Shown one piece after another: positions 1 through 64,000 of a stretch of 64,000 nt of DNA (positions are counted from its first letter, which is position 1; every line of letters begins with the position of its first letter). The notes below the pieces were generated by a model. It made no database searches. It saw nothing but the letters and a program-made list of their open reading frames with translations, and was not told the origin of the DNA. The translations under genes and the position numbers were made by a program. Origin of the DNA: Eubacteriales bacterium (GTDB taxonomy: Bacteria > Bacillota > Clostridia > Oscillospirales > CAG-272); contig JAZREL010000076.1 of the NCBI GenBank assembly GCA_045660785.1, positions 594 through 64,593 of the forward strand, read 5' to 3'.

Positions 1-2
1 AC

Positions 3-1211
3 CCTGAAACAGGTGAAGATGATGAACGTCATGCAAGCGATACTGAGCCATTCTCAGCACTTGCATTTAAGATTATGACAGACCCATTCGTAGGAAAGCT
101 CTGCTTCTTCCGCGTATATTCAGGTTCTGTACAAGCAGGTACAAGCGTGTATAACTCCTGCAAGGATAAGAACGAAAGATTCGGACGTATCCTCCAAATG
201 CACGCAAACGACAGAAAAGATATCGATATTTGCTACGCAGGTGATATTGCCGCAGTTGTAGGCGTTAAGAATACAACAACAGGTGATACATTCTGTGACG
301 AAAAGTATCCTATCATTCTTGAATCAATGGAATTCCCTGAGCCGGTTATCAGCGTTGCTGTTGAACCAAAGACTAAGGCAGGTCAAGAAAAGATGGGTAT
401 TGCTCTTTCTAAGCTCGCTGAGGAAGACCCAACGTTCAAGACTTACACCGACGAAGAAACCGGACAAACTATCATCGCTGGTATGGGTGAGCTTCACCTT
501 GAAATCATCGTTGACCGTTTGCTCCGTGAATTTAAGGTTGAGGCAAATGTAGGTAAGCCACAGGTTGCTTATAAGGAAACAATCCGTAGAGAAGCAAATG
601 TTGACCACAAATATGCTCGTCAGTCTGGTGGTAAGGGTCAATACGGTCACGTTAAGATCATTATGGAGCCAAACGAGCCGGGCAAGGGATACGAGTTCAT
701 CAACAAGGTTGTTGGTGGTGCTATTCCAAAGGAATACATCCCATGCGTTGATGCAGGTATTCAAGCAGCTTCACAAACAGGTGTACTTGCTGGCTACAAC
801 GTTGTAGACTTTAAGGTTACACTTTATGATGGTTCATACCACGAGGTTGACTCATCTGAAATGGCGTTCAAGATTGCCGCTTCAATGGCATTCAAGGAAG
901 CTATGAGAAAAGCAGATCCAGTTCTTACAGAGCCAATCGTTAAGGTTGTTGTTGTAACTCCTGACGATTACATGGGCGACGTAATCGGTAGCTTGAACTC
1001 ACGCCGTGGACAAATTCAATCCATGGACCCAGTAGCAGGTGCACAACAAATCACCGCTATGGTTCCTCTCGCTGAAATGTTTGGTTACGCAACAACACTT
1101 CGTTCCACAACACAAGGTAGAGGTAACTACTCAATGGAGCCAGATCACTTTGCTGAGGTTCCAAAGAACATCCAAGAGCAAATTATGGCAGCTCGCGGAA
1201 AGAACAACTAA
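3..1211 (+). CDS. fusA: Elongation factor G, C-terminal ~400 aa (5' end lies outside the window)
   Basis: The frame is open from the window edge (nt 3: [33 protein letters not shown]...). The sequence is typical of EF-G domains II-V, and tuf follows directly as in the str operon. Confidence 0.97.
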
Positions 1212-1265
1212 TTTAGTTCCCAATTAAAAAAATAAAAATAATTTAATTTTTGGAGGAAAATTCAA

Positions 1266-2468
1266 ATGGCTAAGCAGAAATTTGAAAGAACAAAACCCCA
1301 CGTAAACATTGGTACTATCGGTCACGTTGACCATGGTAAGACCACACTTACAGCTGCAATCACAAAGACACTTTCACTCAACGGCGGTGCTGAGTTCATG
1401 GACTACAGCCAAATCGACAACTGCCCAGAGGAAAGAGCAAGAGGTATCACAATCAACTCACGTCACGTTGAGTACGAGACAGCTAACCGTCACTACGCTC
1501 ACGTTGACTGCCCAGGCCACGCTGACTATGTAAAGAACATGATCACTGGTGCTGCTCAGATGGACGGCGCTATCCTCGTTGTTGCTGGTACAGACGGCCC
1601 TATGGCTCAAACTCGTGAACACATGCTTCTCGCTCGTCAGGTAGGCGTTCCTGCTCTTTGCGTATTCATCAACAAGTGTGATGACGTAGACGACCCAGAA
1701 CTTCTCGACCTCGTTGAGATGGAAATTCGTGACCTTCTTTCTGAGTATGAATTCCCAGGCGATGACATTCCGATCGTTCGTGGTTCAGCAAGAAACGCTC
1801 TTATGAGCTCAAACAACGACACATCTGCTCCTGAGTATGCTTGCATTCTCGAGCTTATGGAAGCAGTAGACAACTACATCCCAACTCCAGACAGAAAGGC
1901 TGACATGCCATTCCTTCTCCCAGTTGAGGACGTATTCTCAATCTCTGGCCGTGGTACAGTTGCTACAGGTAGAGTAGAGCGTGGTACAGTTAAGATGGCT
2001 GACGAAGTTGAAATCGTTGGTCTTGCAGACGAGTCAAGAAAGACTGTTATTACAGGTATCGAAATGTTCCATAAGCTTATGGACAGCGCTGAAGCTGGTG
2101 ATAACGTTGGTCTTCTTCTCCGTGGCGTTAACAAGAACGACATCGAAAGAGGTCAAGTTCTTTGTAAGCCAGGTTCAATCCAACCTCACACAAAGTTTGT
2201 AGGTCAAGTTTACGTTCTTACTGAAAAGGAAGGCGGCCGTTCAAAGCCATTCTTCACAAACTACAGACCTCAGTTCTATATCAGAACAACTGACGTTACA
2301 GGTATCATCAACCTTCCAGAAGACGTTGACATGGCTAAGCCTGGTGACAACGTAACTATGACTGTTGAGCTCATCACTCCTATCGCTATCGAAAAGCAAC
2401 TCCGTTTTGCTATTCGTGAGGGTGGTAGAACAGTTGGTTCAGGTACTGTATCTGAAATCCTTGCTTAA
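1266..2468 (+). CDS. tuf: Elongation factor Tu
   Basis: 400 aa with [17 protein letters not shown] and NKCD GTPase motifs. A GGAGG RBS lies upstream. Confidence 0.98.
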
Positions 2469-2489
2469 TTAGTTTACTAATTATATAAA

Positions 2490-2520
2490 AAAGAGCTTCC
2501 TCGGAAGCTCCTTTTTTCTT
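2490..2520 (+). terminator. Intrinsic terminator after tuf
   Basis: gagcttcc/ggaagctc hairpin followed by a T-run. Confidence 0.8.
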
Positions 2521-2529
2521 TTCAATTTC

Positions 2530-2558
2530 TTGACAAAAAGTGAAATTTGCAGTACAAT
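2530..2558 (+). promoter_or_regulatory. Sigma-A type promoter (TTGACA-17-TACAAT)
   Basis: Exact -35 TTGACA at 2530-2535, a 17-nt spacer, and TACAAT at 2553-2558, about 35 nt upstream of the SGNH hydrolase ATG. Confidence 0.6.
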
Positions 2559-2592
2559 TAATATGTAATTATTAATTTTAGGAAGTAAATAA

Positions 2593-3666
2593 ATGAATTA
2601 TTTTGATACCTACGTTTCTAATTCTTTGGCTCCGTCAAGCAATCAATCATACTTTTTAAGCGGAGAAAAATGCATTTCTCGCAGCTTTTATAAGGTGAAA
2701 AACGGCGGAAAATTCGAGTATTCCTTCGTTTATTCTAATGTAATTTACTCAACGTTTGCAGACGGAAGTCACTCAAAAGCAAATCTCAAATGCGATAAAT
2801 GGGCAATTTCAAGCTTAAAGGCACTCGTTGTTGACGCTAAAACACGTGATTTTTCAAACCCAAAAATTACTCGCGAATATCAGCTTACCTTTGACGGTAA
2901 AATCTCAAAGGAGATAGAAATAGAGGGTGAAATTTATACCGACGGAATAGTGATAAATGCCGAAAAGAACGATTATATCTGCCTTGAAATGGAGTTCTCG
3001 GGCGATGGGAAAATGCCGTATTTTGAGGAAATTTGGATTCCCGCCTACCGCTTTGTTGACGGAAAATGGGTAGAAAGCAACCGCACTCCGCTTTCAAATA
3101 TGATTGGTGTAAAGCGCGATGTTAAGAGAAAAATCGGCTTCCTTGGTGATTCTATTACCGAGGGAATAGGCACGCCAAAAAACTCATATGAATGGTGGAA
3201 TGCAGAAATTGCCGAGCTTTCGGGTGAGGAAAATTCTTGCTATAATTTAGGAATTGGATTTGGCAGAGCCGATGATATTGCAAGTGACGGAATTTGGCTT
3301 CAGCGCGCAAAGGGACTTGACATTGTTACCCTCTGTGCAGGCGTAAACGATATTTGCCAGGGCTATACAGCGGAAAAAATCAAGGAAAATCTCACTAAAA
3401 TAGTAAACATTCTTACAAAAAACGGCGTAAGAGTTATTCTTTTCACAGTGCCACCATTTGATTATAATGAAGAACGACGCGAAAAATGGAACGACGTTAA
3501 CAATTATATTAATAATACACTGTCAAAAACAGTCGAGGTTTTTGACACCGTTTCCATATGGGGGCAGGATGCACCAAACGAGCATTGTGCGCGCTATGGC
3601 GGACATCCAAACTCGGAAGGAAGCTTGGCTCTTGCCAAGGAGTTTATAAAGCGTGAATTTTTCTAA
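2593..3666 (+). CDS. SGNH/GDSL-family hydrolase with an N-terminal domain of unknown function
   Basis: GFLGDSITEG (block I GDS), GVNDI (block III) and a C-terminal GGHPN block. The first ~170 aa are unassigned. Confidence 0.8.
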   Translation: MNYFDTYVSNSLAPSSNQSYFLSGEKCISRSFYKVKNGGKFEYSFVYSNVIYSTFADGSHSKANLKCDKWAISSLKALVVDAKTRDFSNPKITREYQLTFDGKISKEIEIEGEIYTDGIVINAEKNDYICLEMEFSGDGKMPYFEEIWIPAYRFVDGKWVESNRTPLSNMIGVKRDVKRKIGFLGDSITEGIGTPKNSYEWWNAEIAELSGEENSCYNLGIGFGRADDIASDGIWLQRAKGLDIVTLCAGVNDICQGYTAEKIKENLTKIVNILTKNGVRVILFTVPPFDYNEERREKWNDVNNYINNTLSKTVEVFDTVSIWGQDAPNEHCARYGGHPNSEGSLALAKEFIKREFF

Positions 3667-3737
3667 TTTCATCCCGCGGTGTTTGCAATTTTTAAGCTCA
3701 CTTTATAATGTATCATGCTGACAAGCTGAAAAAGAAT

Positions 3738-3776
3738 AAAAATAGCTGATTTTATTAAAAAATCAGCTATTTTCTT
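3738..3776. terminator. Bidirectional terminator between the convergent SGNH hydrolase gene and spoIVA
   Basis: A 12-bp perfect stem atagctgatttt/aaaatcagctat, flanked by an A-run and a T-run. Confidence 0.75.
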
Positions 3777-3860
3777 ATTATTTATATATGAACGAATTAA
3801 CATATGTGCATATAATTATACAAGTTTTGGCAAAATTTGACACAAAATTTTGCTCTTAAA

Positions 3861-5327
3861 TTAAAGCAAAATGCAAATCAAACCGTTTGCCCCCTCGTTT
3901 ATCACCCGTGAGAGTGTGCTTGAAAGCTTCTTTTGTGAATCGTCTGAAATATGCTCAAGCTTTGCGTGCAAGCTGTCGTTTATTAATTCGTAAAGTGATT
4001 TTCCAAGCATATTCGATTCCCAAAGATGTCCCGGATCGTTTTCGTACTCGCTTAGCATGCTTGATACAATTTCCTCACCTTGGTCACCCGTGCCTACCAT
4101 AGGGCTTATCTCCGTATTAATCTCCGCACGTATCAGATGGATTGACGGTGCGGAGGCGCGAAGCTTCACACCGTAACCGCCCGCCTGCTTAACCATTTCG
4201 GGCTCCTTAAGCGCCATATCCTCAATTTTTGGAAGCACAATGCCGTAGCCCGTTTCGTTAACCGACTTTATTGCATCACTGTATCTTTCGTATTCCTTTT
4301 TTACCTCGGCAAGCTCCTTAATATTTAGGAACAAATCCTCGTCGTTATTTATCTCAATTTCGCAAATTTCACTCATAATTTGGTAGTAAAGCTCCGGCTT
4401 CAAGGAAATTTCAACCTCAACCTCGCCACTTCCAAGGTCGCTTTTAACACTCGGCTCACTAAGTACGTTTTCATTTTCGGAAAGCGAAAGACCAATGCTT
4501 CTTGCATCGTCAATTTTATTTGCCCCGCTTACTGCATCCCTAATGCTTGAAAGTAAGCTTGCGCGCAGCCAATGACTGTTTTCAAGTGAAGAAACGTAGC
4601 TTGGCAGCATAAATTTAATTTCATTAATATTAAACTGTCCTAATATCAAGCGGAAAATGCCCTCGAAATCCTCGTTTGATAGCTCCATCGCGTTTATCAA
4701 GGCAACGGGTGAGCCATATTTTTCCTCAAGGGAAACTGCAAGCTCGCGCGCCTCGTCGCTTTCGGGATTTTTTGAGTTTAAAACAATTACAAACGGCTTT
4801 TTAATTGACTTCAGCTCGTTTATCACTCGCTCCTCGGCAACCTCGTATGCGCTTCGCTCAATTTCACCAATTGTAGCGTCGGTTGTTAAGACAATTCCAA
4901 CCGTTGAATGGTCGCAAATTACCTTTTTTGTGCCAAGCTCCGCCGCGCGCTCAAACTCCATCGGCTTTTTGTCCCAAGGTGTTTGCACCATTCTTGGGCC
5001 GTTTTCGTCCTCACCGCCAAGGGCACCGTCAATCATATAGCCAACGCAGTCAATGAGCCGCACGCTCATTTCGGTATTTTCAATTGAAATTTTTACCGCC
5101 TCGTCGGGAATAAACTTCGGCTCAGTCGTCATTATTGTCTTGCCCGAGCCGCTTTGTGGGCTCTCATCACGTGCGCGCTCCCTGTCGTATTCCGCCTCAA
5201 TGTTGGGAATAACCATTAAGTCCATCAGCTTTTTAACAAAGGTTGATTTTCCGCTTCTCACCGGGCCAACCACACCTATGTAAATTTCATTGTTTGTTCG
5301 ACGCGCTATATCCTCGTATATATTCAT
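3861..5327 (-). CDS. spoIVA: Stage IV sporulation protein A (spore coat morphogenetic ATPase)
   Basis: 488 aa. The N-terminus MNIYEDIARRTNNEIYIGVVGPVRSGKSTFVKK carries the Walker A motif and is characteristic of SpoIVA. Confidence 0.95.
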   Translation of the reverse strand: MNIYEDIARRTNNEIYIGVVGPVRSGKSTFVKKLMDLMVIPNIEAEYDRERARDESPQSGSGKTIMTTEPKFIPDEAVKISIENTEMSVRLIDCVGYMIDGALGGEDENGPRMVQTPWDKKPMEFERAAELGTKKVICDHSTVGIVLTTDATIGEIERSAYEVAEERVINELKSIKKPFVIVLNSKNPESDEARELAVSLEEKYGSPVALINAMELSNEDFEGIFRLILGQFNINEIKFMLPSYVSSLENSHWLRASLLSSIRDAVSGANKIDDARSIGLSLSENENVLSEPSVKSDLGSGEVEVEISLKPELYYQIMSEICEIEINNDEDLFLNIKELAEVKKEYERYSDAIKSVNETGYGIVLPKIEDMALKEPEMVKQAGGYGVKLRASAPSIHLIRAEINTEISPMVGTGDQGEEIVSSMLSEYENDPGHLWESNMLGKSLYELINDSLHAKLEHISDDSQKKLSSTLSRVINEGANGLICILL

Positions 5328-5358
5328 AAACCACCCGTCCTTTAGTAAGATTTATTAA

Positions 5359-5387
5359 ACAATATTCGCATAATGCGCAAAATATGC
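5359..5387 (-). promoter_or_regulatory. Candidate SigE-type promoter for spoIVA (weak)
   Basis: The minus strand reads GCATATT-14 nt-AATATTGT. The -35 fits the kmATATT consensus, but the -10 matches CATACAmT at only 4 of 8 positions. Confidence 0.3.
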
Positions 5388-5389
5388 AA

Positions 5390-5420
5390 AAAAAGCACAC
5401 TCAAAACGAGTGTGCTGATT
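5390..5420 (-). terminator. Intrinsic terminator of the upstream membrane-protein genes
   Basis: agcacactc/gagtgtgct hairpin, with a T-run on the minus strand. Confidence 0.75.
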
Positions 5421-5433
5421 TTAATTGTACTGT

Positions 5434-5793
5434 TCATATAACTCCTAATGATAAAAGAAACAGAAAAACAAGCCCACAAACGGCTACGGCAAAGAAAGCA
5501 ATTAAAACAATCTCAATTATTAAGGCAATCATTGAGGTAATGTAGCCAACCTTGCCAAACGGTGAGCGCTCCTTGTTTCTTTTGAGGTCAAAGGAAGCGA
5601 AAATCAAGCCGATAAACGGATATAATATCGCAAATGGCATAGAAAAAGTGGCAACGTAGGACGCAAGTGAGAGAATTCCAAAAACCATTGAAACTATACC
5701 AAACGGCTTGTAATAATGCTTTTTTTCGATAATTTCTACGCCTTCCTCGCTTAAATCCACAAAATCGCCCGTATATACTGTATTGCTGTCCAT
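5434..5793 (-). CDS. Small integral membrane protein (3-4 TM), function unknown
   Basis: 119 aa. Hydrophobic segments follow a short acidic N-terminus. It is paired with a similar upstream gene. Confidence 0.6.
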   Translation of the reverse strand: MDSNTVYTGDFVDLSEEGVEIIEKKHYYKPFGIVSMVFGILSLASYVATFSMPFAILYPFIGLIFASFDLKRNKERSPFGKVGYITSMIALIIEIVLIAFFAVAVCGLVFLFLLSLGVI

Positions 5794-5801
5794 AAAATCT
5801 C

Positions 5802-6287
5802 CTAAAAATTAAGATTAATGCCGAAAATTCCTAAAAACCAGCTGATAAAGCCCTTGAATGTGCCCATAATAAAGTTGTACGGCTCGGGATTTATGTATAC
5901 TGTGTATATTCCAAAGCAGAACAAAAGAATAGAATAAACAAGCGTTACGAAAATAACGATAAAGGTTGCAAGCGTACAAACCATACCGATGAGCGAAACG
6001 CCGCGCTTGCCGTTTTTCTTTCTGTCAACTACATAAAAAATAAGACCGAGAAGAATAAAGAAAATCTGGACGGGAATTAAGCCAATGAGCGCAAATGGCA
6101 AGGAAAGTGACGTGAAAATAAGAGATAAAATCGCCAAAGCGCGCGGCTCCTTTTTCTTACGGTTACGTTTATCGCGCTTTTTTACCTCAACTATCTCACT
6201 CGGCGGCACAACGCTAAGTGCGCCACTTTCTTCAACTGAAATTGGCAAATCAGCGTCCTTTTCTTCATTTATTTTAATGTTATCCAT
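5802..6287 (-). CDS. Integral membrane protein, paralogue-like of the downstream gene
   Basis: 161 aa. A charged N-terminus with a KKRDKRNRKKK patch is followed by 4 TM segments. Confidence 0.6.
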   Translation of the reverse strand: MDNIKINEEKDADLPISVEESGALSVVPPSEIVEVKKRDKRNRKKKEPRALAILSLIFTSLSLPFALIGLIPVQIFFILLGLIFYVVDRKKNGKRGVSLIGMVCTLATFIVIFVTLVYSILLFCFGIYTVYINPEPYNFIMGTFKGFISWFLGIFGINLNF

Positions 6288-6427
6288 AATACCTCGCGAA
6301 AAATAAAATATCTATTTATATAATATCATATTTTTTAAAAAAGTCAACATAGGCGTTATGCAAAACGCAAAAAAGAATATAAAATACTCAAAAGGCGAAT
6401 AACGGCAAGACAAAAGGGCGAATTCTC

Positions 6428-6456
6428 TTGACATAGTGGCGTATATATGATATAAT
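6428..6456 (+). promoter_or_regulatory. Consensus sigma-A promoter (TTGACA-17-TATAAT)
   Basis: Both hexamers are perfect with a 17-nt spacer, located 34 nt upstream of the 6490 ATG. Confidence 0.7.
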
Positions 6457-6489
6457 AATTGAAAATATTTTTGAAAGGACATTTTTTTA

Positions 6490-7827
6490 ATGGACGCAGA
6501 CCCTAGTAATACTAATATTATTCCACTCTTTATGGCAAGCTTTGGCGCAAGGGAAATCGGCTTTATTGCCGCAATGGTGATTTTGCTTATTTTCTCCGCA
6601 TTTTTCTCATCAACCGAAACAGCATTTACTTCATTTAATAAAATAAGAATGAAGAATCTTGCACAAAACGGAAGCAAGCGTGCTAACCTCGTTACAAAAA
6701 TTGAAAGCAAATACGACAGATTTTTGACGAGCGTGCTTGTTGGAAATAATATAGTAAATATCACTCTTTCATCAATAGCAACACTTTTCTTTATAGGACT
6801 CTTTACTGACGTGGTTGAAGACCCAAGCAGCTTAGGTTCAACGGTTGCAACAGTTGTTATTACAGTTGCAGTATTAATTTTCGGTGAAATTACTCCGAAG
6901 GTTATTGCAAGACAAAACGCCGATAAAATGGCAATGCTTTTAGCGCCGTTTATCAATGTTGTAATCATAATTTTAATGCCACTTAGCGTAATTTTCGGCG
7001 CTTGGAGCAAGCTTCTTTCTAAAATCTTCCGCTCAAAGGAGCAGACAGCTTATACTGAAGAGGAGCTTATTACCATAGTTGACGAGGCAGAGGAGGACGG
7101 CACTCTTGAATCTGAGGAGGGTGACCTTATCCGTTCAGCCATTGAATTCAACGACGTTTGCGCAGGCGATATCCTCACACCGCGTGTCGATATTTGCGCA
7201 ATTTCCAAGGATGAATCAGTTCCAAACATCGCAAAAATATTTATTGAAAATGCATATTCCCGTCTGCCTGTTTACGACGAGGATCTTGACGATATTATCG
7301 GTATTTTGCACGAAAAGGATTTCTTTATCGCATACCATAATAACAATAAAACAATCACAAAGCACTTAAAAAAACCCGTGCACGTGTCTGAACACATCAA
7401 AATTGCAGACCTGCTTCAGGTTCTTAAATCCAAAAAATGCCATATGGCTGTCGTTGTTGACGAGTTCGGCGGCACTATGGGTATTGTCACAATGGAGGAT
7501 ATTATCGAGGAGCTTATCGGTGACGTTTTTGACGAGCACGATGAAATCTCCGAGGATTATAAGGAGCTGCCCGACGGAAGCTTTATCGTACAATGCTCAA
7601 CTGAGCTTGATAATTTCTTTGAGAAGTTTGGCATTGAGATAAACAGTGACGAGGATATGCCTCAAACACTAAACGGCTTCATTATGAAGGAGCTTGAAAC
7701 CTTCCCACACGTTGGCGACGTAATTTTCTATCAGGGCTTGCGCCTTGAAATCAAGAAAATCGGTCCAAAGCGTATTGAGAAAGCACACGTATCTAAAATA
7801 GAAGAAGAGGAAAAAGGTGCAGAATAA
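6490..7827 (+). CDS. CNNM/HlyC-CorC family transporter-associated protein (DUF21 + CBS pair + CorC_HlyC)
   Basis: 445 aa. It has an N-terminal 4-TM DUF21 domain (FFSSTETAF), a CBS pair region and a C-terminal transporter-associated domain. Confidence 0.9.
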   Translation: MDADPSNTNIIPLFMASFGAREIGFIAAMVILLIFSAFFSSTETAFTSFNKIRMKNLAQNGSKRANLVTKIESKYDRFLTSVLVGNNIVNITLSSIATLFFIGLFTDVVEDPSSLGSTVATVVITVAVLIFGEITPKVIARQNADKMAMLLAPFINVVIIILMPLSVIFGAWSKLLSKIFRSKEQTAYTEEELITIVDEAEEDGTLESEEGDLIRSAIEFNDVCAGDILTPRVDICAISKDESVPNIAKIFIENAYSRLPVYDEDLDDIIGILHEKDFFIAYHNNNKTITKHLKKPVHVSEHIKIADLLQVLKSKKCHMAVVVDEFGGTMGIVTMEDIIEELIGDVFDEHDEISEDYKELPDGSFIVQCSTELDNFFEKFGIEINSDEDMPQTLNGFIMKELETFPHVGDVIFYQGLRLEIKKIGPKRIEKAHVSKIEEEEKGAE

Positions 7828-7839
7828 GCACCTTTTTTC
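7812..7839 (+). terminator. Intrinsic terminator (stop codon lies in the loop)
   Basis: aaaaggtgc/gcacctttt hairpin plus a T-run. Confidence 0.7.
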
Positions 7840-7893
7840 AAGGAATACCACCGCAAAGCTTGAAGACGCGCGGTGAAATCAACAGGAGATAAT

Positions 7894-8466
7894 ATGAACG
7901 TTTACGATTTTGACGGCACGATTTATCACGGCGACAGCTCATTTGATTTCTTTCGCTTTTGCCTTAAAAAGTACCCAAAAACAATAAAAAACCTCCCCAG
8001 GTGTCTGTTTTTCGGTGCTTTATACGGCTTGAGAATTATCAAAAAAATCAAATTCAAGCAGAAATTTTTCCACCTCGTTACCTACATTGACGATATTGAC
8101 AGAGCAGTGGTTGAGTTTTGGGACCAAAACGAAAAAAAGATACATAAATGGTATTTGGCACAAAAGAAATCAAGCGACGTTATTATTTCTGCCTCGCCCG
8201 AGTTTTTACTTGAGCCAATTTGTACCCGTCTTGGTATAGGCACTCTTATGGCATCGAAAACCGATAAGCACACAGGCCTTTTTGATGGCAAAAATTGCCA
8301 TGGAGAAGAAAAGGTGCGCCGTTTTAGAGAGCTTTTTCCGAATGACGAGGTTGACGAGTTCTATTCCGATTTATATTGCGACACCCCAATGGCGCGCGAG
8401 GCAAAAAGCGCGTATATCGTGAAGGGGGAAAAGCTTACTCCTTGGAAGGAATCAAAGCTAAAATAG
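7894..8466 (+). CDS. HAD-IB family hydrolase
   Basis: The DFDGT motif sits at the N-terminus (MNVYDFDGTIYHGDS). I moved the start from the tracked GTG 7873 to ATG 7894, which lies just downstream of an AGGAGA RBS. Confidence 0.8.
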   Translation: MNVYDFDGTIYHGDSSFDFFRFCLKKYPKTIKNLPRCLFFGALYGLRIIKKIKFKQKFFHLVTYIDDIDRAVVEFWDQNEKKIHKWYLAQKKSSDVIISASPEFLLEPICTRLGIGTLMASKTDKHTGLFDGKNCHGEEKVRRFRELFPNDEVDEFYSDLYCDTPMAREAKSAYIVKGEKLTPWKESKLK

Positions 8467-8486
8467 ACACTCCCCGAGCAAAAAAC

Positions 8487-8518
8487 AAAAAACGGATGCA
8501 AACGCATCCGTTTTTTTT
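8487..8518. terminator. Bidirectional terminator
   Basis: cggatgc/gcatccg stem flanked by an A-run and a T8 run, between convergent genes. Confidence 0.8.
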
Positions 8519-9026
8519 ATGCAAATCTTTTCATAACCTTATAAAGCGGCTTAATCAAAAACGACATTGCGAAATTACCAATCAAGGAAAGAATATCAAA
8601 CGGTATTCCAACTAAATACCAAGTAATCATACCCTGAAAACTAAGTCCGTACAAAATCGCTTGTCCGGGTGTATATAAAAGTCCAAAGGTAATTCCGTGC
8701 AAGGAGCAGAAGACTGTTGCAAGGATAAACTTTACTTTGTTGGGCGCGTTTTTTGGAACAAGCATCATAAGCATCCACAGCGGTGTCCATACGTAAAGGT
8801 ACGGAATCCACCACGGCGCAAGTCCTGCATAAACACCCATTAAGCCAACGTAAACGTATAAGGGGATAAGCGCCTTCCACCTGTAAATCAGTGTAAACAA
8901 GGCAATAAACATAGCAATTGCGTGTATGTTTGGAAGTGCCTCCATCAAAAGGTCGGAAAGGAACATAATAGTGCCAAGCATAGCAAAAACTATTAGCTCC
9001 TTAACCATAAGCTTTGTTTTTTTCAT
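8517..9026 (-). CDS. Small polytopic membrane protein, possibly an ECF-transporter S component
   Basis: 169 aa with 5-6 TM segments and a size typical of S components. Its start codon directly abuts the ppiB stop. The substrate cannot be told from sequence. Confidence 0.45.
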   Translation of the reverse strand: MKKTKLMVKELIVFAMLGTIMFLSDLLMEALPNIHAIAMFIALFTLIYRWKALIPLYVYVGLMGVYAGLAPWWIPYLYVWTPLWMLMMLVPKNAPNKVKFILATVFCSLHGITFGLLYTPGQAILYGLSFQGMITWYLVGIPFDILSLIGNFAMSFLIKPLYKVMKRFA

Positions 9027-9497
9027 TTAGATTAAAGTAACCTTTTTCATTCTCATATCAATAACGGGTCTGTCGCGGAAATCAGTCTTAACGCCTGCAA
9101 TCTCGTCAACAACCTCAATGCCGGATACAACCTTGCCAAACGCCGCATACTGACCGTCAAGGAACTTGCCGTCCGCGTGCATAATGAAAAATTGGCTTGA
9201 TGCCGAGTTCATATTTTGGCTTCTCGCCATTGAAATAACGCCGCGTACGTGTGAAATATCGTTCTTTACGCCGTTAGCTAAGAACTCACCCTTGATGTTT
9301 TCGTCGCTTCCGCCGCAGCCGGTGGCTGTTGGGTCACCTCCCTGAATCATAAAGCCCGCAATAACTCTGTGGAAAATAAGACCGTCGTAAAATCCGCCTG
9401 CTATAAGCTTTTTGAAGTTAGCGCAGGTAATAGGCGCCTTGTCCTCGTAAAGCTCAATGTCGATAATTCCGCCGTTTTCCATTTCTATTCTTACCAT
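9027..9497 (-). CDS. ppiB: Peptidyl-prolyl cis-trans isomerase, cyclophilin type
   Basis: FHRVIAGFMIQGGDP and SMARS...SQFFI cyclophilin motifs are present. I set the start at the ATG (MVRIEM) behind a GAGGTG RBS. Confidence 0.93.
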   Translation of the reverse strand: MVRIEMENGGIIDIELYEDKAPITCANFKKLIAGGFYDGLIFHRVIAGFMIQGGDPTATGCGGSDENIKGEFLANGVKNDISHVRGVISMARSQNMNSASSQFFIMHADGKFLDGQYAAFGKVVSGIEVVDEIAGVKTDFRDRPVIDMRMKKVTLI

Positions 9498-9662
9498 AAT
9501 AGTCACCTCGAAAAAAATTTATATATTAATTGTAGCAGAGAAGCGTGCAAAAGTCAAATAAAAAAGAAAATTTTTCTTTTGTGTTTAATATTTTTCACTT
9601 TATGGAAATATAACTAAAACAGCCATACAGGTGCGGTTTAACCATATTAACGAGGTGAAGCT

Positions 9663-10742
9663 TTGGAAAAATATAAAAAAGTAACGTATATAGCCATAAG
9701 CATAGTGATATTTACACTTCTTGGCTATTTCTTTTTCAAATACGCGTTTGGCATTATTTTGCCGTTTCTTACTTCCTTTTTGGTCGTGGCGCTCTCACGC
9801 CCGATTATAAACAAAATTGCGAAAAAAACGACACTCCCCAAGCCAATTGTAAGTATTTTCGTGCTTTCGATGATGCTTCTTATCGTGGGCGCGGTGCTTG
9901 GCGGCTTGGTTGTCATAACCGCAAATCAGCTTGTAAGCATAACCGAAAAAATAATAAATAACCTCTCAGGTGACGAAAATTATGTAAGCGTCTTATTTAA
10001 TATAGTCGAAAAAATCGAGGAAAAGCTTCCGTTTGTAAATAACGTTTTTCCAAACGAGGAATCACTTTATTCGCTTGTTATAAATATGCTCCTTGACGGG
10101 GCAAAATCTCTAAGCTTAAAGCTAACCTCATTCCTTGCTGGACTTATTGCCGCACTGCCGAATATTGCCGTCACCGCTATTGCAGTTGCCCTTTCGCTTT
10201 TCTATTTTGCAAAGGATTACGACAAAATAGGCAACAAGCTGATTGAAATTTTACCGAAGCGCCTTGGTAATATCGCGCTTATTTTCAAAAATGACGTGCT
10301 CCTTGTCGTTTCAAAATATCTGAAGTCGTACGTCATTTTGCTTTTTATCACCTTTTGTGAGCTGATTGTCGGCTTCTTTATACTCGGGCTTGAAAATGCG
10401 TTTATCTTAGCCGTTATAATCGCCCTTGTCGATATGCTTCCAATCCTTGGTGCAGGCACGGTTTTGGTGCCGTGGTCGGTAATTGCGCTTGTCTTAGGCG
10501 ACTACAAAAGCGCGATAATACTGTTCATCTTGGCAGGCGTGACCTATTTTTCACGCCAAATACTCGAGCCGAAGATTTTAAGCAAGCAAATGAACCTTCA
10601 TCCGCTTCTTATGCTCATTTCAATGTATGCAGGGCTAAAGCTTGCGGGCTTTTTGGGGCTCGTTTTGGCACCTATCGTTGCCTTTATTGTTAAAATCACG
10701 ATAGACCGAATTAAAAATGAAAAAAGTGTTGAAAAACGATAA
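9663..10742 (+). CDS. AI-2E family transporter, YtvI-like sporulation integral membrane protein
   Basis: 359 aa with ~8 TM segments and AI-2E/PerM-like topology. It uses a TTG start behind a GAGGTG RBS. Confidence 0.7.
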   Translation: MEKYKKVTYIAISIVIFTLLGYFFFKYAFGIILPFLTSFLVVALSRPIINKIAKKTTLPKPIVSIFVLSMMLLIVGAVLGGLVVITANQLVSITEKIINNLSGDENYVSVLFNIVEKIEEKLPFVNNVFPNEESLYSLVINMLLDGAKSLSLKLTSFLAGLIAALPNIAVTAIAVALSLFYFAKDYDKIGNKLIEILPKRLGNIALIFKNDVLLVVSKYLKSYVILLFITFCELIVGFFILGLENAFILAVIIALVDMLPILGAGTVLVPWSVIALVLGDYKSAIILFILAGVTYFSRQILEPKILSKQMNLHPLLMLISMYAGLKLAGFLGLVLAPIVAFIVKITIDRIKNEKSVEKR

Positions 10743-10804
10743 AGCTTGTGATATTATATACTATATAATTTAACTTACTTTATTGCAAGGGGAATTTTTA
10801 TAGT

Positions 10805-11809
10805 ATGTATAACGATAAAAAGGTGGTTTTCTCAGGCGTACAGCCATCGGGAAACCTTACAATAGGAAACTATCTTGGCGCAATTAAGAATTTCAGCGCA
10901 TTTTCAGAGGAATATCATTGCTATTACTGCGTTGTTGATATGCACGCAATTACGGTAAGACAAGTGCCGGCGGAGCTCAGACGTAGAACCTACGAAACGC
11001 TCGCGCTTTATATTGCTTGCGGCCTTGACCCACAAAAGAACACGCTTTTCGTTCAAAGCCACGTGCCCGGTCACGCGGAGCTTGGTTGGATTCTTGACTG
11101 CTACACTATGTTTGGTGAGCTTTCGAGAATGACACAGTTTAAGGACAAAAGCGCCAAGAATGCAGATAATATAAATGCAGGTCTTTTTACCTACCCTGCG
11201 CTTATGGCGGCTGATATTTTACTTTACCAAACCGAGCTTGTGCCTGTCGGCTCCGACCAAAAGCAGCATCTTGAGCTTGCACGTGATATTGCAAACCGCT
11301 TCAATCAGGTGTACGGTGAAACCTTCGTTGTGCCCGACGGATATATTTCCAAGGGTGGTGCTAAAATTATGTCACTTCAAGACCCAACAAAGAAGATGAG
11401 CAAATCCGACGTAAACGAAAACGCCGTTGTCAGAATCCTTGATTCCAAGGACGATATAATCAGAAAGTTCAAAAGGGCAGTTACTGACTCGGGCAATGAA
11501 ATTTGCATAGGCGAGGGCAAGGACGGCATTGCCAACCTCTTAAGCATCTATTCCTGCTTTGCAAACAAAACCGTTGACGAAGCAATTAAGGAATTTGAGG
11601 GCAAGGGCTACGGTGAATTTAAGCTTGCCGTTGGTGAAGCGTGTGCAGACGCCTTAGCACCCGTAAGAGAGGAATTTAACCGCCTAATGGCAGATAAAGC
11701 ATACCTCGAGGAGGTTATGAAAGCGGGCGCGCAGGATGCCTACCGCCATGCAAGAAAGACCCTTTCCAAGGTTCGCCGCAAAATTGGCTTTACAGAATTA
11801 AAATTCTAA
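10805..11809 (+). CDS. trpS: Tryptophan--tRNA ligase
   Basis: 334 aa. It has a class I HIGH-like motif (GNLTIGNYLG) and KMSKS. Confidence 0.96.
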   Translation: MYNDKKVVFSGVQPSGNLTIGNYLGAIKNFSAFSEEYHCYYCVVDMHAITVRQVPAELRRRTYETLALYIACGLDPQKNTLFVQSHVPGHAELGWILDCYTMFGELSRMTQFKDKSAKNADNINAGLFTYPALMAADILLYQTELVPVGSDQKQHLELARDIANRFNQVYGETFVVPDGYISKGGAKIMSLQDPTKKMSKSDVNENAVVRILDSKDDIIRKFKRAVTDSGNEICIGEGKDGIANLLSIYSCFANKTVDEAIKEFEGKGYGEFKLAVGEACADALAPVREEFNRLMADKAYLEEVMKAGAQDAYRHARKTLSKVRRKIGFTELKF

Positions 11810-11810
11810 A

Positions 11811-11838
11811 AAAGAGAGGTCGCAAGACCTCTTTTTTA
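11811..11838 (+). terminator. Intrinsic terminator after trpS
   Basis: agaggtc/gacctct hairpin plus a T6 run. Confidence 0.85.
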
Positions 11839-11904
11839 ATAGCATAATCAAGAATTGTCATTTCGGAGCAAAACGATAGAATTTTTCAAAATGCTTCGGG
11901 AGCG

Positions 11905-11935
11905 CAAAACAAAAGGACAGGCAACCGCCTGTCCT
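11905..11935 (-). terminator. Intrinsic terminator, probably the ancestral terminator of the response-regulator gene
   Basis: A 9-bp stem aggacaggc/gcctgtcct. On the minus strand it is followed by TTTGTTTT. Confidence 0.7.
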
Positions 11936-11940
11936 AAACA

Positions 11941-12075
11941 TTAGTCATTATTTTGGAAAACCTCTTGGCTCCCTTGTGCAAAGGGAGCTCCCACGAAGGT
12001 GGGTGAGGGATTGAAAAAGAAAAGCCGTAGCAAAAGCCACGGCATAATTTATTAGTCATTATTCTGAAATACTTC
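11941..12075 (-). repeat. Duplicated regulator 3' end (~24 nt, including the stop) flanking a 99-bp hairpin-rich insertion
   Basis: TTAGTCATTATT occurs at 11941-11952 and 12052-12063. Similarity extends to ~24 nt with 20 identities. Both copies read EVFQNND-stop on the minus strand. Confidence 0.6.
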
Positions 12076-12753
12076 AAATTTGTAGCCAACGCCCCAAATT
12101 GTGCGAAGCTCCCACTTTGTTGAAACGCCCGTGAGCTTTTCGCGAAGGCGCTTAATGTGTACGTCAACCGTACGTGAGTCACCAAGGTAGTCAAATGACC
12201 AAACCTTGTTAAGAAGCTGATCTCTTGTGAAAACTCTGTTAAAGTTCTTTGCAAGGAAGTGAAGGAGCATAAATTCCTTGTTTGGCAAGTCAACGCTTTC
12301 GCCCTTTATTTTAAGCTCGTGATTTGAAAGACTGATTTCAAGATTGTCAAAGCGAAGTGTGTCCTTGTCCGCATGAAGCTCCATAGTGCTGTATCTTCTG
12401 AGCACCGCCTTAACTCTTGCCAAAAGCTCCTGCATATCAAACGGCTTTACAACAAAGTCGTCCGCGCCAAGCTCAAGTCCAAGCACCTTGTCAAAAACAC
12501 CGCCCTTAGCAGTAATCATAATCATTGGCTTGTTTGAATTAGCTCTTATCTCGCGGCAAACGTCCGTGCCGTCCTTTTTTGGAAGCATAAGATCGAGAAG
12601 AACTATATCAGGGTCGTAGGTTTTGAACATTTGCATACCGCTAACACCGTCGTTTGCAATAGCAACCTCGTAGCCCTCATTTTGAAAATAAACCTTAATA
12701 AGCTCACAGATGTTAACGTCGTCGTCTATAACAAGCATCTTTGTTCCGAGCAT
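12052..12753 (-). CDS. OmpR/PhoB-family response regulator
   Basis: A receiver domain (VIDDD...DLMLP...KP) is followed by a winged-helix domain. I set the start at ATG 12753 behind a GGAGG RBS; the tracked TTG 12765 lies inside the RBS. Confidence 0.93.
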   Translation of the reverse strand: MLGTKMLVIDDDVNICELIKVYFQNEGYEVAIANDGVSGMQMFKTYDPDIVLLDLMLPKKDGTDVCREIRANSNKPMIMITAKGGVFDKVLGLELGADDFVVKPFDMQELLARVKAVLRRYSTMELHADKDTLRFDNLEISLSNHELKIKGESVDLPNKEFMLLHFLAKNFNRVFTRDQLLNKVWSFDYLGDSRTVDVHIKRLREKLTGVSTKWELRTIWGVGYKFEVFQNND

Positions 12754-12944
12754 AATTACCTCCAAATATTAAAAAAATATGAATTCTTAGAAATTATATC
12801 ACATAAAAAGTGAATTGTAAACAACTTTTTAACAAAAAAGTTCACACACGCTTAATATTTTACATCATTAATGTGAAAATTGTGTGATAAAGCAGTGTAA
12901 TAATCATAAAAATGTGCAGTTTTTTGAATTTTTTTCCTTTTCAC

Positions 12945-12973
12945 TTGCATACGCGCGAAAAATAATGTATAAT
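12945..12973 (+). promoter_or_regulatory. Sigma-A promoter (TTGCAT-17-TATAAT) for ychF
   Basis: Hexamers and spacing were read directly from the sequence, 45 nt upstream of the ATG. Confidence 0.6.
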
Positions 12974-13017
12974 TAGTGCGATAATATAAAGAAATACGAC
13001 TTTTACGAGGTAAAAAT

Positions 13018-14109
13018 ATGAAACTTGGTATCGTTGGACTTCCTAACGTAGGAAAAAGCACACTTTTTAATGCACTTACAAATGCAGGCGCACAAAGCGC
13101 AAACTACCCATTCTGCACGATTGAGCCAAACGTTGGCGTTGTTGCCGTGCCTGATTCACGCCTTGATACGCTTGCAAAAATGTATAATCCCGAGCTATAT
13201 ACTCCCGCAGTTATCGAATTTGTTGATATTGCAGGTCTTGTTAAGGGTGCAAGCCGCGGTGAGGGTCTTGGCAATAAGTTCCTTTCACACATAAGAGAGG
13301 TTGATGCGATAGTTCACGTTGTACGTTGCTTTGAAAACAACGATATTATTCACGTTGACGGCTCAATTGACCCAATTCGTGACCTTGAAACTATAAACTT
13401 AGAGCTTATCTTTTCCGATATGGAAATTCTTGAAAGAAGAATAGATAACGTTAAAAAGGCAATGAAGGGTGACAAAACTCTTGCGCCAAAGCTCGACCTT
13501 TATGAGCGCGTTATGAAAACTCTCGAGGACGGAAAAAGCGCACGCTCACTCGACTATACCGAGGAGGAGTCCGCTTGGATTAGCGAGGTTGCACTCCTAA
13601 CAATCAAGCCCGTTATCTATGCGGCAAACATTAGCGAAACCGACCTTGCAAACCTCGAAGCAAACAGCTTCCTTAAAAGAGTTACCGACTTTGCAAAGAG
13701 CGAAAAGAGCGAGGTTATCCCCGTTTGCGCGGAAATCGAGGCAGAAATTGCAGAGCTTGAGGGTGAGGACAAGGAAATGTTCCTTTCAGACCTTGGAATC
13801 AGCGAAAGCGGCCTTGACCGCCTTATCAAGGCAAGCTATTCACTCCTTGGACTTATCAGCTATCTTACAGCAGGACCAAAGGAGGTTCGCGCTTGGACAA
13901 TCACTAAGGGCACAAAAGCACCTGGGGCTGCCGGCAAGATTCACTCCGACTTTGAGCGTGGCTTCATCCGCGCCGAAATCGTTTCCTTTGATGACCTTGT
14001 TGCTTGCGGCTCAATGAACGTTGCCAAGGAAAAGGGCCTTGTTCGCTCCGAGGGTAAGGAATACGTAATCAACGACGGAGATATAGTTCTTTTCAGATTC
14101 AACGTGTAA
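13018..14109 (+). CDS. ychF: Redox-regulated ribosome-binding ATPase YchF
   Basis: 363 aa. [10 protein letters not shown]-loop and a C-terminal TGS-like domain ([19 protein letters not shown]). Confidence 0.96.
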
Positions 14110-14151
14110 TAAAGCGTACGCTTTCAAAAAATCAATTAAGCGGAGGACTTT

Positions 14152-14625
14152 ATGCGGCTTTTATTCGAACAACGACTTTTTTCGTGGTTTGACAGCTACG
14201 ATATATATGATGAAGAAGGCAATACCGTTTATACAGTTAAAGGAGAGCTTGCGTGGGGGCACCTTTTGCGCATTTATGATGCACAGGGTAACGAAATCGG
14301 ATGTGTGAGAGAAAAAATTCTCAGCTGGCTTCCAAAATTTGAAATGTATTGTGACGATACCTACATAGGCTGCATAAAAAAGGAGCTATCCTTATTCAAG
14401 CCTAAATTCAGCATTGATTATAACGGTTGGCAGGTTGAGGGCGACTTCTTCGAATGGGACTATTCAATTAAAAGCGAAAGCGGCGCACTTGTCGCTACCG
14501 TTTCCAAGGATGTTTGGAGACTGAGAGATACGTACGTGATTGATGTATGGAATCAAAACGATGCAATTTATTCTCTGATGCTTGTTCTTGCAATAGATGC
14601 GGAGAAGTGTTCAAGAAAGAATTAA
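14152..14625 (+). CDS. LURP-one-related (DUF567, tubby-like fold) protein
   Basis: 157 aa. FSWFDSYDIYDEEGN and LVLAIDAEKC are characteristic of the bacterial LURP1-like family. Confidence 0.8.
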   Translation: MRLLFEQRLFSWFDSYDIYDEEGNTVYTVKGELAWGHLLRIYDAQGNEIGCVREKILSWLPKFEMYCDDTYIGCIKKELSLFKPKFSIDYNGWQVEGDFFEWDYSIKSESGALVATVSKDVWRLRDTYVIDVWNQNDAIYSLMLVLAIDAEKCSRKN

Positions 14626-14650
14626 AATAGGGCAAAAACCCGACATACTT

Positions 14651-14676
14651 GTAGGGCGGGGGCTTGCTCCCGCCGC
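14651..14676 (+). repeat. GTAG-headed GC-rich palindrome (REP-like element)
   Basis: GTAG is followed by a ggcggg...cccgcc hairpin. It lies in the leader of the histidine-kinase gene. Confidence 0.55.
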
Positions 14677-14716
14677 TATTATTTGTGCGGCGCCTAGCAC
14701 GAAAGGAGGAGAGAAA

Positions 14717-16384
14717 GTGAAGCGTTACTTAAAAAGTATTCACACAAGGTATATGCTTACCTTTATGACGATAATGATTTTAACGATTTTGATTCTCGGT
14801 ATCATTATCACAAATATCATAACGAACTTTACCCTTGACTTAAAGCTAAAGGAAATGTATGAGTCAAACGTCACTCTCTCCTCGTATTTTAAGGTGGAGG
14901 AAGAGGATGGCGTTTTGCCCGAAATTACGGGTGAGGACGGAAAAATTAACGAGGGATTAAACGACGTATTAAAAACTCTGTTTTTAATTTCTCCTCAAAC
15001 GGGCGTTTTGGTCTTTGACGGTGAGGGAAAAATGATGCTCCATGCAAGCAAGGACGAAAACGGCGAAATTGCCTTGTCGTATGCGCACAAGGATGGCGTG
15101 CCCGAAATTATCTCAAGGGAAACCTTGCCCGAGGGCTTCCTTAGCCGTATTATGCAAAACAAAGCGGTATCGCTAAACGATAGCTGTGACGGATATTTCG
15201 ACACAGAGGTTTATTTTTATGCAAGGGCGATGACAACAATGGTAGAGCTTCCCAATGAGCCAAATGAAGATGGCGAAGAGGACGGGCAAAAGACAAAATC
15301 CGCGGGCTCAAGCTCCGTTGATTCCTCTAATCAAGAGGGCGCAGACAGTGACGAAAGCTTAGAGCAATTGCCCGTAATGCAGGAAAAGCTCCTTGGTGTT
15401 GTAATTTGCTACGACGCGGGTAACACGGAGCAGGACAGAATGTTAAAGGGCATGATGGGTGCAATTATTTCAACGCTTGTTTGGATTATGGTTGCCTCAC
15501 TCGTTGCAATTTACGGCGTTAGCTACTATTCGATGAAGCCGCTTCGCCAAATCGGTCAAGCCGCAAAGAGCTTCTCGCGCGGAAAGTTCAACGTGCGCGT
15601 TAAGGTGCGCGGAAATGACGAGCTTGCCGAGCTTGCAGAATCGTTCAACCAAATGGCAAGCGCAATTGAATCAAAGGACGAAATGCAAAAGAACTTCCTT
15701 AGTAACGTTTCCCACGACCTGAAAACACCGATGACCACAATTGCGGGCTTCGTTGACGGCATTTTGGACGGCGCAATTCCGCCTGAAAAGCAGGAATATT
15801 ACCTGAATATTATAAAAAATGAGGTTAAGCGACTCAGCCGCTTGGTTACCTCACTTCTTGACATTTCACGCCTTCAATCAGGCGAAAGAAAGTTTGAATT
15901 TAAGCAGTTTAATATCTGTGAGCTTACGCGCCAAACCGTGCTTTCCTTTGAAAATCAGCTCGAGGAAAAGAAGCTGAACGTTGAGTTTGACACGGATGAC
16001 TTCGATATGATGGCATACGGAGACACTGACGCTATAAACCAAGTTATTTATAACCTTTGCCACAATGCCGTTAAATTCTCGTATAACGAGGGATTATATA
16101 GAGTTAGCATAAAATACGATACTAACGATAGCGTGCGCTTTACAATGTATAACGAGGGCGTAGGAATAGCTAAGGACGATTTACCTTACGTCTTTGATAG
16201 ATTTTATAAGAGCGACAAGAGCCGCGGCCTTGACAAAACGGGCACGGGCTTGGGTCTGTTCATTACAAAGACGATAGTAGAAGCACACGGACAAAAAATA
16301 ACAGTTGAGAGTGAATATGAAAAGTGGTGCGAATTTTCGTTCACCCTTCCGAAAACTCCAAAAAGCTTACCAAAAGGAGAGTAA
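14717..16384 (+). CDS. Sensor histidine kinase (2 TM, HAMP, HisKA, HATPase_c)
   Basis: H-box SHDLKTPMT, an N-box (NLCHNAVKF) and a G-box (GTGLGL). I set the start at GTG 14717 behind an AGGAGG RBS. The tracked 14597 start would read through the REP-like element and overlap the LURP gene. Confidence 0.9.
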   Translation: MKRYLKSIHTRYMLTFMTIMILTILILGIIITNIITNFTLDLKLKEMYESNVTLSSYFKVEEEDGVLPEITGEDGKINEGLNDVLKTLFLISPQTGVLVFDGEGKMMLHASKDENGEIALSYAHKDGVPEIISRETLPEGFLSRIMQNKAVSLNDSCDGYFDTEVYFYARAMTTMVELPNEPNEDGEEDGQKTKSAGSSSVDSSNQEGADSDESLEQLPVMQEKLLGVVICYDAGNTEQDRMLKGMMGAIISTLVWIMVASLVAIYGVSYYSMKPLRQIGQAAKSFSRGKFNVRVKVRGNDELAELAESFNQMASAIESKDEMQKNFLSNVSHDLKTPMTTIAGFVDGILDGAIPPEKQEYYLNIIKNEVKRLSRLVTSLLDISRLQSGERKFEFKQFNICELTRQTVLSFENQLEEKKLNVEFDTDDFDMMAYGDTDAINQVIYNLCHNAVKFSYNEGLYRVSIKYDTNDSVRFTMYNEGVGIAKDDLPYVFDRFYKSDKSRGLDKTGTGLGLFITKTIVEAHGQKITVESEYEKWCEFSFTLPKTPKSLPKGE

Positions 16385-16390
16385 TTAACA

Positions 16391-17506
16391 ATGGAATACG
16401 TTGCAACCTGCCTTTTCGGGCTTGAGGGACTTCTCGGTGAGGAAATCGACGCCCTTGGCTATCGCCGCACCGAAACAATGGATGGCAGAATCAGCTTTGT
16501 AGGCGACGAAAGCGCGCTTGCAAGAGCAAGCATTATGCTTCGCTTTGCCGAAAGAATTTATATCAAAATCGGCGAGTTTAACGCCACCACCTTTGACGAG
16601 CTTTTTGAGGGCACAAAAGCACTCAATTGGCATGAGTGGATAGGACAGAGGGATGTTTTCCCCGTGCGCGGACATTCGATAAAAAGCACACTCTTTTCCG
16701 TGCCCGACTGTCAAAAAATCATAAAAAAAGCTATCGTTTCCCGTCTTTCAAGGGAGTATGGCATTTCTTGGTTCGAGGAAACGGGAGTTAAATACCAAAT
16801 TGACTTTTTCATCTTCAAAAACCGCTGCACCTTAATGCTTGATACCTCAGGAACACCGCTTCACAAAAGGGGATACCGCCCAAAATCAAACGATGCCCCA
16901 ATCAGAGAAACGCTCGGCGCGGCGCTTGCTAAGCTTTCTCGCCCACGCGAGGACGTGCTGCTTTGGGATCCGTTTTGCGGCTCAGGCACTATTGCCATTG
17001 AGGGCGCTATGCAAATACTTAATATTGCCCCGGGAATAAACCGCTCATTTGCGGCAGAAAGCTTCCCACAGCTTGATAAATCGATTTGGCAAAATGCAAG
17101 AGAGGAAGCCAAGGATTTAGAGAAAAGAGACAGCAAATTTGAAGCATACGCCTCTGACATCGACCCCGAATGTATTGAAATTGCAACCGAAAACGCAAAA
17201 AACGCAGGGGTTTTGAGCCACGTGAAAATCTTTAAGCAGGATGCCCTCACCATTAAAACCGAGGGACGCCGCGGCACAATCGTTTGCAACCCACCGTACG
17301 GTGAGCGCCTCTTTACAATGAAGCAAACAGAGGAGCTATATAGAAAAATGGGCAAGCACTTTGCTACGCTTGACAGATGGCAGCAGTACGTTATGACAAG
17401 CCACGAGGGTTTCCAAAACCTCTTTGGCAGACGTGCAGATAAGGTAAGAAAGCTTTATAACGGTATGATCCCGTGCTATTTTTACCAATTTTTTAAGAAT
17501 AAATGA
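16391..17506 (+). CDS. THUMP-domain class I SAM-dependent RNA methyltransferase (RlmK/L-like)
   Basis: 371 aa. An N-terminal THUMP domain, DPFCGSGT SAM-binding motif and NPPYG catalytic motif. Confidence 0.88.
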   Translation: MEYVATCLFGLEGLLGEEIDALGYRRTETMDGRISFVGDESALARASIMLRFAERIYIKIGEFNATTFDELFEGTKALNWHEWIGQRDVFPVRGHSIKSTLFSVPDCQKIIKKAIVSRLSREYGISWFEETGVKYQIDFFIFKNRCTLMLDTSGTPLHKRGYRPKSNDAPIRETLGAALAKLSRPREDVLLWDPFCGSGTIAIEGAMQILNIAPGINRSFAAESFPQLDKSIWQNAREEAKDLEKRDSKFEAYASDIDPECIEIATENAKNAGVLSHVKIFKQDALTIKTEGRRGTIVCNPPYGERLFTMKQTEELYRKMGKHFATLDRWQQYVMTSHEGFQNLFGRRADKVRKLYNGMIPCYFYQFFKNK

Positions 17507-17519
17507 TTAAATAAATAAT

Positions 17520-17560
17520 CTCCGTAAATACTACTAAAAAAGTATCTACGGAGGTTTTTT
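17520..17560 (+). terminator. Terminator-like hairpin that contains the SD of the next gene
   Basis: A 12-bp stem with one mismatch (ctccgta-atact / agtat-tacggag), then G + T6, then the ATG at 17561. The GGAGG SD forms the 3' arm. Confidence 0.6.
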
Positions 17561-18970
17561 ATGCTTAAAATGACCTTGGATTTTGAAGAAAATATAAGAA
17601 TAATAGACAACCGTCTTCGCCCGAAGGAGAGCTTTGATATAATCAAGCGCGAAATGGAGATAAACGGCGAAAAGGTAGTTATGTACTACGTTGACGGCTT
17701 CGTGACAAGCGCGCTTATGCAAAAGCTTATTATGCACCTTACAACCGTGAAGGATTTTGGAAACGGTGAAAAGGGCGCGTGCGAAAAATTTGCAAAAACC
17801 GTGCCAAGCGTCGAGGTTGATACCGCATACGACGTTGAAGCTATTGTAACGGCAGTGCTATCGGGCTGCTCGGCAATTTTGGCAGGCGGCTTCGGTGACG
17901 GCGCAATTATAGTTGACGCGCGCTCATACCCCGCAAGAAGCACTGACGAGCCCGAAAACGACAGAGTAATGCGCGGCGCACGTGATGGCTTTGTCGAAAC
18001 GCTTATTTTTAATACCGCAATGATAAGGCGCAGAATCCGCGCGCCCGAGCTGACCGTAAAATATATGTGTGTGGGTGAGCTTTCAAAACCCGACCTTGCC
18101 GTTGTTTATCTTGACAAACAAGCCGACCCTGTCTTCGTAAATAGCATAATTAAGAAAATAGAGAATATAAAAACAGACGCCTTGCCTATGGGACACCAAA
18201 GTCTTGTCGAGTGCTTAATAAAAAAGCGCTCCCTAAACCCATTTCCAAGGGTCAGATGCACAGAAAGACCCGATTGTGCCTGCGCCTCTATATTAGAGGG
18301 CAGCGTTATAATTCTTTGCGACACCTCTCCTGAGGCGATAATTTTGCCAACCTCAATTTTTGACTTTTTGCAGGACACCGACGATTATTATTACACACCC
18401 GTAACGGGCACTTATTTGCGCCTTGTCCGTCAGCTTGTTTTTTGGAGCGCGGTGGTTCTGACACCAATATGGTATTACCTTGCAACCAACCCGAGAATAG
18501 TGCCCGAGTGGCTCTATTTCGTCGTGCCCGAGGAAACGGGTGCCGTGCCTATTTTAATTCAGCTTTTGCTTGTTGAATTTGTCGTTGACGGCTTGAAGCT
18601 TGCTTCCTTAAACACCCCAAGCGTAATGTCAAATTCCTTTGGCGTTATCGGCGGACTTTTGCTTGGTGACTTTGCCGTCGAGGTCGGTTGGCTCAGCCCC
18701 GACGTCATTTTCTATATGGCAATTGTGTCAATGGCAAGCTTCACACAGTCAAACTACGAGCTTGGCTACGCCTTAAAATTCGTAAGAATAATAACGCTTA
18801 TCTTGGTTGCCTTCCTTGGCGTGTGGGGACTTCTCCTTGGCGCACTTGTCGGCATTTTCTTAATTGTCACAACCAAAACGCTCAACCATAAGCGCTCGTA
18901 CCTTTACCCCTTGTTTCCCTTCAACCCATGGGCGCTTTCCCGCCTCGTCTTTCGCCGCCACAAGCAGTGA
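17561..18970 (+). CDS. Spore germination protein, GerA/SpoVAF family (A subunit), orphan
   Basis: 469 aa with GerA-family architecture: a soluble N-terminal domain plus a C-terminal 4-5 TM region. No GerB or GerC partners are adjacent. Confidence 0.85.
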   Translation: MLKMTLDFEENIRIIDNRLRPKESFDIIKREMEINGEKVVMYYVDGFVTSALMQKLIMHLTTVKDFGNGEKGACEKFAKTVPSVEVDTAYDVEAIVTAVLSGCSAILAGGFGDGAIIVDARSYPARSTDEPENDRVMRGARDGFVETLIFNTAMIRRRIRAPELTVKYMCVGELSKPDLAVVYLDKQADPVFVNSIIKKIENIKTDALPMGHQSLVECLIKKRSLNPFPRVRCTERPDCACASILEGSVIILCDTSPEAIILPTSIFDFLQDTDDYYYTPVTGTYLRLVRQLVFWSAVVLTPIWYYLATNPRIVPEWLYFVVPEETGAVPILIQLLLVEFVVDGLKLASLNTPSVMSNSFGVIGGLLLGDFAVEVGWLSPDVIFYMAIVSMASFTQSNYELGYALKFVRIITLILVAFLGVWGLLLGALVGIFLIVTTKTLNHKRSYLYPLFPFNPWALSRLVFRRHKQ

Positions 18971-19037
18971 ACCCCCCAAGCTCAATGCTTCGCTTCGGGG
19001 AACCCCTTGACGTGAACCCCCAAAGCTCAATGCTTCG
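18967..19037 (+). repeat. Two copies of a 26-nt direct repeat, 45 nt apart
   Basis: GTGAACCCCCCAAGCTCAATGCTTCG at 18967-18992 and GTGAACCCCCAAAGCTCAATGCTTCG at 19012-19037, with 25 of 26 positions identical. Copy 1 overlaps the stop codon. Confidence 0.8.
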
Positions 19038-19057
19038 GAAAATCTCGAATAAAAAGA

Positions 19058-19085
19058 GAAGTGCAAGCCGAAAAGCTTGCACTTC
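19058..19085. terminator. Bidirectional terminator
   Basis: An 11-bp perfect stem gaagtgcaagc/gcttgcacttc between convergent genes. Confidence 0.8.
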
Positions 19086-19102
19086 CTATTATTTTATTAA
19101 AA

Positions 19103-21319
19103 TTAAAGCTGATCAGGGTCAATGTAGTCAGGGTTGGTTGCAAAGATTTCGTATTCTGAAATCTTGTGTGTTCTTGCATCGTTAGTCCACTTAAGTGACA
19201 AAACTGTGATAACAATCTTTTGCACCTTAATGGGCTGTTGATCCTCAATTGCTTCGAAAACTACAATCTGCTCGCCCTCGGGCTGTCCTGACGTATTGGC
19301 AACAAAGTCTTCGTTTCTGAATACCTCATTTCCGTCAGCGTCGTAGAATACGTGGGATGAGATTGTCCAGTTACCCATTGCGTAACCGTAAACAAGCTGA
19401 ACTTCCATTTCTTCATTAAGTATAATTGTTAAGGATTGACCTTCTGTTGCGAACCATTCGCCCTTATTGTCGCTGTAAATACCGCCTGTTTTCTTAACAC
19501 CGTCAAATAGCGCAGTGGCATATTCCGATCTTTCCGTTGCATAAACCTCGGAAATATTATCAAGTGTTACAAGCTTAGTTGGCTCGTTGTCACCAACTGC
19601 CCATCTTGCATAAACGGTAATATCGCCCGAAAGACCGTCAGTTGTCTTAATTCTTTCTGTCTTCGCCTCGTCCTTGTACCAAGCGATAACGGAGTATTCA
19701 CCTGCATAAGCAGTAACAAACTCAACAGGGTTTACAATGTCGTAGTAAGTTGGGTTGTTGTTTGCAACTACGTAGTTTTCAACCAAATCACCGTAAACGT
19801 AGTTGATTGTGTAGTTTGCAAGTGTAAACTTAGCGTAAGCAACAATGTCTGAAGGATTTTCAGGGTCAATTACTATCTCTGAAATTGGATTTTCCCAAAG
19901 TCCTTCGTAAGGATGGCTTGTGAACCAACCGCCAAATTCGTAGCCGAACTTTGAAAGGGTAGGAAGCACGTATGTGCCTCTGTCGTTAATTGTGTATGAT
20001 GTGATAGCGTCAGATGGCATTGACTCGCCCTCTGTTGCGTATGTAATCTTGTATATAATAAGTGTTGTACGTGCTTCAAGAGTAAGTGAACCCTCGTTTT
20101 CACCTGGAACAAGTGCCTCAAGCTTTGTGTCTGTGCCTTTGATGTACCAACCTGTAAATGCGTAGCCCGTTGTTGAAACGGTAGGAGCAATAAAGGTAAA
20201 TTCTGTTTCAACGGTGTATTCAGAGATGTTGTCATCGCTGTTTGTAAGACCGATAGGCAATTCATAAGTAATCTTGAATGGCAAAATCTTAAATGAGGCA
20301 TAAACTGTAACGTCTTCCTCTGTGCCAAGTGGAATCTTTTCAAAAGGAACTGTAAGCTCCTCGTCCATAAACCAACCAAGGAAGTCGTAGCCGTCGCGTA
20401 TAGGTGTGGAAAGGACTACCTCATCCTCAACGTTAAAGCTTGTTGGGTTGTTGTTTGTGGCATTTCCCATATTAACGTAATTGATGTTGTATCTTACAAG
20501 CTCAAAGTTAGCAACAAGAGTAATGTCACCGAGTAAATTCTTTGTGCTTTCAATCTTTTCGCCGTTAACTGTCCATCCCTCAAAGGTGTAGCCCTCTTTG
20601 GATGGGTCAGCAAATGTCACAACTGACTCAATAGTGTAGGAGTCGGGGTTGGTCTCTGCGTTTGTGCCGCCGTTCAACTCATAGGTGATGGAGTAGTTGG
20701 CAGGAGCCCAAACCGCGTAAAGAGAATTGTACTTGTTAATTCCCATTGTAAAGTCAGCGCCGTCAGCGTAAACCACCTCGCCGCCCATCTTTGTTGCCCA
20801 ACCAAGAAAATCGTAGCCCGTTTTAACGAGTGTGCAAGCGTTAAGCGCTACTGTTGTGTCAGAAGGGATAACAACGGGGTCCATTGTGTTTTCCGCACCG
20901 TTTGGAATGAATGCAAGATTGTTGTTGTTTGGCTTCCAATCAGCAACTATTGTCATATCTGTTGTAATCGCACCGGGTACCCATGATTTGCCCTCGCAAA
21001 GCCAGCCCTTGAATTCGTAACCTGTTTTTGCAGGATTACGTGGGATTCTTCTTACAACGTCGTTGTATTTAACAACCTCGATTACGTCCTCTGTGCCGTT
21101 ATTAAGAACGAAAACAACAGTACACTCCGTTGGTGTAACCGGTTTTTGGTCCTCTGTATCTGTGCTTGTGTCAGAGCTTGTGTCTGTATTTGTGCTTGTG
21201 TCTGCGTTTGTATTTGTGTTGGTGCTTGTGTCGGTATTATCGCCGCCGCAGGAAACAACAAAAATCGCTACAAGAACAAGAAGCACGCAAACAAGCACGC
21301 TTAATAATTTTTTGTTCAT
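19103..21319 (-). CDS. Cell-surface lipoprotein with Listeria-Bacteroides (Flg_new) repeats and a C-terminal beta-sandwich (discoidin-like) domain
   Basis: Signal peptide plus lipobox (VVSCGG), a T/D/N/S-rich linker, at least 5 repeats bearing GY(E/D/T/A)F.GW, and 738 aa in total. Confidence 0.8.
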   Translation of the reverse strand: MNKKLLSVLVCVLLVLVAIFVVSCGGDNTDTSTNTNTNADTSTNTDTSSDTSTDTEDQKPVTPTECTVVFVLNNGTEDVIEVVKYNDVVRRIPRNPAKTGYEFKGWLCEGKSWVPGAITTDMTIVADWKPNNNNLAFIPNGAENTMDPVVIPSDTTVALNACTLVKTGYDFLGWATKMGGEVVYADGADFTMGINKYNSLYAVWAPANYSITYELNGGTNAETNPDSYTIESVVTFADPSKEGYTFEGWTVNGEKIESTKNLLGDITLVANFELVRYNINYVNMGNATNNNPTSFNVEDEVVLSTPIRDGYDFLGWFMDEELTVPFEKIPLGTEEDVTVYASFKILPFKITYELPIGLTNSDDNISEYTVETEFTFIAPTVSTTGYAFTGWYIKGTDTKLEALVPGENEGSLTLEARTTLIIYKITYATEGESMPSDAITSYTINDRGTYVLPTLSKFGYEFGGWFTSHPYEGLWENPISEIVIDPENPSDIVAYAKFTLANYTINYVYGDLVENYVVANNNPTYYDIVNPVEFVTAYAGEYSVIAWYKDEAKTERIKTTDGLSGDITVYARWAVGDNEPTKLVTLDNISEVYATERSEYATALFDGVKKTGGIYSDNKGEWFATEGQSLTIILNEEMEVQLVYGYAMGNWTISSHVFYDADGNEVFRNEDFVANTSGQPEGEQIVVFEAIEDQQPIKVQKIVITVLSLKWTNDARTHKISEYEIFATNPDYIDPDQL

Positions 21320-21353
21320 TTTTGTCCTCCAAAAGATAATAATTTATAATTAT

Positions 21354-21382
21354 ATTATATATTCGCGCCCGCAGTTTGTCAA
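21354..21382 (-). promoter_or_regulatory. Consensus sigma-A promoter (TTGACA-17-TATAAT) for the surface lipoprotein gene
   Basis: Both hexamers are perfect on the minus strand with a 17-nt spacer, about 35 nt upstream of the ATG. Confidence 0.7.
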
Positions 21383-21424
21383 GCAATAATAGAAAATACG
21401 ATAAATTACACATAATAACGTGGG

Positions 21425-21653
21425 GAAATTTGTGCAAAATGCACAATACAAGCGGTGCTTGTAAATGAATTGCGCAAACGCATGAATTGAAGCAGAGCTT
21501 CATGAATTGTCACAAAGCGACATGAATTGCGCCTTTGGTGCATAAATTGAGGCAATACCGCATTGAAGCATCATATGGCGTAGCCAATTCATAATGTGTT
21601 AACGTCAATTTATTAAAATACAGTTTTCAATTTATGTGATTTATCACAATTCA
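21425..21653. repeat. Micro-hairpin array, family 1, locus A (about 11 units; orientation flips at ~21570)
   Basis: CATGAATTG or CATAAATTG recurs at 21481, 21501, 21521 and 21541, an exact 20-nt period. CAATTCAT or CAATTTAT (the reverse complement) recurs at 21585, 21606, 21628 and 21647. The spacers are short palindromes closed by TG...CA. Confidence 0.85.
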
Positions 21654-21654
21654 G

Positions 21655-21686
21655 TAAAAAAGAGCCCACCCCGTGAGCTCTTTTTA
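21655..21686. terminator. Terminator after ruvB (bidirectional shape)
   Basis: agagc-cac/gtg-gctct hairpin flanked by A6 and T5 runs. Confidence 0.65.
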
Positions 21687-21690
21687 CTAT

Positions 21691-22740
21691 TTATCCCTCA
21701 ATTTTCATTTGAGTTGCGCCGCCTTGAAAGGGAAGGCCAAGGTGGTCGTAAGCCAAGCGCGTTACACATCTGCCCTTAGGGGTGCGGCTAAGGAAGCCGA
21801 TTTGCATAAGATACGGCTCGTAAACGTCCTCAATTGTGATTGCTTCCTCGCCGATTGTTGCCGCCAAGGTTTCAAGTCCGACAGGGCCGCCGCCGTAAAA
21901 TTTGATAATGGTTTCAAGAATTTTTCTGTCAATGTTGTCAAGTCCAAGGTCGTCAATTTCAAGTGCCGAAAGTGCCATTTTTGCAATTTCAAGCGTAATT
22001 TTGCCGTCGCCCTTTACCTGCGCGTAGTCGCGTACACGCTTAAGGAGACGGTTTGCAATACGAGGGGTTCCGCGTGAGCGTGAGGCAATTTCCTTTGCGC
22101 CCTCGCTGTCAATTCCAACCTCTAAAAGAGAAGCACTGCGCGTAATAATGGTTGCAAGCTCGTCCGCGTTATAAAGCTCCAAGCGCAAAAGCACGCCAAA
22201 GCGGTCGCGAAGCGGAGTGGTGAGCTGTCCTGCACGTGTCGTTGCACCCACTAAGGTGAAGCGAGGAAGCGGCACACGTACGCTTCTTGCCGCAGGACCC
22301 TTGCCTATAATAATATCAAGCACGTAGTCCTCCATTGCAGGGTAAAGAATTTCCTCAATAGAGCGTGAAAGACGGTGAATTTCGTCGATAAATAAAACGT
22401 CCCCGGGGGCAAGATTGGTTAAAATCGCCGCCAAATCACCCGGCTTTTCAATTGCAGGGCCCGACGTTACTCTGAAATTAACGCCCATTTCGTTTGCAAT
22501 AATGCCCGAAAGCGTTGTCTTACCAAGACCGGGAGGGCCGTAGAGAAGCACGTGGTCAAGCGCGTCGCCTCTGCCCTTAGCCGCGTCAATATAAACCTTA
22601 AGCATTTCCTTGACCTTTTCCTGACCGATGTAGTCCTCAAATGCCTTTGGGCGCAAGCTGACCTCAACCTCGGTGTCCTCGCCCGTCATTTCGGTTGAAA
22701 CTATTCGGTTTTCAAAGTCAAATTCTGTTTCCTCAATCAT
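21691..22740 (-). CDS. ruvB: Holliday junction branch migration helicase RuvB
   Basis: 349 aa. GPPGLGKTT Walker A, DEIHR Walker B, and RuvB-specific C-terminal domains. Confidence 0.97.
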
Positions 22741-22754
22741 TGCTTACTCCCTCC

Positions 22755-23363
22755 TTATCTCATCAGCTTGGCAAGTGCCAGCGGAATAATTTTTGAAACG
22801 TCCAATTTCGGGTCAATGCCTCCAAGCGCCCTTTGTGCATCGCTTCTTGAATAGCCAAGCACCACAAGTGCCTCAAGCGCCTCGGAAAGGTTAGAGCCCT
22901 TTGTTACCGCTACGCTCGGTGCGCCGACTGATACGTCACTCTCACCGCCAAACGGAAGCTTAACAATCTTGTCCTTAAGCTCTAAAACAACACGCGCCGC
23001 GGTCTTTGGTCCAATGCCTGATGCCTTTGCGATAGCTTTTGTGTCCTCGCTTGAAATAGCCATAGACAAGCGGTCGGGGGTTAAAAGAGAGAGAATAGCC
23101 ATTGCCGCCTTAGGGCCAACGCCCGAAACGGTGATAAGAAGCTTGAATGCGCTAAGCTCCTCGCTCGTCTTAAAGCCAAAGAGGTCAACGCCGTCCTCAC
23201 TTACCTTTAGGTAAGTTAAAAGCTTCATTTTTTGTCCGATGTGAGATACAACCGCGCTATACGTGTTGTCACTGACTATAAGCTTATAGCCAACGCCCAT
23301 ACAGTCGATAACGCAAAAGCCGCTCTCGCAGTATTCAAGTGTTCCGTTAACGTGATAAATCAT
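22755..23363 (-). CDS. ruvA: Holliday junction DNA-binding protein RuvA
   Basis: 202 aa. Tandem HhH motifs (VSGVGPKAA, ASGIGPKTA) and a C-terminal domain III. Confidence 0.95.
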   Translation of the reverse strand: MIYHVNGTLEYCESGFCVIDCMGVGYKLIVSDNTYSAVVSHIGQKMKLLTYLKVSEDGVDLFGFKTSEELSAFKLLITVSGVGPKAAMAILSLLTPDRLSMAISSEDTKAIAKASGIGPKTAARVVLELKDKIVKLPFGGESDVSVGAPSVAVTKGSNLSEALEALVVLGYSRSDAQRALGGIDPKLDVSKIIPLALAKLMR

Positions 23364-25792
23364 ATAATTTCGCCCTTTCTGTTCCTTTTACGGCGTAAAT
23401 TTACTATAAATTCTAAAACAACAAGCAGTGAAAAAATCAAACATCCAAGCCCTGTTATAGAAAGCCCGATATACCATTGCATCGGTACGTATTTCATTTC
23501 AATCGTATGCTCGCCCGCTTCAATATCGAAGGCAACGGTTGCATCAAGACATTTGTAGGTTTGGGTGCGCTCCCCGTCCACGTAAACCTGCCACATTTTA
23601 TCATAGGGCAGAGTGGTAAAGACGATTTGTCCCTCCTTAGCTGTCAACGTGCCGCTGATTTTTGTGTCGGTGACGCTTGAATTTTTAAGCGCGCCCTCCA
23701 TAAAGAGAGGATAAATTCTTTCAAGCTTTTTCTCCGTTACGTTTGAGCCAAGGTCCTGATCAAGCATAAGGTCGGCAATATAGAGTGTAAAATTCTGCGC
23801 ACTCATTTGGCGCGTCATATCCGCCTCTAAAATTTTTTCGCTCACCGCATACATAATGGGAAGAGCATACTTGTTTTCATATACGGTATATTTTCCGTCA
23901 AGCACCGCTATTTCCTTGTATATATTGCTTTTTACTATTTCGTCGGGCTTGTCGTTTATAAGCTCGTCGGAAATAACGTATTTAATTCCCAAAAGGGAAT
24001 CGGCAAGCTCGTTTGAAAACCTATATAGCGCGCTTTGGTCCTGCGTTTTGTAGCCAAGCTTTTTAAGAAGGTCCTTCGCGCCCTTATTGTAGGTAGAGGT
24101 AAACTCGGAAACTCCGTTTATGTTAAGCACGAGGTTGTCGTTTGACTTTCTTGAGAAAAGACGCTCGGCTCTGAAAAAGCCGTCGATTTCCCTTTCTTCT
24201 AAAAACTCGGAAATTACGTCTTGTGAGTTCTTGAAGCTGTCGTAATTTGCTTTTGTGGAAAGCCCCGCGTCGTCAAACTGTCCAACCCATGAAAGGCAGG
24301 AGCCGACAAGCGCCTCGGTGCAAACGAATGCACAAAGAATAATCGACAAAGCACGTGTTTTTGATTTTTTGCTTTTGAGTAGGTATAAAATAATTAAGTA
24401 AATTCCAAGGAGCAAGGCGGTAAGCCAAACGGCGGTTAAGCCGATATTATATTCAGTTGCCTTATCTCCGTCGTATCTTGTTAGGTCCGCGGTTTTTTGT
24501 GCGACAAACAAAATTCCCATAAGCACACCGGACACTATGGCAAAATACTTAAATTTAACCTCGCTTATTCTTTCGTAAGCGCGGTACGCCATAATAAGAA
24601 TAATGAACGAGAAAATAAAGCTGTATCTGTAATTTAACCAAACGGGTACGCTAAAGCCGTGCCAAGCAAGATTGAACGTATTAACCGTGAAGCTTGCCAA
24701 AAATACGGTCACAAGCACGCCGTAGCCAATCTTTTCACGAAGCTTGATTTTTTTTGACATAAAGAAAAGAGGAAGCAAAAGCAGTGTAAGAGTGCCTGCA
24801 TAAATATGCGGCTTGCCCTCGGGCCTAAACGTGTCAAACGTGCCGATAAACATCTTTGCAATTATATCAATAAAATCAATGTTGACAGTAAATGCAAGCT
24901 TTGTTGGGTCAATGCCGTCGCTCTTTCCAAAGCTAAGAGAGTAAACTGCGCAAAGAAGCACGCCTGCCGCCATTAAAAGCATAAGGCAGGTATATAAGAA
25001 AAATCTTAACGATGATTTAAGCAAATGAAGCTTAACTCCGTTTGGGTTTCTTTCGTCCCTTGAATGTGAGGCAAGGAAAAACACAAAATAGAGTGCGGCA
25101 AAAATGCAAAGCATATAGCCGATATAGTAGTTAGACCAAATCCCAACGGAGAGGGAAATAACAAAAAGCTTGAATTTTCCTTCTCTTATAAGCGCCCTTA
25201 TGCCAAGCGCAATCATAGGAAGCCAAATAAGCGCGTCCATCCACATAATGTTCGTTTGGTACGCGGTTGCATAAGCGCAAAATGCGTAAAGCACGGAAAA
25301 GGTGCTAAAGCCAATTGAGTTTACGGGTCTTGTTTTATAAAGAAAAATACAGAAAGAGAGGGAAGCAAGCGCGCTTTTAAGCACCATCATAACGCCGATT
25401 GCTTCAACAATCATTGTATCGGGGAAAAGCACCACGATAAAGGAAAGGGGTGAGGCGAGATAATAGGTGTAGTAGCCGAAGAATTCTCCGCCCAAGGAGC
25501 GCTCAAGAGTATAGAAAAAGGACTCCTTGCCCGTTAAAACGTCACGTAGCTGCTCGAAAAAATAAACGTACTGCGCGTTCATATCAAGTGCCAAATAGCT
25601 TGTCTTTCCAAAAAACATTCCCGTAAAAAGGAACGTAAGAAGCATAACTAAAATAGGCGTAAAGAACGCAAAGAGCATATATTTTTTCGTTAAAACCTTC
25701 GTTTTTAAAAAGCTTTCAAAAAAGCGAAGCAGCTTCTTTGGAAACGAGGTCTTATTTTCGATAATTGCAAGTTCGTTATTGCTCATTTTCAT
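23360..25792 (-). CDS. YfhO-family polytopic membrane protein (putative glycosyltransferase)
   Basis: 810 aa with about 13 TM segments followed by an extracytoplasmic C-terminal domain and a final TM. It overlaps ruvA by 4 nt and DUF951 by 17 nt. Confidence 0.8.
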   Translation of the reverse strand: MKMSNNELAIIENKTSFPKKLLRFFESFLKTKVLTKKYMLFAFFTPILVMLLTFLFTGMFFGKTSYLALDMNAQYVYFFEQLRDVLTGKESFFYTLERSLGGEFFGYYTYYLASPLSFIVVLFPDTMIVEAIGVMMVLKSALASLSFCIFLYKTRPVNSIGFSTFSVLYAFCAYATAYQTNIMWMDALIWLPMIALGIRALIREGKFKLFVISLSVGIWSNYYIGYMLCIFAALYFVFFLASHSRDERNPNGVKLHLLKSSLRFFLYTCLMLLMAAGVLLCAVYSLSFGKSDGIDPTKLAFTVNIDFIDIIAKMFIGTFDTFRPEGKPHIYAGTLTLLLLPLFFMSKKIKLREKIGYGVLVTVFLASFTVNTFNLAWHGFSVPVWLNYRYSFIFSFIILIMAYRAYERISEVKFKYFAIVSGVLMGILFVAQKTADLTRYDGDKATEYNIGLTAVWLTALLLGIYLIILYLLKSKKSKTRALSIILCAFVCTEALVGSCLSWVGQFDDAGLSTKANYDSFKNSQDVISEFLEEREIDGFFRAERLFSRKSNDNLVLNINGVSEFTSTYNKGAKDLLKKLGYKTQDQSALYRFSNELADSLLGIKYVISDELINDKPDEIVKSNIYKEIAVLDGKYTVYENKYALPIMYAVSEKILEADMTRQMSAQNFTLYIADLMLDQDLGSNVTEKKLERIYPLFMEGALKNSSVTDTKISGTLTAKEGQIVFTTLPYDKMWQVYVDGERTQTYKCLDATVAFDIEAGEHTIEMKYVPMQWYIGLSITGLGCLIFSLLVVLEFIVNLRRKRNRKGEII

Positions 25793-25982
25793 TACCTAAG
25801 TGAATTTTTTTAATCATTTTTTCAATTTTCAAGCGGTCAAGCGTTAGCGCCCTGCCGCATTCAAGACAGGAAATTTTTATATCGGCACCGACGCGCAAAA
25901 CCTTAAAAAGCTTGCCACCGCAGGGGTGCTGCTTCTTCATTTCGAGTATGTCGCCAACGTTTATTTGTGGAAAAGCACTCAT
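25776..25982 (-). CDS. DUF951 family protein
   Basis: 68 aa. VGDILEMKKQHPCGG...CLECGR is the typical DUF951 zinc-ribbon-like pattern. Confidence 0.8.
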   Translation of the reverse strand: MSAFPQINVGDILEMKKQHPCGGKLFKVLRVGADIKISCLECGRALTLDRLKIEKMIKKIHLGNENEQ

Positions 25983-26089
25983 GGAAAATTTCCTTTCTCG
26001 TTTAGTTAATCACAACCATTTTACCATATATAAAGTAAAATTTCAACATTAATTTATTTAATATTTTTCGCATTAATTTTATAATATAT

Positions 26090-26118
26090 TTGACATCGGG
26101 GAAAAAATGTGATAAAAT
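26090..26118 (+). promoter_or_regulatory. Sigma-A promoter (TTGACA-17-TAAAAT with extended -10 TG) for ruvC
   Basis: Hexamers and spacing were read directly from the sequence. Confidence 0.6.
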
Positions 26119-26163
26119 AATCTATAACGAATTTTTGAAAATCCTTGAAGGGGGAGTGCTTTT

Positions 26164-26661
26164 ATGGTCATTTTGGGGATAGACCCGGGCTTTGCCATTG
26201 TCGGTTGGGGTGTTTTGGAAAGCGTCAAGGGCAAATTCCGCGTGCTTGGCTACGGCTCCATTCAAACCAAGGCAGGCACACCAATTGAGGAGCGCCTTTC
26301 ACAGATTTTCGACGGTATGAACACAATAATCGATAAATATAAGCCCGATGCTATGGCAATTGAGGAGCTTTTTTGGAACACGAACCAAAAAACGGGTATC
26401 TGTGTTGCCGAGGCGCGCGGCACGATTTTAGTTGCGGCACATAAAAAGGGTCTTCAAATCGCGGAATATACACCGCTTCAGGTTAAGCAGTCTGTCGTTG
26501 GCTACGGCAGGGCGGAGAAAAAGCAGGTTATAACAATGGTTACAACGCTTCTTAACTTACCTAAGCCACCAAAGCCCGACGATACAGCCGATGCACTTGC
26601 ACTTGCAATTTGTCACGGCCACGCAAGCTCAAACGTACTTGGAAAATACTTTAAAATGTGA
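26164..26661 (+). CDS. ruvC: Crossover junction endodeoxyribonuclease RuvC
   Basis: 165 aa. The ILGIDPG catalytic Asp, the EE..W motif and a C-terminal DDTADALALAICH motif are present. Confidence 0.95.
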   Translation: MVILGIDPGFAIVGWGVLESVKGKFRVLGYGSIQTKAGTPIEERLSQIFDGMNTIIDKYKPDAMAIEELFWNTNQKTGICVAEARGTILVAAHKKGLQIAEYTPLQVKQSVVGYGRAEKKQVITMVTTLLNLPKPPKPDDTADALALAICHGHASSNVLGKYFKM

Positions 26662-26668
26662 GGAAATT

Positions 26669-27547
26669 ATGTATTTAGCTAATGATTGGAAGGATTACGA
26701 GCTTCTTGACACCTCAGACGGTGAGCGTCTTGAGCGTTGGGGAAAATATATTCTTATTCGTCCCGACCCACAGGTAATTTGGAAGGGAAAAAGGGAGCAT
26801 AAGCTTTGGAGCCGTGCTGACGGAATTTACCGCCGTTCAAAGAGTGGCGGTGGCGCGTGGATTAAAAACGACGTGCCCGAAAAATGGACAATCACCTACA
26901 AGGATATGGTCTTTAACCTAAAGCCGATGGGCTTTAAGCACACAGGTCTTTTCCCTGAGCAGGCGGCAAACTGGGATTGGTTTAGCGAGCTTATTAAGGA
27001 AAGACGTGCCCAAGGTAAAGAGGTTAAGGTTCTAAACCTTTTTGCATACACGGGTGGCGCGACGGTTGCCGCAGCTAAAGCAGGCGCTTCGGTTGTGCAC
27101 GTTGACGCTTCAAAGGGTATGGTTCAATGCGCGAAGGAGAATATGGCATCAAGCGGACTTGAAAACGCACCTGTGCGCTACATAGTTGACGATTGCCGCA
27201 AGTTTGTTGAGCGCGAAATCCGCCGTGGAAACAAATACGACGGAATTATTATGGACCCGCCGTCCTACGGCAGGGGCCCGGGTGGCGAGGTTTGGAAGCT
27301 TGAGGATGCAGTTTGCGACTTTGTAAATCTTTGCGAAAAGCTCATCTCAGATGACCCACTTTTTATGCTTATAAATTCATATACAACAGGTCTTAGCGCG
27401 CTTACAATGGGCTACGTATTAAACGTAGAGGTTGTTAAAAAGCACGGCGGCAGGGCAGAAACTGCCGAGGTTGCCTTGCCTGTTACCGAAACCAAGGGCT
27501 TTTTGCCCTGCGGCGCGAGTGCGCGTTGGGTTGCGGACAAGAAATAA
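26669..27547 (+). CDS. Class I SAM-dependent methyltransferase (RlmI C-terminal-domain-like)
   Basis: 292 aa. LNLFAYTGGATVAAA SAM-binding motif and a DPPSYGRG motif. I set the start at ATG 26669 behind a GAGGA RBS; the tracked 26591 start overlaps ruvC. Confidence 0.85.
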   Translation: MYLANDWKDYELLDTSDGERLERWGKYILIRPDPQVIWKGKREHKLWSRADGIYRRSKSGGGAWIKNDVPEKWTITYKDMVFNLKPMGFKHTGLFPEQAANWDWFSELIKERRAQGKEVKVLNLFAYTGGATVAAAKAGASVVHVDASKGMVQCAKENMASSGLENAPVRYIVDDCRKFVEREIRRGNKYDGIIMDPPSYGRGPGGEVWKLEDAVCDFVNLCEKLISDDPLFMLINSYTTGLSALTMGYVLNVEVVKKHGGRAETAEVALPVTETKGFLPCGASARWVADKK

Positions 27548-27689
27548 GCACCTTGCGGTGCGTGAATTGATGCGACGCATCATAAATTGCAACTCTGTTG
27601 CATGAATTGTTTCTGTGAAACATGAATTGTGCTCCGCACATAAATTGCAACCTTGTTGCATGAATTGTCCTTTGGACATTTTATAATTG
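27548..27689 (+). repeat. Micro-hairpin array, family 1, locus B (7 units, all the same orientation)
   Basis: (C/G)(A/G)T(G/A)AATTG recurs at 27561, 27581, 27601, 27621, 27639 and 27659. Every spacer is a 3-4-bp palindrome with a 3-nt loop, closed by TG...CA. Confidence 0.9.
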
Positions 27690-27700
27690 TAGGAGAAAAA

Positions 27701-28564
27701 ATGAATCCATTAATTAAACTTGAAAACGTTTCCTATAAATATCCCGATAATGACAACGTTGAAAATCGCTTTGCGCTTGAAAACCTTTCGCTTGAAATAA
27801 ACGAGGGAGAGTTTGTTGCGCTTCTCGGTCACAACGGCTCGGGAAAATCAACTGCGGCAAAGCTTATAAATATGATTCTTTCGCCCGACAGTGGCAATAT
27901 TTATATTGACGGAAGGTTGATTTCCGACAAGAAAATGAAGGAAAGCGATATTTACGAAATAAGAAAAAACGTTGGTATGGTTTTCCAAAATCCCGACAAC
28001 CAAATTGTTGCAACCGTTGTCGAGGAGGACGTTGCCTTCGGCCCTGAAAACCTTGGGCTTGACCCCGAGGAAATAAGAAAAAGAGTAGATGAGGCGCTTG
28101 AAATCGTCGGTATGCAATCATATGCGCGCCACGCGCCGCACCGTCTTTCGGGCGGACAAAAGCAAAGGGTTGCAATTGCTGGAATTATCGCAATGAAGCC
28201 GCGTTGCATCATCTTTGACGAATCAACCGCTATGCTTGACCCTCTTGGCAGAAAAGAGGTAATGAACACAATTTTAAAGCTCAATAAGGAAGAAAAAATC
28301 ACCGTTGTCTTAATTACTCACTATATGAACGAGGCAATAGAGGCAGACAGAGTTGTGGTTATGCGAAATGGCGAAAAGTACCTTGAGGGCACACCGTCCG
28401 AGGTCTTTTCAAAGCCCGAAAAGCTCACACGTGCGGGGCTTGAGGTGCCGCAGTCAATTGAGCTTATAAATGCTCTGAATAAGGAGCTTGGCACAAAAAT
28501 CCCCTTAGGAGTGTACGATTTAGACACCTGTGCCGACCTTGTTAGCAGGGAACTTTTGAAATAA
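27701..28564 (+). CDS. ecfA: Energy-coupling factor transporter ATPase (EcfA1)
   Basis: GHNGSGKST Walker A, LSGGQKQR signature and IFDEST Walker B. I set the start at ATG 27701 behind an AGGAG RBS. Confidence 0.93.
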   Translation: MNPLIKLENVSYKYPDNDNVENRFALENLSLEINEGEFVALLGHNGSGKSTAAKLINMILSPDSGNIYIDGRLISDKKMKESDIYEIRKNVGMVFQNPDNQIVATVVEEDVAFGPENLGLDPEEIRKRVDEALEIVGMQSYARHAPHRLSGGQKQRVAIAGIIAMKPRCIIFDESTAMLDPLGRKEVMNTILKLNKEEKITVVLITHYMNEAIEADRVVVMRNGEKYLEGTPSEVFSKPEKLTRAGLEVPQSIELINALNKELGTKIPLGVYDLDTCADLVSRELLK

Positions 28565-28609
28565 ATTTAGAGAACCGACCGAATTTGAAAATCCGAGAAA
28601 GGAGTTAAA

Positions 28610-29494
28610 ATGTCGATAATAGAGCTAAAGGACGTGTCCTTCGTTTACGGCAAGAAAACGCCGTACGAAATAAACGCACTTGATAACGTTTCCCTTGAAT
28701 TTGAAGAGAATTTAATAACGGGCTTAATAGGCCACACGGGCTCGGGTAAATCAACCCTTGTTCAAATGCTAAACGGCATTTTAAGGCCGACTCACGGCAC
28801 TGTTATTGTTGACGGCGAGGATATTTGGAAAAAGCCAAAGAAAATCGCAAGCGTCAGATTTAAGGTCGGTATGGTTATGCAATACCCCGAGTATCAGCTT
28901 TTTGCCGACACGGTAAAGGACGATATTGCATACGGGCCGAAAAATATGAAGCTTCCACCCGAGGAAATCGAAGCAAGAGTTTTGGAAAGCGCCGCCTTCT
29001 GCGGAATTGACGCTCAAACCTTGAAAAAATCCCCGTTTGATTTGTCGGGCGGACAAAAGCGCCGTGTTGCACTTGCAGGCGTTATGGCAATGAAGCCGAA
29101 GATTTTGGTGCTTGATGAGCCAGCGGCAGGGCTTGACCCACGCGGCAGACGCGAAATTCTCGGTGGAATTAAAGAATTTCAAGCCAAAAGCGGCACAACC
29201 GTAATCATAGTCAGCCACAGTATGGAGGATATGGCTATGTATTGCGACAGAGTTGTCGTTATGGCAAACGGCAAAATGCTGAAAAGCGGCACTTGCGCCG
29301 AGGTCTTTTCCGAAAGCGCACTTCTTACCGAAAACGGTCTTGACGTGCCCGAGATTACAAGCATTGTTGCAAAGCTTTCTGAGCGCGGAGTTGATATTCC
29401 AAAGAGCATTTATACGGTTGACGGCGCAATTAATGCAATAGTTGACCGATATAAATCATCCTCCCAAGAAAAGGAGGCAGAAAATGGCATTTGA
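28610..29494 (+). CDS. ecfA: Energy-coupling factor transporter ATPase (EcfA2)
   Basis: GHTGSGKST, LSGGQKRR and LDEPAAGLD motifs. It is second in the ecfA-ecfA-ecfT order. Confidence 0.93.
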   Translation: MSIIELKDVSFVYGKKTPYEINALDNVSLEFEENLITGLIGHTGSGKSTLVQMLNGILRPTHGTVIVDGEDIWKKPKKIASVRFKVGMVMQYPEYQLFADTVKDDIAYGPKNMKLPPEEIEARVLESAAFCGIDAQTLKKSPFDLSGGQKRRVALAGVMAMKPKILVLDEPAAGLDPRGRREILGGIKEFQAKSGTTVIIVSHSMEDMAMYCDRVVVMANGKMLKSGTCAEVFSESALLTENGLDVPEITSIVAKLSERGVDIPKSIYTVDGAINAIVDRYKSSSQEKEAENGI

Positions 29495-30311
29495 CGTTTC
29501 ACTCGGACAGTATTACGAGGGAAAATCGCTTATCCACAAGCTTGACCCAAGAACCAAGCTTTTCCTTGTAATTACCTTTATGGTTGCTACTTTTGTAGCA
29601 AAAAGCATTTATTCCTTTGCGTTTTTATTCGTTGTCGTGCTTGCTTCGATAATAATAAGCCGTGTGCCGCTCGGCACTATTTTAAAGGGGCTTAAGCCGC
29701 TTATTCTTATCGTTATTTTCACCGCAATTTTAAATATTTTTTGGACAAAGGACGGCAACCTTTTATTCAGCTGGAAATTTATCGAAATTTACGACAAGGG
29801 CTTGCTAAACGCCGCGCTTTTGGCGCTTCGCATCGTTATGCTTCTTGCCGAAACAACGCTGCTCCTTTCATATACCACAACGCCTATTGAGCTGACTGAC
29901 GGTATTGAAACAGCACTCTCACCGCTTAAAAAAATCAAGCTTCCCGTGCACGAGTTTGCAATGCTGATGACTATTGCGCTTCGCTTTATTCCAACGCTAA
30001 CGGACGAAACGGGAAAGATTATGAACGCGCAAAAATCAAGAGGCGCGGACTTTTCAAGCGGTGGCTTAATCAAGCGTGCAAAGGCACTTATCCCAATTAT
30101 CATTCCGCTTTTCGTTTCCTCATTCAGACGCGCGGACGAGCTTGCAACGGCAATGGAATGCCGTCTTTACCGCGGCGGCGAGGGAAGGACGAGAATGAAA
30201 AAGCTAAAATTTAAGGTAAAGGACGTTTTCGGCTTGCTTTTTGCACTTGTGCTTTTTGCGGGTGTAATTCTTATAAACATCTTCCTTAGCAAGTACGGCC
30301 CTACGATTTAA
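29484..30311 (+). CDS. ecfT: Energy-coupling factor transporter transmembrane protein EcfT
   Basis: Polytopic, with the conserved ARG-type coupling helices (KSRGADF). The start ATG 29484 lies behind an AAGGAGG RBS and overlaps ecfA2 by 11 nt. Confidence 0.9.
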   Translation: MAFDVSLGQYYEGKSLIHKLDPRTKLFLVITFMVATFVAKSIYSFAFLFVVVLASIIISRVPLGTILKGLKPLILIVIFTAILNIFWTKDGNLLFSWKFIEIYDKGLLNAALLALRIVMLLAETTLLLSYTTTPIELTDGIETALSPLKKIKLPVHEFAMLMTIALRFIPTLTDETGKIMNAQKSRGADFSSGGLIKRAKALIPIIIPLFVSSFRRADELATAMECRLYRGGEGRTRMKKLKFKVKDVFGLLFALVLFAGVILINIFLSKYGPTI

Positions 30312-30312
30312 G

Positions 30313-31077
30313 ATGAAAAAGGTTTTACTAACAGTCGCATATAACGGCCACGCCTACTGCGGCTATCAGCTCCAACCAAATAAGCCAACGGTTGCGCTTG
30401 AAATGAACAGGGCGGCTACGTCATCATTCGGCTTTGAATGTAAGGTGACGGGGTGCAGCCGCACGGACAGCGGTGTGCACGCGCTCGGCTTTGCATTAAC
30501 GGTTGAGCCAAAAAACGACGGCGACGAAATCACCGTTCCGCTTGACAAAATTCCTATCGCGATGAACATAAAGCTCCCAAACGATATATCCGTTTTGAGC
30601 GCAAGGGAAGTGCCGCTTGACTTTCACCCAAGGTACTCCGCGCACAAAAAGCAATACGTTTATAAAATTCACGCAAGCAAGATAAGAAATCCGTTTTACG
30701 AGAATTTGGCTTTTGAATACGGCAGGGAAATAAGCGACGAAGAGCTTGAAAAAATGAACCAAGCGGCGAAGCAGTTTATCGGCACGCATCATTTTGACGC
30801 ATTTATGGCGGTTGGCTCAAAGGTTGAGGACACGGAGCGCACGGTTTTTGAAAGCTACGTAAAAAGAAACGGAGAGCTCGTTGAATTTACCGTATGCGCC
30901 GACGGATTTTTATACAATATGGTCAGAATAATGGTTGGCACGCTACTTTCGGTGCGCGAGGGACGAATTGACCCTTTGGCAATTTCTGACATAATTAAGT
31001 CAAAAAAGCGCGAAAATGCGGGCTTTACCGCAAAACCCGAGGGACTTTACCTCGAAAAAATATTTTATAACAGTTGA
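30313..31077 (+). CDS. truA: tRNA pseudouridine(38-40) synthase TruA
   Basis: 254 aa with the GCSRTDSGVHA catalytic Asp motif. This is the usual position, downstream of the ecf module. Confidence 0.94.
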   Translation: MKKVLLTVAYNGHAYCGYQLQPNKPTVALEMNRAATSSFGFECKVTGCSRTDSGVHALGFALTVEPKNDGDEITVPLDKIPIAMNIKLPNDISVLSAREVPLDFHPRYSAHKKQYVYKIHASKIRNPFYENLAFEYGREISDEELEKMNQAAKQFIGTHHFDAFMAVGSKVEDTERTVFESYVKRNGELVEFTVCADGFLYNMVRIMVGTLLSVREGRIDPLAISDIIKSKKRENAGFTAKPEGLYLEKIFYNS

Positions 31078-31102
31078 CAAATTTTAAAAAACAGTTTATA
31101 CT
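31074..31102 (+). promoter_or_regulatory. Sigma-A promoter (TTGACA-17-TATACT)
   Basis: The -35 overlaps the truA stop codon, and the spacer is 17 nt. Confidence 0.55.
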
Positions 31103-31147
31103 ATAAAAGTAACTAATCCTTGCGTATATTTTATAAAGGAGGCAAAA

Positions 31148-31930
31148 ATGGATTCTACACAAATTATCGGCTTGATATTTGACATCGTTTTTCTCGGACT
31201 TATCGTATTTTTGATTGTACGAAACTGTATTCGCGGCTTTCTTGATTCGCTCGTTACGCTTGTGAAAATCGTGGTTGCACCCGTTTTTGCCGTTGTTTTT
31301 AACCTTCCACTTGCAAGATTTATTGCAAAAATTTTCTTCAACGGAATTTCGACAAGTTGGGTGAACAAGCTTCTTCTCACCACCGAAACAACAACCGAGT
31401 TGGGTCAAATTCTATACGACGTTGACTCTATATTCGAGGGCATTCCCGACAAGATTGTCCGCTTCGTTTTGCGTGCGGGCGAGGAATGGGAAAACAAGGA
31501 AATGATAGACAAGTTCTTTATCGGTGACGGCACAGTTGGACCTCAGCTTGCAACGTCGGACGAGCTTGGGCTTATCTCCGAGGTTATCGGCTCCCGTATC
31601 GCGCTCGGCATTTCGATTGTTTTATCGTTCATTCTTATATTCGTTTTCGTTGAGGTGTTCATTCTCATTCTCAGCAAGCTTCTCAACAAGCTTATAGAGA
31701 AGGCAACCGTTGCTAAGGTCTTTAACGTTATCTTCGGCGGCGTTATCGGTGCTATTCTTGGCTTGCTTATCACTTGGGTGATTTGCTGCGTTATCGGCAA
31801 CCTCTTTGAGTTCGGTCAGCACTATTATCCCGAATTCTTCCTTGATTCCTATTGGAATAAAACGATAATAGTTAAATTCTTTATTGAGCACGACTTGCTC
31901 GATTTAATAAGTAAAATAGCGATACACTAA
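31148..31930 (+). CDS. CvpA-family membrane protein
   Basis: 260 aa. The N-terminal pattern (IDIVFLGLIVFLIVRNCIRGF) and 4 TM segments fit the family. Confidence 0.7.
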   Translation: MDSTQIIGLIFDIVFLGLIVFLIVRNCIRGFLDSLVTLVKIVVAPVFAVVFNLPLARFIAKIFFNGISTSWVNKLLLTTETTTELGQILYDVDSIFEGIPDKIVRFVLRAGEEWENKEMIDKFFIGDGTVGPQLATSDELGLISEVIGSRIALGISIVLSFILIFVFVEVFILILSKLLNKLIEKATVAKVFNVIFGGVIGAILGLLITWVICCVIGNLFEFGQHYYPEFFLDSYWNKTIIVKFFIEHDLLDLISKIAIH

Positions 31931-31996
31931 AAAGCTGAAGGACTGTAAATCATTAAGTGCAGTCCTTCTAATTTATTAATAATTTAAGGAGAAAAA

Positions 31997-32737
31997 ATGA
32001 GCGTAGGACTTGTAATTGACCTTTGCCTTCTTATAGTGGCAGCATATATTATCATAAAGTTCACCGTTAAGGGCTTTGTGCAAAGCATTTTAGATGCCTG
32101 CAAGCTCATTCTTTCCGTTGTTATTGCATTTATTGTAAGAGTGCCCGTTGCTAAATTCTTCTGTTCACTTTTTATGGACAGAATTATGATAAGCGCACTT
32201 GAAAAATCGCTTAACGCGTACATCGAAAGCGATACCGCAAAAATTGCAATCGACATCACCGCACTTGCAGAAAACACCCCCGAGTTTTTTGAAAAGCTAC
32301 TCACACGCTTCGACCTTGATTACGCTAAATTTACTGCCGACCTTGAGGTGCTTATTTCAAAGAAAAGCCCCGAGGTTGTAGTGCCGCTTGCCGAAAACGT
32401 CGGCGGTGCTTGCGCGTTTCTTATCTCGGTTGCAATAGCTCTCGTTGCCGTTTTCGTTATCGCCTTTGCCGCGCTTTCTTTAATTGCCAAGCTCCTTTCC
32501 AAAATTACGGAGTTTGACGGGGTGAAAAGTGCAAACAAATGGCTCGGCGCGTTAATTGGAGTTGTACTTTCGGTTATAATAATGTGGGGAGTGACACAAG
32601 GGCTCTTGGCACTTACTGCGTTTGTAGGACCGCTTTCAGGCGGAAAAATAGAAGAGATAATAAACGGCTCAATGGTCGTTGGAATATTTGAAAAATTCAG
32701 CATTATTGAAATAATTAAGAATAAAATTTACGGATAA
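31997..32737 (+). CDS. CvpA-family membrane protein (tandem paralogue)
   Basis: 246 aa. It has the same N-terminal pattern (IDLCLLIVAAYIIIKFTVKGF) and the same topology. Confidence 0.7.
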   Translation: MSVGLVIDLCLLIVAAYIIIKFTVKGFVQSILDACKLILSVVIAFIVRVPVAKFFCSLFMDRIMISALEKSLNAYIESDTAKIAIDITALAENTPEFFEKLLTRFDLDYAKFTADLEVLISKKSPEVVVPLAENVGGACAFLISVAIALVAVFVIAFAALSLIAKLLSKITEFDGVKSANKWLGALIGVVLSVIIMWGVTQGLLALTAFVGPLSGGKIEEIINGSMVVGIFEKFSIIEIIKNKIYG

Positions 32738-32754
32738 TAAGCAGGAAAAATACT

Positions 32755-35025
32755 ATGGAAATGTGTACCAGATGCAAAAAAAGACCGGCAACGGTTTATA
32801 TTATGAAGCTCGAAAACAACGTGCAAAAGCAAGAGGGACTTTGCCTCGTTTGCGCTAAGGAGCTCGGCATTAAGCCCGTCAACGATATGATGACAAAGAT
32901 GGGCATTACCGAGGAGGAGCTTGAAAATATGGAAAAGATGTTCGCTGATATGCTTCCCGTTGCAAATGACGGCGAGGACGGCGACGAGGACTCTCCCACA
33001 ATTGATTTTTCCAAAATAATGAAAAATATGGGAATGGGCGCAGGTGAACAAAAGGACGCAAAGGATAAGGACAAGGGCAAGAAAAAGGACAACCGCAAGC
33101 ACCTTTCCACCTTCTGCACAAACCTCAATCAGCGCGCACTAAACGGCAAGCTTGACAGAATTGTAGGTAGATCACGTGAGCTTGAAAGAGTAATTCAAAT
33201 TCTAAGCCGCCGCCAAAAGAACAACCCCTGCTTAATAGGTGAGCCGGGCGTTGGTAAAACCGCAATTGCCGAGGCACTCGCACAAAGAATTGTCGAGGGC
33301 AACGTGCCACATAAGCTTAAAAAATGCGAAATATACTTGGTTGACTTAACCGCACTTGTTGCAGGCACTCAGTTCAGAGGTCAGTTTGAGGCAAGAATTA
33401 ACGGACTTCTTAAGGAGGTTAAGGAGGCAGGCAATATTATTCTCGTTATCGACGAAATCCACAATATTGTCGGCACAGGCAACTCCGCGGGCAGTATGAA
33501 CGCCGCAAATATTTTAAAGCCCGCACTTTCACGCGGCGAAATTCAGGTTATCGGCGCAACAACCTTGAAGGAATACCGCAAATATATTGAGAAGGATGCC
33601 GCACTTGAGCGCCGCTTCCAGCCCGTTAAGGTTGAGGAGCCGTGTATTGACGAGTGTATCGAAATGATAAAGGGCATCAGGCACTACTACGAAATTTATC
33701 ACGGCGTTAAAATCTCCGATGAAATGGCAAAAAGCGCAGTTGTAATGAGTGAGCGCTATATCACCGACAGATTTTTGCCCGACAAGGCAATCGACTTAAT
33801 CGACGAGGCGTGCTCGCACATTGTTTTGCACGCGCCACACATAAACGAGCGCCACAGAGTTATCGAGCGCTTGGCAGAGGTTGACACAAAAACCGAGGCG
33901 CTGAATGCAAAAATTGCAGAGGGCGGCAAGGAGCCAAGCGAAAACGAATATAAGCAGCTTGCCGAGCTTAAGGCGGAGCGTTCAATGCTTCTTATAGACA
34001 AGGAAAAGCTTGACAAGGAATGTGAAAATACCGTTATGACCAAGCAGGACCTTGCAGGCGTTATCGAAATTTGGACGGGCATCCCCGCAAGCAATATTTC
34101 CGAGGTTGAATTTGAAATGCTTGCTGCGCTTGAGGACAAGATAAAATCTCGTATTGTCGGTCAGGACGAGGCGGTAAAATCGCTCTCTGCGGCAATCAGA
34201 AGAAACCGTGCAGGCGTCAGCATTAAAAAACGTCCCGCATCCTTCATTTTCGCAGGTCCGACGGGCGTTGGTAAAACCGAGCTTGTTAAAACGCTCGCAA
34301 ATGAGCTTTTCAATACTCCCGATTCGCTTATTCGCCTTGATATGACAGAGTTTATGGAGAAGCACTCCGTGTCTAAAATCATCGGCTCTCCTCCCGGCTA
34401 CGTTGGCTACGACGAGGCAGGACAGCTCACCGAAAAGATAAGACGCTCACCGTACTCCGTTGTGCTCTTCGACGAAATAGAGAAGGCGCATCCCGACGTA
34501 TTAAACATTCTTCTTCAAATTCTTGACGAGGGTAAAATTTCCGACTCTCAGGGAAGAACGATAAATTTTGAAAACACGGTTATTATAATGACGACTAACG
34601 CGGGCGCAACCTTAACCTCATCCCAGGCGGGCTTCGGCTCAAGCTCACACGAGGTTGCCAAGGATAAAACAGAGAAGGCGCTTTCCTCGTTCCTTCGTCC
34701 CGAGTTTATCAACCGTATCGCCGAAATTATCACCTTCCGCTCACTTGAAGAAAGCGACTTTGTAAAGATTGCCAAGATTATGCTTAGCGATATGCAAACA
34801 GCACTTGGTGAAAGAAGCATCCGCTTCACCTTTACTGACGAGGTGTGCGAGTTTATTGCAAAGGAATCCTTCAGCAAAAAATTCGGTGCAAGAAATATGC
34901 GCAGATATATTCAAACTCAAATCGAGGATAAGCTTGCCCACGCAATTATCTTTGAGATAAAGGGCAACATCATCGGCGCAAGCGTTGACGTAAAGGACGG
35001 GGCACTCGTTGTTGACTGCATTTAG
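32755..35025 (+). CDS. Clp/Hsp100 two-AAA+ ATPase with an N-terminal CxxC...CxxC zinc ribbon (ClpE-like)
   Basis: 756 aa. CTRCKK...CLVCAKELG at the N-terminus, two Walker A boxes ([18 protein letters not shown]), and no Clp_N repeat domain. Confidence 0.88.
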
Positions 35026-35120
35026 CACGTCAACACGTGAATGAATTGCAACCATAAGGTTTCATGAAGCAGCACTATGTAATGAAATTACAATTCATGG
35101 TTTGCAAGCATCAATTCATT
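35026..35120. repeat. Micro-hairpin array, family 1, locus C (shorter, partly degenerate, orientation flips)
   Basis: AATGAATTG at 35040, degenerate CATGAAGC at 35063 and AATGAAATT at 35081, then CAATTCATG at 35091 and CAATTCATT at 35112. The cacgt-caac-acgtg and TGcaacc-ataa-ggtttCA hairpins are visible. Confidence 0.7.
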
Positions 35121-35128
35121 AAAAATTT

Positions 35129-35170
35129 GAGCAAGGACAGGGGAATTTAACCCTTTTCCTTGCTCTTTTT
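35129..35170 (+). terminator. Intrinsic terminator after the ClpE-like gene and array C
   Basis: A long gagcaagga...tccttgctc hairpin plus a T5 run. Confidence 0.8.
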
Positions 35171-35244
35171 ACTTACGACAACGGGCGGGCTTCTCGTTTT
35201 GCCTCAAATTTTTAAAATTTTTTTACTTTAGTTTGATAAAGTAC

Positions 35245-35273
35245 TTGAAATTATATTTTTCGTGTGATATTAT
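35245..35273 (+). promoter_or_regulatory. Sigma-A promoter (TTGAAA-17-TATTAT, extended -10 TG) for proS
   Basis: Read directly from the sequence. No T-box leader lies between it and the ATG. Confidence 0.6.
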
Positions 35274-35328
35274 AATCGTATATTATTTTTACAACTAAAT
35301 TTTACTATGATACTTTATGAGGTTAAAA

Positions 35329-36765
35329 ATGGCTAACGATAAGAAAATGGTAGAGCAAATTACGTCAATGGACGTAGATTTTGCAAAATGGTACACCGAC
35401 GTAGTTAAAAAGGCAGACTTAATTGACTATTCAAGCGTAAAGGGCTGTATGATTATCCGTCCTTACGGTTATGCAATTTGGGAAAATATTCAAAAGCTTC
35501 TCGATGCAAGATTTAAAAAAACAGGCGTAGAAAACATCTATATGCCTATGTTCATTCCCGAGTCACTTCTTCAAAAGGAAAAGGACCACGTTGAGGGCTT
35601 TGCACCCGAGGTTGCTTGGGTTACACACGGCGGCACTGAGCCACTTACTGAGCGTCTTTGTGTTCGTCCAACGTCAGAAACTCTTTTCTGTGAGCATTAT
35701 GCAAACATCATTCGCTCATACAGAGATTTGCCAAAGCTTTACAACCAATGGTGCAGCGTTGTAAGATGGGAAAAAACAACCCGTCCGTTCCTCCGCTCAC
35801 GTGAGTTCCTTTGGCAAGAGGGTCACACAATGCACGCAACAGCAGAGGATGCAGAAAACGAAACGCTTCAAATGCTTAACGTATATGCAGACTTCTTTGA
35901 AAAGGATCTCGGCATCCCTGTTTTGAAGGGTAGAAAGACCGACAAGGAAAAGTTTGCAGGCGCAAATGCAACCTACACCGTTGAAGCTCTTATGCACGAC
36001 GGTAAGGCACTTCAGGGCGGCACAAGCCATAACTTCGGTGACGGCTTCGCTAAAGCGTTCGATATTCAGTATCTTGATAAGGACAATACCTTGAAATACT
36101 GTCACCAAACCTCTTGGGGCGTGTCAACAAGAATTATCGGTGCGATAATTATGACCCACGGCGATGATAACGGTCTTGTTTTACCGCCAAGCGTTGCTCC
36201 AATTCAGGTTGTTGTTATTCCTTGTGCTCAGCATAAGCCGGGCGTAATCGAAAAGGCAACGGAGGTTATGGAAAGAGTAAACAATTTTGCAAGAGCTAAG
36301 ATTGATATTTCCGATAACTCACCGGGATGGAAGTACGCCGAGTATGAAATGAAGGGCGTTCCGCTCCGTCTTGAAATCGGCCCACGCGACATTGAAAATA
36401 ACCAATGCGTTTTGGTTCGCCGTGACTCAAGAGAAAAGATTTTCGTTTCTCTTGACGAGCTTGAAACAAAAATCCCCGAAATTCTTTCCGACATCACCGC
36501 AGGACTTTACAACAAAGCCGCTGAAAACAGAAAAAATCGCACCTATACGGAAACCGAGCTTGACAGCTTTATCAAGACAGCTTCCGAAAAGTCGGGCTAC
36601 ATCAAGGCACATTGGTGCGGAGAGCTTGAATGTGAGCTTAAGCTTAAGGAGCTTGCAGACGTTACCTCACGTTGTATGCCGCTTGACGAGCAGGGCACAA
36701 AGGGCAAATGCGTATGCTGCGGCAAGGAAACCGACAAGCTCGTATACTGGGGCAAGGCATATTAA
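35329..36765 (+). CDS. proS: Proline--tRNA ligase (archaeal/eukaryote-like type without an editing insertion)
   Basis: 478 aa with class II motifs and a C-terminal zinc-binding-type extension (CxxC...YWGKAY). The start ATG 35329 lies behind a GAGG RBS. Confidence 0.94.
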
Positions 36766-36822
36766 TCCGCTTTAGCCGCAAATTACTTAATTTAGTTTAT
36801 ATTATTTTGGAGGAAACCAATT

Positions 36823-38172
36823 ATGTTTAAAAATCAATATCTTAATGAGCTCATGGAAAGAGTAGTAAAAAGAAACCAAAATGAGCCCGAATTTCACCAA
36901 ACAGTAGAAGAGGTTCTTGCTTCAATCGAGCCCGTTATCGAAGCTCGTCCCGAGTACATCACAAGCGGTGTTCTTGAAAGAATGGTAGAGCCCGAAAGAA
37001 TTATCAAGTTCAGAGTTCCGTGGGTTGACGACAGCGGCAAGGTTCAAGTTAACCGTGGCTTCAGAATTCAGTTCAACAGCGCAATAGGCCCATACAAGGG
37101 AGGACTTCGCTTCCACCCATCAGTTTACGAGGGAATTATTAAGTTCCTCGGCTTCGAGCAAACCTTTAAGAACAGCTTGACCTCGCTCCCAATGGGCGGC
37201 GGTAAGGGCGGCTCCGACTTTGACCCACAGGGCAAGAGCGATGCAGAGGTTATGCGCTTCTGCCAAAGCTTTATGACAGAGCTTTCACGTCACATCGGCG
37301 CAGACCTTGACGTTCCTGCAGGCGATATCGGCGTTGGCGCAAGAGAGGTTGGCTATATGTTCGGTCAATACAAGAGACTCCGTAACGAGTTTACAGGCGT
37401 TTTGACAGGTAAGGGCATCTCCTACGGCGGCTCACTTATCCGTCCTGAGGCAACCGGCTACGGCGCAGTTTACTACACAGACAATATGCTTAACTACTTC
37501 AAGGATTCAATCGCTGGCAAGACCTTCGTTGTTTCCGGCTTCGGTAACGTTGCTTGGGGCGCAGTTAAGAAGATTAACGAGCTTGGCGGTAAGGTTGTTA
37601 CAATCTCAGGTCCTGACGGATATATCTACGACGAAAACGGCATCTCAACCGAGGAAAAAATCAACTTTATGCTCGAAATGCGTGCTTCCTGCCGCAATAA
37701 GGTTCAAGATTATGCTGACAAGTTCGGCGTTCCTTTCTTCGCAGGAAAGAAGCCATGGGGCGTAAAGGCAGACATTTTAATGCCTTGTGCAACACAAAAC
37801 GAGGTTGGCATCAAGGAAGCTGAAGAAATCGTAGCAAACGGCGTTAAGTACTACGTTGAGGTTTCAAATATGCCAACTACAAACGAGGCAGTTGCATACC
37901 TCAAATCAAACGGCGTAATAGTTGCTCCTTCAAAGGCAGTTAACGCAGGCGGCGTTGCAGTTTCAGGCCTTGAAATGTCACAAAACTCAATGCGTTACAG
38001 CTGGAGCGCTGAGGAGGTTGACCAAAAGCTCAAGGGTATTATGAAGAATATTTTTGAAAACTCAATCAAGGCAGCAAACAAGTACGGTCTTGGTGATGCC
38101 CTCGTTGCAGGTGCAAACATCGCGGGCTTTATCAAGGTTGCTGTCGCTATGCTCGCTCAAGGCGTGGTATAA
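36823..38172 (+). CDS. gdhA: NADP-specific glutamate dehydrogenase
   Basis: 449 aa. The LPMGGGKGG active-site motif and the GFGNVAWG dinucleotide fold are present. Confidence 0.96.
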   Translation: MFKNQYLNELMERVVKRNQNEPEFHQTVEEVLASIEPVIEARPEYITSGVLERMVEPERIIKFRVPWVDDSGKVQVNRGFRIQFNSAIGPYKGGLRFHPSVYEGIIKFLGFEQTFKNSLTSLPMGGGKGGSDFDPQGKSDAEVMRFCQSFMTELSRHIGADLDVPAGDIGVGAREVGYMFGQYKRLRNEFTGVLTGKGISYGGSLIRPEATGYGAVYYTDNMLNYFKDSIAGKTFVVSGFGNVAWGAVKKINELGGKVVTISGPDGYIYDENGISTEEKINFMLEMRASCRNKVQDYADKFGVPFFAGKKPWGVKADILMPCATQNEVGIKEAEEIVANGVKYYVEVSNMPTTNEAVAYLKSNGVIVAPSKAVNAGGVAVSGLEMSQNSMRYSWSAEEVDQKLKGIMKNIFENSIKAANKYGLGDALVAGANIAGFIKVAVAMLAQGVV

Positions 38173-38182
38173 TAACAATACT

Positions 38183-38228
38183 AAAAATGCAAAAAAATGC
38201 GACCCTGTGTCGCATTTTTGCATTTTTT
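38183..38228 (+). terminator. Intrinsic terminator after gdhA
   Basis: A long nested hairpin (atgcaaaaa-atgcgac / gtcgcat-ttttgcat) plus a T-run. Confidence 0.8.
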
Positions 38229-38326
38229 GGGGTAAAAAACGCGCACAAAAAATGGAGCTTGTGGAAACGTTAACCGAAAATTCACACACATATTATAAAT
38301 ATATACAAAATTTTCTCAATATTATA

Positions 38327-38355
38327 TTGATTTTTGTGCAAGCGTATGATATAAT
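38327..38355 (+). promoter_or_regulatory. Sigma-A promoter (TTGATT-17-TATAAT, extended -10 TG)
   Basis: Read directly from the sequence, upstream of the solute-binding protein gene. Confidence 0.6.
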
Positions 38356-38393
38356 ATTTCCAGCGAATAATGTATTCTTATAGGAGGTAAGTA

Positions 38394-40034
38394 ATGAAAA
38401 AGAAGATTTTCGCATTATTGCTTGCGGTTTTAATGCTCGTTCCTTTTGTAGTTGCTTGCGGTGGTGACACAAACACAAACACCGAAACAAATACAAATTC
38501 TGAAACGAACACAGACACCGGTTCAGGTGACACAAATGATACTGAGACCGGCGATACAACAACCGATACAAGCATACCTACCGACACTTCAACAGGCGGA
38601 ACAACCGTTGAAAAGGTAGACACAGAAAAAGACAAATCCCAAAAGTGGAGCGGTCAAACTCTTGACTGTATCGCAGGCGGCTGGGGCGGCGACGCTTACG
38701 GCAAGGCAGGCGCGTGGTCACAACCTGAGCTTTACGTAAAGGAAGCATATCAGGAGGGTAACCTCGGTCAAATTGTTAACACAGCAGTTTGGGCAAGACA
38801 AAACCAAATCAAGAGCATTTACGGTGTAACAATGGTATGGCACCAAGCAAAGAGCAATACAACTATGCAAAACGAGCTTCAAACAGGTCTTGAGGCAGGT
38901 GCTGCAAAGTTCCATATTGCTACTCCACGTGCATACGAAACACAGTCACTTATCGCTGCAGAAACAGTTTATGACCTTGCAAACAGCAAGTACATTGACT
39001 TAACAAAGTCATACTACAACCAAGCGGCAGTAGATTCATTCTCAGTTTACGGTCACACATTCTTCGTTGCAGGTGACTTCAGCTACCTTGACGAATACAC
39101 ATCATTCGTTATGTTCTACAACCAAGCTATTTCTGCAAAGTTCCCAACCTTTGGTAACCTCTATAACACAGTTAGAAATGGTAGATGGACTCTTGCTGAG
39201 CTTTCAAAGAAGGGCGCACTCGTTGGCTCTGACGATAACGGCGAAACCGGCTATCAAGATACAGATACATACGGCTTTGGTACAACAGGTATGGCTGGCT
39301 TCTTCCAAGCAAGCGGCATCAACCAGGTTTCTGTTGATAAGTCCTCAGGCGACCCAAGCCAATACAAGTATCACATCACACTTAACGATCCTAACGTTGC
39401 TGACCTTGTTACACAGCTTGCAAACATCAAGTCCTCTACATGGGCAAGAACAAGCTGGGACGGCGGATACGGCGCAATGCTCCAATCCTTCACAGGCGGC
39501 AAGCTTCTTTTCTATGAAGAAGTAGTACAAAAGATTTTCGAGTTCCCTGAGCAGTCTGAAACCTTCAAGGTTGCTGTTCTTCCTTTGCCTAAGCAAAACA
39601 CAGACCAAGAAAGCTATTACACACCATTCGCTTCACAAGCAACTGTAATGTGCATTCCTAAGGCATCACTCGACAGAGAAATGTCTGAATACTTCTTCGA
39701 CGTTCTTTCATGGACAGGTCAAAAATTCGTTATGGCTGCATTCTATGAAGAAATGGAATCACGTCTTTACGATGACGGCAACACATCAAGAGAGGATGCT
39801 CTTGAAATGCTCACAGACTACGTGCTTAAGAGCCTTACATATGACCAAGGTTATATGCACGAGGCAATGGGTATGAAGTTTATGTCATACGTACAAAGCG
39901 AAACAATCGCAGGTGCAACAGCTTCCTCATCACCTTTCACAACCCTTTACTCTGAGGCGTTTAACGATGCAAACAAGATGTTGAACGATGAAAAGACAGG
40001 TTGGAACACCAACGCAAAGAATTATAGGGACTAA
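38394..40034 (+). CDS. Extracellular solute-binding lipoprotein (large carbohydrate ABC SBP type), orphan
   Basis: 546 aa. Lipobox VVACGG, a T/N/D-rich linker, then an SBP-like body. No permease genes are adjacent. Confidence 0.75.
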   Translation: MKKKIFALLLAVLMLVPFVVACGGDTNTNTETNTNSETNTDTGSGDTNDTETGDTTTDTSIPTDTSTGGTTVEKVDTEKDKSQKWSGQTLDCIAGGWGGDAYGKAGAWSQPELYVKEAYQEGNLGQIVNTAVWARQNQIKSIYGVTMVWHQAKSNTTMQNELQTGLEAGAAKFHIATPRAYETQSLIAAETVYDLANSKYIDLTKSYYNQAAVDSFSVYGHTFFVAGDFSYLDEYTSFVMFYNQAISAKFPTFGNLYNTVRNGRWTLAELSKKGALVGSDDNGETGYQDTDTYGFGTTGMAGFFQASGINQVSVDKSSGDPSQYKYHITLNDPNVADLVTQLANIKSSTWARTSWDGGYGAMLQSFTGGKLLFYEEVVQKIFEFPEQSETFKVAVLPLPKQNTDQESYYTPFASQATVMCIPKASLDREMSEYFFDVLSWTGQKFVMAAFYEEMESRLYDDGNTSREDALEMLTDYVLKSLTYDQGYMHEAMGMKFMSYVQSETIAGATASSSPFTTLYSEAFNDANKMLNDEKTGWNTNAKNYRD

Positions 40035-40048
40035 TTTCCCATATCTAT

Positions 40049-40080
40049 AAAAGACAGCACCTCGGTGCTGTCTTTTTCTT
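40049..40080 (+). terminator. Intrinsic terminator
   Basis: A 9-bp stem agacagcac/gtgctgtct plus a T-run. Confidence 0.85.
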
Positions 40081-40157
40081 TAAAATAAAACTTCTTTGTT
40101 GAAAAATCTCTACTTATATGTTATACTTTATATATACAAAATACAGTGAGGAATATT

Positions 40158-42341
40158 ATGGCAATTTTAGTAAACGGTGATAAAATTTTCACCATAAATA
40201 CCAAAAACACTACGTACCAGATGCACGTGGATGAAAATGGCATTCTTTTGCACTCATATTACGGCACAAAAATGGAGTACAGCGACCTTTCCTACGCAGG
40301 ATATAAGAAGGGATGGGGCGCATCCTTTTCGGGAAACATCCGCGATACAAGCTATTCGCACAACCATAGTAATGAGGAGCTTTCCGTTTTCGGCTTGGGC
40401 GATTTCCGCTTAACTGCCTTAGCGCTTGTAAATCACGATGGCTCAACGGGATGTGAGCCGATTTATCATAGCCACAAAATAGTCAAAGGAAAGTATGGAA
40501 TTAAGGGCTTGCCCGCGTTTTACGGCGACGAGGGCGAAACACTTGTAATCACCTTGAAGGACAAGGCATACGATATTTATTTCCATATGTACTACGGCGT
40601 TTTGCCCGAATACGACCTTATTACCAAGGCACTCGTTATAGAAAACAAAACTGAGGCGCAAATTAAGCTGAAAAAGGCACTTTCATTAACTCTTGATATG
40701 CCAACGGGCACTTACGATATGCTTCACTTTTACGGTGCGCATATGCGTGAAAGACAGCTTGAAAGGACGAGAATTTCACACCTTGCCTCAAGCGTGACAA
40801 GCGTGCGCGGCGCGTCAGGCCATACACAAAACCCATTCGTTATAGTTTGCGATAAGGATGCGGGCGAAACACACGGTAGGGCTTACGGCATTGCACTTGT
40901 GTATAGCGGAAACTTCGTTATTTCCTGCGAGGTTGAACAGCACGAAAGAACAAGAGTAGTGGCAGGCATCAACCCTGAGGGATTTGAATATACGCTTGAT
41001 GCGGGCGATACCTTTGAAACACCCGAGGTTGCACTCGTTTACAGTGGCGAGGGCTTCGGCAAAATTTCAAACAACTTTCACGATGCAATAAGAAATAACC
41101 TTTGCCGCGGCAAATTCAAAAACGCGCGCCGCCCCGTGCTTATCAACAACTGGGAAGCAACGTATTTCGATTTTAATGCGGATAAATTGGTTGCAATGGC
41201 AAAGGATGCCGCCGCTATCGGCGTTGAGCTTCTCGTTATGGACGACGGATGGTTCGGACACAGAGATGATGACAAAACCTCACTCGGCGATTGGTTTGTA
41301 AATGAGAAAAAGCTCCAAGGCACACTGCCCGAGCTTGTTAAGCGTGTAAACGATGAGGGTCTTAAATTCGGCATTTGGTTCGAGCCCGAGTGCATTTCCG
41401 AGGACAGTGAGCTGTTTAGAAGCCACCCCGACTACCGCTTTGCAATTCCAAACCGTGACCCGCAGCTCTCACGTAACCAATTCGTGCTTGATATGACCCG
41501 CAAAGAGGTGCGCGACAATATTTACGACCAAATGGTGAAGGTTCTAAATAGTGCCAATATCGCATACGTAAAGTGGGATTTCAATAGACACTTGAGCGAT
41601 TTATACAGTGCCGCAATACCAAGTGAGCGCCAAGGCGAAATATATCATAGATATATGCTCGGCGTTTACGAGCTTCTTGAAAGAGTGACAAGCACGTTCC
41701 CCGATATTTTATTTGAAAGCTGCTCAGGCGGTGGCGGACGCTTCGACTGCGGTATGCTTTACTATATGCCACAGGTTTGGACAAGCGATAACTCCGATGC
41801 TATCGACCGATTAAAAATTCAATACGGCACGTCCTTTGCATACCCTGTAAGAACAATGGGCGCACACGTTTCAGTATGCCCGAACCACGGTAATGCAAGA
41901 GTAACTCCGCTAAGTACCCGTGGAAACGTTGCATATTTCGGCACCTACGGCTTAGAGCTTGATATTACAAAGATGACAGACGAAGAGAAGCTTGAAATTA
42001 AGCGCCAAATCGTTGAATTTAAGAAGTATTATGACTTAATTCAGTTCGGTGATTATTATAGACTTATCTCACCGTTCACCCCTGAGGAAAGCCGCTACTG
42101 CGCTTGGCAGGTTGTTTCCAAGGACGGAAATGAAGCACTTGCTTGCACCGTTGCATATGAATCAAAATGCACCGTCGCACCTGAGCTTTTGCGCCTTCGC
42201 GGTCTGAACCCCGAAAAGCTTTATAGAGTAAACGGAAGCGAGGAAACCTACCTCGGCGCAGCGCTTATGAACATCGGCTTCTGGCTCGATTACGACCACG
42301 TTTCGTATCCGTCAAGATTGTATCACATCACACTCGCATAA
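40158..42341 (+). CDS. Alpha-galactosidase, GH36
   Basis: 727 aa. LLVMDDGWF and KWDFNR motifs plus the CSGGGGRFD catalytic region. The start ATG 40158 lies behind a GAGG RBS. Confidence 0.93.
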   Translation: MAILVNGDKIFTINTKNTTYQMHVDENGILLHSYYGTKMEYSDLSYAGYKKGWGASFSGNIRDTSYSHNHSNEELSVFGLGDFRLTALALVNHDGSTGCEPIYHSHKIVKGKYGIKGLPAFYGDEGETLVITLKDKAYDIYFHMYYGVLPEYDLITKALVIENKTEAQIKLKKALSLTLDMPTGTYDMLHFYGAHMRERQLERTRISHLASSVTSVRGASGHTQNPFVIVCDKDAGETHGRAYGIALVYSGNFVISCEVEQHERTRVVAGINPEGFEYTLDAGDTFETPEVALVYSGEGFGKISNNFHDAIRNNLCRGKFKNARRPVLINNWEATYFDFNADKLVAMAKDAAAIGVELLVMDDGWFGHRDDDKTSLGDWFVNEKKLQGTLPELVKRVNDEGLKFGIWFEPECISEDSELFRSHPDYRFAIPNRDPQLSRNQFVLDMTRKEVRDNIYDQMVKVLNSANIAYVKWDFNRHLSDLYSAAIPSERQGEIYHRYMLGVYELLERVTSTFPDILFESCSGGGGRFDCGMLYYMPQVWTSDNSDAIDRLKIQYGTSFAYPVRTMGAHVSVCPNHGNARVTPLSTRGNVAYFGTYGLELDITKMTDEEKLEIKRQIVEFKKYYDLIQFGDYYRLISPFTPEESRYCAWQVVSKDGNEALACTVAYESKCTVAPELLRLRGLNPEKLYRVNGSEETYLGAALMNIGFWLDYDHVSYPSRLYHITLA

Positions 42342-42362
42342 AAAGAACATACTAACATAAAG

Positions 42363-42390
42363 AAAATGCCAACCTTCGTTGGCATTTTTT
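42363..42390 (+). terminator. Intrinsic terminator
   Basis: aaaatgccaac/gttggcatttt hairpin plus a T-run. Confidence 0.85.
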
Positions 42391-42489
42391 AATGGGGGTG
42401 TGCAACAAGTAACACGGGCGTTGCAAGAACTTAAATTTGTTGCGTAACTTGGCTATACTATATTCAACAACAAAATTGGTGGTGTAGCT

Positions 42490-42723
42490 ATGAATAAGTA
42501 TGGAACAATCAATATTAAGCTAAAGCAACTCTTAGAAGAAAAAGGTCTTAGCAAAAACAAATTAAGCCATAGGGCTGAAATGGAGCGCACACAAATAAAC
42601 AATTACTGCAACAACAAAATCACCCGTCTTGACACGGATGTTTTGGCGCGCCTTTGCACAGCGCTCGAATGTGACCTTTCTGACCTTTTGGAATTTATTC
42701 CACCTAAAAAGGATGAGGAATAA
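42490..42723 (+). CDS. XRE-family helix-turn-helix transcriptional regulator
   Basis: 77 aa with the typical Cro/C1 HTH (LLEEKGLSKNKLSHRAEMERTQINNY). Confidence 0.88.
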   Translation: MNKYGTINIKLKQLLEEKGLSKNKLSHRAEMERTQINNYCNNKITRLDTDVLARLCTALECDLSDLLEFIPPKKDEE

Positions 42724-42724
42724 C

Positions 42725-42754
42725 AAAAAAGAGTGTTGAAAAACACTCTTTTTA
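42725..42754. terminator. Bidirectional terminator
   Basis: gagtgtt/aacactc stem flanked by A- and T-runs, between convergent genes. Confidence 0.8.
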
Positions 42755-42764
42755 AGTATAAGAT

Positions 42765-43700
42765 TTACTTATATATTTCTTCAAGTCTTTTATTAAATTC
42801 CTCTGCGGTATTGTAGCCCATTCTTTTTTGGCGCGCATTCATTGCCGCGATTTCAAGAACAACAGAGAGGTTTCTACCGGGGCAAACGGGAATTGTCATA
42901 GCAGGAATATCAATGCCGAGGATTGTAAAGGTTTCGTTGTCAAGACCCATACGGTCGTACGCCTTGCCCTCAATCCAATGCTCGAGCTTAACAACAAGCT
43001 GAATTTTTTCCGTTTCCTTTACCGCACCCATACCGAAAATACGGCGAATATCGACAATGCCGATGCCGCGAAGCTCGGAATAGTGTCTGATGATTTCAGG
43101 CGCCTTGCCGACCAAGGTTTTTTCTGAAACCTTGCTTATTTCAACGGCGTCGTCCGCAATCAAGCGGTGGCCTCTTTTGATAAGCTCAATTGCCGTTTCA
43201 CTCTTACCGATGCCGCTGTCACCGAGGATTAAAACACCCTCGCCGTAAACCTCAACCAAAACGCCGTGGCGTGTGATTGTGGGGGCAAGCTCAACGTTCA
43301 AGGTTGAAATAATGTTTGAAACAAAGCTGTTTGTCGCAACTGTCGTGCGAAGAAGCGGAATTGAAAATTCCTTTGACATTTCAACCATTTCTTGAAACGG
43401 CTCAATATCTCTTGCAAGCACGATGCAAACAGGAAGCTTTTCCATAAGCGCGCGAATTCTTTCGTAGCGAACGCTTGGCTCAAGCTGAGAAAGATATGCG
43501 GTTTCAACAAGACCGATAATTTGCATTCTCAGTGGGTCAAAATGGTCGAAAAATCCCGTAAGCGGTAATGCAGGACGGTGAATTTCCGCACGCGTAAGAA
43601 GAATTGAATCTATGTTTTCGGGCGCGTATATCGTTTCAAGGTTGAAATTTTTTATAATTTTAGTAAGTAAAACAGTTCTTAGTGAAGTGGTAGAATCCAT
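42765..43700 (-). CDS. hprK: HPr kinase/phosphorylase
   Basis: 311 aa. GDSGIGKSE P-loop and the LRGIGIVDIRRIFG signature. Confidence 0.96.
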   Translation of the reverse strand: MDSTTSLRTVLLTKIIKNFNLETIYAPENIDSILLTRAEIHRPALPLTGFFDHFDPLRMQIIGLVETAYLSQLEPSVRYERIRALMEKLPVCIVLARDIEPFQEMVEMSKEFSIPLLRTTVATNSFVSNIISTLNVELAPTITRHGVLVEVYGEGVLILGDSGIGKSETAIELIKRGHRLIADDAVEISKVSEKTLVGKAPEIIRHYSELRGIGIVDIRRIFGMGAVKETEKIQLVVKLEHWIEGKAYDRMGLDNETFTILGIDIPAMTIPVCPGRNLSVVLEIAAMNARQKRMGYNTAEEFNKRLEEIYK

Positions 43701-43778
43701 GTTACTCTCCTTTTTAGATATTATAAAATTATTTTAACATATCACACTCAAAAAAGCAATAAAGGAAAATAAAATAAT

Positions 43779-44639
43779 ATGAAAATCATTAAAAGAGAAG
43801 GACAAGGAAAAAGCGCCACTCTTTACGGCAACAAATTGAATATGCGCCGACACCTTGCTGCCAACGTGGATGCAGAAGAAAGCATGCAAGAGTTAAGCCG
43901 CAGAAAAATCTTAAGCGTTGAGCTTATAAGAATGGAAATGCCACACCCTGTGGACGTAATTGCGACAACCTACGAGGAAAAAAGCATAGTGTCAAGGGAG
44001 TATAAGGAGCTTTTTTCGCTAAGAACCGAAAACGAGCGCAAAAGAGACGAAAGGATTTTCAAAACCCTTGAAAAAATCCTAAACAAAAGAGATGTAAAAA
44101 CGTTAAAAGCAAGCTCTTTTATTACTGAAATTATAAAGCGGTTAACAAACGATGCAAGATATGCGTATAAGCAATTTCACAAGGCAAGCTCTGAAAACAC
44201 CGCGCACAGTGTCTATATTTACACGGTTTTGGCAATAGTTGTCGCAACCGTGTCAGCAATAAATGATATTGATTTTCATTCACCCGTGTCCGTTTCGATG
44301 ACGAAGGAGGGAAGGGTTTCAACGCTTATTTTCAAGGTTAACACGAAACGTCAAGATACGTTAAGAAAACGTCAAGACCTTATAAAAATTCCAAATCTTG
44401 AATCCAAGCTTGCGTATTTGTCCTCACTTTGCCGCGAGGATGAAATAAAAAGCACGGTAAAGTCAATTGGCACATCGGTAACCTTTGAATATAAAATCAA
44501 GGAAGCCCCGCCCGAAGCGCCTCGCGTTTACGCCAAGGAGGACGAAGAAAAGCTTATCTTTAATGAGCTTCTAAACGCATTTAATCCACCGTTATCGCCT
44601 GAGCTTGACGTGAATTTTGAAAATGAAAATTTCGACTGA
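43779..44639 (+). CDS. Hypothetical protein
   Basis: 286 aa with coding-like composition and no motif I can name. The C-terminal half has a faint alpha/beta look, which is not enough to assign a family. Confidence 0.5.
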   Translation: MKIIKREGQGKSATLYGNKLNMRRHLAANVDAEESMQELSRRKILSVELIRMEMPHPVDVIATTYEEKSIVSREYKELFSLRTENERKRDERIFKTLEKILNKRDVKTLKASSFITEIIKRLTNDARYAYKQFHKASSENTAHSVYIYTVLAIVVATVSAINDIDFHSPVSVSMTKEGRVSTLIFKVNTKRQDTLRKRQDLIKIPNLESKLAYLSSLCREDEIKSTVKSIGTSVTFEYKIKEAPPEAPRVYAKEDEEKLIFNELLNAFNPPLSPELDVNFENENFD

Positions 44640-44647
44640 TAATCAAC

Positions 44648-45274
44648 TCAAGAATATAAAAGCAGTAACGCCAAGGGCAAAAGCGCGCCCTTGGCGTCGC
44701 TTTTTCCATCTGCCAAAATAAGTATTATCACGGCAAGGAGCAAAAAGTCCTCGCCTTGAATTCCCTTCAAAATCTTATCTAAAAGCGTGCCAAGCTCACC
44801 CTTAAAATCCGCACCCTTTTCCTTTTTTTGCTCGGATTTTATTAAAGCTTCATTTTCTGTCGTTTTCTCAAAGGAATTCTTATGCGTGTAGCTGTCAGAC
44901 ATCTCGTTTTCTTTTTCTTCGTTGCAGGATTCGCAACCAAAATCAGAAAAATCCCCACGCTCGCTCGGTGCTTGCACGCTTGATTCGTATGAAAGCTCGT
45001 TTCCCTCTAAGGGGAAGCTATTATTTTTCTCTAAATAGCCGCCGTTAAAGTCAAGCTCTGCTTCAACGTCGTCAAGCTCCTGTTCATCTCGGCTGCTTAT
45101 TGTGCCTCTTTGAAGCTGTGCGCTTCTAAACGTGGGAGAAACGGAGGTTTTTGTGCTTGTGTAGGAAGGTGTGGGCTTGTGCGTTTTCATCTCCGTTGGC
45201 GGTGGGGAAAAATCGCGGAACCTAACGCCGCTGTAATTTTCGGGAATTTCCGTGCCCCTGTATCGTGTAAACAT
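44648..45274 (-). CDS. Hypothetical protein (acidic, disordered, with a C-terminal hydrophobic tail)
   Basis: 208 aa. N-terminal IPENYSG motif and a C-terminal LLLAVIILILADG...LLPLALLLLYS. It is third in a three-gene operon. Confidence 0.55.
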   Translation of the reverse strand: MFTRYRGTEIPENYSGVRFRDFSPPPTEMKTHKPTPSYTSTKTSVSPTFRSAQLQRGTISSRDEQELDDVEAELDFNGGYLEKNNSFPLEGNELSYESSVQAPSERGDFSDFGCESCNEEKENEMSDSYTHKNSFEKTTENEALIKSEQKKEKGADFKGELGTLLDKILKGIQGEDFLLLAVIILILADGKSDAKGALLPLALLLLYS

Positions 45275-45288
45275 ATTTCACCTCACAC

Positions 45289-45801
45289 TCATTTTGCCAA
45301 GCTCACTATGCTTGCAAGCTTTGAAATTTTGATTATACTGTCAATAAGGTCGCACCGTTTCTTACTCAAATACGGCTTTAAGGCAATCAAAAGGGCGGAA
45401 TTTTCACATATGCTCTTAGAAAACAGCGGCAAAAGCCCACTAAGAAGCGTGCTTGCCTCGCCTACTCGTTCATTATCTTTTATGCCGTCGCCCTTACGTA
45501 TGCGCTCGTTTTCCTTTGCTTCACCGCTTTGCCTACTGTCGTCTTGCAAACTGTCAAATAAGTCTTTTAAATCAACCTCGTCTGCTTCGCTCTCAAAGCG
45601 CTCCTCATTTTTTTCTAAGGGTGATTCCTTGCTTAATGCATCATCTGCCGAATCTGACGAGCTTTTACCGCCCAAAAGAGAGGAAACCTCACTTAAAATA
45701 CTTTCAAAATCGCCGCTTTCCTTTATTTTTTGCGCCATTTGTGCAATTTCTTTGTTAGAGGCAAGCGCGTAAATAATATCCGAAAGATTATTTTCGCTCA
45801 T
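45289..45801 (-). CDS. Hypothetical protein (acidic, low complexity, conserved-looking C-terminal helix pair)
   Basis: 170 aa. The C-terminus reads ALLIALKPYLSKKRCDLIDSIIKISKLASI. It overlaps the upstream gene by 14 nt. Confidence 0.55.
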   Translation of the reverse strand: MSENNLSDIIYALASNKEIAQMAQKIKESGDFESILSEVSSLLGGKSSSDSADDALSKESPLEKNEERFESEADEVDLKDLFDSLQDDSRQSGEAKENERIRKGDGIKDNERVGEASTLLSGLLPLFSKSICENSALLIALKPYLSKKRCDLIDSIIKISKLASIVSLAK

Positions 45802-46012
45802 TTTTTCTCTCCTTCATTACTTTCATTGCGGCTTCAATCTCGGAATCGGTAAGGGAAGCAAGCGCCCCGCGAATTTTTGACATATCACTCGGCTTTTCCA
45901 TTGACGAAAGCTCCGTTTGTCCGCTTTTCTTACCTACGTACTGAATAACGCGCCAAAGCTGATCGTCGTTCATTTTTAGTACCTTGTCGATGGTGTTTTT
46001 GTCAATCTTCAT
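45788..46012 (-). CDS. Hypothetical small protein
   Basis: 74 aa counted from the ATG behind an AAGGAG RBS (MKIDKNTIDKV...). The N-terminal extension in the tracked ORF has no RBS. Confidence 0.5.
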   Translation of the reverse strand: MKIDKNTIDKVLKMNDDQLWRVIQYVGKKSGQTELSSMEKPSDMSKIRGALASLTDSEIEAAMKVMKERKNERK

Positions 46013-46107
46013 AAAAAACTCCTTAAAAAATCTTTGCAAAAAAGCTACTAATATGATATGATAAATAATGAAGCTTGACACAAAATCTGCTTTTGAAAGG
46101 GTAGGGG

Positions 46108-46596
46108 ATGAAAATGAAAATCCTTGTTTTTTCCGATTCGCACGGGCGAAGCGAAAATATAATCAAAGCATTGAAAATCCACGGGGGAGTGTGCGATTTT
46201 GCCGTTTTTTTAGGCGACGGACTGAAGGACGTTGACTACGTGCGCCAAAAGCTTCCGTCTGTTCCCTTCGTTGCGGTTAAGGGCAACTGTGACACGTTTT
46301 TAAGCGATGCCACACGCGACGAGTGCGTGCTTGACCTTGACGGCGTGCGCGTCTTGGTTACACACGGCCACAAATACAATGCCAAATACGGCTATGGCAA
46401 CCTAATATATAGGGCGATGGAGCTTGATGCGGACGCCGTTTTCTTCGGTCACACCCATATTCCACTTGATATACAGGAGTATTTTGGCGAAAAAAGAATT
46501 CACCTTTTTAACCCCGGCTCAATAGGTATGGGCGCCACTTACGGTATAATAAACACAAGCGGTGGTGTTTTAGTTGCCTCACACGGAAAAATTTAG
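46108..46596 (+). CDS. YfcE/MJ0936-family metallophosphoesterase
   Basis: FSDSHG, GDG, GNCD and THGH/GHTH metallophosphoesterase motifs. The start could instead be ATG 46114. Confidence 0.88.
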   Translation: MKMKILVFSDSHGRSENIIKALKIHGGVCDFAVFLGDGLKDVDYVRQKLPSVPFVAVKGNCDTFLSDATRDECVLDLDGVRVLVTHGHKYNAKYGYGNLIYRAMELDADAVFFGHTHIPLDIQEYFGEKRIHLFNPGSIGMGATYGIINTSGGVLVASHGKI

Positions 46597-46694
46597 TTAA
46601 AAATGCCAAAAAAACATTAATAAATGCTTGAAAGTTTAAATATTATATGATATACTTTCAATAGTATTATTATATTTGTTCGGAGGAATAAATT

Positions 46695-47783
46695 ATGGAA
46701 AAGAAAGTAAGAATTGGTATCATCGGTTGCGGTGGTATCGCAAACGGCAAGCACATGCCATCACTCAAAACTGTTAAGGAAGCTGAAATGGTTGCTTTCT
46801 GTGACATTATTGAGGAAAGAGCAATTGATGCAGCAAAGAAGTACGGCTGTGAGGGCGCAAAGACCTACACCGACTATAAGGAGCTTTTGAAGGACGAAAC
46901 AATTGACGTTGTTCACGTTTGCACACCTAACAGAAGCCACAGCTTCATCACAGTTGACGCTCTTGAAGCAGGCAAGCACGTTATGTGCGAAAAGCCAATG
47001 GCTATCAATGCTGAAGAAGCAAAGAAGATGGTTGATGCCGCAAATAGAACAGGCAAGATGCTCACAATCGGCTACCAAAACAGACAAAGAAAGGACGCTA
47101 TCTACTTAAAGAAGGAAGCAGATGAAGGCGTTTTCGGCGATATTTACTATGCAAAGGCAACCGCGCTTCGTAGAAGAGCTGTTCCTACATGGGGCGTATT
47201 TATTAACGAGTATGAGCAAGGCGGCGGTCCACTTATCGATATCGGAACACACGCACTCGACTTAACTCTTTGGACAATGAACAACTACAAGCCAAAGTAC
47301 TGTGTTGGTACTACATACCACAAGCTCAACGACCAAAAGGAATCCGCTAACGTATTCGGTCAGTGGAAGCCGGAGGAATTCACAGTTGAGGACAGCGCAT
47401 TCGGCTTTATCGTTATGGAAAACGGCGCAACAATCGTGCTTGAATCCTCTTGGGCTATCAATATGACAGAAACCAAGGAAGCTTGCACAACAATCTGCGG
47501 TACAAAGGCAGGCGCTAAGATGGTTGACCAGGGTATTCTTGAAATCAACGGCGTTAAGCACAACCAAATGTATGAAACAAGACCTAACCTCGACGGCAAG
47601 GGTGTTGCATTCTACGATGCAGGCGGATATAACGCAGGCGCAGTTGAAGCTAAGCAATGGATTGACGCGGTTATCAACGGCACACAGCCAACCGTTCTTC
47701 CTGAGCAAGCATATTGCGTAACACAAATTCTTGAGGGTATTTACGAGTCAGCTAAGACTGGTAAACCTTACTATTTCAATTAA
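46695..47783 (+). CDS. Gfo/Idh/MocA-family oxidoreductase
   Basis: 362 aa. An N-terminal Rossmann fold (IGIIGCGGIA) and the EKP motif. Confidence 0.9.
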   Translation: MEKKVRIGIIGCGGIANGKHMPSLKTVKEAEMVAFCDIIEERAIDAAKKYGCEGAKTYTDYKELLKDETIDVVHVCTPNRSHSFITVDALEAGKHVMCEKPMAINAEEAKKMVDAANRTGKMLTIGYQNRQRKDAIYLKKEADEGVFGDIYYAKATALRRRAVPTWGVFINEYEQGGGPLIDIGTHALDLTLWTMNNYKPKYCVGTTYHKLNDQKESANVFGQWKPEEFTVEDSAFGFIVMENGATIVLESSWAINMTETKEACTTICGTKAGAKMVDQGILEINGVKHNQMYETRPNLDGKGVAFYDAGGYNAGAVEAKQWIDAVINGTQPTVLPEQAYCVTQILEGIYESAKTGKPYYFN

Positions 47784-47799
47784 TCGGTAACCGACAAAC

Positions 47800-47825
47800 G
47801 GGATGTCGAGGACGCCATCCCCTAC
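47800..47825 (-). repeat. GTAG-headed REP-like palindrome
   Basis: The minus strand reads GTAGGGGATGGCGTCCTCGACATCCC, with a gggatg...catccc stem. Its 5' half closely matches the element at 59087. Confidence 0.6.
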
Positions 47826-47835
47826 AATAAATAAA

Positions 47836-47863
47836 TTCGGGCAATTTTTCGAAATTGCCCGAA
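47836..47863 (+). other. Perfect 12-bp intercistronic hairpin with a TTCG loop
   Basis: ttcgggcaattt-ttcg-aaattgcccgaa with no following T-run, located between the oxidoreductase and isomerase genes. Confidence 0.8.
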
Positions 47864-47913
47864 ACTTAAATATAAAGAAAGCAAGTCGCATCCTTGCGAC
47901 AAAGGAGAAAAAT

Positions 47914-48882
47914 ATGAAGCTTAGTGTTTTAGCTAACCTCTACGGCTCAAAATCGCTTGACGAGGCACTTAAAATCATTTCATCTCTCGGCGTTCACTCC
48001 GTTGAAATCGGTGCGGGCGGATATCCGGGAAAGGATCACTGCGACCCTGAAAAGTTACTTAACGACGAGAAGGCGCTTGAAGAATTCAAGGCAACCTTCA
48101 AAAAATACGACGTTGAAATTTGCGCACTTGCAACACACGGCAACCCTGTGCATCCAAACAAGGAAATCGCAAGTGCTTTTGACAAGGATATGAGAAATAC
48201 AATTCTTCTTGCTGAAAAGCTTGGAATTGATACAATTATCACGTTCTCTGGCTGTCCCGGCTCTGACCCTGATGCAAAATTGCCATCTTGGGTTACTTGC
48301 CCTTGGCCTGATGACTTCCTTGAAACACTTAACTATCAATGGAACGACGTTATGATTCCTTATTGGAAGGAAGCAACACAGTTTGCAAAAGCACACGGTG
48401 TAACCAAAATCGCACTTGAAATGCACCCCGGCTTCTGTGTTTATAACCCCGAAACACTTCTTAAGCTCCGCGCGGCAGTTGGTGACGTAATCGGTGCAAA
48501 CCTTGACCCATCACACTTGATTTGGCAAGGCATCGACCCTGTAATGGCAATCAGAGCTTTAGAGGGCGCAATTTATCACGTACACGCTAAGGACACTAAG
48601 GTTGACGCGTATAACACCGCAGTTAACGGTGTTCTTGATACAAAGCACTACGGTGACGAAATCCACCGTTCTTGGATCTTCCGCACAGTTGGCTATGGCA
48701 ACAATGAGGAATTTTGGAGAGCATTCGTTTCAAATCTTCGTCTCTGTGGCTACGACAAGGTGCTTTCAATTGAGCACGAGGATAGCTTAATGACTATCGA
48801 CGAGGGCTTAAAGAAGGCAGTTGAATTCCTTGATAAGGTTATGATCAAGGAAGCAAAGCCAACAGGCATGCGCTGGGCTTGA
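47914..48882 (+). CDS. Sugar phosphate isomerase/epimerase (xylose isomerase-like TIM barrel)
   Basis: 322 aa counted from ATG 47914 behind an AAAGGAG RBS. The tracked 47803 start reads through the REP-like element. Confidence 0.85.
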   Translation: MKLSVLANLYGSKSLDEALKIISSLGVHSVEIGAGGYPGKDHCDPEKLLNDEKALEEFKATFKKYDVEICALATHGNPVHPNKEIASAFDKDMRNTILLAEKLGIDTIITFSGCPGSDPDAKLPSWVTCPWPDDFLETLNYQWNDVMIPYWKEATQFAKAHGVTKIALEMHPGFCVYNPETLLKLRAAVGDVIGANLDPSHLIWQGIDPVMAIRALEGAIYHVHAKDTKVDAYNTAVNGVLDTKHYGDEIHRSWIFRTVGYGNNEEFWRAFVSNLRLCGYDKVLSIEHEDSLMTIDEGLKKAVEFLDKVMIKEAKPTGMRWA

Positions 48883-48965
48883 GCATCATTTAGCGCAAAT
48901 ATGCTCCGTTTTCCTTGCTACCGTACGCCAAACGCAAGAAAAACAATTCTAAACTACTATAAAAC

Positions 48966-48994
48966 AAAAAACGGACACCCTGTGTCCTTTTTTT
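48966..48994. terminator. Bidirectional terminator
   Basis: ggacac/gtgtcc stem flanked by A- and T-runs. Confidence 0.75.
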
Positions 48995-49003
48995 GCATTT
49001 TAG

Positions 49004-49660
49004 TTACTTGTTTTCACTTTGAGTATTGCTGCTTGTACCGTTTTCGGAGTTGATGTTTTCATCCGGCTTAGGGCTTGGAATTGGCAAATGCTCCTTTGGG
49101 TCAATGTGCTTGCCGTTAATCTTCATTTCGTAGTGAAGGTGTGGCTCCTCGGCAAGGTCGTTCAGGGCACTTTCGGCAACTGCGCCGGTGGTGCCGCCTT
49201 GTTTAACGCTTGCACCGATAACAATTCCCTCGCTAATTTCGGGGGCGAGGTTCTTATAAATGCTCACCGCATTTCCCGAATGCTCAATTGAAACCGACGT
49301 GCCCATAAACGGATCGTTCCAAACGTTAGTCACAACGCCGTCCGCAACTGCAGAAACGGGTGTGCCAAGCTGTGCGGAAATATCAACGCCGAGGTGCGTG
49401 CGGTAATCGTTCATCGTTTGTGAAAAAACGGGCACGCTATCGCTGTAATCAATGGCAATATCACCGCCGACCGGCATTGAAAAGTCGGGGAGAGTGTCTG
49501 AATTTGCACCTGCATTAATGTCATCACCGTTTCCGAGCGGTGGGTTAGTGCTGCTTCTGTTTGCCAATGATGCTGCGATAATAACTACTGAAATAATTGC
49601 TAAGGAAATTGCAAAAACTAAATACAAAACCTTAGGATTTTTCTTTTCATTTTCTTCCAT
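49004..49660 (-). CDS. M23/LytM-family metallopeptidase with an N-terminal TM anchor (SpoIIQ-like architecture)
   Basis: 218 aa. One TM segment, an HLGVDI (HxxxD) motif and an HLHYE (HxH) motif. Confidence 0.8.
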   Translation of the reverse strand: MEENEKKNPKVLYLVFAISLAIISVVIIAASLANRSSTNPPLGNGDDINAGANSDTLPDFSMPVGGDIAIDYSDSVPVFSQTMNDYRTHLGVDISAQLGTPVSAVADGVVTNVWNDPFMGTSVSIEHSGNAVSIYKNLAPEISEGIVIGASVKQGGTTGAVAESALNDLAEEPHLHYEMKINGKHIDPKEHLPIPSPKPDENINSENGTSSNTQSENK

Positions 49661-49743
49661 TTGTGTGTTCCTTTCAAATTTACTGCAACACTATTATTTA
49701 CCACATCAGGGTGAATTATTCGTAAACCTTGACAAACTTTTGA

Positions 49744-49772
49744 TTGACACTTACCGTTTTATATGTTATTAT
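49744..49772 (+). promoter_or_regulatory. Sigma-A promoter (TTGACA-17-TATTAT)
   Basis: Read directly from the sequence. A second TTGACA lies 15 nt upstream. Confidence 0.55.
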
Positions 49773-49806
49773 ATAAATAACTAATGAAAACCCCTTGGAG
49801 GATTTT

Positions 49807-50433
49807 ATGATTAAAATTGAGCGCGTTTCCGTTATGAATTTTGAAAATGCAATTAGAGGCGCAAGAAACCCGATGAATTCGTGGGATAGAATGGATAGCT
49901 ATTATAACGAGGACGGTGAGTACGTCCTTGGCGAAAATGACCTAAATTTGGCCAAAAAGCTTGCAAAAGCGGGCTCCGACCATAGAAAATATCTTCGTCA
50001 AATCTTCGTTTCAATGGATATTACCGCGCCGCTTTATTGGTGGAAGGAGTTTGACACTTATAAGGTTGCAACCGTTGCCAACTCGACCTCCACAATGCAC
50101 AAAATCCAAGCAAAGAAGTTTGAGCGCGACGATTTCAGCCACGACAGAATGAGCGAGGGTGCACTCAAGGTGCTTGATATAACCATCGATTACCTCGAAG
50201 AGGTACGTCTTAAGTTTATTGAAACGAAGGAAAAAGCGTATTGGCACGATATGATTCAGCTTCTTCCGTCAAGCTACAACCAAATGCGCACAGTTACAAT
50301 GAACTACGAAACGCTTATCAATATTTATTATGCAAGAAGGACGCACAAGCTTCAAGAATGGCACACTCTTTGCGACCTTATTATGTCCTTGCCGTATGCA
50401 AAGGATATTATTGCTGTAAAGGAAGAAAACTAA
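49807..50433 (+). CDS. ThyX-fold (Thy1-like) protein lacking the canonical ThyX catalytic motif
   Basis: 208 aa that aligns by eye to ThyX. TAPLYWWKEFDTYKVATVANSTSTMH occupies the place of [25 protein letters not shown]. The start ATG 49807 lies behind a GGAGG RBS. Confidence 0.6.
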   Translation: MIKIERVSVMNFENAIRGARNPMNSWDRMDSYYNEDGEYVLGENDLNLAKKLAKAGSDHRKYLRQIFVSMDITAPLYWWKEFDTYKVATVANSTSTMHKIQAKKFERDDFSHDRMSEGALKVLDITIDYLEEVRLKFIETKEKAYWHDMIQLLPSSYNQMRTVTMNYETLINIYYARRTHKLQEWHTLCDLIMSLPYAKDIIAVKEEN

Positions 50434-50437
50434 TTAT

Positions 50438-51631
50438 ATGTTAAACAAAATCATAAAAGATTATAATTGCCCGCAGAAGCCCGAGGTCCGCATAAGAGTT
50501 GGGCGCTTTGCGGGCTTTATAGGTATTTTTTCAAACCTATTTTTATTTGCGGTAAAGCTCATTATCGGCTTAATTACAATGTCCGTGTCGGTAATTGCCG
50601 ACTCACTTAATAACCTCTCCGACTGTGGCTCAAACGTACTAACCGTAGTTGGCTACACAATCTCGGGTAAGCCCGCTGATAAGGACCACCCGTACGGCCA
50701 CGCGAGAATGGAATATCTTTCCTCGCTCTTTATCGCGATGATAATTTCGTTCCTCGGCTTTGAAATGCTTGTTTCCTCGGCTGAAAAGCTAATTGCAAAC
50801 GATGCAAACGAAGCTTACAGCTTGCCGCTTATTATAATTATGGCAAGCACTATAATTGTGAAAATTGTAATCGCACTCTTTTACCGCAAGCTCGGCAAGC
50901 ATATAAGCTCCGACACCTTGAAGGCGTCATTTGTTGACAGCATAGGTGACGTTATTGCCACAAGCGCAGTTGTCGGCGGTATGGTGCTTGCAAAATACGT
51001 TTCCTTGCCGTTTAACGTTGACGGTGTTGTAGGTATTTTAGTGGCAATTTACATTATAATTATGGGCGTTAAGCTTGTTATTGAGTCCTCAAGCACGCTT
51101 ATCGGCAAAGCACCCGATGACGAATTTATTTCAAGCGTAGTCGAAAAAATCAAAAGCTACGAGGGTGTTTTGGGCATACACGACCTTGTTGTCCACTCAT
51201 ATGGCGCTAATAGATATTTTGCAACCGTGCACGTTGAAATAGATGCTGAGGCGGACGTTATGCACAGCCACGACTTAATGGATATTATCGAGGCGGACTT
51301 TTTGAAGGACGGCATAAATTTGGTAATTCATATGGACCCGATTTCCGTTTCCGACCCCGAAACAAACGAGCTTCGCGAGAAATGCACCAAAATTATTGAA
51401 AGCTTTTCATGCGAGCATTCCTCACACGCCTCAATGCACGATTTTCGCGTGGTTAAGGGCGTTACTCACACAAATATTATCTTCGATATAAGCATCGGTA
51501 ACGATTTTCCGCTTGCAAATAAGCAAATCTCACACGAAATCACACAAAGAATTAAGGAAATTAACCCGCTTTTCAACCTCGTTTTGACAATAGATAGAGA
51601 TTATTTTTCGGAAAGATACGGTGAGAGCTAA
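50438..51631 (+). CDS. Cation diffusion facilitator family transporter
   Basis: 397 aa with 6 TM segments, the DSLNNLSD and HxxxD-type metal sites, and a C-terminal cytoplasmic domain. Confidence 0.9.
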   Translation: MLNKIIKDYNCPQKPEVRIRVGRFAGFIGIFSNLFLFAVKLIIGLITMSVSVIADSLNNLSDCGSNVLTVVGYTISGKPADKDHPYGHARMEYLSSLFIAMIISFLGFEMLVSSAEKLIANDANEAYSLPLIIIMASTIIVKIVIALFYRKLGKHISSDTLKASFVDSIGDVIATSAVVGGMVLAKYVSLPFNVDGVVGILVAIYIIIMGVKLVIESSSTLIGKAPDDEFISSVVEKIKSYEGVLGIHDLVVHSYGANRYFATVHVEIDAEADVMHSHDLMDIIEADFLKDGINLVIHMDPISVSDPETNELREKCTKIIESFSCEHSSHASMHDFRVVKGVTHTNIIFDISIGNDFPLANKQISHEITQRIKEINPLFNLVLTIDRDYFSERYGES

Positions 51632-53607
51632 TGAAAAAAGCGATATTTTTCGTTTCATTTGTTGCTTTGTTGCTTTTCCTTTGCGTATTTGCTTATGCTG
51701 CCGACGTTTCCGTTGTTGACGCCTACGGGCAAGAATACAACCACGCAAGCTATACCTTTTATTTGCCGTCGCACATTTCGCCAAGCGCCGTTACCATTAA
51801 GCTTTCGGACGGTGTTGAGCTTTCTTACAGCGACCAATCGGGCGAATATCACGAAATAAACAGCGGAGATACGCTTGATGTAACGCCGTATAAAACTGTT
51901 TTCGCAGATGCAACGGCATATACCTTGCTCTCAAAATATAACGGTGTTGATTACTTTTTGATTTTTCGCTTTGCAAGCTCCTTGCCGAGCGTGAATATTC
52001 AAACAACGCTCCCTGTTAAAAATATTTTAGCAAACGGCGCAAAGGATGAGGGCGTAAAGACTACCGTCGTTGACGAAGACGGCGAAATTGTTCACGCCGA
52101 CGGTGTCTTTGGGGGCGAATTAAAGGTGCGCGGAAACGCCACCGCCGCATACGCGAAAAAGCCGTTTCAATTAAAGCTTACACACAAGGCAAACCTTTTC
52201 GGTATGGGAAGTGACAAAACGTGGCTCCTTCTTGCAAACTACGATGACCAATCGCTTATCAGAAACAGTATTATGTACACCCTTGGCAAGTTCCTCGGTA
52301 TGCAAACAACCGAGTTTATAAGCGTTGACCTCTTTATAAACGGTGAATACTACGGCGTTTATCTGCTTTGCGAAAAGGTTCAAATCGACTCAGGTCGCCT
52401 TGAAATTTTCGACCTTGAAAAGGAAAACGATTTACTAAACGAGCAGTACCGTCAGTATGCAACCGTTGTTACCACAGGTGCCCTTATTGACTCAACCTGC
52501 CTTACCGAGTATAGATACGTTGACGGAGTTACAAATCCAAGCGATATAAGCGGCGGCTACCTCGTTGAGCTTGACAATAACTATTATAAGGATGAGCTTT
52601 GCTATTTTACCACGGAGTACGGAAGCCATTACGTTATAAAATCACCCGAATATGCCTCGCAAAAAGAGGTAGAATATATCGCTAAGCTCTTTGCAGATAT
52701 GGAGGAGGCGATAATGTCAAGCGACGGCTACAACCGTCACGGCAAGCATTATACCGAATACGTTGATATTGATTCGCTCGCCTCGGCGTATATTATGCAG
52801 GAGTTTGGCAGAAATTACGATGCGGGCTCGTCAAGCATGTATTTTTACAAGGACAAGGACGAAAACGGCGAGCAAGCCAAGATTTTCAAGGGCCCACTTT
52901 GGGACTGTGACAACACCCTTGGAAACATCCACAAAAACGGCGCGTCAAATACGGCGGGCTATTGGGCAAAGGACAGAAGCATTTGGGCAGGGCTGACAAA
53001 AAAGCAGGAGTTTAACGACCTTGTTACCGAAAAATTCACCCTTGCTTACGATTTTATCTTTGATATGATTGACAGCGGCGGCTTCGTCGATGACGAAATT
53101 GCATTTATCGGTGACTCAATTCATATGGAAATTAAGCGTTGGGGCAGCGATAACTATAATAAATGGCCGCTTTACTATGACGGCACACACTACGATAGAT
53201 GGCAAAGCGCACCCGTATTTAATTTTAAGCCCGTATATTCAAGCGGACTTAACGAGGATGACTCAACCGTTATCGGCTACCTTCTTGAGCATATTGAAGC
53301 GCGCGCAAATTGGTTAGCAAGCGAATGGGACTGCGACGTTATCAAAAGAGAAAGAAAAGCTGAAGCGTTACCCGAAAAAAATCCAAGCCCCGAAATTCCA
53401 AACGATGGAAGCGGTGAGGGCAATACTCCGACTGACACCCCACCAAGCTACGGCGAAATACCGCCAAGCGGCGAAATAGGCGGTGGCGAAGAAAAGCCGC
53501 CAATTGCAACCGATGAAAAGAATGGCTTTTTTGATTTTCTTATATCACTTTTTATGCAAATTGTCAGCTATTTTGTGGATTTTATAAAATCCTTGCTTAA
53601 TAAATAA
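51631..53607 (+). CDS. CotH-family (spore coat protein H-like kinase) protein, secreted and anchored
   Basis: 658 aa. Signal peptide, a CotH core (KKPFQLKL, YGVYLLCEKVQ, YLVELD, LWDCDNTLG), a P/E/G-rich linker and a C-terminal TM. Its ATG overlaps the CDF stop codon. Confidence 0.85.
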   Translation: MKKAIFFVSFVALLLFLCVFAYAADVSVVDAYGQEYNHASYTFYLPSHISPSAVTIKLSDGVELSYSDQSGEYHEINSGDTLDVTPYKTVFADATAYTLLSKYNGVDYFLIFRFASSLPSVNIQTTLPVKNILANGAKDEGVKTTVVDEDGEIVHADGVFGGELKVRGNATAAYAKKPFQLKLTHKANLFGMGSDKTWLLLANYDDQSLIRNSIMYTLGKFLGMQTTEFISVDLFINGEYYGVYLLCEKVQIDSGRLEIFDLEKENDLLNEQYRQYATVVTTGALIDSTCLTEYRYVDGVTNPSDISGGYLVELDNNYYKDELCYFTTEYGSHYVIKSPEYASQKEVEYIAKLFADMEEAIMSSDGYNRHGKHYTEYVDIDSLASAYIMQEFGRNYDAGSSSMYFYKDKDENGEQAKIFKGPLWDCDNTLGNIHKNGASNTAGYWAKDRSIWAGLTKKQEFNDLVTEKFTLAYDFIFDMIDSGGFVDDEIAFIGDSIHMEIKRWGSDNYNKWPLYYDGTHYDRWQSAPVFNFKPVYSSGLNEDDSTVIGYLLEHIEARANWLASEWDCDVIKRERKAEALPEKNPSPEIPNDGSGEGNTPTDTPPSYGEIPPSGEIGGGEEKPPIATDEKNGFFDFLISLFMQIVSYFVDFIKSLLNK

Positions 53608-53611
53608 TTAG

Positions 53612-53645
53612 AAAAAGGGCTCTTGAAAGCCCTTTTCTTTTTTTA
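53612..53645 (+). terminator. Intrinsic terminator
   Basis: gggct/agccc hairpin plus a T-run. Confidence 0.75.
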
Positions 53646-53747
53646 TATACATATGAACGAATTCACATATGAACAAAACATAATATATAAAACAGCGAGT
53701 AAAAAGCAAAAATACGGGAATAATAACCAAAAACCAAGGAGAGAACA

Positions 53748-54230
53748 ATGGACGCGGTAATAATGGATGCATCAAGCGATGCAAGGGAGATAATTGAGCT
53801 TACCTCACTTCTTTACAGTGAGGGCTTTGGAAATATAATAATTTTTTCGCACCTTGGCGAAAAGGACTTTTTCTTTATGCAAATTTCCCTTTTTGAAAGC
53901 TGTGTGCCTGCCATAGTGCTAAAATGCAATAAAGGTGAAAGCTCACGGGACTTGCTTAAATCAATAAAGGGCAGCTTGACGGGCAGCTTTTTTGTGGTTT
54001 ATTCACCAAGCATCAGTGGCTACGATATTGAGCTTGCGCGCAAGGAGCATAGAAAAAGCGGAAAGGGCGCAACGTTGCTCCAATCAAGCTCGCGCCTCTC
54101 GGGCGTTTATTTTGAAAGCGAAATTTTTGATTATCTTGAAATTACCACCGACCTTGAAAGAGAAGCCATTTCCCGAATTATAGAGGATGATGAGTGCGCG
54201 GTATATAATCTTTCATCTTATGATTTCTAA
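53748..54230 (+). CDS. Hypothetical protein, degenerate nucleotidyltransferase-like N-terminus
   Basis: 160 aa. AVIMDASSDAREIIELT sits where sugar nucleotidyltransferases have AVIMAGGxGxRLxPLT, and the glycine signature is lost. Confidence 0.45.
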   Translation: MDAVIMDASSDAREIIELTSLLYSEGFGNIIIFSHLGEKDFFFMQISLFESCVPAIVLKCNKGESSRDLLKSIKGSLTGSFFVVYSPSISGYDIELARKEHRKSGKGATLLQSSSRLSGVYFESEIFDYLEITTDLEREAISRIIEDDECAVYNLSSYDF

Positions 54231-54244
54231 CGAAAATTTTCATA

Positions 54245-54282
54245 AAAAACGAGCGAACCATTTCGGTTCGCTCATTGTTTTT
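54245..54282. terminator. Bidirectional terminator
   Basis: A 9-bp stem gagcgaacc/ggttcgctc flanked by A- and T-runs. Confidence 0.8.
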
Positions 54283-54318
54283 GTGGGATGTGTTTATGCC
54301 TTAATGTGGCGCTCTTTT

Positions 54319-56289
54319 TTATTCAAGTTCAAAGGCACCTGTATAAAGCTGATAATACTTGCCCTTCTCGGCAATCAAGCTCTCGTGTGAGCCACGCTCG
54401 ATAATTCTGCCTTGCTCAAGCACCATAATCACGTCGGAGTTTTGAATGGTTGAGAGGCGGTGGGCGATAACGAATACCGTTCTGCCCTTCATAAGAGAGT
54501 CCATACCTGCTTGAACAATTGCTTCGGTTCTTGTGTCGATAGAGGAGGTTGCCTCGTCCATAATCATAACAGGCGGGTCAGCAACTGCCGCACGTGCAAT
54601 TGAAATAAGCTGTCTTTGTCCCTGTGATAGGCCGCTCCCGTCACCCTTTATCATAGTGTTATAGCCGTCGGGAAGCATTTCAATAAACGAATGTGCATTT
54701 GCAAGCTTAGCAGCAGCTATACATTCCTCGTCGGTTGCATCAAGCTTGCCGTAACGGATGTTGTCCATAACTGTGCCTGTAAAGAGGTTTACGTCCTGTA
54801 AAATCACGCCAAGGGAGCGGCGCAGGTCGTCCTTTTTGATTTTGTTGATGTTAATGCCGTCGTATCTGATTTTGCCATCAGCAATATCGTAAAAACGGTT
54901 GATTAGGTTGGTAATGGTAGTTTTACCTGCGCCCGTTGCACCAACGAATGCGATTTTTTGTCCCGGCTCGGCATAAATTGAAACGTCGTGAAGAACAATT
55001 TTCTCAGGCACGTAGCCAAAATCAACACCGTTTAAGCGCACGTCACCGCGCACACGCACGTAAGTAATTGTGCCATCACTGTGCGGATGCTTCCAAGCCC
55101 AAATGCCTGTGTGGTGGTCTGCTTCGCAAAGCTCGCCATTTTCGTCGATTTGAGCATCAACCAAGGTAACGTAGCCGTTGTCAACCTCACACTCGGTATC
55201 AAGCATTTCAAAGATACGCTCAGCACCTGCAAGCGCCATTGTAATCGCGTTTGCCTGCTGTGAAAGCTGTGAAACGTTGTTTGTAAATTGCTTTGAAAGA
55301 CCAAGGAAGGCAACTGCAGTACCGATTGAGAAAACAGGGTCCTCAATGCCTAAAAACGTAGCAAACGAGGGGTTATATTTACCAACGAGCATAGTGCCGA
55401 CGAAAACAAGGCATACGTACAAAACGTGACCGATATTATTCATAATAGGCATAAGAGTATTAGCTCTTGTGTTTGCCTTTGTCGCGTGTGTGCAAAGCTT
55501 TTCGTTCAGCTCGTCAAAGCGCTTTTTGCTCTTTTCCTCGTAGTTAAATACCTTAACAACCTTTTGTCCGTTAATCATTTCCTCAACGAAGCCCTCTGCC
55601 TCACCTAAGGAAATTTGTTGCTTTCTGAAGTGCTTAGCGCCTGAGCCGCCGATTGTCTTTGCCACAAAGGACATAACAAGCATACCGCCAAGGACAACAA
55701 ATGCCATCCAAAAGCTCATTGAGAACATAAAAATTGTAACGGTGGTAAGAATAATTACAGTGGAAATAAGCTGTGGAAGTGACTGCGAAATAAGCTGTCT
55801 TAACGAGTCAATATCGTTTGTGTAGTGCGACATAATATCGCCGCGCGGATGAGTGTCAAAATATTTGATTGGAAGCTTTTGCATCTTGCCAAACATAAGT
55901 GTTCTTAATTTATGCAAGCTGCCCTGTGTAACCGTTGCCATCGTTCTTGTCTGTGTGAAGTTTGAGATAAGACCTATCACGTAAATTAAAGCGAGAACTG
56001 AAAGGGAAATGGCAATAGTAGGGAAGTATTGAGCCATAGCTTCCGAGGTTAAAAGCCCTGAACGGATCGCGTTTATCGCCTCCGACGAGGTGTCAATAAC
56101 CTTACGCTGGAACATAGATGGGGAAGCCGCCGCAAGTGCGCTTAAGCAAATGCAAACGAAAACGAGAATAAAGCGCACGGGATAAAATTTAAGAAGCAGC
56201 TTGAGAAGACGCCAAAACGTACCCTTTTTAACCTTCTTTAGCGGTCTGCCCATTACGGGCTGACGGGGTGGTCTCACTGTTTTATTCAT
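54319..56289 (-). CDS. ABC exporter, fused permease-ATPase (type I exporter half-transporter)
   Basis: 656 aa. 6 TM segments plus an NBD with GATGAGKTT, LSQGQRQ and MIMDEATS motifs. Confidence 0.92.
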   Translation of the reverse strand: MNKTVRPPRQPVMGRPLKKVKKGTFWRLLKLLLKFYPVRFILVFVCICLSALAAASPSMFQRKVIDTSSEAINAIRSGLLTSEAMAQYFPTIAISLSVLALIYVIGLISNFTQTRTMATVTQGSLHKLRTLMFGKMQKLPIKYFDTHPRGDIMSHYTNDIDSLRQLISQSLPQLISTVIILTTVTIFMFSMSFWMAFVVLGGMLVMSFVAKTIGGSGAKHFRKQQISLGEAEGFVEEMINGQKVVKVFNYEEKSKKRFDELNEKLCTHATKANTRANTLMPIMNNIGHVLYVCLVFVGTMLVGKYNPSFATFLGIEDPVFSIGTAVAFLGLSKQFTNNVSQLSQQANAITMALAGAERIFEMLDTECEVDNGYVTLVDAQIDENGELCEADHHTGIWAWKHPHSDGTITYVRVRGDVRLNGVDFGYVPEKIVLHDVSIYAEPGQKIAFVGATGAGKTTITNLINRFYDIADGKIRYDGININKIKKDDLRRSLGVILQDVNLFTGTVMDNIRYGKLDATDEECIAAAKLANAHSFIEMLPDGYNTMIKGDGSGLSQGQRQLISIARAAVADPPVMIMDEATSSIDTRTEAIVQAGMDSLMKGRTVFVIAHRLSTIQNSDVIMVLEQGRIIERGSHESLIAEKGKYYQLYTGAFELE

Positions 56290-58106
56290 TGTAAGCTCGC
56301 CCCCTTTATTTGTGATGTATATATTTCGCGGTAAATATCGTTCGACTGAAGAAGTGAGTCGTGATTTCCAACCGCATTTATCTTTCCGTCATCCAAGATT
56401 ATAATAATATCGGCATCCTGCACGCTTGAAATTCTTTGCGCGATAATAATTTTCGTCGTGTTTGGAATTTCCTCACGCATTGCTTTTCTGATAAGCGCGT
56501 CGGTTTTTGTGTCAACGGCACTTGTGGAGTCGTCAAGAATGAGAATTTTCGGCTTTTTAAGAAGCGCACGCGCAATACAAAGACGCTGCTTTTGTCCGCC
56601 CGATACGTTTGCGCCGCCCTGCTCGATATATGTATCGTATTTCTCGGGGAATTTTTCAATAAATTCGTCAGCGCAGGCAAGTGTGCAAGCGTGCTTCATT
56701 TCCTCGATTGTTGCATTTTCGTTACCCCAACGAAGGTTTTCCTTGATGGTGCCAGAGAAAAGCACGTTCTTTTGTAAAACAACGCTAACGGAATCACGAA
56801 GCGTAACAAGGTCGTAGTCCTTTACGTTTACGCCGCCAACCAAAACCTCGCCGCTTGTCGCATCGTAAAGACGCGGAATTAACGAAATAAGTGTTGATTT
56901 TGCACTACCCGTACCGCCGATAACGCCAACTGTTTGACCTGATTCTATCTTCAAGGAAACACCGTCAAGTGCATTTTTCTCCGCGCGCTGTGCATATTTA
57001 AAGCATACGTTTTTAAACTCGATAGAGCCGTTTTCTACTGCCTTTATTGGATTTTCGGGATTTTTAATTGTCGTTTCCTCGTTAAGAACCTCAGTTATAC
57101 GGCGCGCGCTCTCGGTTGACATCGTAACCATAACGAAAATCATAGAAAGCATCATAAGTGACATAAGCATTTGCATACCGTAGGTAAGAAGTGTGGAGAA
57201 GTTACCAATTGCAAAGGCACTTCCGCCCGAGGAGATAAGTAAGAATGAGCCGAAAAGCAAGATTCCAACCATAAGTGAATACATACAAAGCTGCATAACG
57301 GGAGAGTTGAAGGCAAGGATTTTTTCCGCCTTCCAAAATCCGTTTCTTACGTCGTCTGAGGCCGCCTCAAACTTTTCCTTTTCGTATTCCTCACGTACGA
57401 AGGATTTAACAACGCGCATACCCTGCACGTTTTCCTGAACGGAGTTGTTAAGCTTGTCGTATTTTTTGAAAACCTTCTTGAAAATAGGCATTGCAAGGCG
57501 CGAAATCATAATAAGCGCAAAGAGCAAGATAGGCACCACAACAACGAAAATCCAAGCCATTTTTCCACCAACCCAAAACGCCATGATTATCGAGAAGATA
57601 AACATAAACGGTGAGCGCACGGCAGTTCTGATTATCATCATAAACGCCTGCTGAACGTTAGTTACGTCAGTTGTCAAGCGCGTAACCAAGCTTGAGGTTG
57701 AAAAATTGTCGATGTTTTCAAATGAAAATTCTTGGGTTTTATTAAAGGTCGCCTCGCGCAAATTCTTAGCAAAGCCGCAGGATGCGCGTGAGCAATGAAC
57801 GCCCGCAAGCGCACCGAAGGAAAGGGAGAGAAGCGCAAAGCAAATAAGAATGGAGCAGAAAACCAAAATAACCGCGGTAACGTTACTTTCACCGATTAAG
57901 GTAATTAACCACCTCGTGATTTTGATTCTTTCAAGGGACGCGCCCTCAACACCGTTTGATGCCTCGATAAAGGTTATAAGCTCGCCTGCAATGGCAGGAA
58001 TCATACATTCCATAATAACCTCAAAAAGAACAAGAAGCGGGGAAAGAATAGCGTTTTTCTTATATTCTTTAACGTACTTAAAAAGCTTTTTGAAATTTTT
58101 AAGCAA
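56286..58106 (-). CDS. ABC exporter, fused permease-ATPase (heterodimer partner)
   Basis: 606 aa. 6 TM segments plus an NBD with GGTGSAKST, VSGGQKQR and LILDDSTS motifs. It overlaps its partner gene by 4 nt. Confidence 0.92.
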   Translation of the reverse strand: MLKNFKKLFKYVKEYKKNAILSPLLVLFEVIMECMIPAIAGELITFIEASNGVEGASLERIKITRWLITLIGESNVTAVILVFCSILICFALLSLSFGALAGVHCSRASCGFAKNLREATFNKTQEFSFENIDNFSTSSLVTRLTTDVTNVQQAFMMIIRTAVRSPFMFIFSIIMAFWVGGKMAWIFVVVVPILLFALIMISRLAMPIFKKVFKKYDKLNNSVQENVQGMRVVKSFVREEYEKEKFEAASDDVRNGFWKAEKILAFNSPVMQLCMYSLMVGILLFGSFLLISSGGSAFAIGNFSTLLTYGMQMLMSLMMLSMIFVMVTMSTESARRITEVLNEETTIKNPENPIKAVENGSIEFKNVCFKYAQRAEKNALDGVSLKIESGQTVGVIGGTGSAKSTLISLIPRLYDATSGEVLVGGVNVKDYDLVTLRDSVSVVLQKNVLFSGTIKENLRWGNENATIEEMKHACTLACADEFIEKFPEKYDTYIEQGGANVSGGQKQRLCIARALLKKPKILILDDSTSAVDTKTDALIRKAMREEIPNTTKIIIAQRISSVQDADIIIILDDGKINAVGNHDSLLQSNDIYREIYTSQIKGASLQ

Positions 58107-58273
58107 AAAACCACCTCCAAAATAAAGTGAATTCTATAAATTAACACCTGATATTATATCATTTTTATATAGCAAAGTCAACTTTGATAAGAAATTTTCT
58201 TATATTTTTATGTGAAAATTTGGTGAAAGAAAAAAGAGAGCAAAAAGCTCCCTTTCTATTTGTTATTTATCAT

Positions 58274-58654
58274 TTAAGACAAGCTTAATTCGGGGTAGGC
58301 AAGGAGAAAAAGCTCCAAAATTCTTTCCTTGCTGCCACTAAGGTGTAAATAGCCGAAAATTGCTTCAAAGCCCGTTGCGGTCTTGTATTCAATAGGGCTT
58401 GCACTCTTTGGAATATTAAGATGAGAGGAGTTTTTTCCGCGGCGGAAAATTTGCGCCTCGTCATCAGTCAAAACGCTTTCTATATTTGCAAAGGCGCGCG
58501 CTTGGCTCACCGCCGTTACGTATTTTAGCGCCTCACTGTTTAGCTTAGCCGATTTTTGCGCTCCCTTTAGTATAAGTCGCTCACGAATCAACACCTCAAG
58601 CACGGAATCCCCAAGGTAGGCAAGTGCGGCTGCACTCATTTGAAAAAAGTCCAT
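58274..58654 (-). CDS. mrnC: Mini-ribonuclease 3
   Basis: The AALAYLGDSVLE RNase III signature is present. I set the start at ATG 58654 behind a GGAGG RBS, giving 126 aa. Confidence 0.88.
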   Translation of the reverse strand: MDFFQMSAAALAYLGDSVLEVLIRERLILKGAQKSAKLNSEALKYVTAVSQARAFANIESVLTDDEAQIFRRGKNSSHLNIPKSASPIEYKTATGFEAIFGYLHLSGSKERILELFLLAYPELSLS

Positions 58655-58793
58655 ATGCTCCTCCAAAAAATAACCTTGCGATAATTCTACCATAAATTCC
58701 TCATATATTTCAATAGAGCAGTACAAAAAAAGCTGAGAAAAAAGTAAAAATGAGAAAACATAATAAAATTTTGCAAAAAAATTAAAAAAACAC

Positions 58794-58822
58794 TTGCAAA
58801 GCGTTTAAAACTGTGCTACAAT
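58794..58822 (+). promoter_or_regulatory. Sigma-A promoter (TTGCAA-17-TACAAT) for tRNA-Leu
   Basis: Read directly from the sequence. The -10 ends 25 nt before the tRNA 5' end. Confidence 0.6.
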
Positions 58823-58846
58823 AATCAAGCATTAAAAATCACACAT

Positions 58847-58933
58847 GCCGGTGTGATGGAATTGGCAGACGTGCCGGACTCAAAATCCGGTGGTAGAGAT
58901 ATCGTATCGGTTCGACCCCGATCACCGGCACCA
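58847..58933 (+). tRNA. tRNA-Leu (anticodon CAA), encoded CCA
   Basis: Acceptor stem GCCGGTG/CACCGGC, anticodon loop CTCAAAA, a long variable arm, the GGTTCGA T-loop, and a 3' ACCA. Confidence 0.92.
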
Positions 58934-58967
58934 AAAAATCCGTATCCTTGTGGTACGGATTTTTTTA
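58934..58967 (+). terminator. Intrinsic terminator after tRNA-Leu
   Basis: atccgta/tacggat hairpin plus a T7 run. Confidence 0.8.
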
Positions 58968-58970
58968 TGC

Positions 58971-59082
58971 AATTCGCAAAACGCGAATTGATGATATACA
59001 CCTTTGGTGATGATATGCAAGACTACGCCTTGATGATATACACACGTTCGTGTGGCGATATACAATGCACGCATTGTATAAC
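58971..59082 (+). repeat. Micro-hairpin array, family 2 (5 units; linker (A/G)(T/C)GATAT(A/G); stems closed by CA...TG)
   Basis: GATAT(A/G)C recurs at 58993, 59012, 59035 and 59057. Between the copies lie cacc-ttt-ggtg, caag-actacgc-cttg, cacac-gttc-gtgtg and caatg-cacg-cattg. A 7-bp aattcgc/gcgaatt hairpin leads the array. Confidence 0.85.
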
Positions 59083-59086
59083 ACTC

Positions 59087-59115
59087 GTAGGGGATGACGC
59101 CCTGACGCGGACCCC
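59087..59115 (+). repeat. GTAG-headed REP-like element (start of a ~120-nt structured stretch)
   Basis: GTAGGGGATGACGCCCTGACGCGGACCCC is near-identical in its first ~18 nt to the minus-strand element at 47800-47825. Confidence 0.6.
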
Positions 59116-59225
59116 AAACCTCATATTACGCGAACCCGAAACCTCATTCTTCGGTTTGCGCGCCCCTATACGATTTGAGGCCCCCTATGGCATCCCGCAA
59201 AATAAAAGGTACGCTCAGGCAAATA

Positions 59226-59254
59226 CAAAAAAGAGACCTCGCGGTCTCTTTTAA
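59226..59254. terminator. Bidirectional terminator (serves the LRR lipoprotein gene)
   Basis: agagacc/ggtctct stem flanked by A- and T-runs. Confidence 0.8.
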
Positions 59255-59256
59255 TT

Positions 59257-60276
59257 TTATTCGTAAAAATCTGGAATTTCAACCGCGGAATATCTTGACC
59301 AACCAAGCGCAGGGCGGAAGCCCCAAATTGAATCTCTTGCTTGTCTGTTTGACTTTTCGCTCTTGTCAAAAAGCGTGAGGTTGCTTTCCCATTCAAGGAT
59401 TATCGGCAGGTCGTTTTTCATTGACGAGTCGAGCAAGCGATAGTTAATCTTGTCGCCGTTTTGAACCTCGGAATACAAGCAAACGCGAATTCCCCAACAA
59501 AGGTCAAATGCAGCCGCCTCAACCACCTTGATGCTTCTTGGAATTGCAATAGTGTAGTAGTAGCTTTCGTTTTTATATTGGCTGTTTCCAAACGCCACGC
59601 CAAAATCAGTAAACGCGTTTGTCTTAATTCCAACAACGCTCTTGCCTTGGTATTCGCGCGGCATGTAAACAATCTTCGTTGCATCAACGGGTCTTACAAA
59701 GTCAACACAGTAAAGCTCACCGTTTTCCTCTACGTAAACAAAGCCGTCAGCGTCCGTAATTGTGGTAGGCGCAGGTGGCTCCTCGTTTCCTTCGTCACCG
59801 TCGCCCTCGCCGCCGTTGTCACCGCTATTATCGCCACTGTTGTCACCGCCCTCGTTGCCTGAGCCACCTTGGTTGCCGCTTCCGCCTTGGTCGTCGTCCT
59901 CATTGTCTGAGCCACCTTGGTTCTCGTTTCCACCTTGGTCGTCGTCCTCATTGCCTGAGCCGCCTTGGTTCTCGTTTCCGCCTTGGTCGTCGTCCTCATT
60001 GCCTGAGCCACCTTGGTTCTCGTTTCCGCCTTGGTCGCTGTCCTCATTACCCGAGCCACCCTCGGTGTCAGTGTCTGTTTCGGTGTCGGTAACATCGCCT
60101 GCACCCGTGTCGGTGTCCTTATTTGTGTCGTCCGTGTCGATGTTTGTGTCTGTTTCGTCCGTTTGTGTGCCTTCGCCCGTGTCAATGTAAATGCCACCGC
60201 CCTCGCAAGCGGAGAAGCAAAGCGCCAAAAGAACGGTCAGTGCCAAAAGAATACACAAAAATATATTTCTTTTCAT
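59257..60276 (-). CDS. Lipoprotein with an acidic repeat linker and a C-terminal BspA-type leucine-rich-repeat-like domain
   Basis: Lipobox FSACEGG, a T/D-rich stretch, (GGSGNEDDDQGGNENQ)n repeats, then an IPRSIKVVEAAAF-type LRR segment. The start ATG 60276 lies behind a GAGGA RBS. Confidence 0.75.
   Translation of the reverse strand: MKRNIFLCILLALTVLLALCFSACEGGGIYIDTGEGTQTDETDTNIDTDDTNKDTDTGAGDVTDTETDTDTEGGSGNEDSDQGGNENQGGSGNEDDDQGGNENQGGSGNEDDDQGGNENQGGSDNEDDDQGGSGNQGGSGNEGGDNSGDNSGDNGGEGDGDEGNEEPPAPTTITDADGFVYVEENGELYCVDFVRPVDATKIVYMPREYQGKSVVGIKTNAFTDFGVAFGNSQYKNESYYYTIAIPRSIKVVEAAAFDLCWGIRVCLYSEVQNGDKINYRLLDSSMKNDLPIILEWESNLTLFDKSEKSNRQARDSIWGFRPALGWSRYSAVEIPDFYE
59885..60076. repeat. 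In-frame 48-bp tandem repeat, about 4 copies
   Basis: ccttggtcg(t/c)(c/t)gtcctcatt starts at 59885, 59933, 59981 and 60029, an exact 48-nt period. It encodes the 16-aa G/N/E/D/Q repeat. Confidence 0.9.
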
Positions 60277-60364
60277 AAATTCCTCTAAAAAAATGATATA
60301 TTTCGATTTTATCATAAATAGTTCATTTTTGCAATACAATAAGCAAAATTGCGAAAAATTTCTA

Positions 60365-60393
60365 TTTACATTTTATATTAAGTATGATATACT
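60365..60393 (+). promoter_or_regulatory. Sigma-A promoter (TTTACA-17-TATACT with extended -10 TG) for pcrA
   Basis: Read directly from the sequence. Confidence 0.55.
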
Positions 60394-60424
60394 TAAATGG
60401 AATATTGAGAAATGGAAAATTAAA

Positions 60425-62800
60425 ATGACAGAACAAGAAAAAAATAGATTTCTAAAATCAAAACGCGCTCTTTTTGATAAGTATTATTCGTTTCTTAACG
60501 AAAAGCAAAGAGAGGCGGTATATACAGTTAAGGGTCCTGTGCTTATTTTGGCAGGCGCAGGCAGCGGAAAAACCACCGTTTTGACAAACCGTATCGCACA
60601 TATTATAAGATACGGTGACGCCTATTTTTCAGACGAGGTGCCCGATTTTTTAACAAGTGACGATATTGAGGCAAACGAAAACGCGATAAATCTCCCCACA
60701 GAGGAGCTTGCTAAATATCTAAAGGTGTTTGCAAAATATAACTGTCCGCCGTGGGCAATTTTGGCAATTACCTTTACAAACAAAGCCGCAAACGAAATCA
60801 AGGAGCGTCTTAACAGAATTTTAGACGATGGGGCAGGCGATATTTGGGCAGGCACGTTCCACTCCGTTTGTATGCGAATTTTGCGCTCACACGGTGAGGA
60901 GGTTGGTTACCGTCCTGCGTTTGGCGTTTGTGATGCGGATGACTCCAAAAAGCTCATTTCCAAATGTATGAAGGACTTGAATATTGACGAAAAGCGCCTT
61001 TCGATAAAAGCGGTTATGAATGAGATAAGCCGCGCAAAGGATCGCTTGAAGGGTCCGTATGACTATTCCTTGGAGGTTGGCTCTGACGCGCGCTATAAGG
61101 AGGTTGCAAGGGTTTACGAGCTTTATCAAAAGCGCCTTTTGGAATCAAACCTTCTTGACTTTGACGATATTATTATGAAAACGGTTGAGCTGCTTAGCAA
61201 CAACCCCGAAACCTTAGCGTACTACCAAAATAAATTTAAGTACGTTTTGGTTGATGAGTATCAGGATACAAACCACGCGCAATTCGTGCTTGTTTCGCTC
61301 CTTGCGGGCTTTTACAGAAACATAATGGTTGTTGGCGACGATGACCAAAGTATATACAAATTCCGCGGTGCGACAATTGAAAATATTCTCTCGTTTGACA
61401 AAAAATACGAGGATGCAATGGTTGTAAAGCTTGAGCAAAACTACCGTTCAACCTCGAATATACTTAACGCGGCAAACTCGGTTATTGCAAATAATGACCA
61501 CCCACACCCGAAAAAGCTTTGGTGCCAAAACGAGGAGGGTGACAAAATCCTTGTCAAAGAGGTTTATACACAAAATGACGAATCGCGCTTTATCATTGAT
61601 AAAATAATAGAGCTTCGCGGAGAAAGAAATCTTGACTATCGCGATTTTGCAATACTTTACCGCATAAACGCGCAATCGATGAACCTTGAAACGATGTTTG
61701 CAAAGGGCGGAATTCCGTACCGTATGCTTGGCTCACTCAGGTTCTATGACCGTAAAGAGGTAAAGGACATTATTGCATATCTTTCGGTTATAAACAACCC
61801 GAGCGACAACGTGCGCCTTCGCCGTATAGTAAATGAGCCGAAGCGCAAAATCGGCGATAGCTCGTTTGATACGGCATCGAAAATGGCAGAGGAGCTTGGA
61901 ATTCCTACGCTTGAGCTGCTTAAAAACGCAACACAGTATATGGCAATTCCCAAAATGGCGGCTAACGCGATGGAAGCGTTTTACAAAATCATTGAGTCGC
62001 TAAGGGATGATTTACACACAATGACGCTCAGCGCTTTTGTGCGCGCGGTAATTAAACGCACGGGCTATGAGGCGGCGCTTGTCGCACTCGGACAAGCAGA
62101 GGCGGAGCGACTTGAAAACTTAGATTCACTTTGCGTTGCGGTAAAGGAGTATGAGGAAAACGCCGAGGAGCCCTCGCTTGTTGGCTTCCTTGAGGAGGTT
62201 GCGCTTATCTCCGATATTGACCGCTATGACGAAACTGCCGACGCGGTAACGCTTATGACAATACATAGCGCAAAGGGACTTGAATTCCCAATTGTGTTCT
62301 TGCCAGGTATGGAGGACGGTGTTTTCCCGGGACAGCAGTCAATTTCAATGCCCGGTGAAATAGAGGAGGAGCGCCGCCTTGCTTACGTTGCGATAACGAG
62401 AGCAAAGAAAACGCTTATCATCACCCACACAAGGGAAAGAATGCTTTACGGCATGACACAAAGAAATCCCGTTTCAAGGTTTGTTAAGGAAATTAACCCT
62501 ATATACCTTGATATGAAAAAGGAAAAGACAGCTTCCTTTGGCGGCTTTATCCCGACACAGTCAAAGCCGCAAAATCTCAGCGGATTTTTCGGTAAGCCGA
62601 AAACGTCCACGCCACCGCCAAAAAAGGCAACAAACCTTTTTGCAATCGGTGACCGCGTGAAGCATATGACCTTTGGAGAGGGCACGGTATTAAACGTTTC
62701 TCCAATGGGTGCTGACCATATGTACGAAATTGCTTTTGATAACGTAGGCACCAAAAAGCTTATGGCGAACTACGTTTCTAAACTAATGAATAAAATTTAA
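60425..62800 (+). CDS. pcrA: ATP-dependent DNA helicase PcrA/UvrD
   Basis: 791 aa counted from ATG 60425. AGAGSGKTT Walker A, VDEYQDTN motif and the remaining SF1 helicase motifs are present. The tracked 60191 start lies inside the opposite-strand gene. Confidence 0.95.
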   Translation: MTEQEKNRFLKSKRALFDKYYSFLNEKQREAVYTVKGPVLILAGAGSGKTTVLTNRIAHIIRYGDAYFSDEVPDFLTSDDIEANENAINLPTEELAKYLKVFAKYNCPPWAILAITFTNKAANEIKERLNRILDDGAGDIWAGTFHSVCMRILRSHGEEVGYRPAFGVCDADDSKKLISKCMKDLNIDEKRLSIKAVMNEISRAKDRLKGPYDYSLEVGSDARYKEVARVYELYQKRLLESNLLDFDDIIMKTVELLSNNPETLAYYQNKFKYVLVDEYQDTNHAQFVLVSLLAGFYRNIMVVGDDDQSIYKFRGATIENILSFDKKYEDAMVVKLEQNYRSTSNILNAANSVIANNDHPHPKKLWCQNEEGDKILVKEVYTQNDESRFIIDKIIELRGERNLDYRDFAILYRINAQSMNLETMFAKGGIPYRMLGSLRFYDRKEVKDIIAYLSVINNPSDNVRLRRIVNEPKRKIGDSSFDTASKMAEELGIPTLELLKNATQYMAIPKMAANAMEAFYKIIESLRDDLHTMTLSAFVRAVIKRTGYEAALVALGQAEAERLENLDSLCVAVKEYEENAEEPSLVGFLEEVALISDIDRYDETADAVTLMTIHSAKGLEFPIVFLPGMEDGVFPGQQSISMPGEIEEERRLAYVAITRAKKTLIITHTRERMLYGMTQRNPVSRFVKEINPIYLDMKKEKTASFGGFIPTQSKPQNLSGFFGKPKTSTPPPKKATNLFAIGDRVKHMTFGEGTVLNVSPMGADHMYEIAFDNVGTKKLMANYVSKLMNKI

Positions 62801-62811
62801 GGAGATAAATT

Positions 62812-64000
62812 ATGAACATTCCAAGACCCGAGCATCCCAATCCCCAATTTGAAAGAGAAAGCTTTATTAACTTAAACGGCGAGTGGGAGTTTGAATTCGA
62901 TTTCGGCACAAGCGGCAGAGACAGAAAGTTTTACGAAAGAGATAGCTTAAATTCAAAAATTATCGTTCCGTTTTGCCCCGAAAGCGTGCTTTCAGGCATC
63001 GGCAACACCGATTATCTTAACTGCGTTTGGTATCTTAAGAAAATCAACGTAGAGGACAACGACAAAAACGTAATCTTGCACTTCGGCGCAGTTGACTACG
63101 AAAGCTACGTATATATTAACGGCAAGCAAGCATACCACAATATCGGTGGCTACGTTGGCTTTGATATTGATATTACAAAGTACGTAAAGCGCGGCGAGGA
63201 AAATATTATCACCGTTTGCGCAATTGACGGTCATCCGGCTGGCAAGGCATCAGGCAAGCAGTCAAAGAATTACTATTCACAGGGCTGTGACTATACAAGA
63301 ACAACAGGTATTTGGCAAACCGTATGGCTTGAATACGTTGAAAAGAGCTACATAAAGAGCGTTAGATATTATACAAGCATTGAGCAAAAGAGTGTAACCA
63401 TCGAGGCAGAGGTTGTTGGAAGCGCTACGTTTGGCGCACGCGCAAGCTATGAGGGTAAGCCTATGGGCGAAATCTCCGCCACGCTTAACGAGGGCATCAC
63501 TCGCGTTACAATGCCACTTAACGAGCTTTATCTTTGGGAGGTTGGTGCAGGCCGTCTTTACGATCTTGAATTGACCTACGGAAACGATAAGGTAAAGAGC
63601 TATTTCGGTATCAGATCCACTCGCTTTGATAAGAAGTACTATCTCCTTAATAATAAGCCAACGTACCTTCGTACAGTTCTTGACCAGGGCTTCTATAAGA
63701 AGGGTATTTACACCGCTGAAACAGAGGAAGAGCTTGTACGCGATATTTATCTCTCACTTGATGCAGGCTTCAATGGCGCACGCCTTCACCAAAAGGTATT
63801 TGAGCCACGCTTCCTTTATCATTGTGACAAGCTCGGCTATATGGTATTCGGCGAAACAGGAAACTGGGGCGTTGACTGCTCAAATATGGAGCATTTGACA
63901 CCGTTTATGCTCGAATGGCAAAGAGAAATCGCAAGAGATTTCAACCATCCGTCAATCATCGGCTGGTGCCCACTTAACGAAACGTGGGATAATAACAATA
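62812..64000 (+). CDS. Glycoside hydrolase family 2 (beta-galactosidase/glucuronidase-like), 3' end outside the window
   Basis: This ORF is absent from the track because it has no stop in the window. I translated it by hand from ATG 62812 behind an AAGGAG RBS: MNIPRPEHPNPQFERESF..., HFGAVDYESYVYINGK, TTGIWQTVWLE and HPSIIGWCPLNE (acid/base Glu region). Confidence 0.85.
   Translation, partial: MNIPRPEHPNPQFERESFINLNGEWEFEFDFGTSGRDRKFYERDSLNSKIIVPFCPESVLSGIGNTDYLNCVWYLKKINVEDNDKNVILHFGAVDYESYVYINGKQAYHNIGGYVGFDIDITKYVKRGEENIITVCAIDGHPAGKASGKQSKNYYSQGCDYTRTTGIWQTVWLEYVEKSYIKSVRYYTSIEQKSVTIEAEVVGSATFGARASYEGKPMGEISATLNEGITRVTMPLNELYLWEVGAGRLYDLELTYGNDKVKSYFGIRSTRFDKKYYLLNNKPTYLRTVLDQGFYKKGIYTAETEEELVRDIYLSLDAGFNGARLHQKVFEPRFLYHCDKLGYMVFGETGNWGVDCSNMEHLTPFMLEWQREIARDFNHPSIIGWCPLNETWDNNN

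Follow-up and report, generated by a model that had tools for sequence, protein, structure and literature searches.

A mini-hairpin array behind a tRNA-Leu gene as a truncated copy of a conserved extragenic element of uncultured gut Clostridia

Roles proposed for the enterobacterial REP/BIME elements include RNA 3′-end protection, gyrase or IHF binding, and insulation. Gut-1, a motif detected in human gut sequence only, was classed as RNA by its authors on covariation, with no function reported (Weinberg et al. 2010, PMC2864571). At the scale of single hairpins, extraordinarily stable DNA mini-hairpins follow the rule of a C-G-closed GNA or GNNA loop and are found where primase and N4 RNA polymerase recognise DNA; the N4 early promoters combine a 5-bp stem with a 3-nt loop and are read on one strand (PMC13037366, PMC3201870). 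Here, we report an array of short conserved words and mini-hairpins downstream of a tRNA-Leu(CAA) gene in a 64,000-nt stretch of DNA (hereafter, the window). We conclude with high confidence that this array is a truncated copy, with forward words only, of an extragenic element that is conserved and multi-copy in uncultured gut Clostridia, and with the same confidence that the host clade of the element is the Acutalibacteraceae, the Oscillospiraceae and their relatives. This intergenic repeat is widespread but previously undescribed, and among described motifs only the Gut-1 RNA motif is related to it. Across this large, abundant and uncultured gut group, numerous tRNA, tmRNA and rRNA-tRNA operons appear to have their 3′ flank marked by such an element, and the analysis newly connects Gut-1, a 2010 orphan motif, with at least three further word families and with the widespread 23S rRNA intervening-sequence (four-helix-bundle) proteins.

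Read from the sequence, the array occupies positions 58970-59080 of the window. It begins with a hairpin that we denote hp0 and continues with four words (GATGATATAC three times, and GGCGATATAC), each followed by a perfect mini-palindrome closed by C...G. The features of the array and its flanks are listed here, with the strand in brackets where one is assigned:

58847..58933 (+), tRNA-Leu(CAA) gene, with the element in its 3′ flank (ARAGORN; Rfam tRNA 49.5 bits)
58934..58969, bidirectional-looking intrinsic terminator made of an A-run, the hairpin ATCCGTA...TACGGAT and a T-run, then ATG (sequence; inverted repeat I3)
58970-58990, first hairpin (hp0), 8 bp, CAATTCGC-AAAAC-GCGAATTG (inverted repeat I24, folding)
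58990..59063 (+), B-type (forward-word) half array, four words and three of the four mini-hairpins (sequence, repeats, model R1)
58990-58999 (+), word 1, GATGATATAC
58999-59009, hairpin 1, CACC-TTT-GGTG
59009-59018 (+), word 2, GATGATATGC
59018-59032, hairpin 2, CAAGACTACGCCTTG
59032-59041 (+), word 3, GATGATATAC
59041-59054, hairpin 3, CACAC-GTTC-GTGTG
59054-59063 (+), word 4, degenerate, GGCGATATAC
59059-59080, hairpin 4 (last), 10-bp arms, TATACAATGC-AC-GCATTGTATA (inverted repeat I7, folding)
59087..59215, GC-rich, GTAGGGG-headed repeat block with internal direct repeats D3 and D4 (repeat search)
59229..59252 (−), terminator of the convergent lipoprotein-like gene (terminator scan, ORF list)
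59257-60339 (−), lipoprotein-like gene, convergent (ORF list)

A first-pass annotation had described this array from the letters of the window, and its existence is borne out, although several details change; overall, that interpretation is partly supported. The first hairpin is present with the loop AAAAC, on a stem of 8 bp rather than 7 bp. The period of 19-23 nt stands, with word-to-word distances of 19, 23 and 22 nt, the conserved word itself being 10 nt long. Closure of the stems by CA...TG proves to be a tendency and no rule: across the family, the last C of one word pairs with the first G of the next, and the second pair is usually, not always, A-T. The units pair as described, except that unit 2, which had been counted among the perfect stems, is more aptly taken as a 6-bp stem interrupted by one A·C mismatch and capped by a TAC triloop, a one-base variant of CAAGAC-TTC-GTCTTG, which is common in the GATGATATAC family. 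What had been taken for a trailing word, TATAA, is the 3′ arm of hairpin 4, which overlaps word 4 and closes the array. On the minus strand, the mismatch of unit 2 becomes a G·U (G·T) pair, and this unit alone in the window has a loop of the C-GNA-G type (C-GTA-G, minus strand); the remaining loops, read on what we denote below the marked strand, are AAA, GAAC and CGTG. The copy is degenerate, with a GNA-type marked-strand loop in unit 2 alone, and may therefore be decaying.

GATATRCA occurs nine times in the window against 2.75 expected, and four of these nine lie within 72 nt. When the inside of each of the four spacers was shuffled, the four observed stem lengths were reached in 0 of 200,000 shuffles, with per-unit probabilities of 0.007, 0.018, 0.001 and 0.002 for units 1-4. 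RNA and DNA folding of the array both returned five local hairpins (z-scores of −2.6 for minus-strand RNA and −3.7 for minus-strand DNA). A covariance model, R1, built from the B halves of 45 other loci with the window copy outside the training set, scored 53.5 bits (E 4.3e-10) at 58976-59065, and its second-best match anywhere in the window reached 17 bits. Rfam, searched at the gathering score and with permissive E-values, gave only a sub-threshold Gut-1 match over the array. A cluster of intrinsic terminators was rejected: a terminator scan of 58970-59082 called no GC-rich hairpin with a U-tract, and the units are followed by GATGATAT or GTATATCA and not by U-tracts. CRISPR arrays have repeats of ~23-50 nt and unique spacers of ~26-72 nt, with cas genes or a leader. 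A CRISPR array was rejected on the period of 19-26 nt, the 10-nt repeats, the self-complementary spacers and the absence of an Rfam CRISPR repeat match at the array.

The upstream layout of A-run, hairpin, T-run and AT also precedes the element in other genomes, with equivalent terminators in 55 loci that carry the composite form described below. The order seen in the window, a stable-RNA gene terminator and then hp0, matches these composite loci as well as L078 and L120. The GTAG-headed REP-like element previously annotated after the array is present as the GTAGGGG block at 59087; this block lies outside the array and belongs to a distinct repeat family that often adjoins such arrays (similar blocks stand at L005 and L086). 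Neither a promoter nor a gene directly follows the array in the window.

An exact two-word pattern scan, the count of which is a lower bound, found at least 120 loci, nearly all in Clostridia-class metagenome-assembled genomes (Acutalibacteraceae, Oscillospiraceae); homologues gave access to the loci of relatives. As the first-pass annotation had held, the architecture recurs and is no local duplication, and 294 distinct hairpin spacers are found in the family. Its unit consists of the 10-nt word (GATGATATAC) and a perfect, C...G-closed mini-hairpin with a stem of 5-7 bp and a loop of 3-4 nt (13-17 nt). A relative (L003/L078) has kept the array at its orthologous tRNA-Leu(CAA) locus: hp0 is found there as CAATTCGC-AAAT-GCGAATTG at the equivalent place, followed by a forward-word array with hairpins different from those of the window. 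At the equivalent tRNA-Leu(CAA) position of L001 lies the beginning of a canonical hp0. The suggestion that other tRNA- or terminator-proximal regions might carry such arrays is confirmed, and this placement is general. Four word families have a common design (GATGATATAC, GATTACATAC, the Gut-1 word GTGAAAT and CATGAATTG), and the linker cores TGAAAT, TGATAT and TGAATT are alike across families. The window itself holds a second array, called family 1 in the annotation, which is of the same design, as had been claimed, and scores 28.4 bits against Rfam Gut-1.

The window copy is one half of a larger, dyad-symmetric element, which was beyond the view of a reader of the window sequence. The usual form is a dyad-symmetric mosaic of ~150-190 nt, in the order tRNA or tmRNA gene, bidirectional terminator, hp0, three reversed words with hairpins (A half), centre, and three forward words with hairpins (B half), and the −35 of the next promoter often lies directly beyond the B half. 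The word order −−−+++ is found in 53 of 208 word clusters. Elsewhere, hp0 reads CCATTGC-GAAA-GCAATGG or CCAAGCC-GNNA-GGCTTGG, with the window hp0 as its counterpart; in L092, a GC-rich REP-like element is inserted in the hp0 loop. The centre repeats the complement of the 5′ arm and loop of hp0, and this complementarity is maintained in 45 of 51 composites. No GTATATCATC words were found near the window array, which consequently has no A half and is a lone forward-word half, as are L078, L120 and L073.

In about 45 of 60 loci, the 3′ end of a tRNA or tmRNA gene abuts the A side in one constant polarity. The element follows 51 of the 71 operon-terminal tRNA/tmRNA genes in the fetched loci, a biased sample because the loci were picked for carrying it. 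Downstream, 21 of 68 composites provide TTGATT and, at a spacing of 16-17 nt (17 nt in 19 of the 21), a −10 hexamer with at most one mismatch to TATAAT, and the terminator-to-ribosome-binding-site junction is conserved ahead of unrelated genes. Behind a terminator, lone arrays can lie in either direction. In the GATGATATAC family the marked strands converge on the centre, and in Gut-1-like composites they diverge. Several loci have the order tRNA, element, single gene, element, gene (L084, L089, L099, L012 and L114), and in L114 the two composites that flank one gene have exchanged hp0/centre partners. L027 and L068 are identical in terminator, A half and B half and different upstream.

Array growth proceeds by tandem duplication of multi-unit blocks (L070, L075, L120, L067), and in L084 and L089 the B halves are (near-)identical between two copies of one contig while the A halves differ. 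Terminator stems are shared between different loci, and contigs frequently end inside arrays; in practice, the repeats break metagenome assemblies at tRNA loci, and they are usable as taxon markers. For 111 downstream ORFs, mostly ordinary housekeeping genes, the 25 most frequent families listed contained no integrase, transposase or HUH gene, and blastn against phage and plasmid collections returned no match to the element. A pattern scan of viral contigs met mostly unrelated coding tandem repeats, with only three composite-like loci (L161, L176 and L178), judged from match positions alone. We also rejected the array as the arm-site region of an integrated element: no integrase was among those families, no blastn match was found in phages or plasmids, and the duplicated tRNA 3′ end in L033 and L017 shows that the array stays with the distal, resident tRNA copy after a classical tRNA-targeting insertion.

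Stem complementarity is general. At least four perfect end-anchored pairs are present in 371 of 456 units (81%), against 14 of 456 shuffles (3%), in line with the expectation that stems of other copies would pair. RNAalifold found compensatory changes, with both sides altered, at 10 of 12 aligned pairs, and G·U (G·T) pairs are rare (~1% of cells). This pattern suggests that the stem structure is under selection. The loops are asymmetric between strands: C-GNA-G and C-GNNA-G loops number 81 on the GTATATCATC strand versus 4 on the opposite strand, with the loop types of the A and B halves mirroring each other, and single mismatches on the GTATATCATC strand are of the G·T type in 25 cases versus the A·C type in 5. 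Both biases mark the GTATATCATC strand and point to a single-stranded, strand-specific unit. The adjacent true terminators serve as an internal control, 39 of 55 having 4-nt UUCG or GNRA-type loops, whereas the array hairpins mostly have 3-nt loops. GNRA tetraloops (GCAA, GUAA, GAAA) are frequent in array hairpins too and, as loops of this type are also stable in RNA, RNA is possible as well. A constant linker with free, always self-complementary stems is unusual for bacterial repeats, as is such a strand-locked loop rule. Long-range pairing of A-half with B-half words, as a ladder of four-way junctions, was rejected, the variable word positions showing no covariation between symmetric partners.

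The function of the element is most likely that of a REP/BIME-like punctuation or insulator module read by a putative protein, and to this explanation as a whole, covering the identity of the element and its single-strand read-out, we assign a probability of roughly 0.4. The proposed mechanism, held with low to moderate confidence, is as follows. The functional object would be a single-stranded C-GNA-G or C-GNNA-G mini-hairpin together with (G)TATATCAT(C); a candidate protein would read this unit once supercoiling, transcription or replication opens the duplex, or would read it in RNA; and the arrays may act as punctuation or insulators that separate a very strongly transcribed stable-RNA unit from the adjoining transcription unit. 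From these patterns we infer recognition as a single strand, a role in insulation and the identity of any binding protein, and the inverted conservation together with the loop rule yields a testable prediction, namely a protein that reads hairpin and word on one and the same strand. Only one candidate for such a reader is genomically linked, the four-helix-bundle protein PF05635 (Avd-like), which is highly conserved and whose gene directly follows 14 of 55 composites beside different tRNAs. No PF05635 gene was found in the window, and the literature on PF05635 and the 'intervening sequence protein' yielded, apart from a diversity-generating-retroelement review, nothing of use.

We counted in favour of this explanation that no sign of a classical mobile element was seen in the phage and plasmid collections or among the families listed for the downstream ORFs. 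Against it, 5-7 bp is a short stem length for hairpins to extrude spontaneously from duplex DNA, template-switch (quasipalindrome) correction can keep palindromes perfect without selection for function, and the marked strand bears no constant relation to the transcription on its flanks. The marked-strand layout differs between families and lone arrays lie either way, a combination on which a simple read-through-RNA model fails and which requires that both layouts be accepted; action of both halves on incoming read-through RNA, as a general rule, was rejected on the opposite order of the Gut-1-like halves and the two directions of lone arrays. A bolder version, which we rate as quite unlikely, would make the arrays the cis-acting sites for a hitherto undescribed transaction on single-strand nucleic acid in gut Clostridia, in which a dedicated protein reads the C-GNA-G hairpin plus ATATCAT on opposite strands of a dyad site by every stable-RNA operon. 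If so, the transaction could be supercoil-driven hairpin extrusion insulating transcription units, priming or restart, or integron-like single-gene exchange at tRNA flanks, and it would provide a first functional context for the orphan Gut-1 and for the 23S-rRNA-IVS proteins.

A structured RNA, as proposed for Gut-1, is possible but doubtful. The array would be transcribed as a small RNA, a 3′ trailer or read-through, and would back up termination, block exonucleases or present its AU-rich linker (UAUAUCAU) to an RNA-binding protein or RNase, with abundant discrete transcripts from the GUAUAUCAUC strand. The architecture matches Gut-1, of which L114 has a true match (1822-1891, 63.7 bits) right behind a tRNA terminator; compensatory changes, the 25:5 bias towards G·U-type mismatches on one strand and the frequent GNRA tetraloops agree with RNA, and any minus-strand read-through from the convergent gene of the window would contain unit 2 folded into a 6-bp stem that has a G·U pair and a GUA triloop. 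However, a strong terminator separates tRNA and array, the B half usually lies upstream of the next −35, where the marked strand would be transcribed by antisense RNA only, and orientation to flanking genes varies between families and between lone arrays. G·U pairs at ~1% of cells are also far below the usual level of structured RNAs, triloops dominate the arrays, unlike the adjoining terminators, and the array has neither U-tracts after its units nor a called terminator. The near-absence of G·T pairs would fit DNA-level correction and, with it, a selfish or neutral REP/MITE-like repeat, spread by a putative single-strand DNA enzyme or by tandem duplication, gene conversion or template-switch repair, whose stems quasipalindrome correction keeps perfect with no host benefit. 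Multi-unit tandem duplications, the uniform B halves beside differing A halves in L084 and L089, the exchanged partners in L114, recurring terminator stems, contig breaks within arrays and the insertion in L092 speak for such a repeat. It is nonetheless unlikely: family-level taxa have words and layout in common, as has the orthologous locus, while hairpins turn over, which indicates purifying selection and no recent copying; the elements keep a strict polarity and placement with respect to tRNA 3′ ends; neutral palindrome maintenance does not predict the 81:4 loop asymmetry; and no transposase is enriched among the neighbouring families listed.

The tRNA-element-gene-element-gene order raises the further idea that composites are attC-like, folded single-strand sites for inserting or swapping single-gene cassettes at tRNA-proximal hotspots. 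The junction conserved before unrelated genes, the swapped hp0/centre pairs around one L114 gene, which resemble a Campbell-type insertion, the hp0/centre complementarity and the PF05635 gene beside different tRNAs could all be understood in this way. We consider it very unlikely, given that no integrase, transposase or HUH gene is among the 25 most frequent families listed, that the comparison of L027 with L068 places the breakpoint at the tRNA end, outside the element, and that tRNA-targeting insertions in L033 and L017 leave the array on the distal resident side. A protein-binding array in duplex DNA, including the row of promoter-like or sigma-binding decoys entertained in the first-pass annotation or an upstream activating region of the next promoter, is highly improbable. 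Such a reading has behind it 10-bp words at ~19-26 bp in two inverted triplets, a B half that, at 21 of 68 loci, covers about −35 to −110 relative to a consensus promoter, and a word that contains TG-n-TATAC, with ATGATATACT as a plausible extended −10 at 60384-60393. It leaves unexplained the self-complementarity of 294 spacers and the strand bias of loop and mismatch types, which argues for single-strand hairpins and not for duplex promoter mimicry; spacing is variable and out of helical phase, and nothing, promoter or gene, follows the array in the window. Decoys fare no better, as the words lack the −7 T, the array has only two weak, overlapping 9-of-12 promoter matches, both using TACAAT of the last unit and neither preceded by TG, and the words of sister families (CATGAATTG, GTGAAAT, GATTACATAC) are unrelated and without −10 resemblance.

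The REP/BIME-like reading, which we favour, can be set against the known systems. A sigma-70-type promoter has −35 and −10 at 16-18 nt with A2 and T6, and the word gives TATACA. Integron attC sites are likewise folded, strand-selective single strands between single genes in which structure is kept while sequence varies, but an attC site is one long imperfect hairpin with R/L boxes, in contrast to words and mini-hairpin arrays tied to tRNA terminators, and the neighbouring tyrosine recombinase expected of attC has no counterpart among the 25 families most frequently listed for the 111 ORFs downstream, which include no integrase. With the DNA mini-hairpins GCGNAGC and GCGNNAGC, the family shares short stems and C-G-closed GNA/GNNA loops, biased 81:4 to one strand. 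Those hairpins, however, are single sites of phage or plasmid origins and promoters, whereas the family forms arrays beside chromosomal tRNA genes, with no primase or phage polymerase link seen and, in the window copy, one such loop (unit 2, minus strand). REP/BIME elements are extragenic, multi-copy mosaics of palindromic units and short conserved linkers, often in inverted pairs at the 3′ ends of transcription units, and in this the family resembles them. REP, however, conserves its palindrome over a unit of ~35 nt, whereas the GATGATATAC family conserves the linker word, its 294 palindromes vary in units of 13-17 nt, and these lack a GTAG/CTAC head (the GTAGGGG block at 59087 being separate) and are tightly linked to tRNA/tmRNA terminators. 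No RAYT-type gene was among the 25 most frequent families listed for neighbouring ORFs, within the 64-kb window and the 8-kb loci.

Gut-1 (Rfam RF01706) comes closest, with tandem small hairpins, a short conserved linker and an origin in gut metagenome sequence only. Its linker is GUGAAAU, against GATGATATAC, that is (G)ATGATATA(C), in the window. Positions 58965-59044 of the window reach 14.8 bits (E 6.9), where the gathering score is 50, which makes the window array no Gut-1 member by Rfam's criterion. In place of the three tandem hairpins with a GUGAAAU linker that define Gut-1, the window has an array of common architecture and a different sequence family. The order of the halves differs as well, the reversed-word half being tRNA-proximal in the GATGATATAC family and the forward-word half in Gut-1-like composites. 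The Gut-1 match of L114 is accompanied by a match of 34.3 bits on the opposite strand, and in L114, as in the Gut-1-like composite of L065, Gut-1 makes up one half of a DNA-level element with dyad symmetry that directly follows a tRNA terminator.

The array begins directly after the terminator of a tRNA-Leu(CAA) gene, in the following arrangement.

Features of the array region in the window
58847-58933, plus strand: tRNA-Leu(CAA), the upstream flank of the array
58934-58969: terminator (A-run, hairpin, T-run)
58970-58990: first hairpin (hp0), CAATTCGC-AAAAC-GCGAATTG
Array words, in order: GATGATATAC, GATGATATGC, GATGATATAC, GGCGATATAC
Hairpins following words 1-4: CACC-TTT-GGTG; CAAGACTACGCCTTG; CACAC-GTTC-GTGTG; TATACAATGC-AC-GCATTGTATA
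59257-60339, minus strand: lipoprotein-like gene, convergent with tRNA-Leu(CAA)

The first-pass annotation had described hp0 and four word-hairpin units here, and sequence, shuffling and folding confirm that description with some refinement: the repeated word extends over 10 nt, each stem is closed by the C ending one word and the G opening the next, and the second unit forms a hairpin as claimed but not a perfectly complementary one (6-bp stem, one A.C mismatch). With the interiors of the four spacers shuffled, none of 200,000 trials matched the four stem lengths, and the five local hairpins were recovered by both RNA and DNA folding. The GATATRCA core occurs nine times in the 64-kb window against 2.75 expected, four of the nine lying inside the array. 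The GTAG-headed element reported just past the array is a GC-rich, GTAGGGG-headed repeat block (59087-59215) with internal direct-repeat pairs (59105-59124 and 59128-59147; 59152-59169 and 59171-59188); similar GTAGGGG.../...CCCCTAC blocks adjoin the arrays at two loci from other genomes (L005 and L086). Within the lipoprotein-like gene, a low-complexity linker rich in G/N/E/D/Q is encoded by a 48-nt tandem repeat at 59850-60101 (4.4 copies, 91% matches).

The source organism is an uncultured Clostridia bacterium, and relatives of its Mini-III RNase are confined to metagenome-assembled genomes and metagenomes. The array is conserved at this locus in a relative: the closest one with sequence (L003/L078; Mini-III identity 87%) has the same hp0 after the same tRNA-Leu(CAA), then GATGATATAC words whose hairpins differ in part, until the contig stops inside the array. 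At another locus (L001) a canonical hp0 begins at the equivalent position, where the contig stops. A pattern scan of one genome per species (GATGATATRC-N7-15-GATGATATRC) matched at least 120 stretches, those listed being nearly all from Clostridia, Acutalibacteraceae, Oscillospiraceae and Eubacteriales genomes of animal guts. A covariance model of 45 of these loci, with the window left out, recovered the window copy at 58976-59065 (53.5 bits, E 4e-10), bearing out the earlier claim that the architecture is recurrent and not a one-off.

Most arrays belong to a composite of roughly 150-190 nt with three reversed and then three forward words, an order kept exactly (−−−+++) in 53 of 208 word clusters.

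Parts of the composite, oriented by the neighbouring gene
Part 1: tRNA, tmRNA or 5S-tRNA operon; sometimes a protein gene
Part 2: terminator (A-run, hairpin, T-run), then AT
Part 3: hp0, CCATTGC-GAAA-GCAATGG or CCAAGCC-GNNA-GGCTTGG
Part 4: A half, GTATATCATC words and hairpins
Part 5: centre
Part 6: B half, GATGATATAC words and hairpins
Part 7: ...TTGATT at the end

Array-bearing composites follow tRNA, tmRNA and 5S-tRNA terminators in other genomes, a placement that the first-pass annotation had proposed to look for. In 45 of 51 composites, the 9-10 nt that precede the first B word exactly match the reverse complement of the hp0 5′ arm and loop; hp0 and centre covary (mean mismatches 0.18, vs 2.3 with centres permuted between loci). 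No covariation was found between the variable word positions of the A and B halves, so the words of the two halves do not pair. At the far end, TTGATT is built from the 3′ arm of the last hairpin plus ATT in 21 of 68 composites; then come a spacer of 16-17 nt (exactly 17 in 19 cases), a −10 hexamer (at most one mismatch to TATAAT), accompanied by TG in 15, and a short conserved leader preceding unrelated genes. L084 (262-300, 770-800, 1440-1490), L027, L068 and L074 show a promoter and leader, TGnTATAATCAnnnCGACAAAnAAGAATTTG...GGAGG, that is conserved before unrelated genes; in L084 one gene has an inverted copy at its 3′ end. At L114, two composites (4573-4700 and 6908-7036) lie 2.3 kb apart with a single gene between them and nearly identical A halves; their hp0 loops and centres are paired with each other's partners (GCA with TGTC, GACA with TGC), a pattern that Campbell-type recombination within the A half would produce.

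At least four perfect end-anchored pairs are formed by 371 of 456 units, against 14 in shuffles; the units hold 294 distinct spacers, and triloops dominate. RNAalifold on 45 B halves found double-sided compensatory changes in 10 of 12 pairs, with G.U pairs in about 1% of cells. The loops are strand-specific: C-GNA-G and C-GNNA-G loops occur in 81 unique units on the GTATATCATC-reading strand vs four on the other, and single mismatches on the former are of G.T type in 25 cases vs A.C type in 5. The composite halves mirror each other in loop type, the tRNA-sense strand showing CGCAG, CGTCAG and CGAAG in A and CTTCG, CTGCG and CTACG in B. GNA and GNNA loops closed by C-G are the rule of extraordinarily stable DNA mini-hairpins, which occur at primase sites and N4 polymerase promoters (PMC13037366, PMC3201870). 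The adjoining true terminators mostly have 4-nt loops, UUCG or GNRA (39 of 55).

The window array comprises hp0 and the forward-word half only, a layout common to L078, L120 and L073; the A half is absent. We infer that this layout is the product expected from deletion between two copies of the hp0 3′ arm. Most loops of the window copy no longer obey the family loop rule, and it may be a decaying family member.

The element is a conserved, multi-copy extragenic one that joins a constant word to freely varying self-complementary mini-hairpins; its loop rule is locked to one strand, and it is dyad-symmetric and placed with a fixed polarity at stable-RNA terminators. In the proposed mode of action, a protein would read the unit as a single strand, and the element would act like REP/BIME-type punctuation or insulation. 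A function as RNA is a less probable alternative, weakened by the terminator upstream of the array, the location of the B half upstream of promoters, the rarity of G.U pairs, the dominance of triloops and an orientation that is not constant with respect to neighbouring transcription. Array growth through tandem block duplication, within-contig homogenisation of B halves and the swapped partners in the L114 composites speak for a neutral or selfish origin, but such an origin predicts neither the loop asymmetry nor the family-level conservation of the words.

Other readings were rejected. The suggestion that the units are promoters or sigma-binding decoys fails because the array words lack the −7 T, the only two 9-of-12 matches both lying at the last unit. 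The units are not terminators, as no U-tracts follow them, and the array period and self-complementary spacers are incompatible with CRISPR. The array is not a phage or plasmid part: blastn against phage and plasmid collections gave no match, and a pattern scan of viral contigs gave mostly unrelated repeats. Nor is the array an arm of an integrated element: remnants of integrative elements duplicated the tRNA 3′ end with its terminator around an insert of about 140 nt (L033 4452-4760), or the tRNA 3′ end alone around one of about 470 nt (L017 4851-5460), and in both the array remained beside the distal copy, which is the resident one. Ordinary genes make up the 111 downstream ORFs, and the 25 commonest families listed for them include no integrase or transposase.

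One gene recurs beside the composite. A 114-aa PF05635 gene (23S rRNA intervening-sequence/four-helix-bundle, Avd-like) follows 14 of 55 composites, starting about 60 nt past the B end (among others L087 6785-7129, L082 3353-3697, L084 1093-1437 and L186 1501-1845). The linked composites adjoin different tRNAs and also tmRNA; the gene is found after a GATTACATAC-word composite as well, and one further species has the order tRNA, composite, PF05635 gene. The 64-kb window holds no PF05635 gene. Among the 120 best of 3,211 matches (clusters at 90% identity), protein identity is 87-96%, and many lie on very short contigs. Metagenome contigs of the relatives (L001, L003, L004) end in or beside the array or tRNA, which, with the short PF05635 contigs, fits repeats breaking assemblies. 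A second GC-rich repeat, GAACCCCCAAAGCTCAATGCTTCGG, occurs in two copies after a gene end (window 18969-19040), and a closely similar sequence is inserted in reverse complement in the hp0 loop of the L092 composite (642-796); its position inside that loop suggests a mobile REP-like element landing in hairpin loops.

The same design follows other tRNA terminators with the words GATTACATAC, AGTGATATT, ATGAAGC and (A/G)TGAAAT. Such word families stand directly after tRNA terminators at L041 (tRNA-Cys), L124 (tRNA-Thr), L065 (tRNA-Arg) and L099/L117/L123; these loci hold hairpin-bearing words (AGTGATATT, ATGAAGC, (A/G)TGAAAT) and inverted word arrays without hairpins (TTCATTA/TAATGAA, TTCACT/AGTGAA), and their words have a TGA(A/T)(A/G)T core in common. 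The window's other family, with CATGAATTG words (21464-21560, 27548-27690, 35040-35120), sits between protein genes and not beside tRNA; its hairpins are TG...CA-closed triloops, and the array at 27548-27690 has six or seven perfect ones. The nearest described motif is Gut-1 (Rfam RF01706), for which the original paper states no function (PMC2864571). L114 carries a bona fide match (63.7 bits) directly after a tRNA terminator, as one half of an inverted pair; the CATGAATTG family at 27539-27613 scores 28.4 bits, below the gathering score of 50, and the tRNA-Leu array only 14.8 bits. In Gut-1-like composites the tRNA-proximal half is the forward-word half, whereas the GATGATATAC family has the opposite order.
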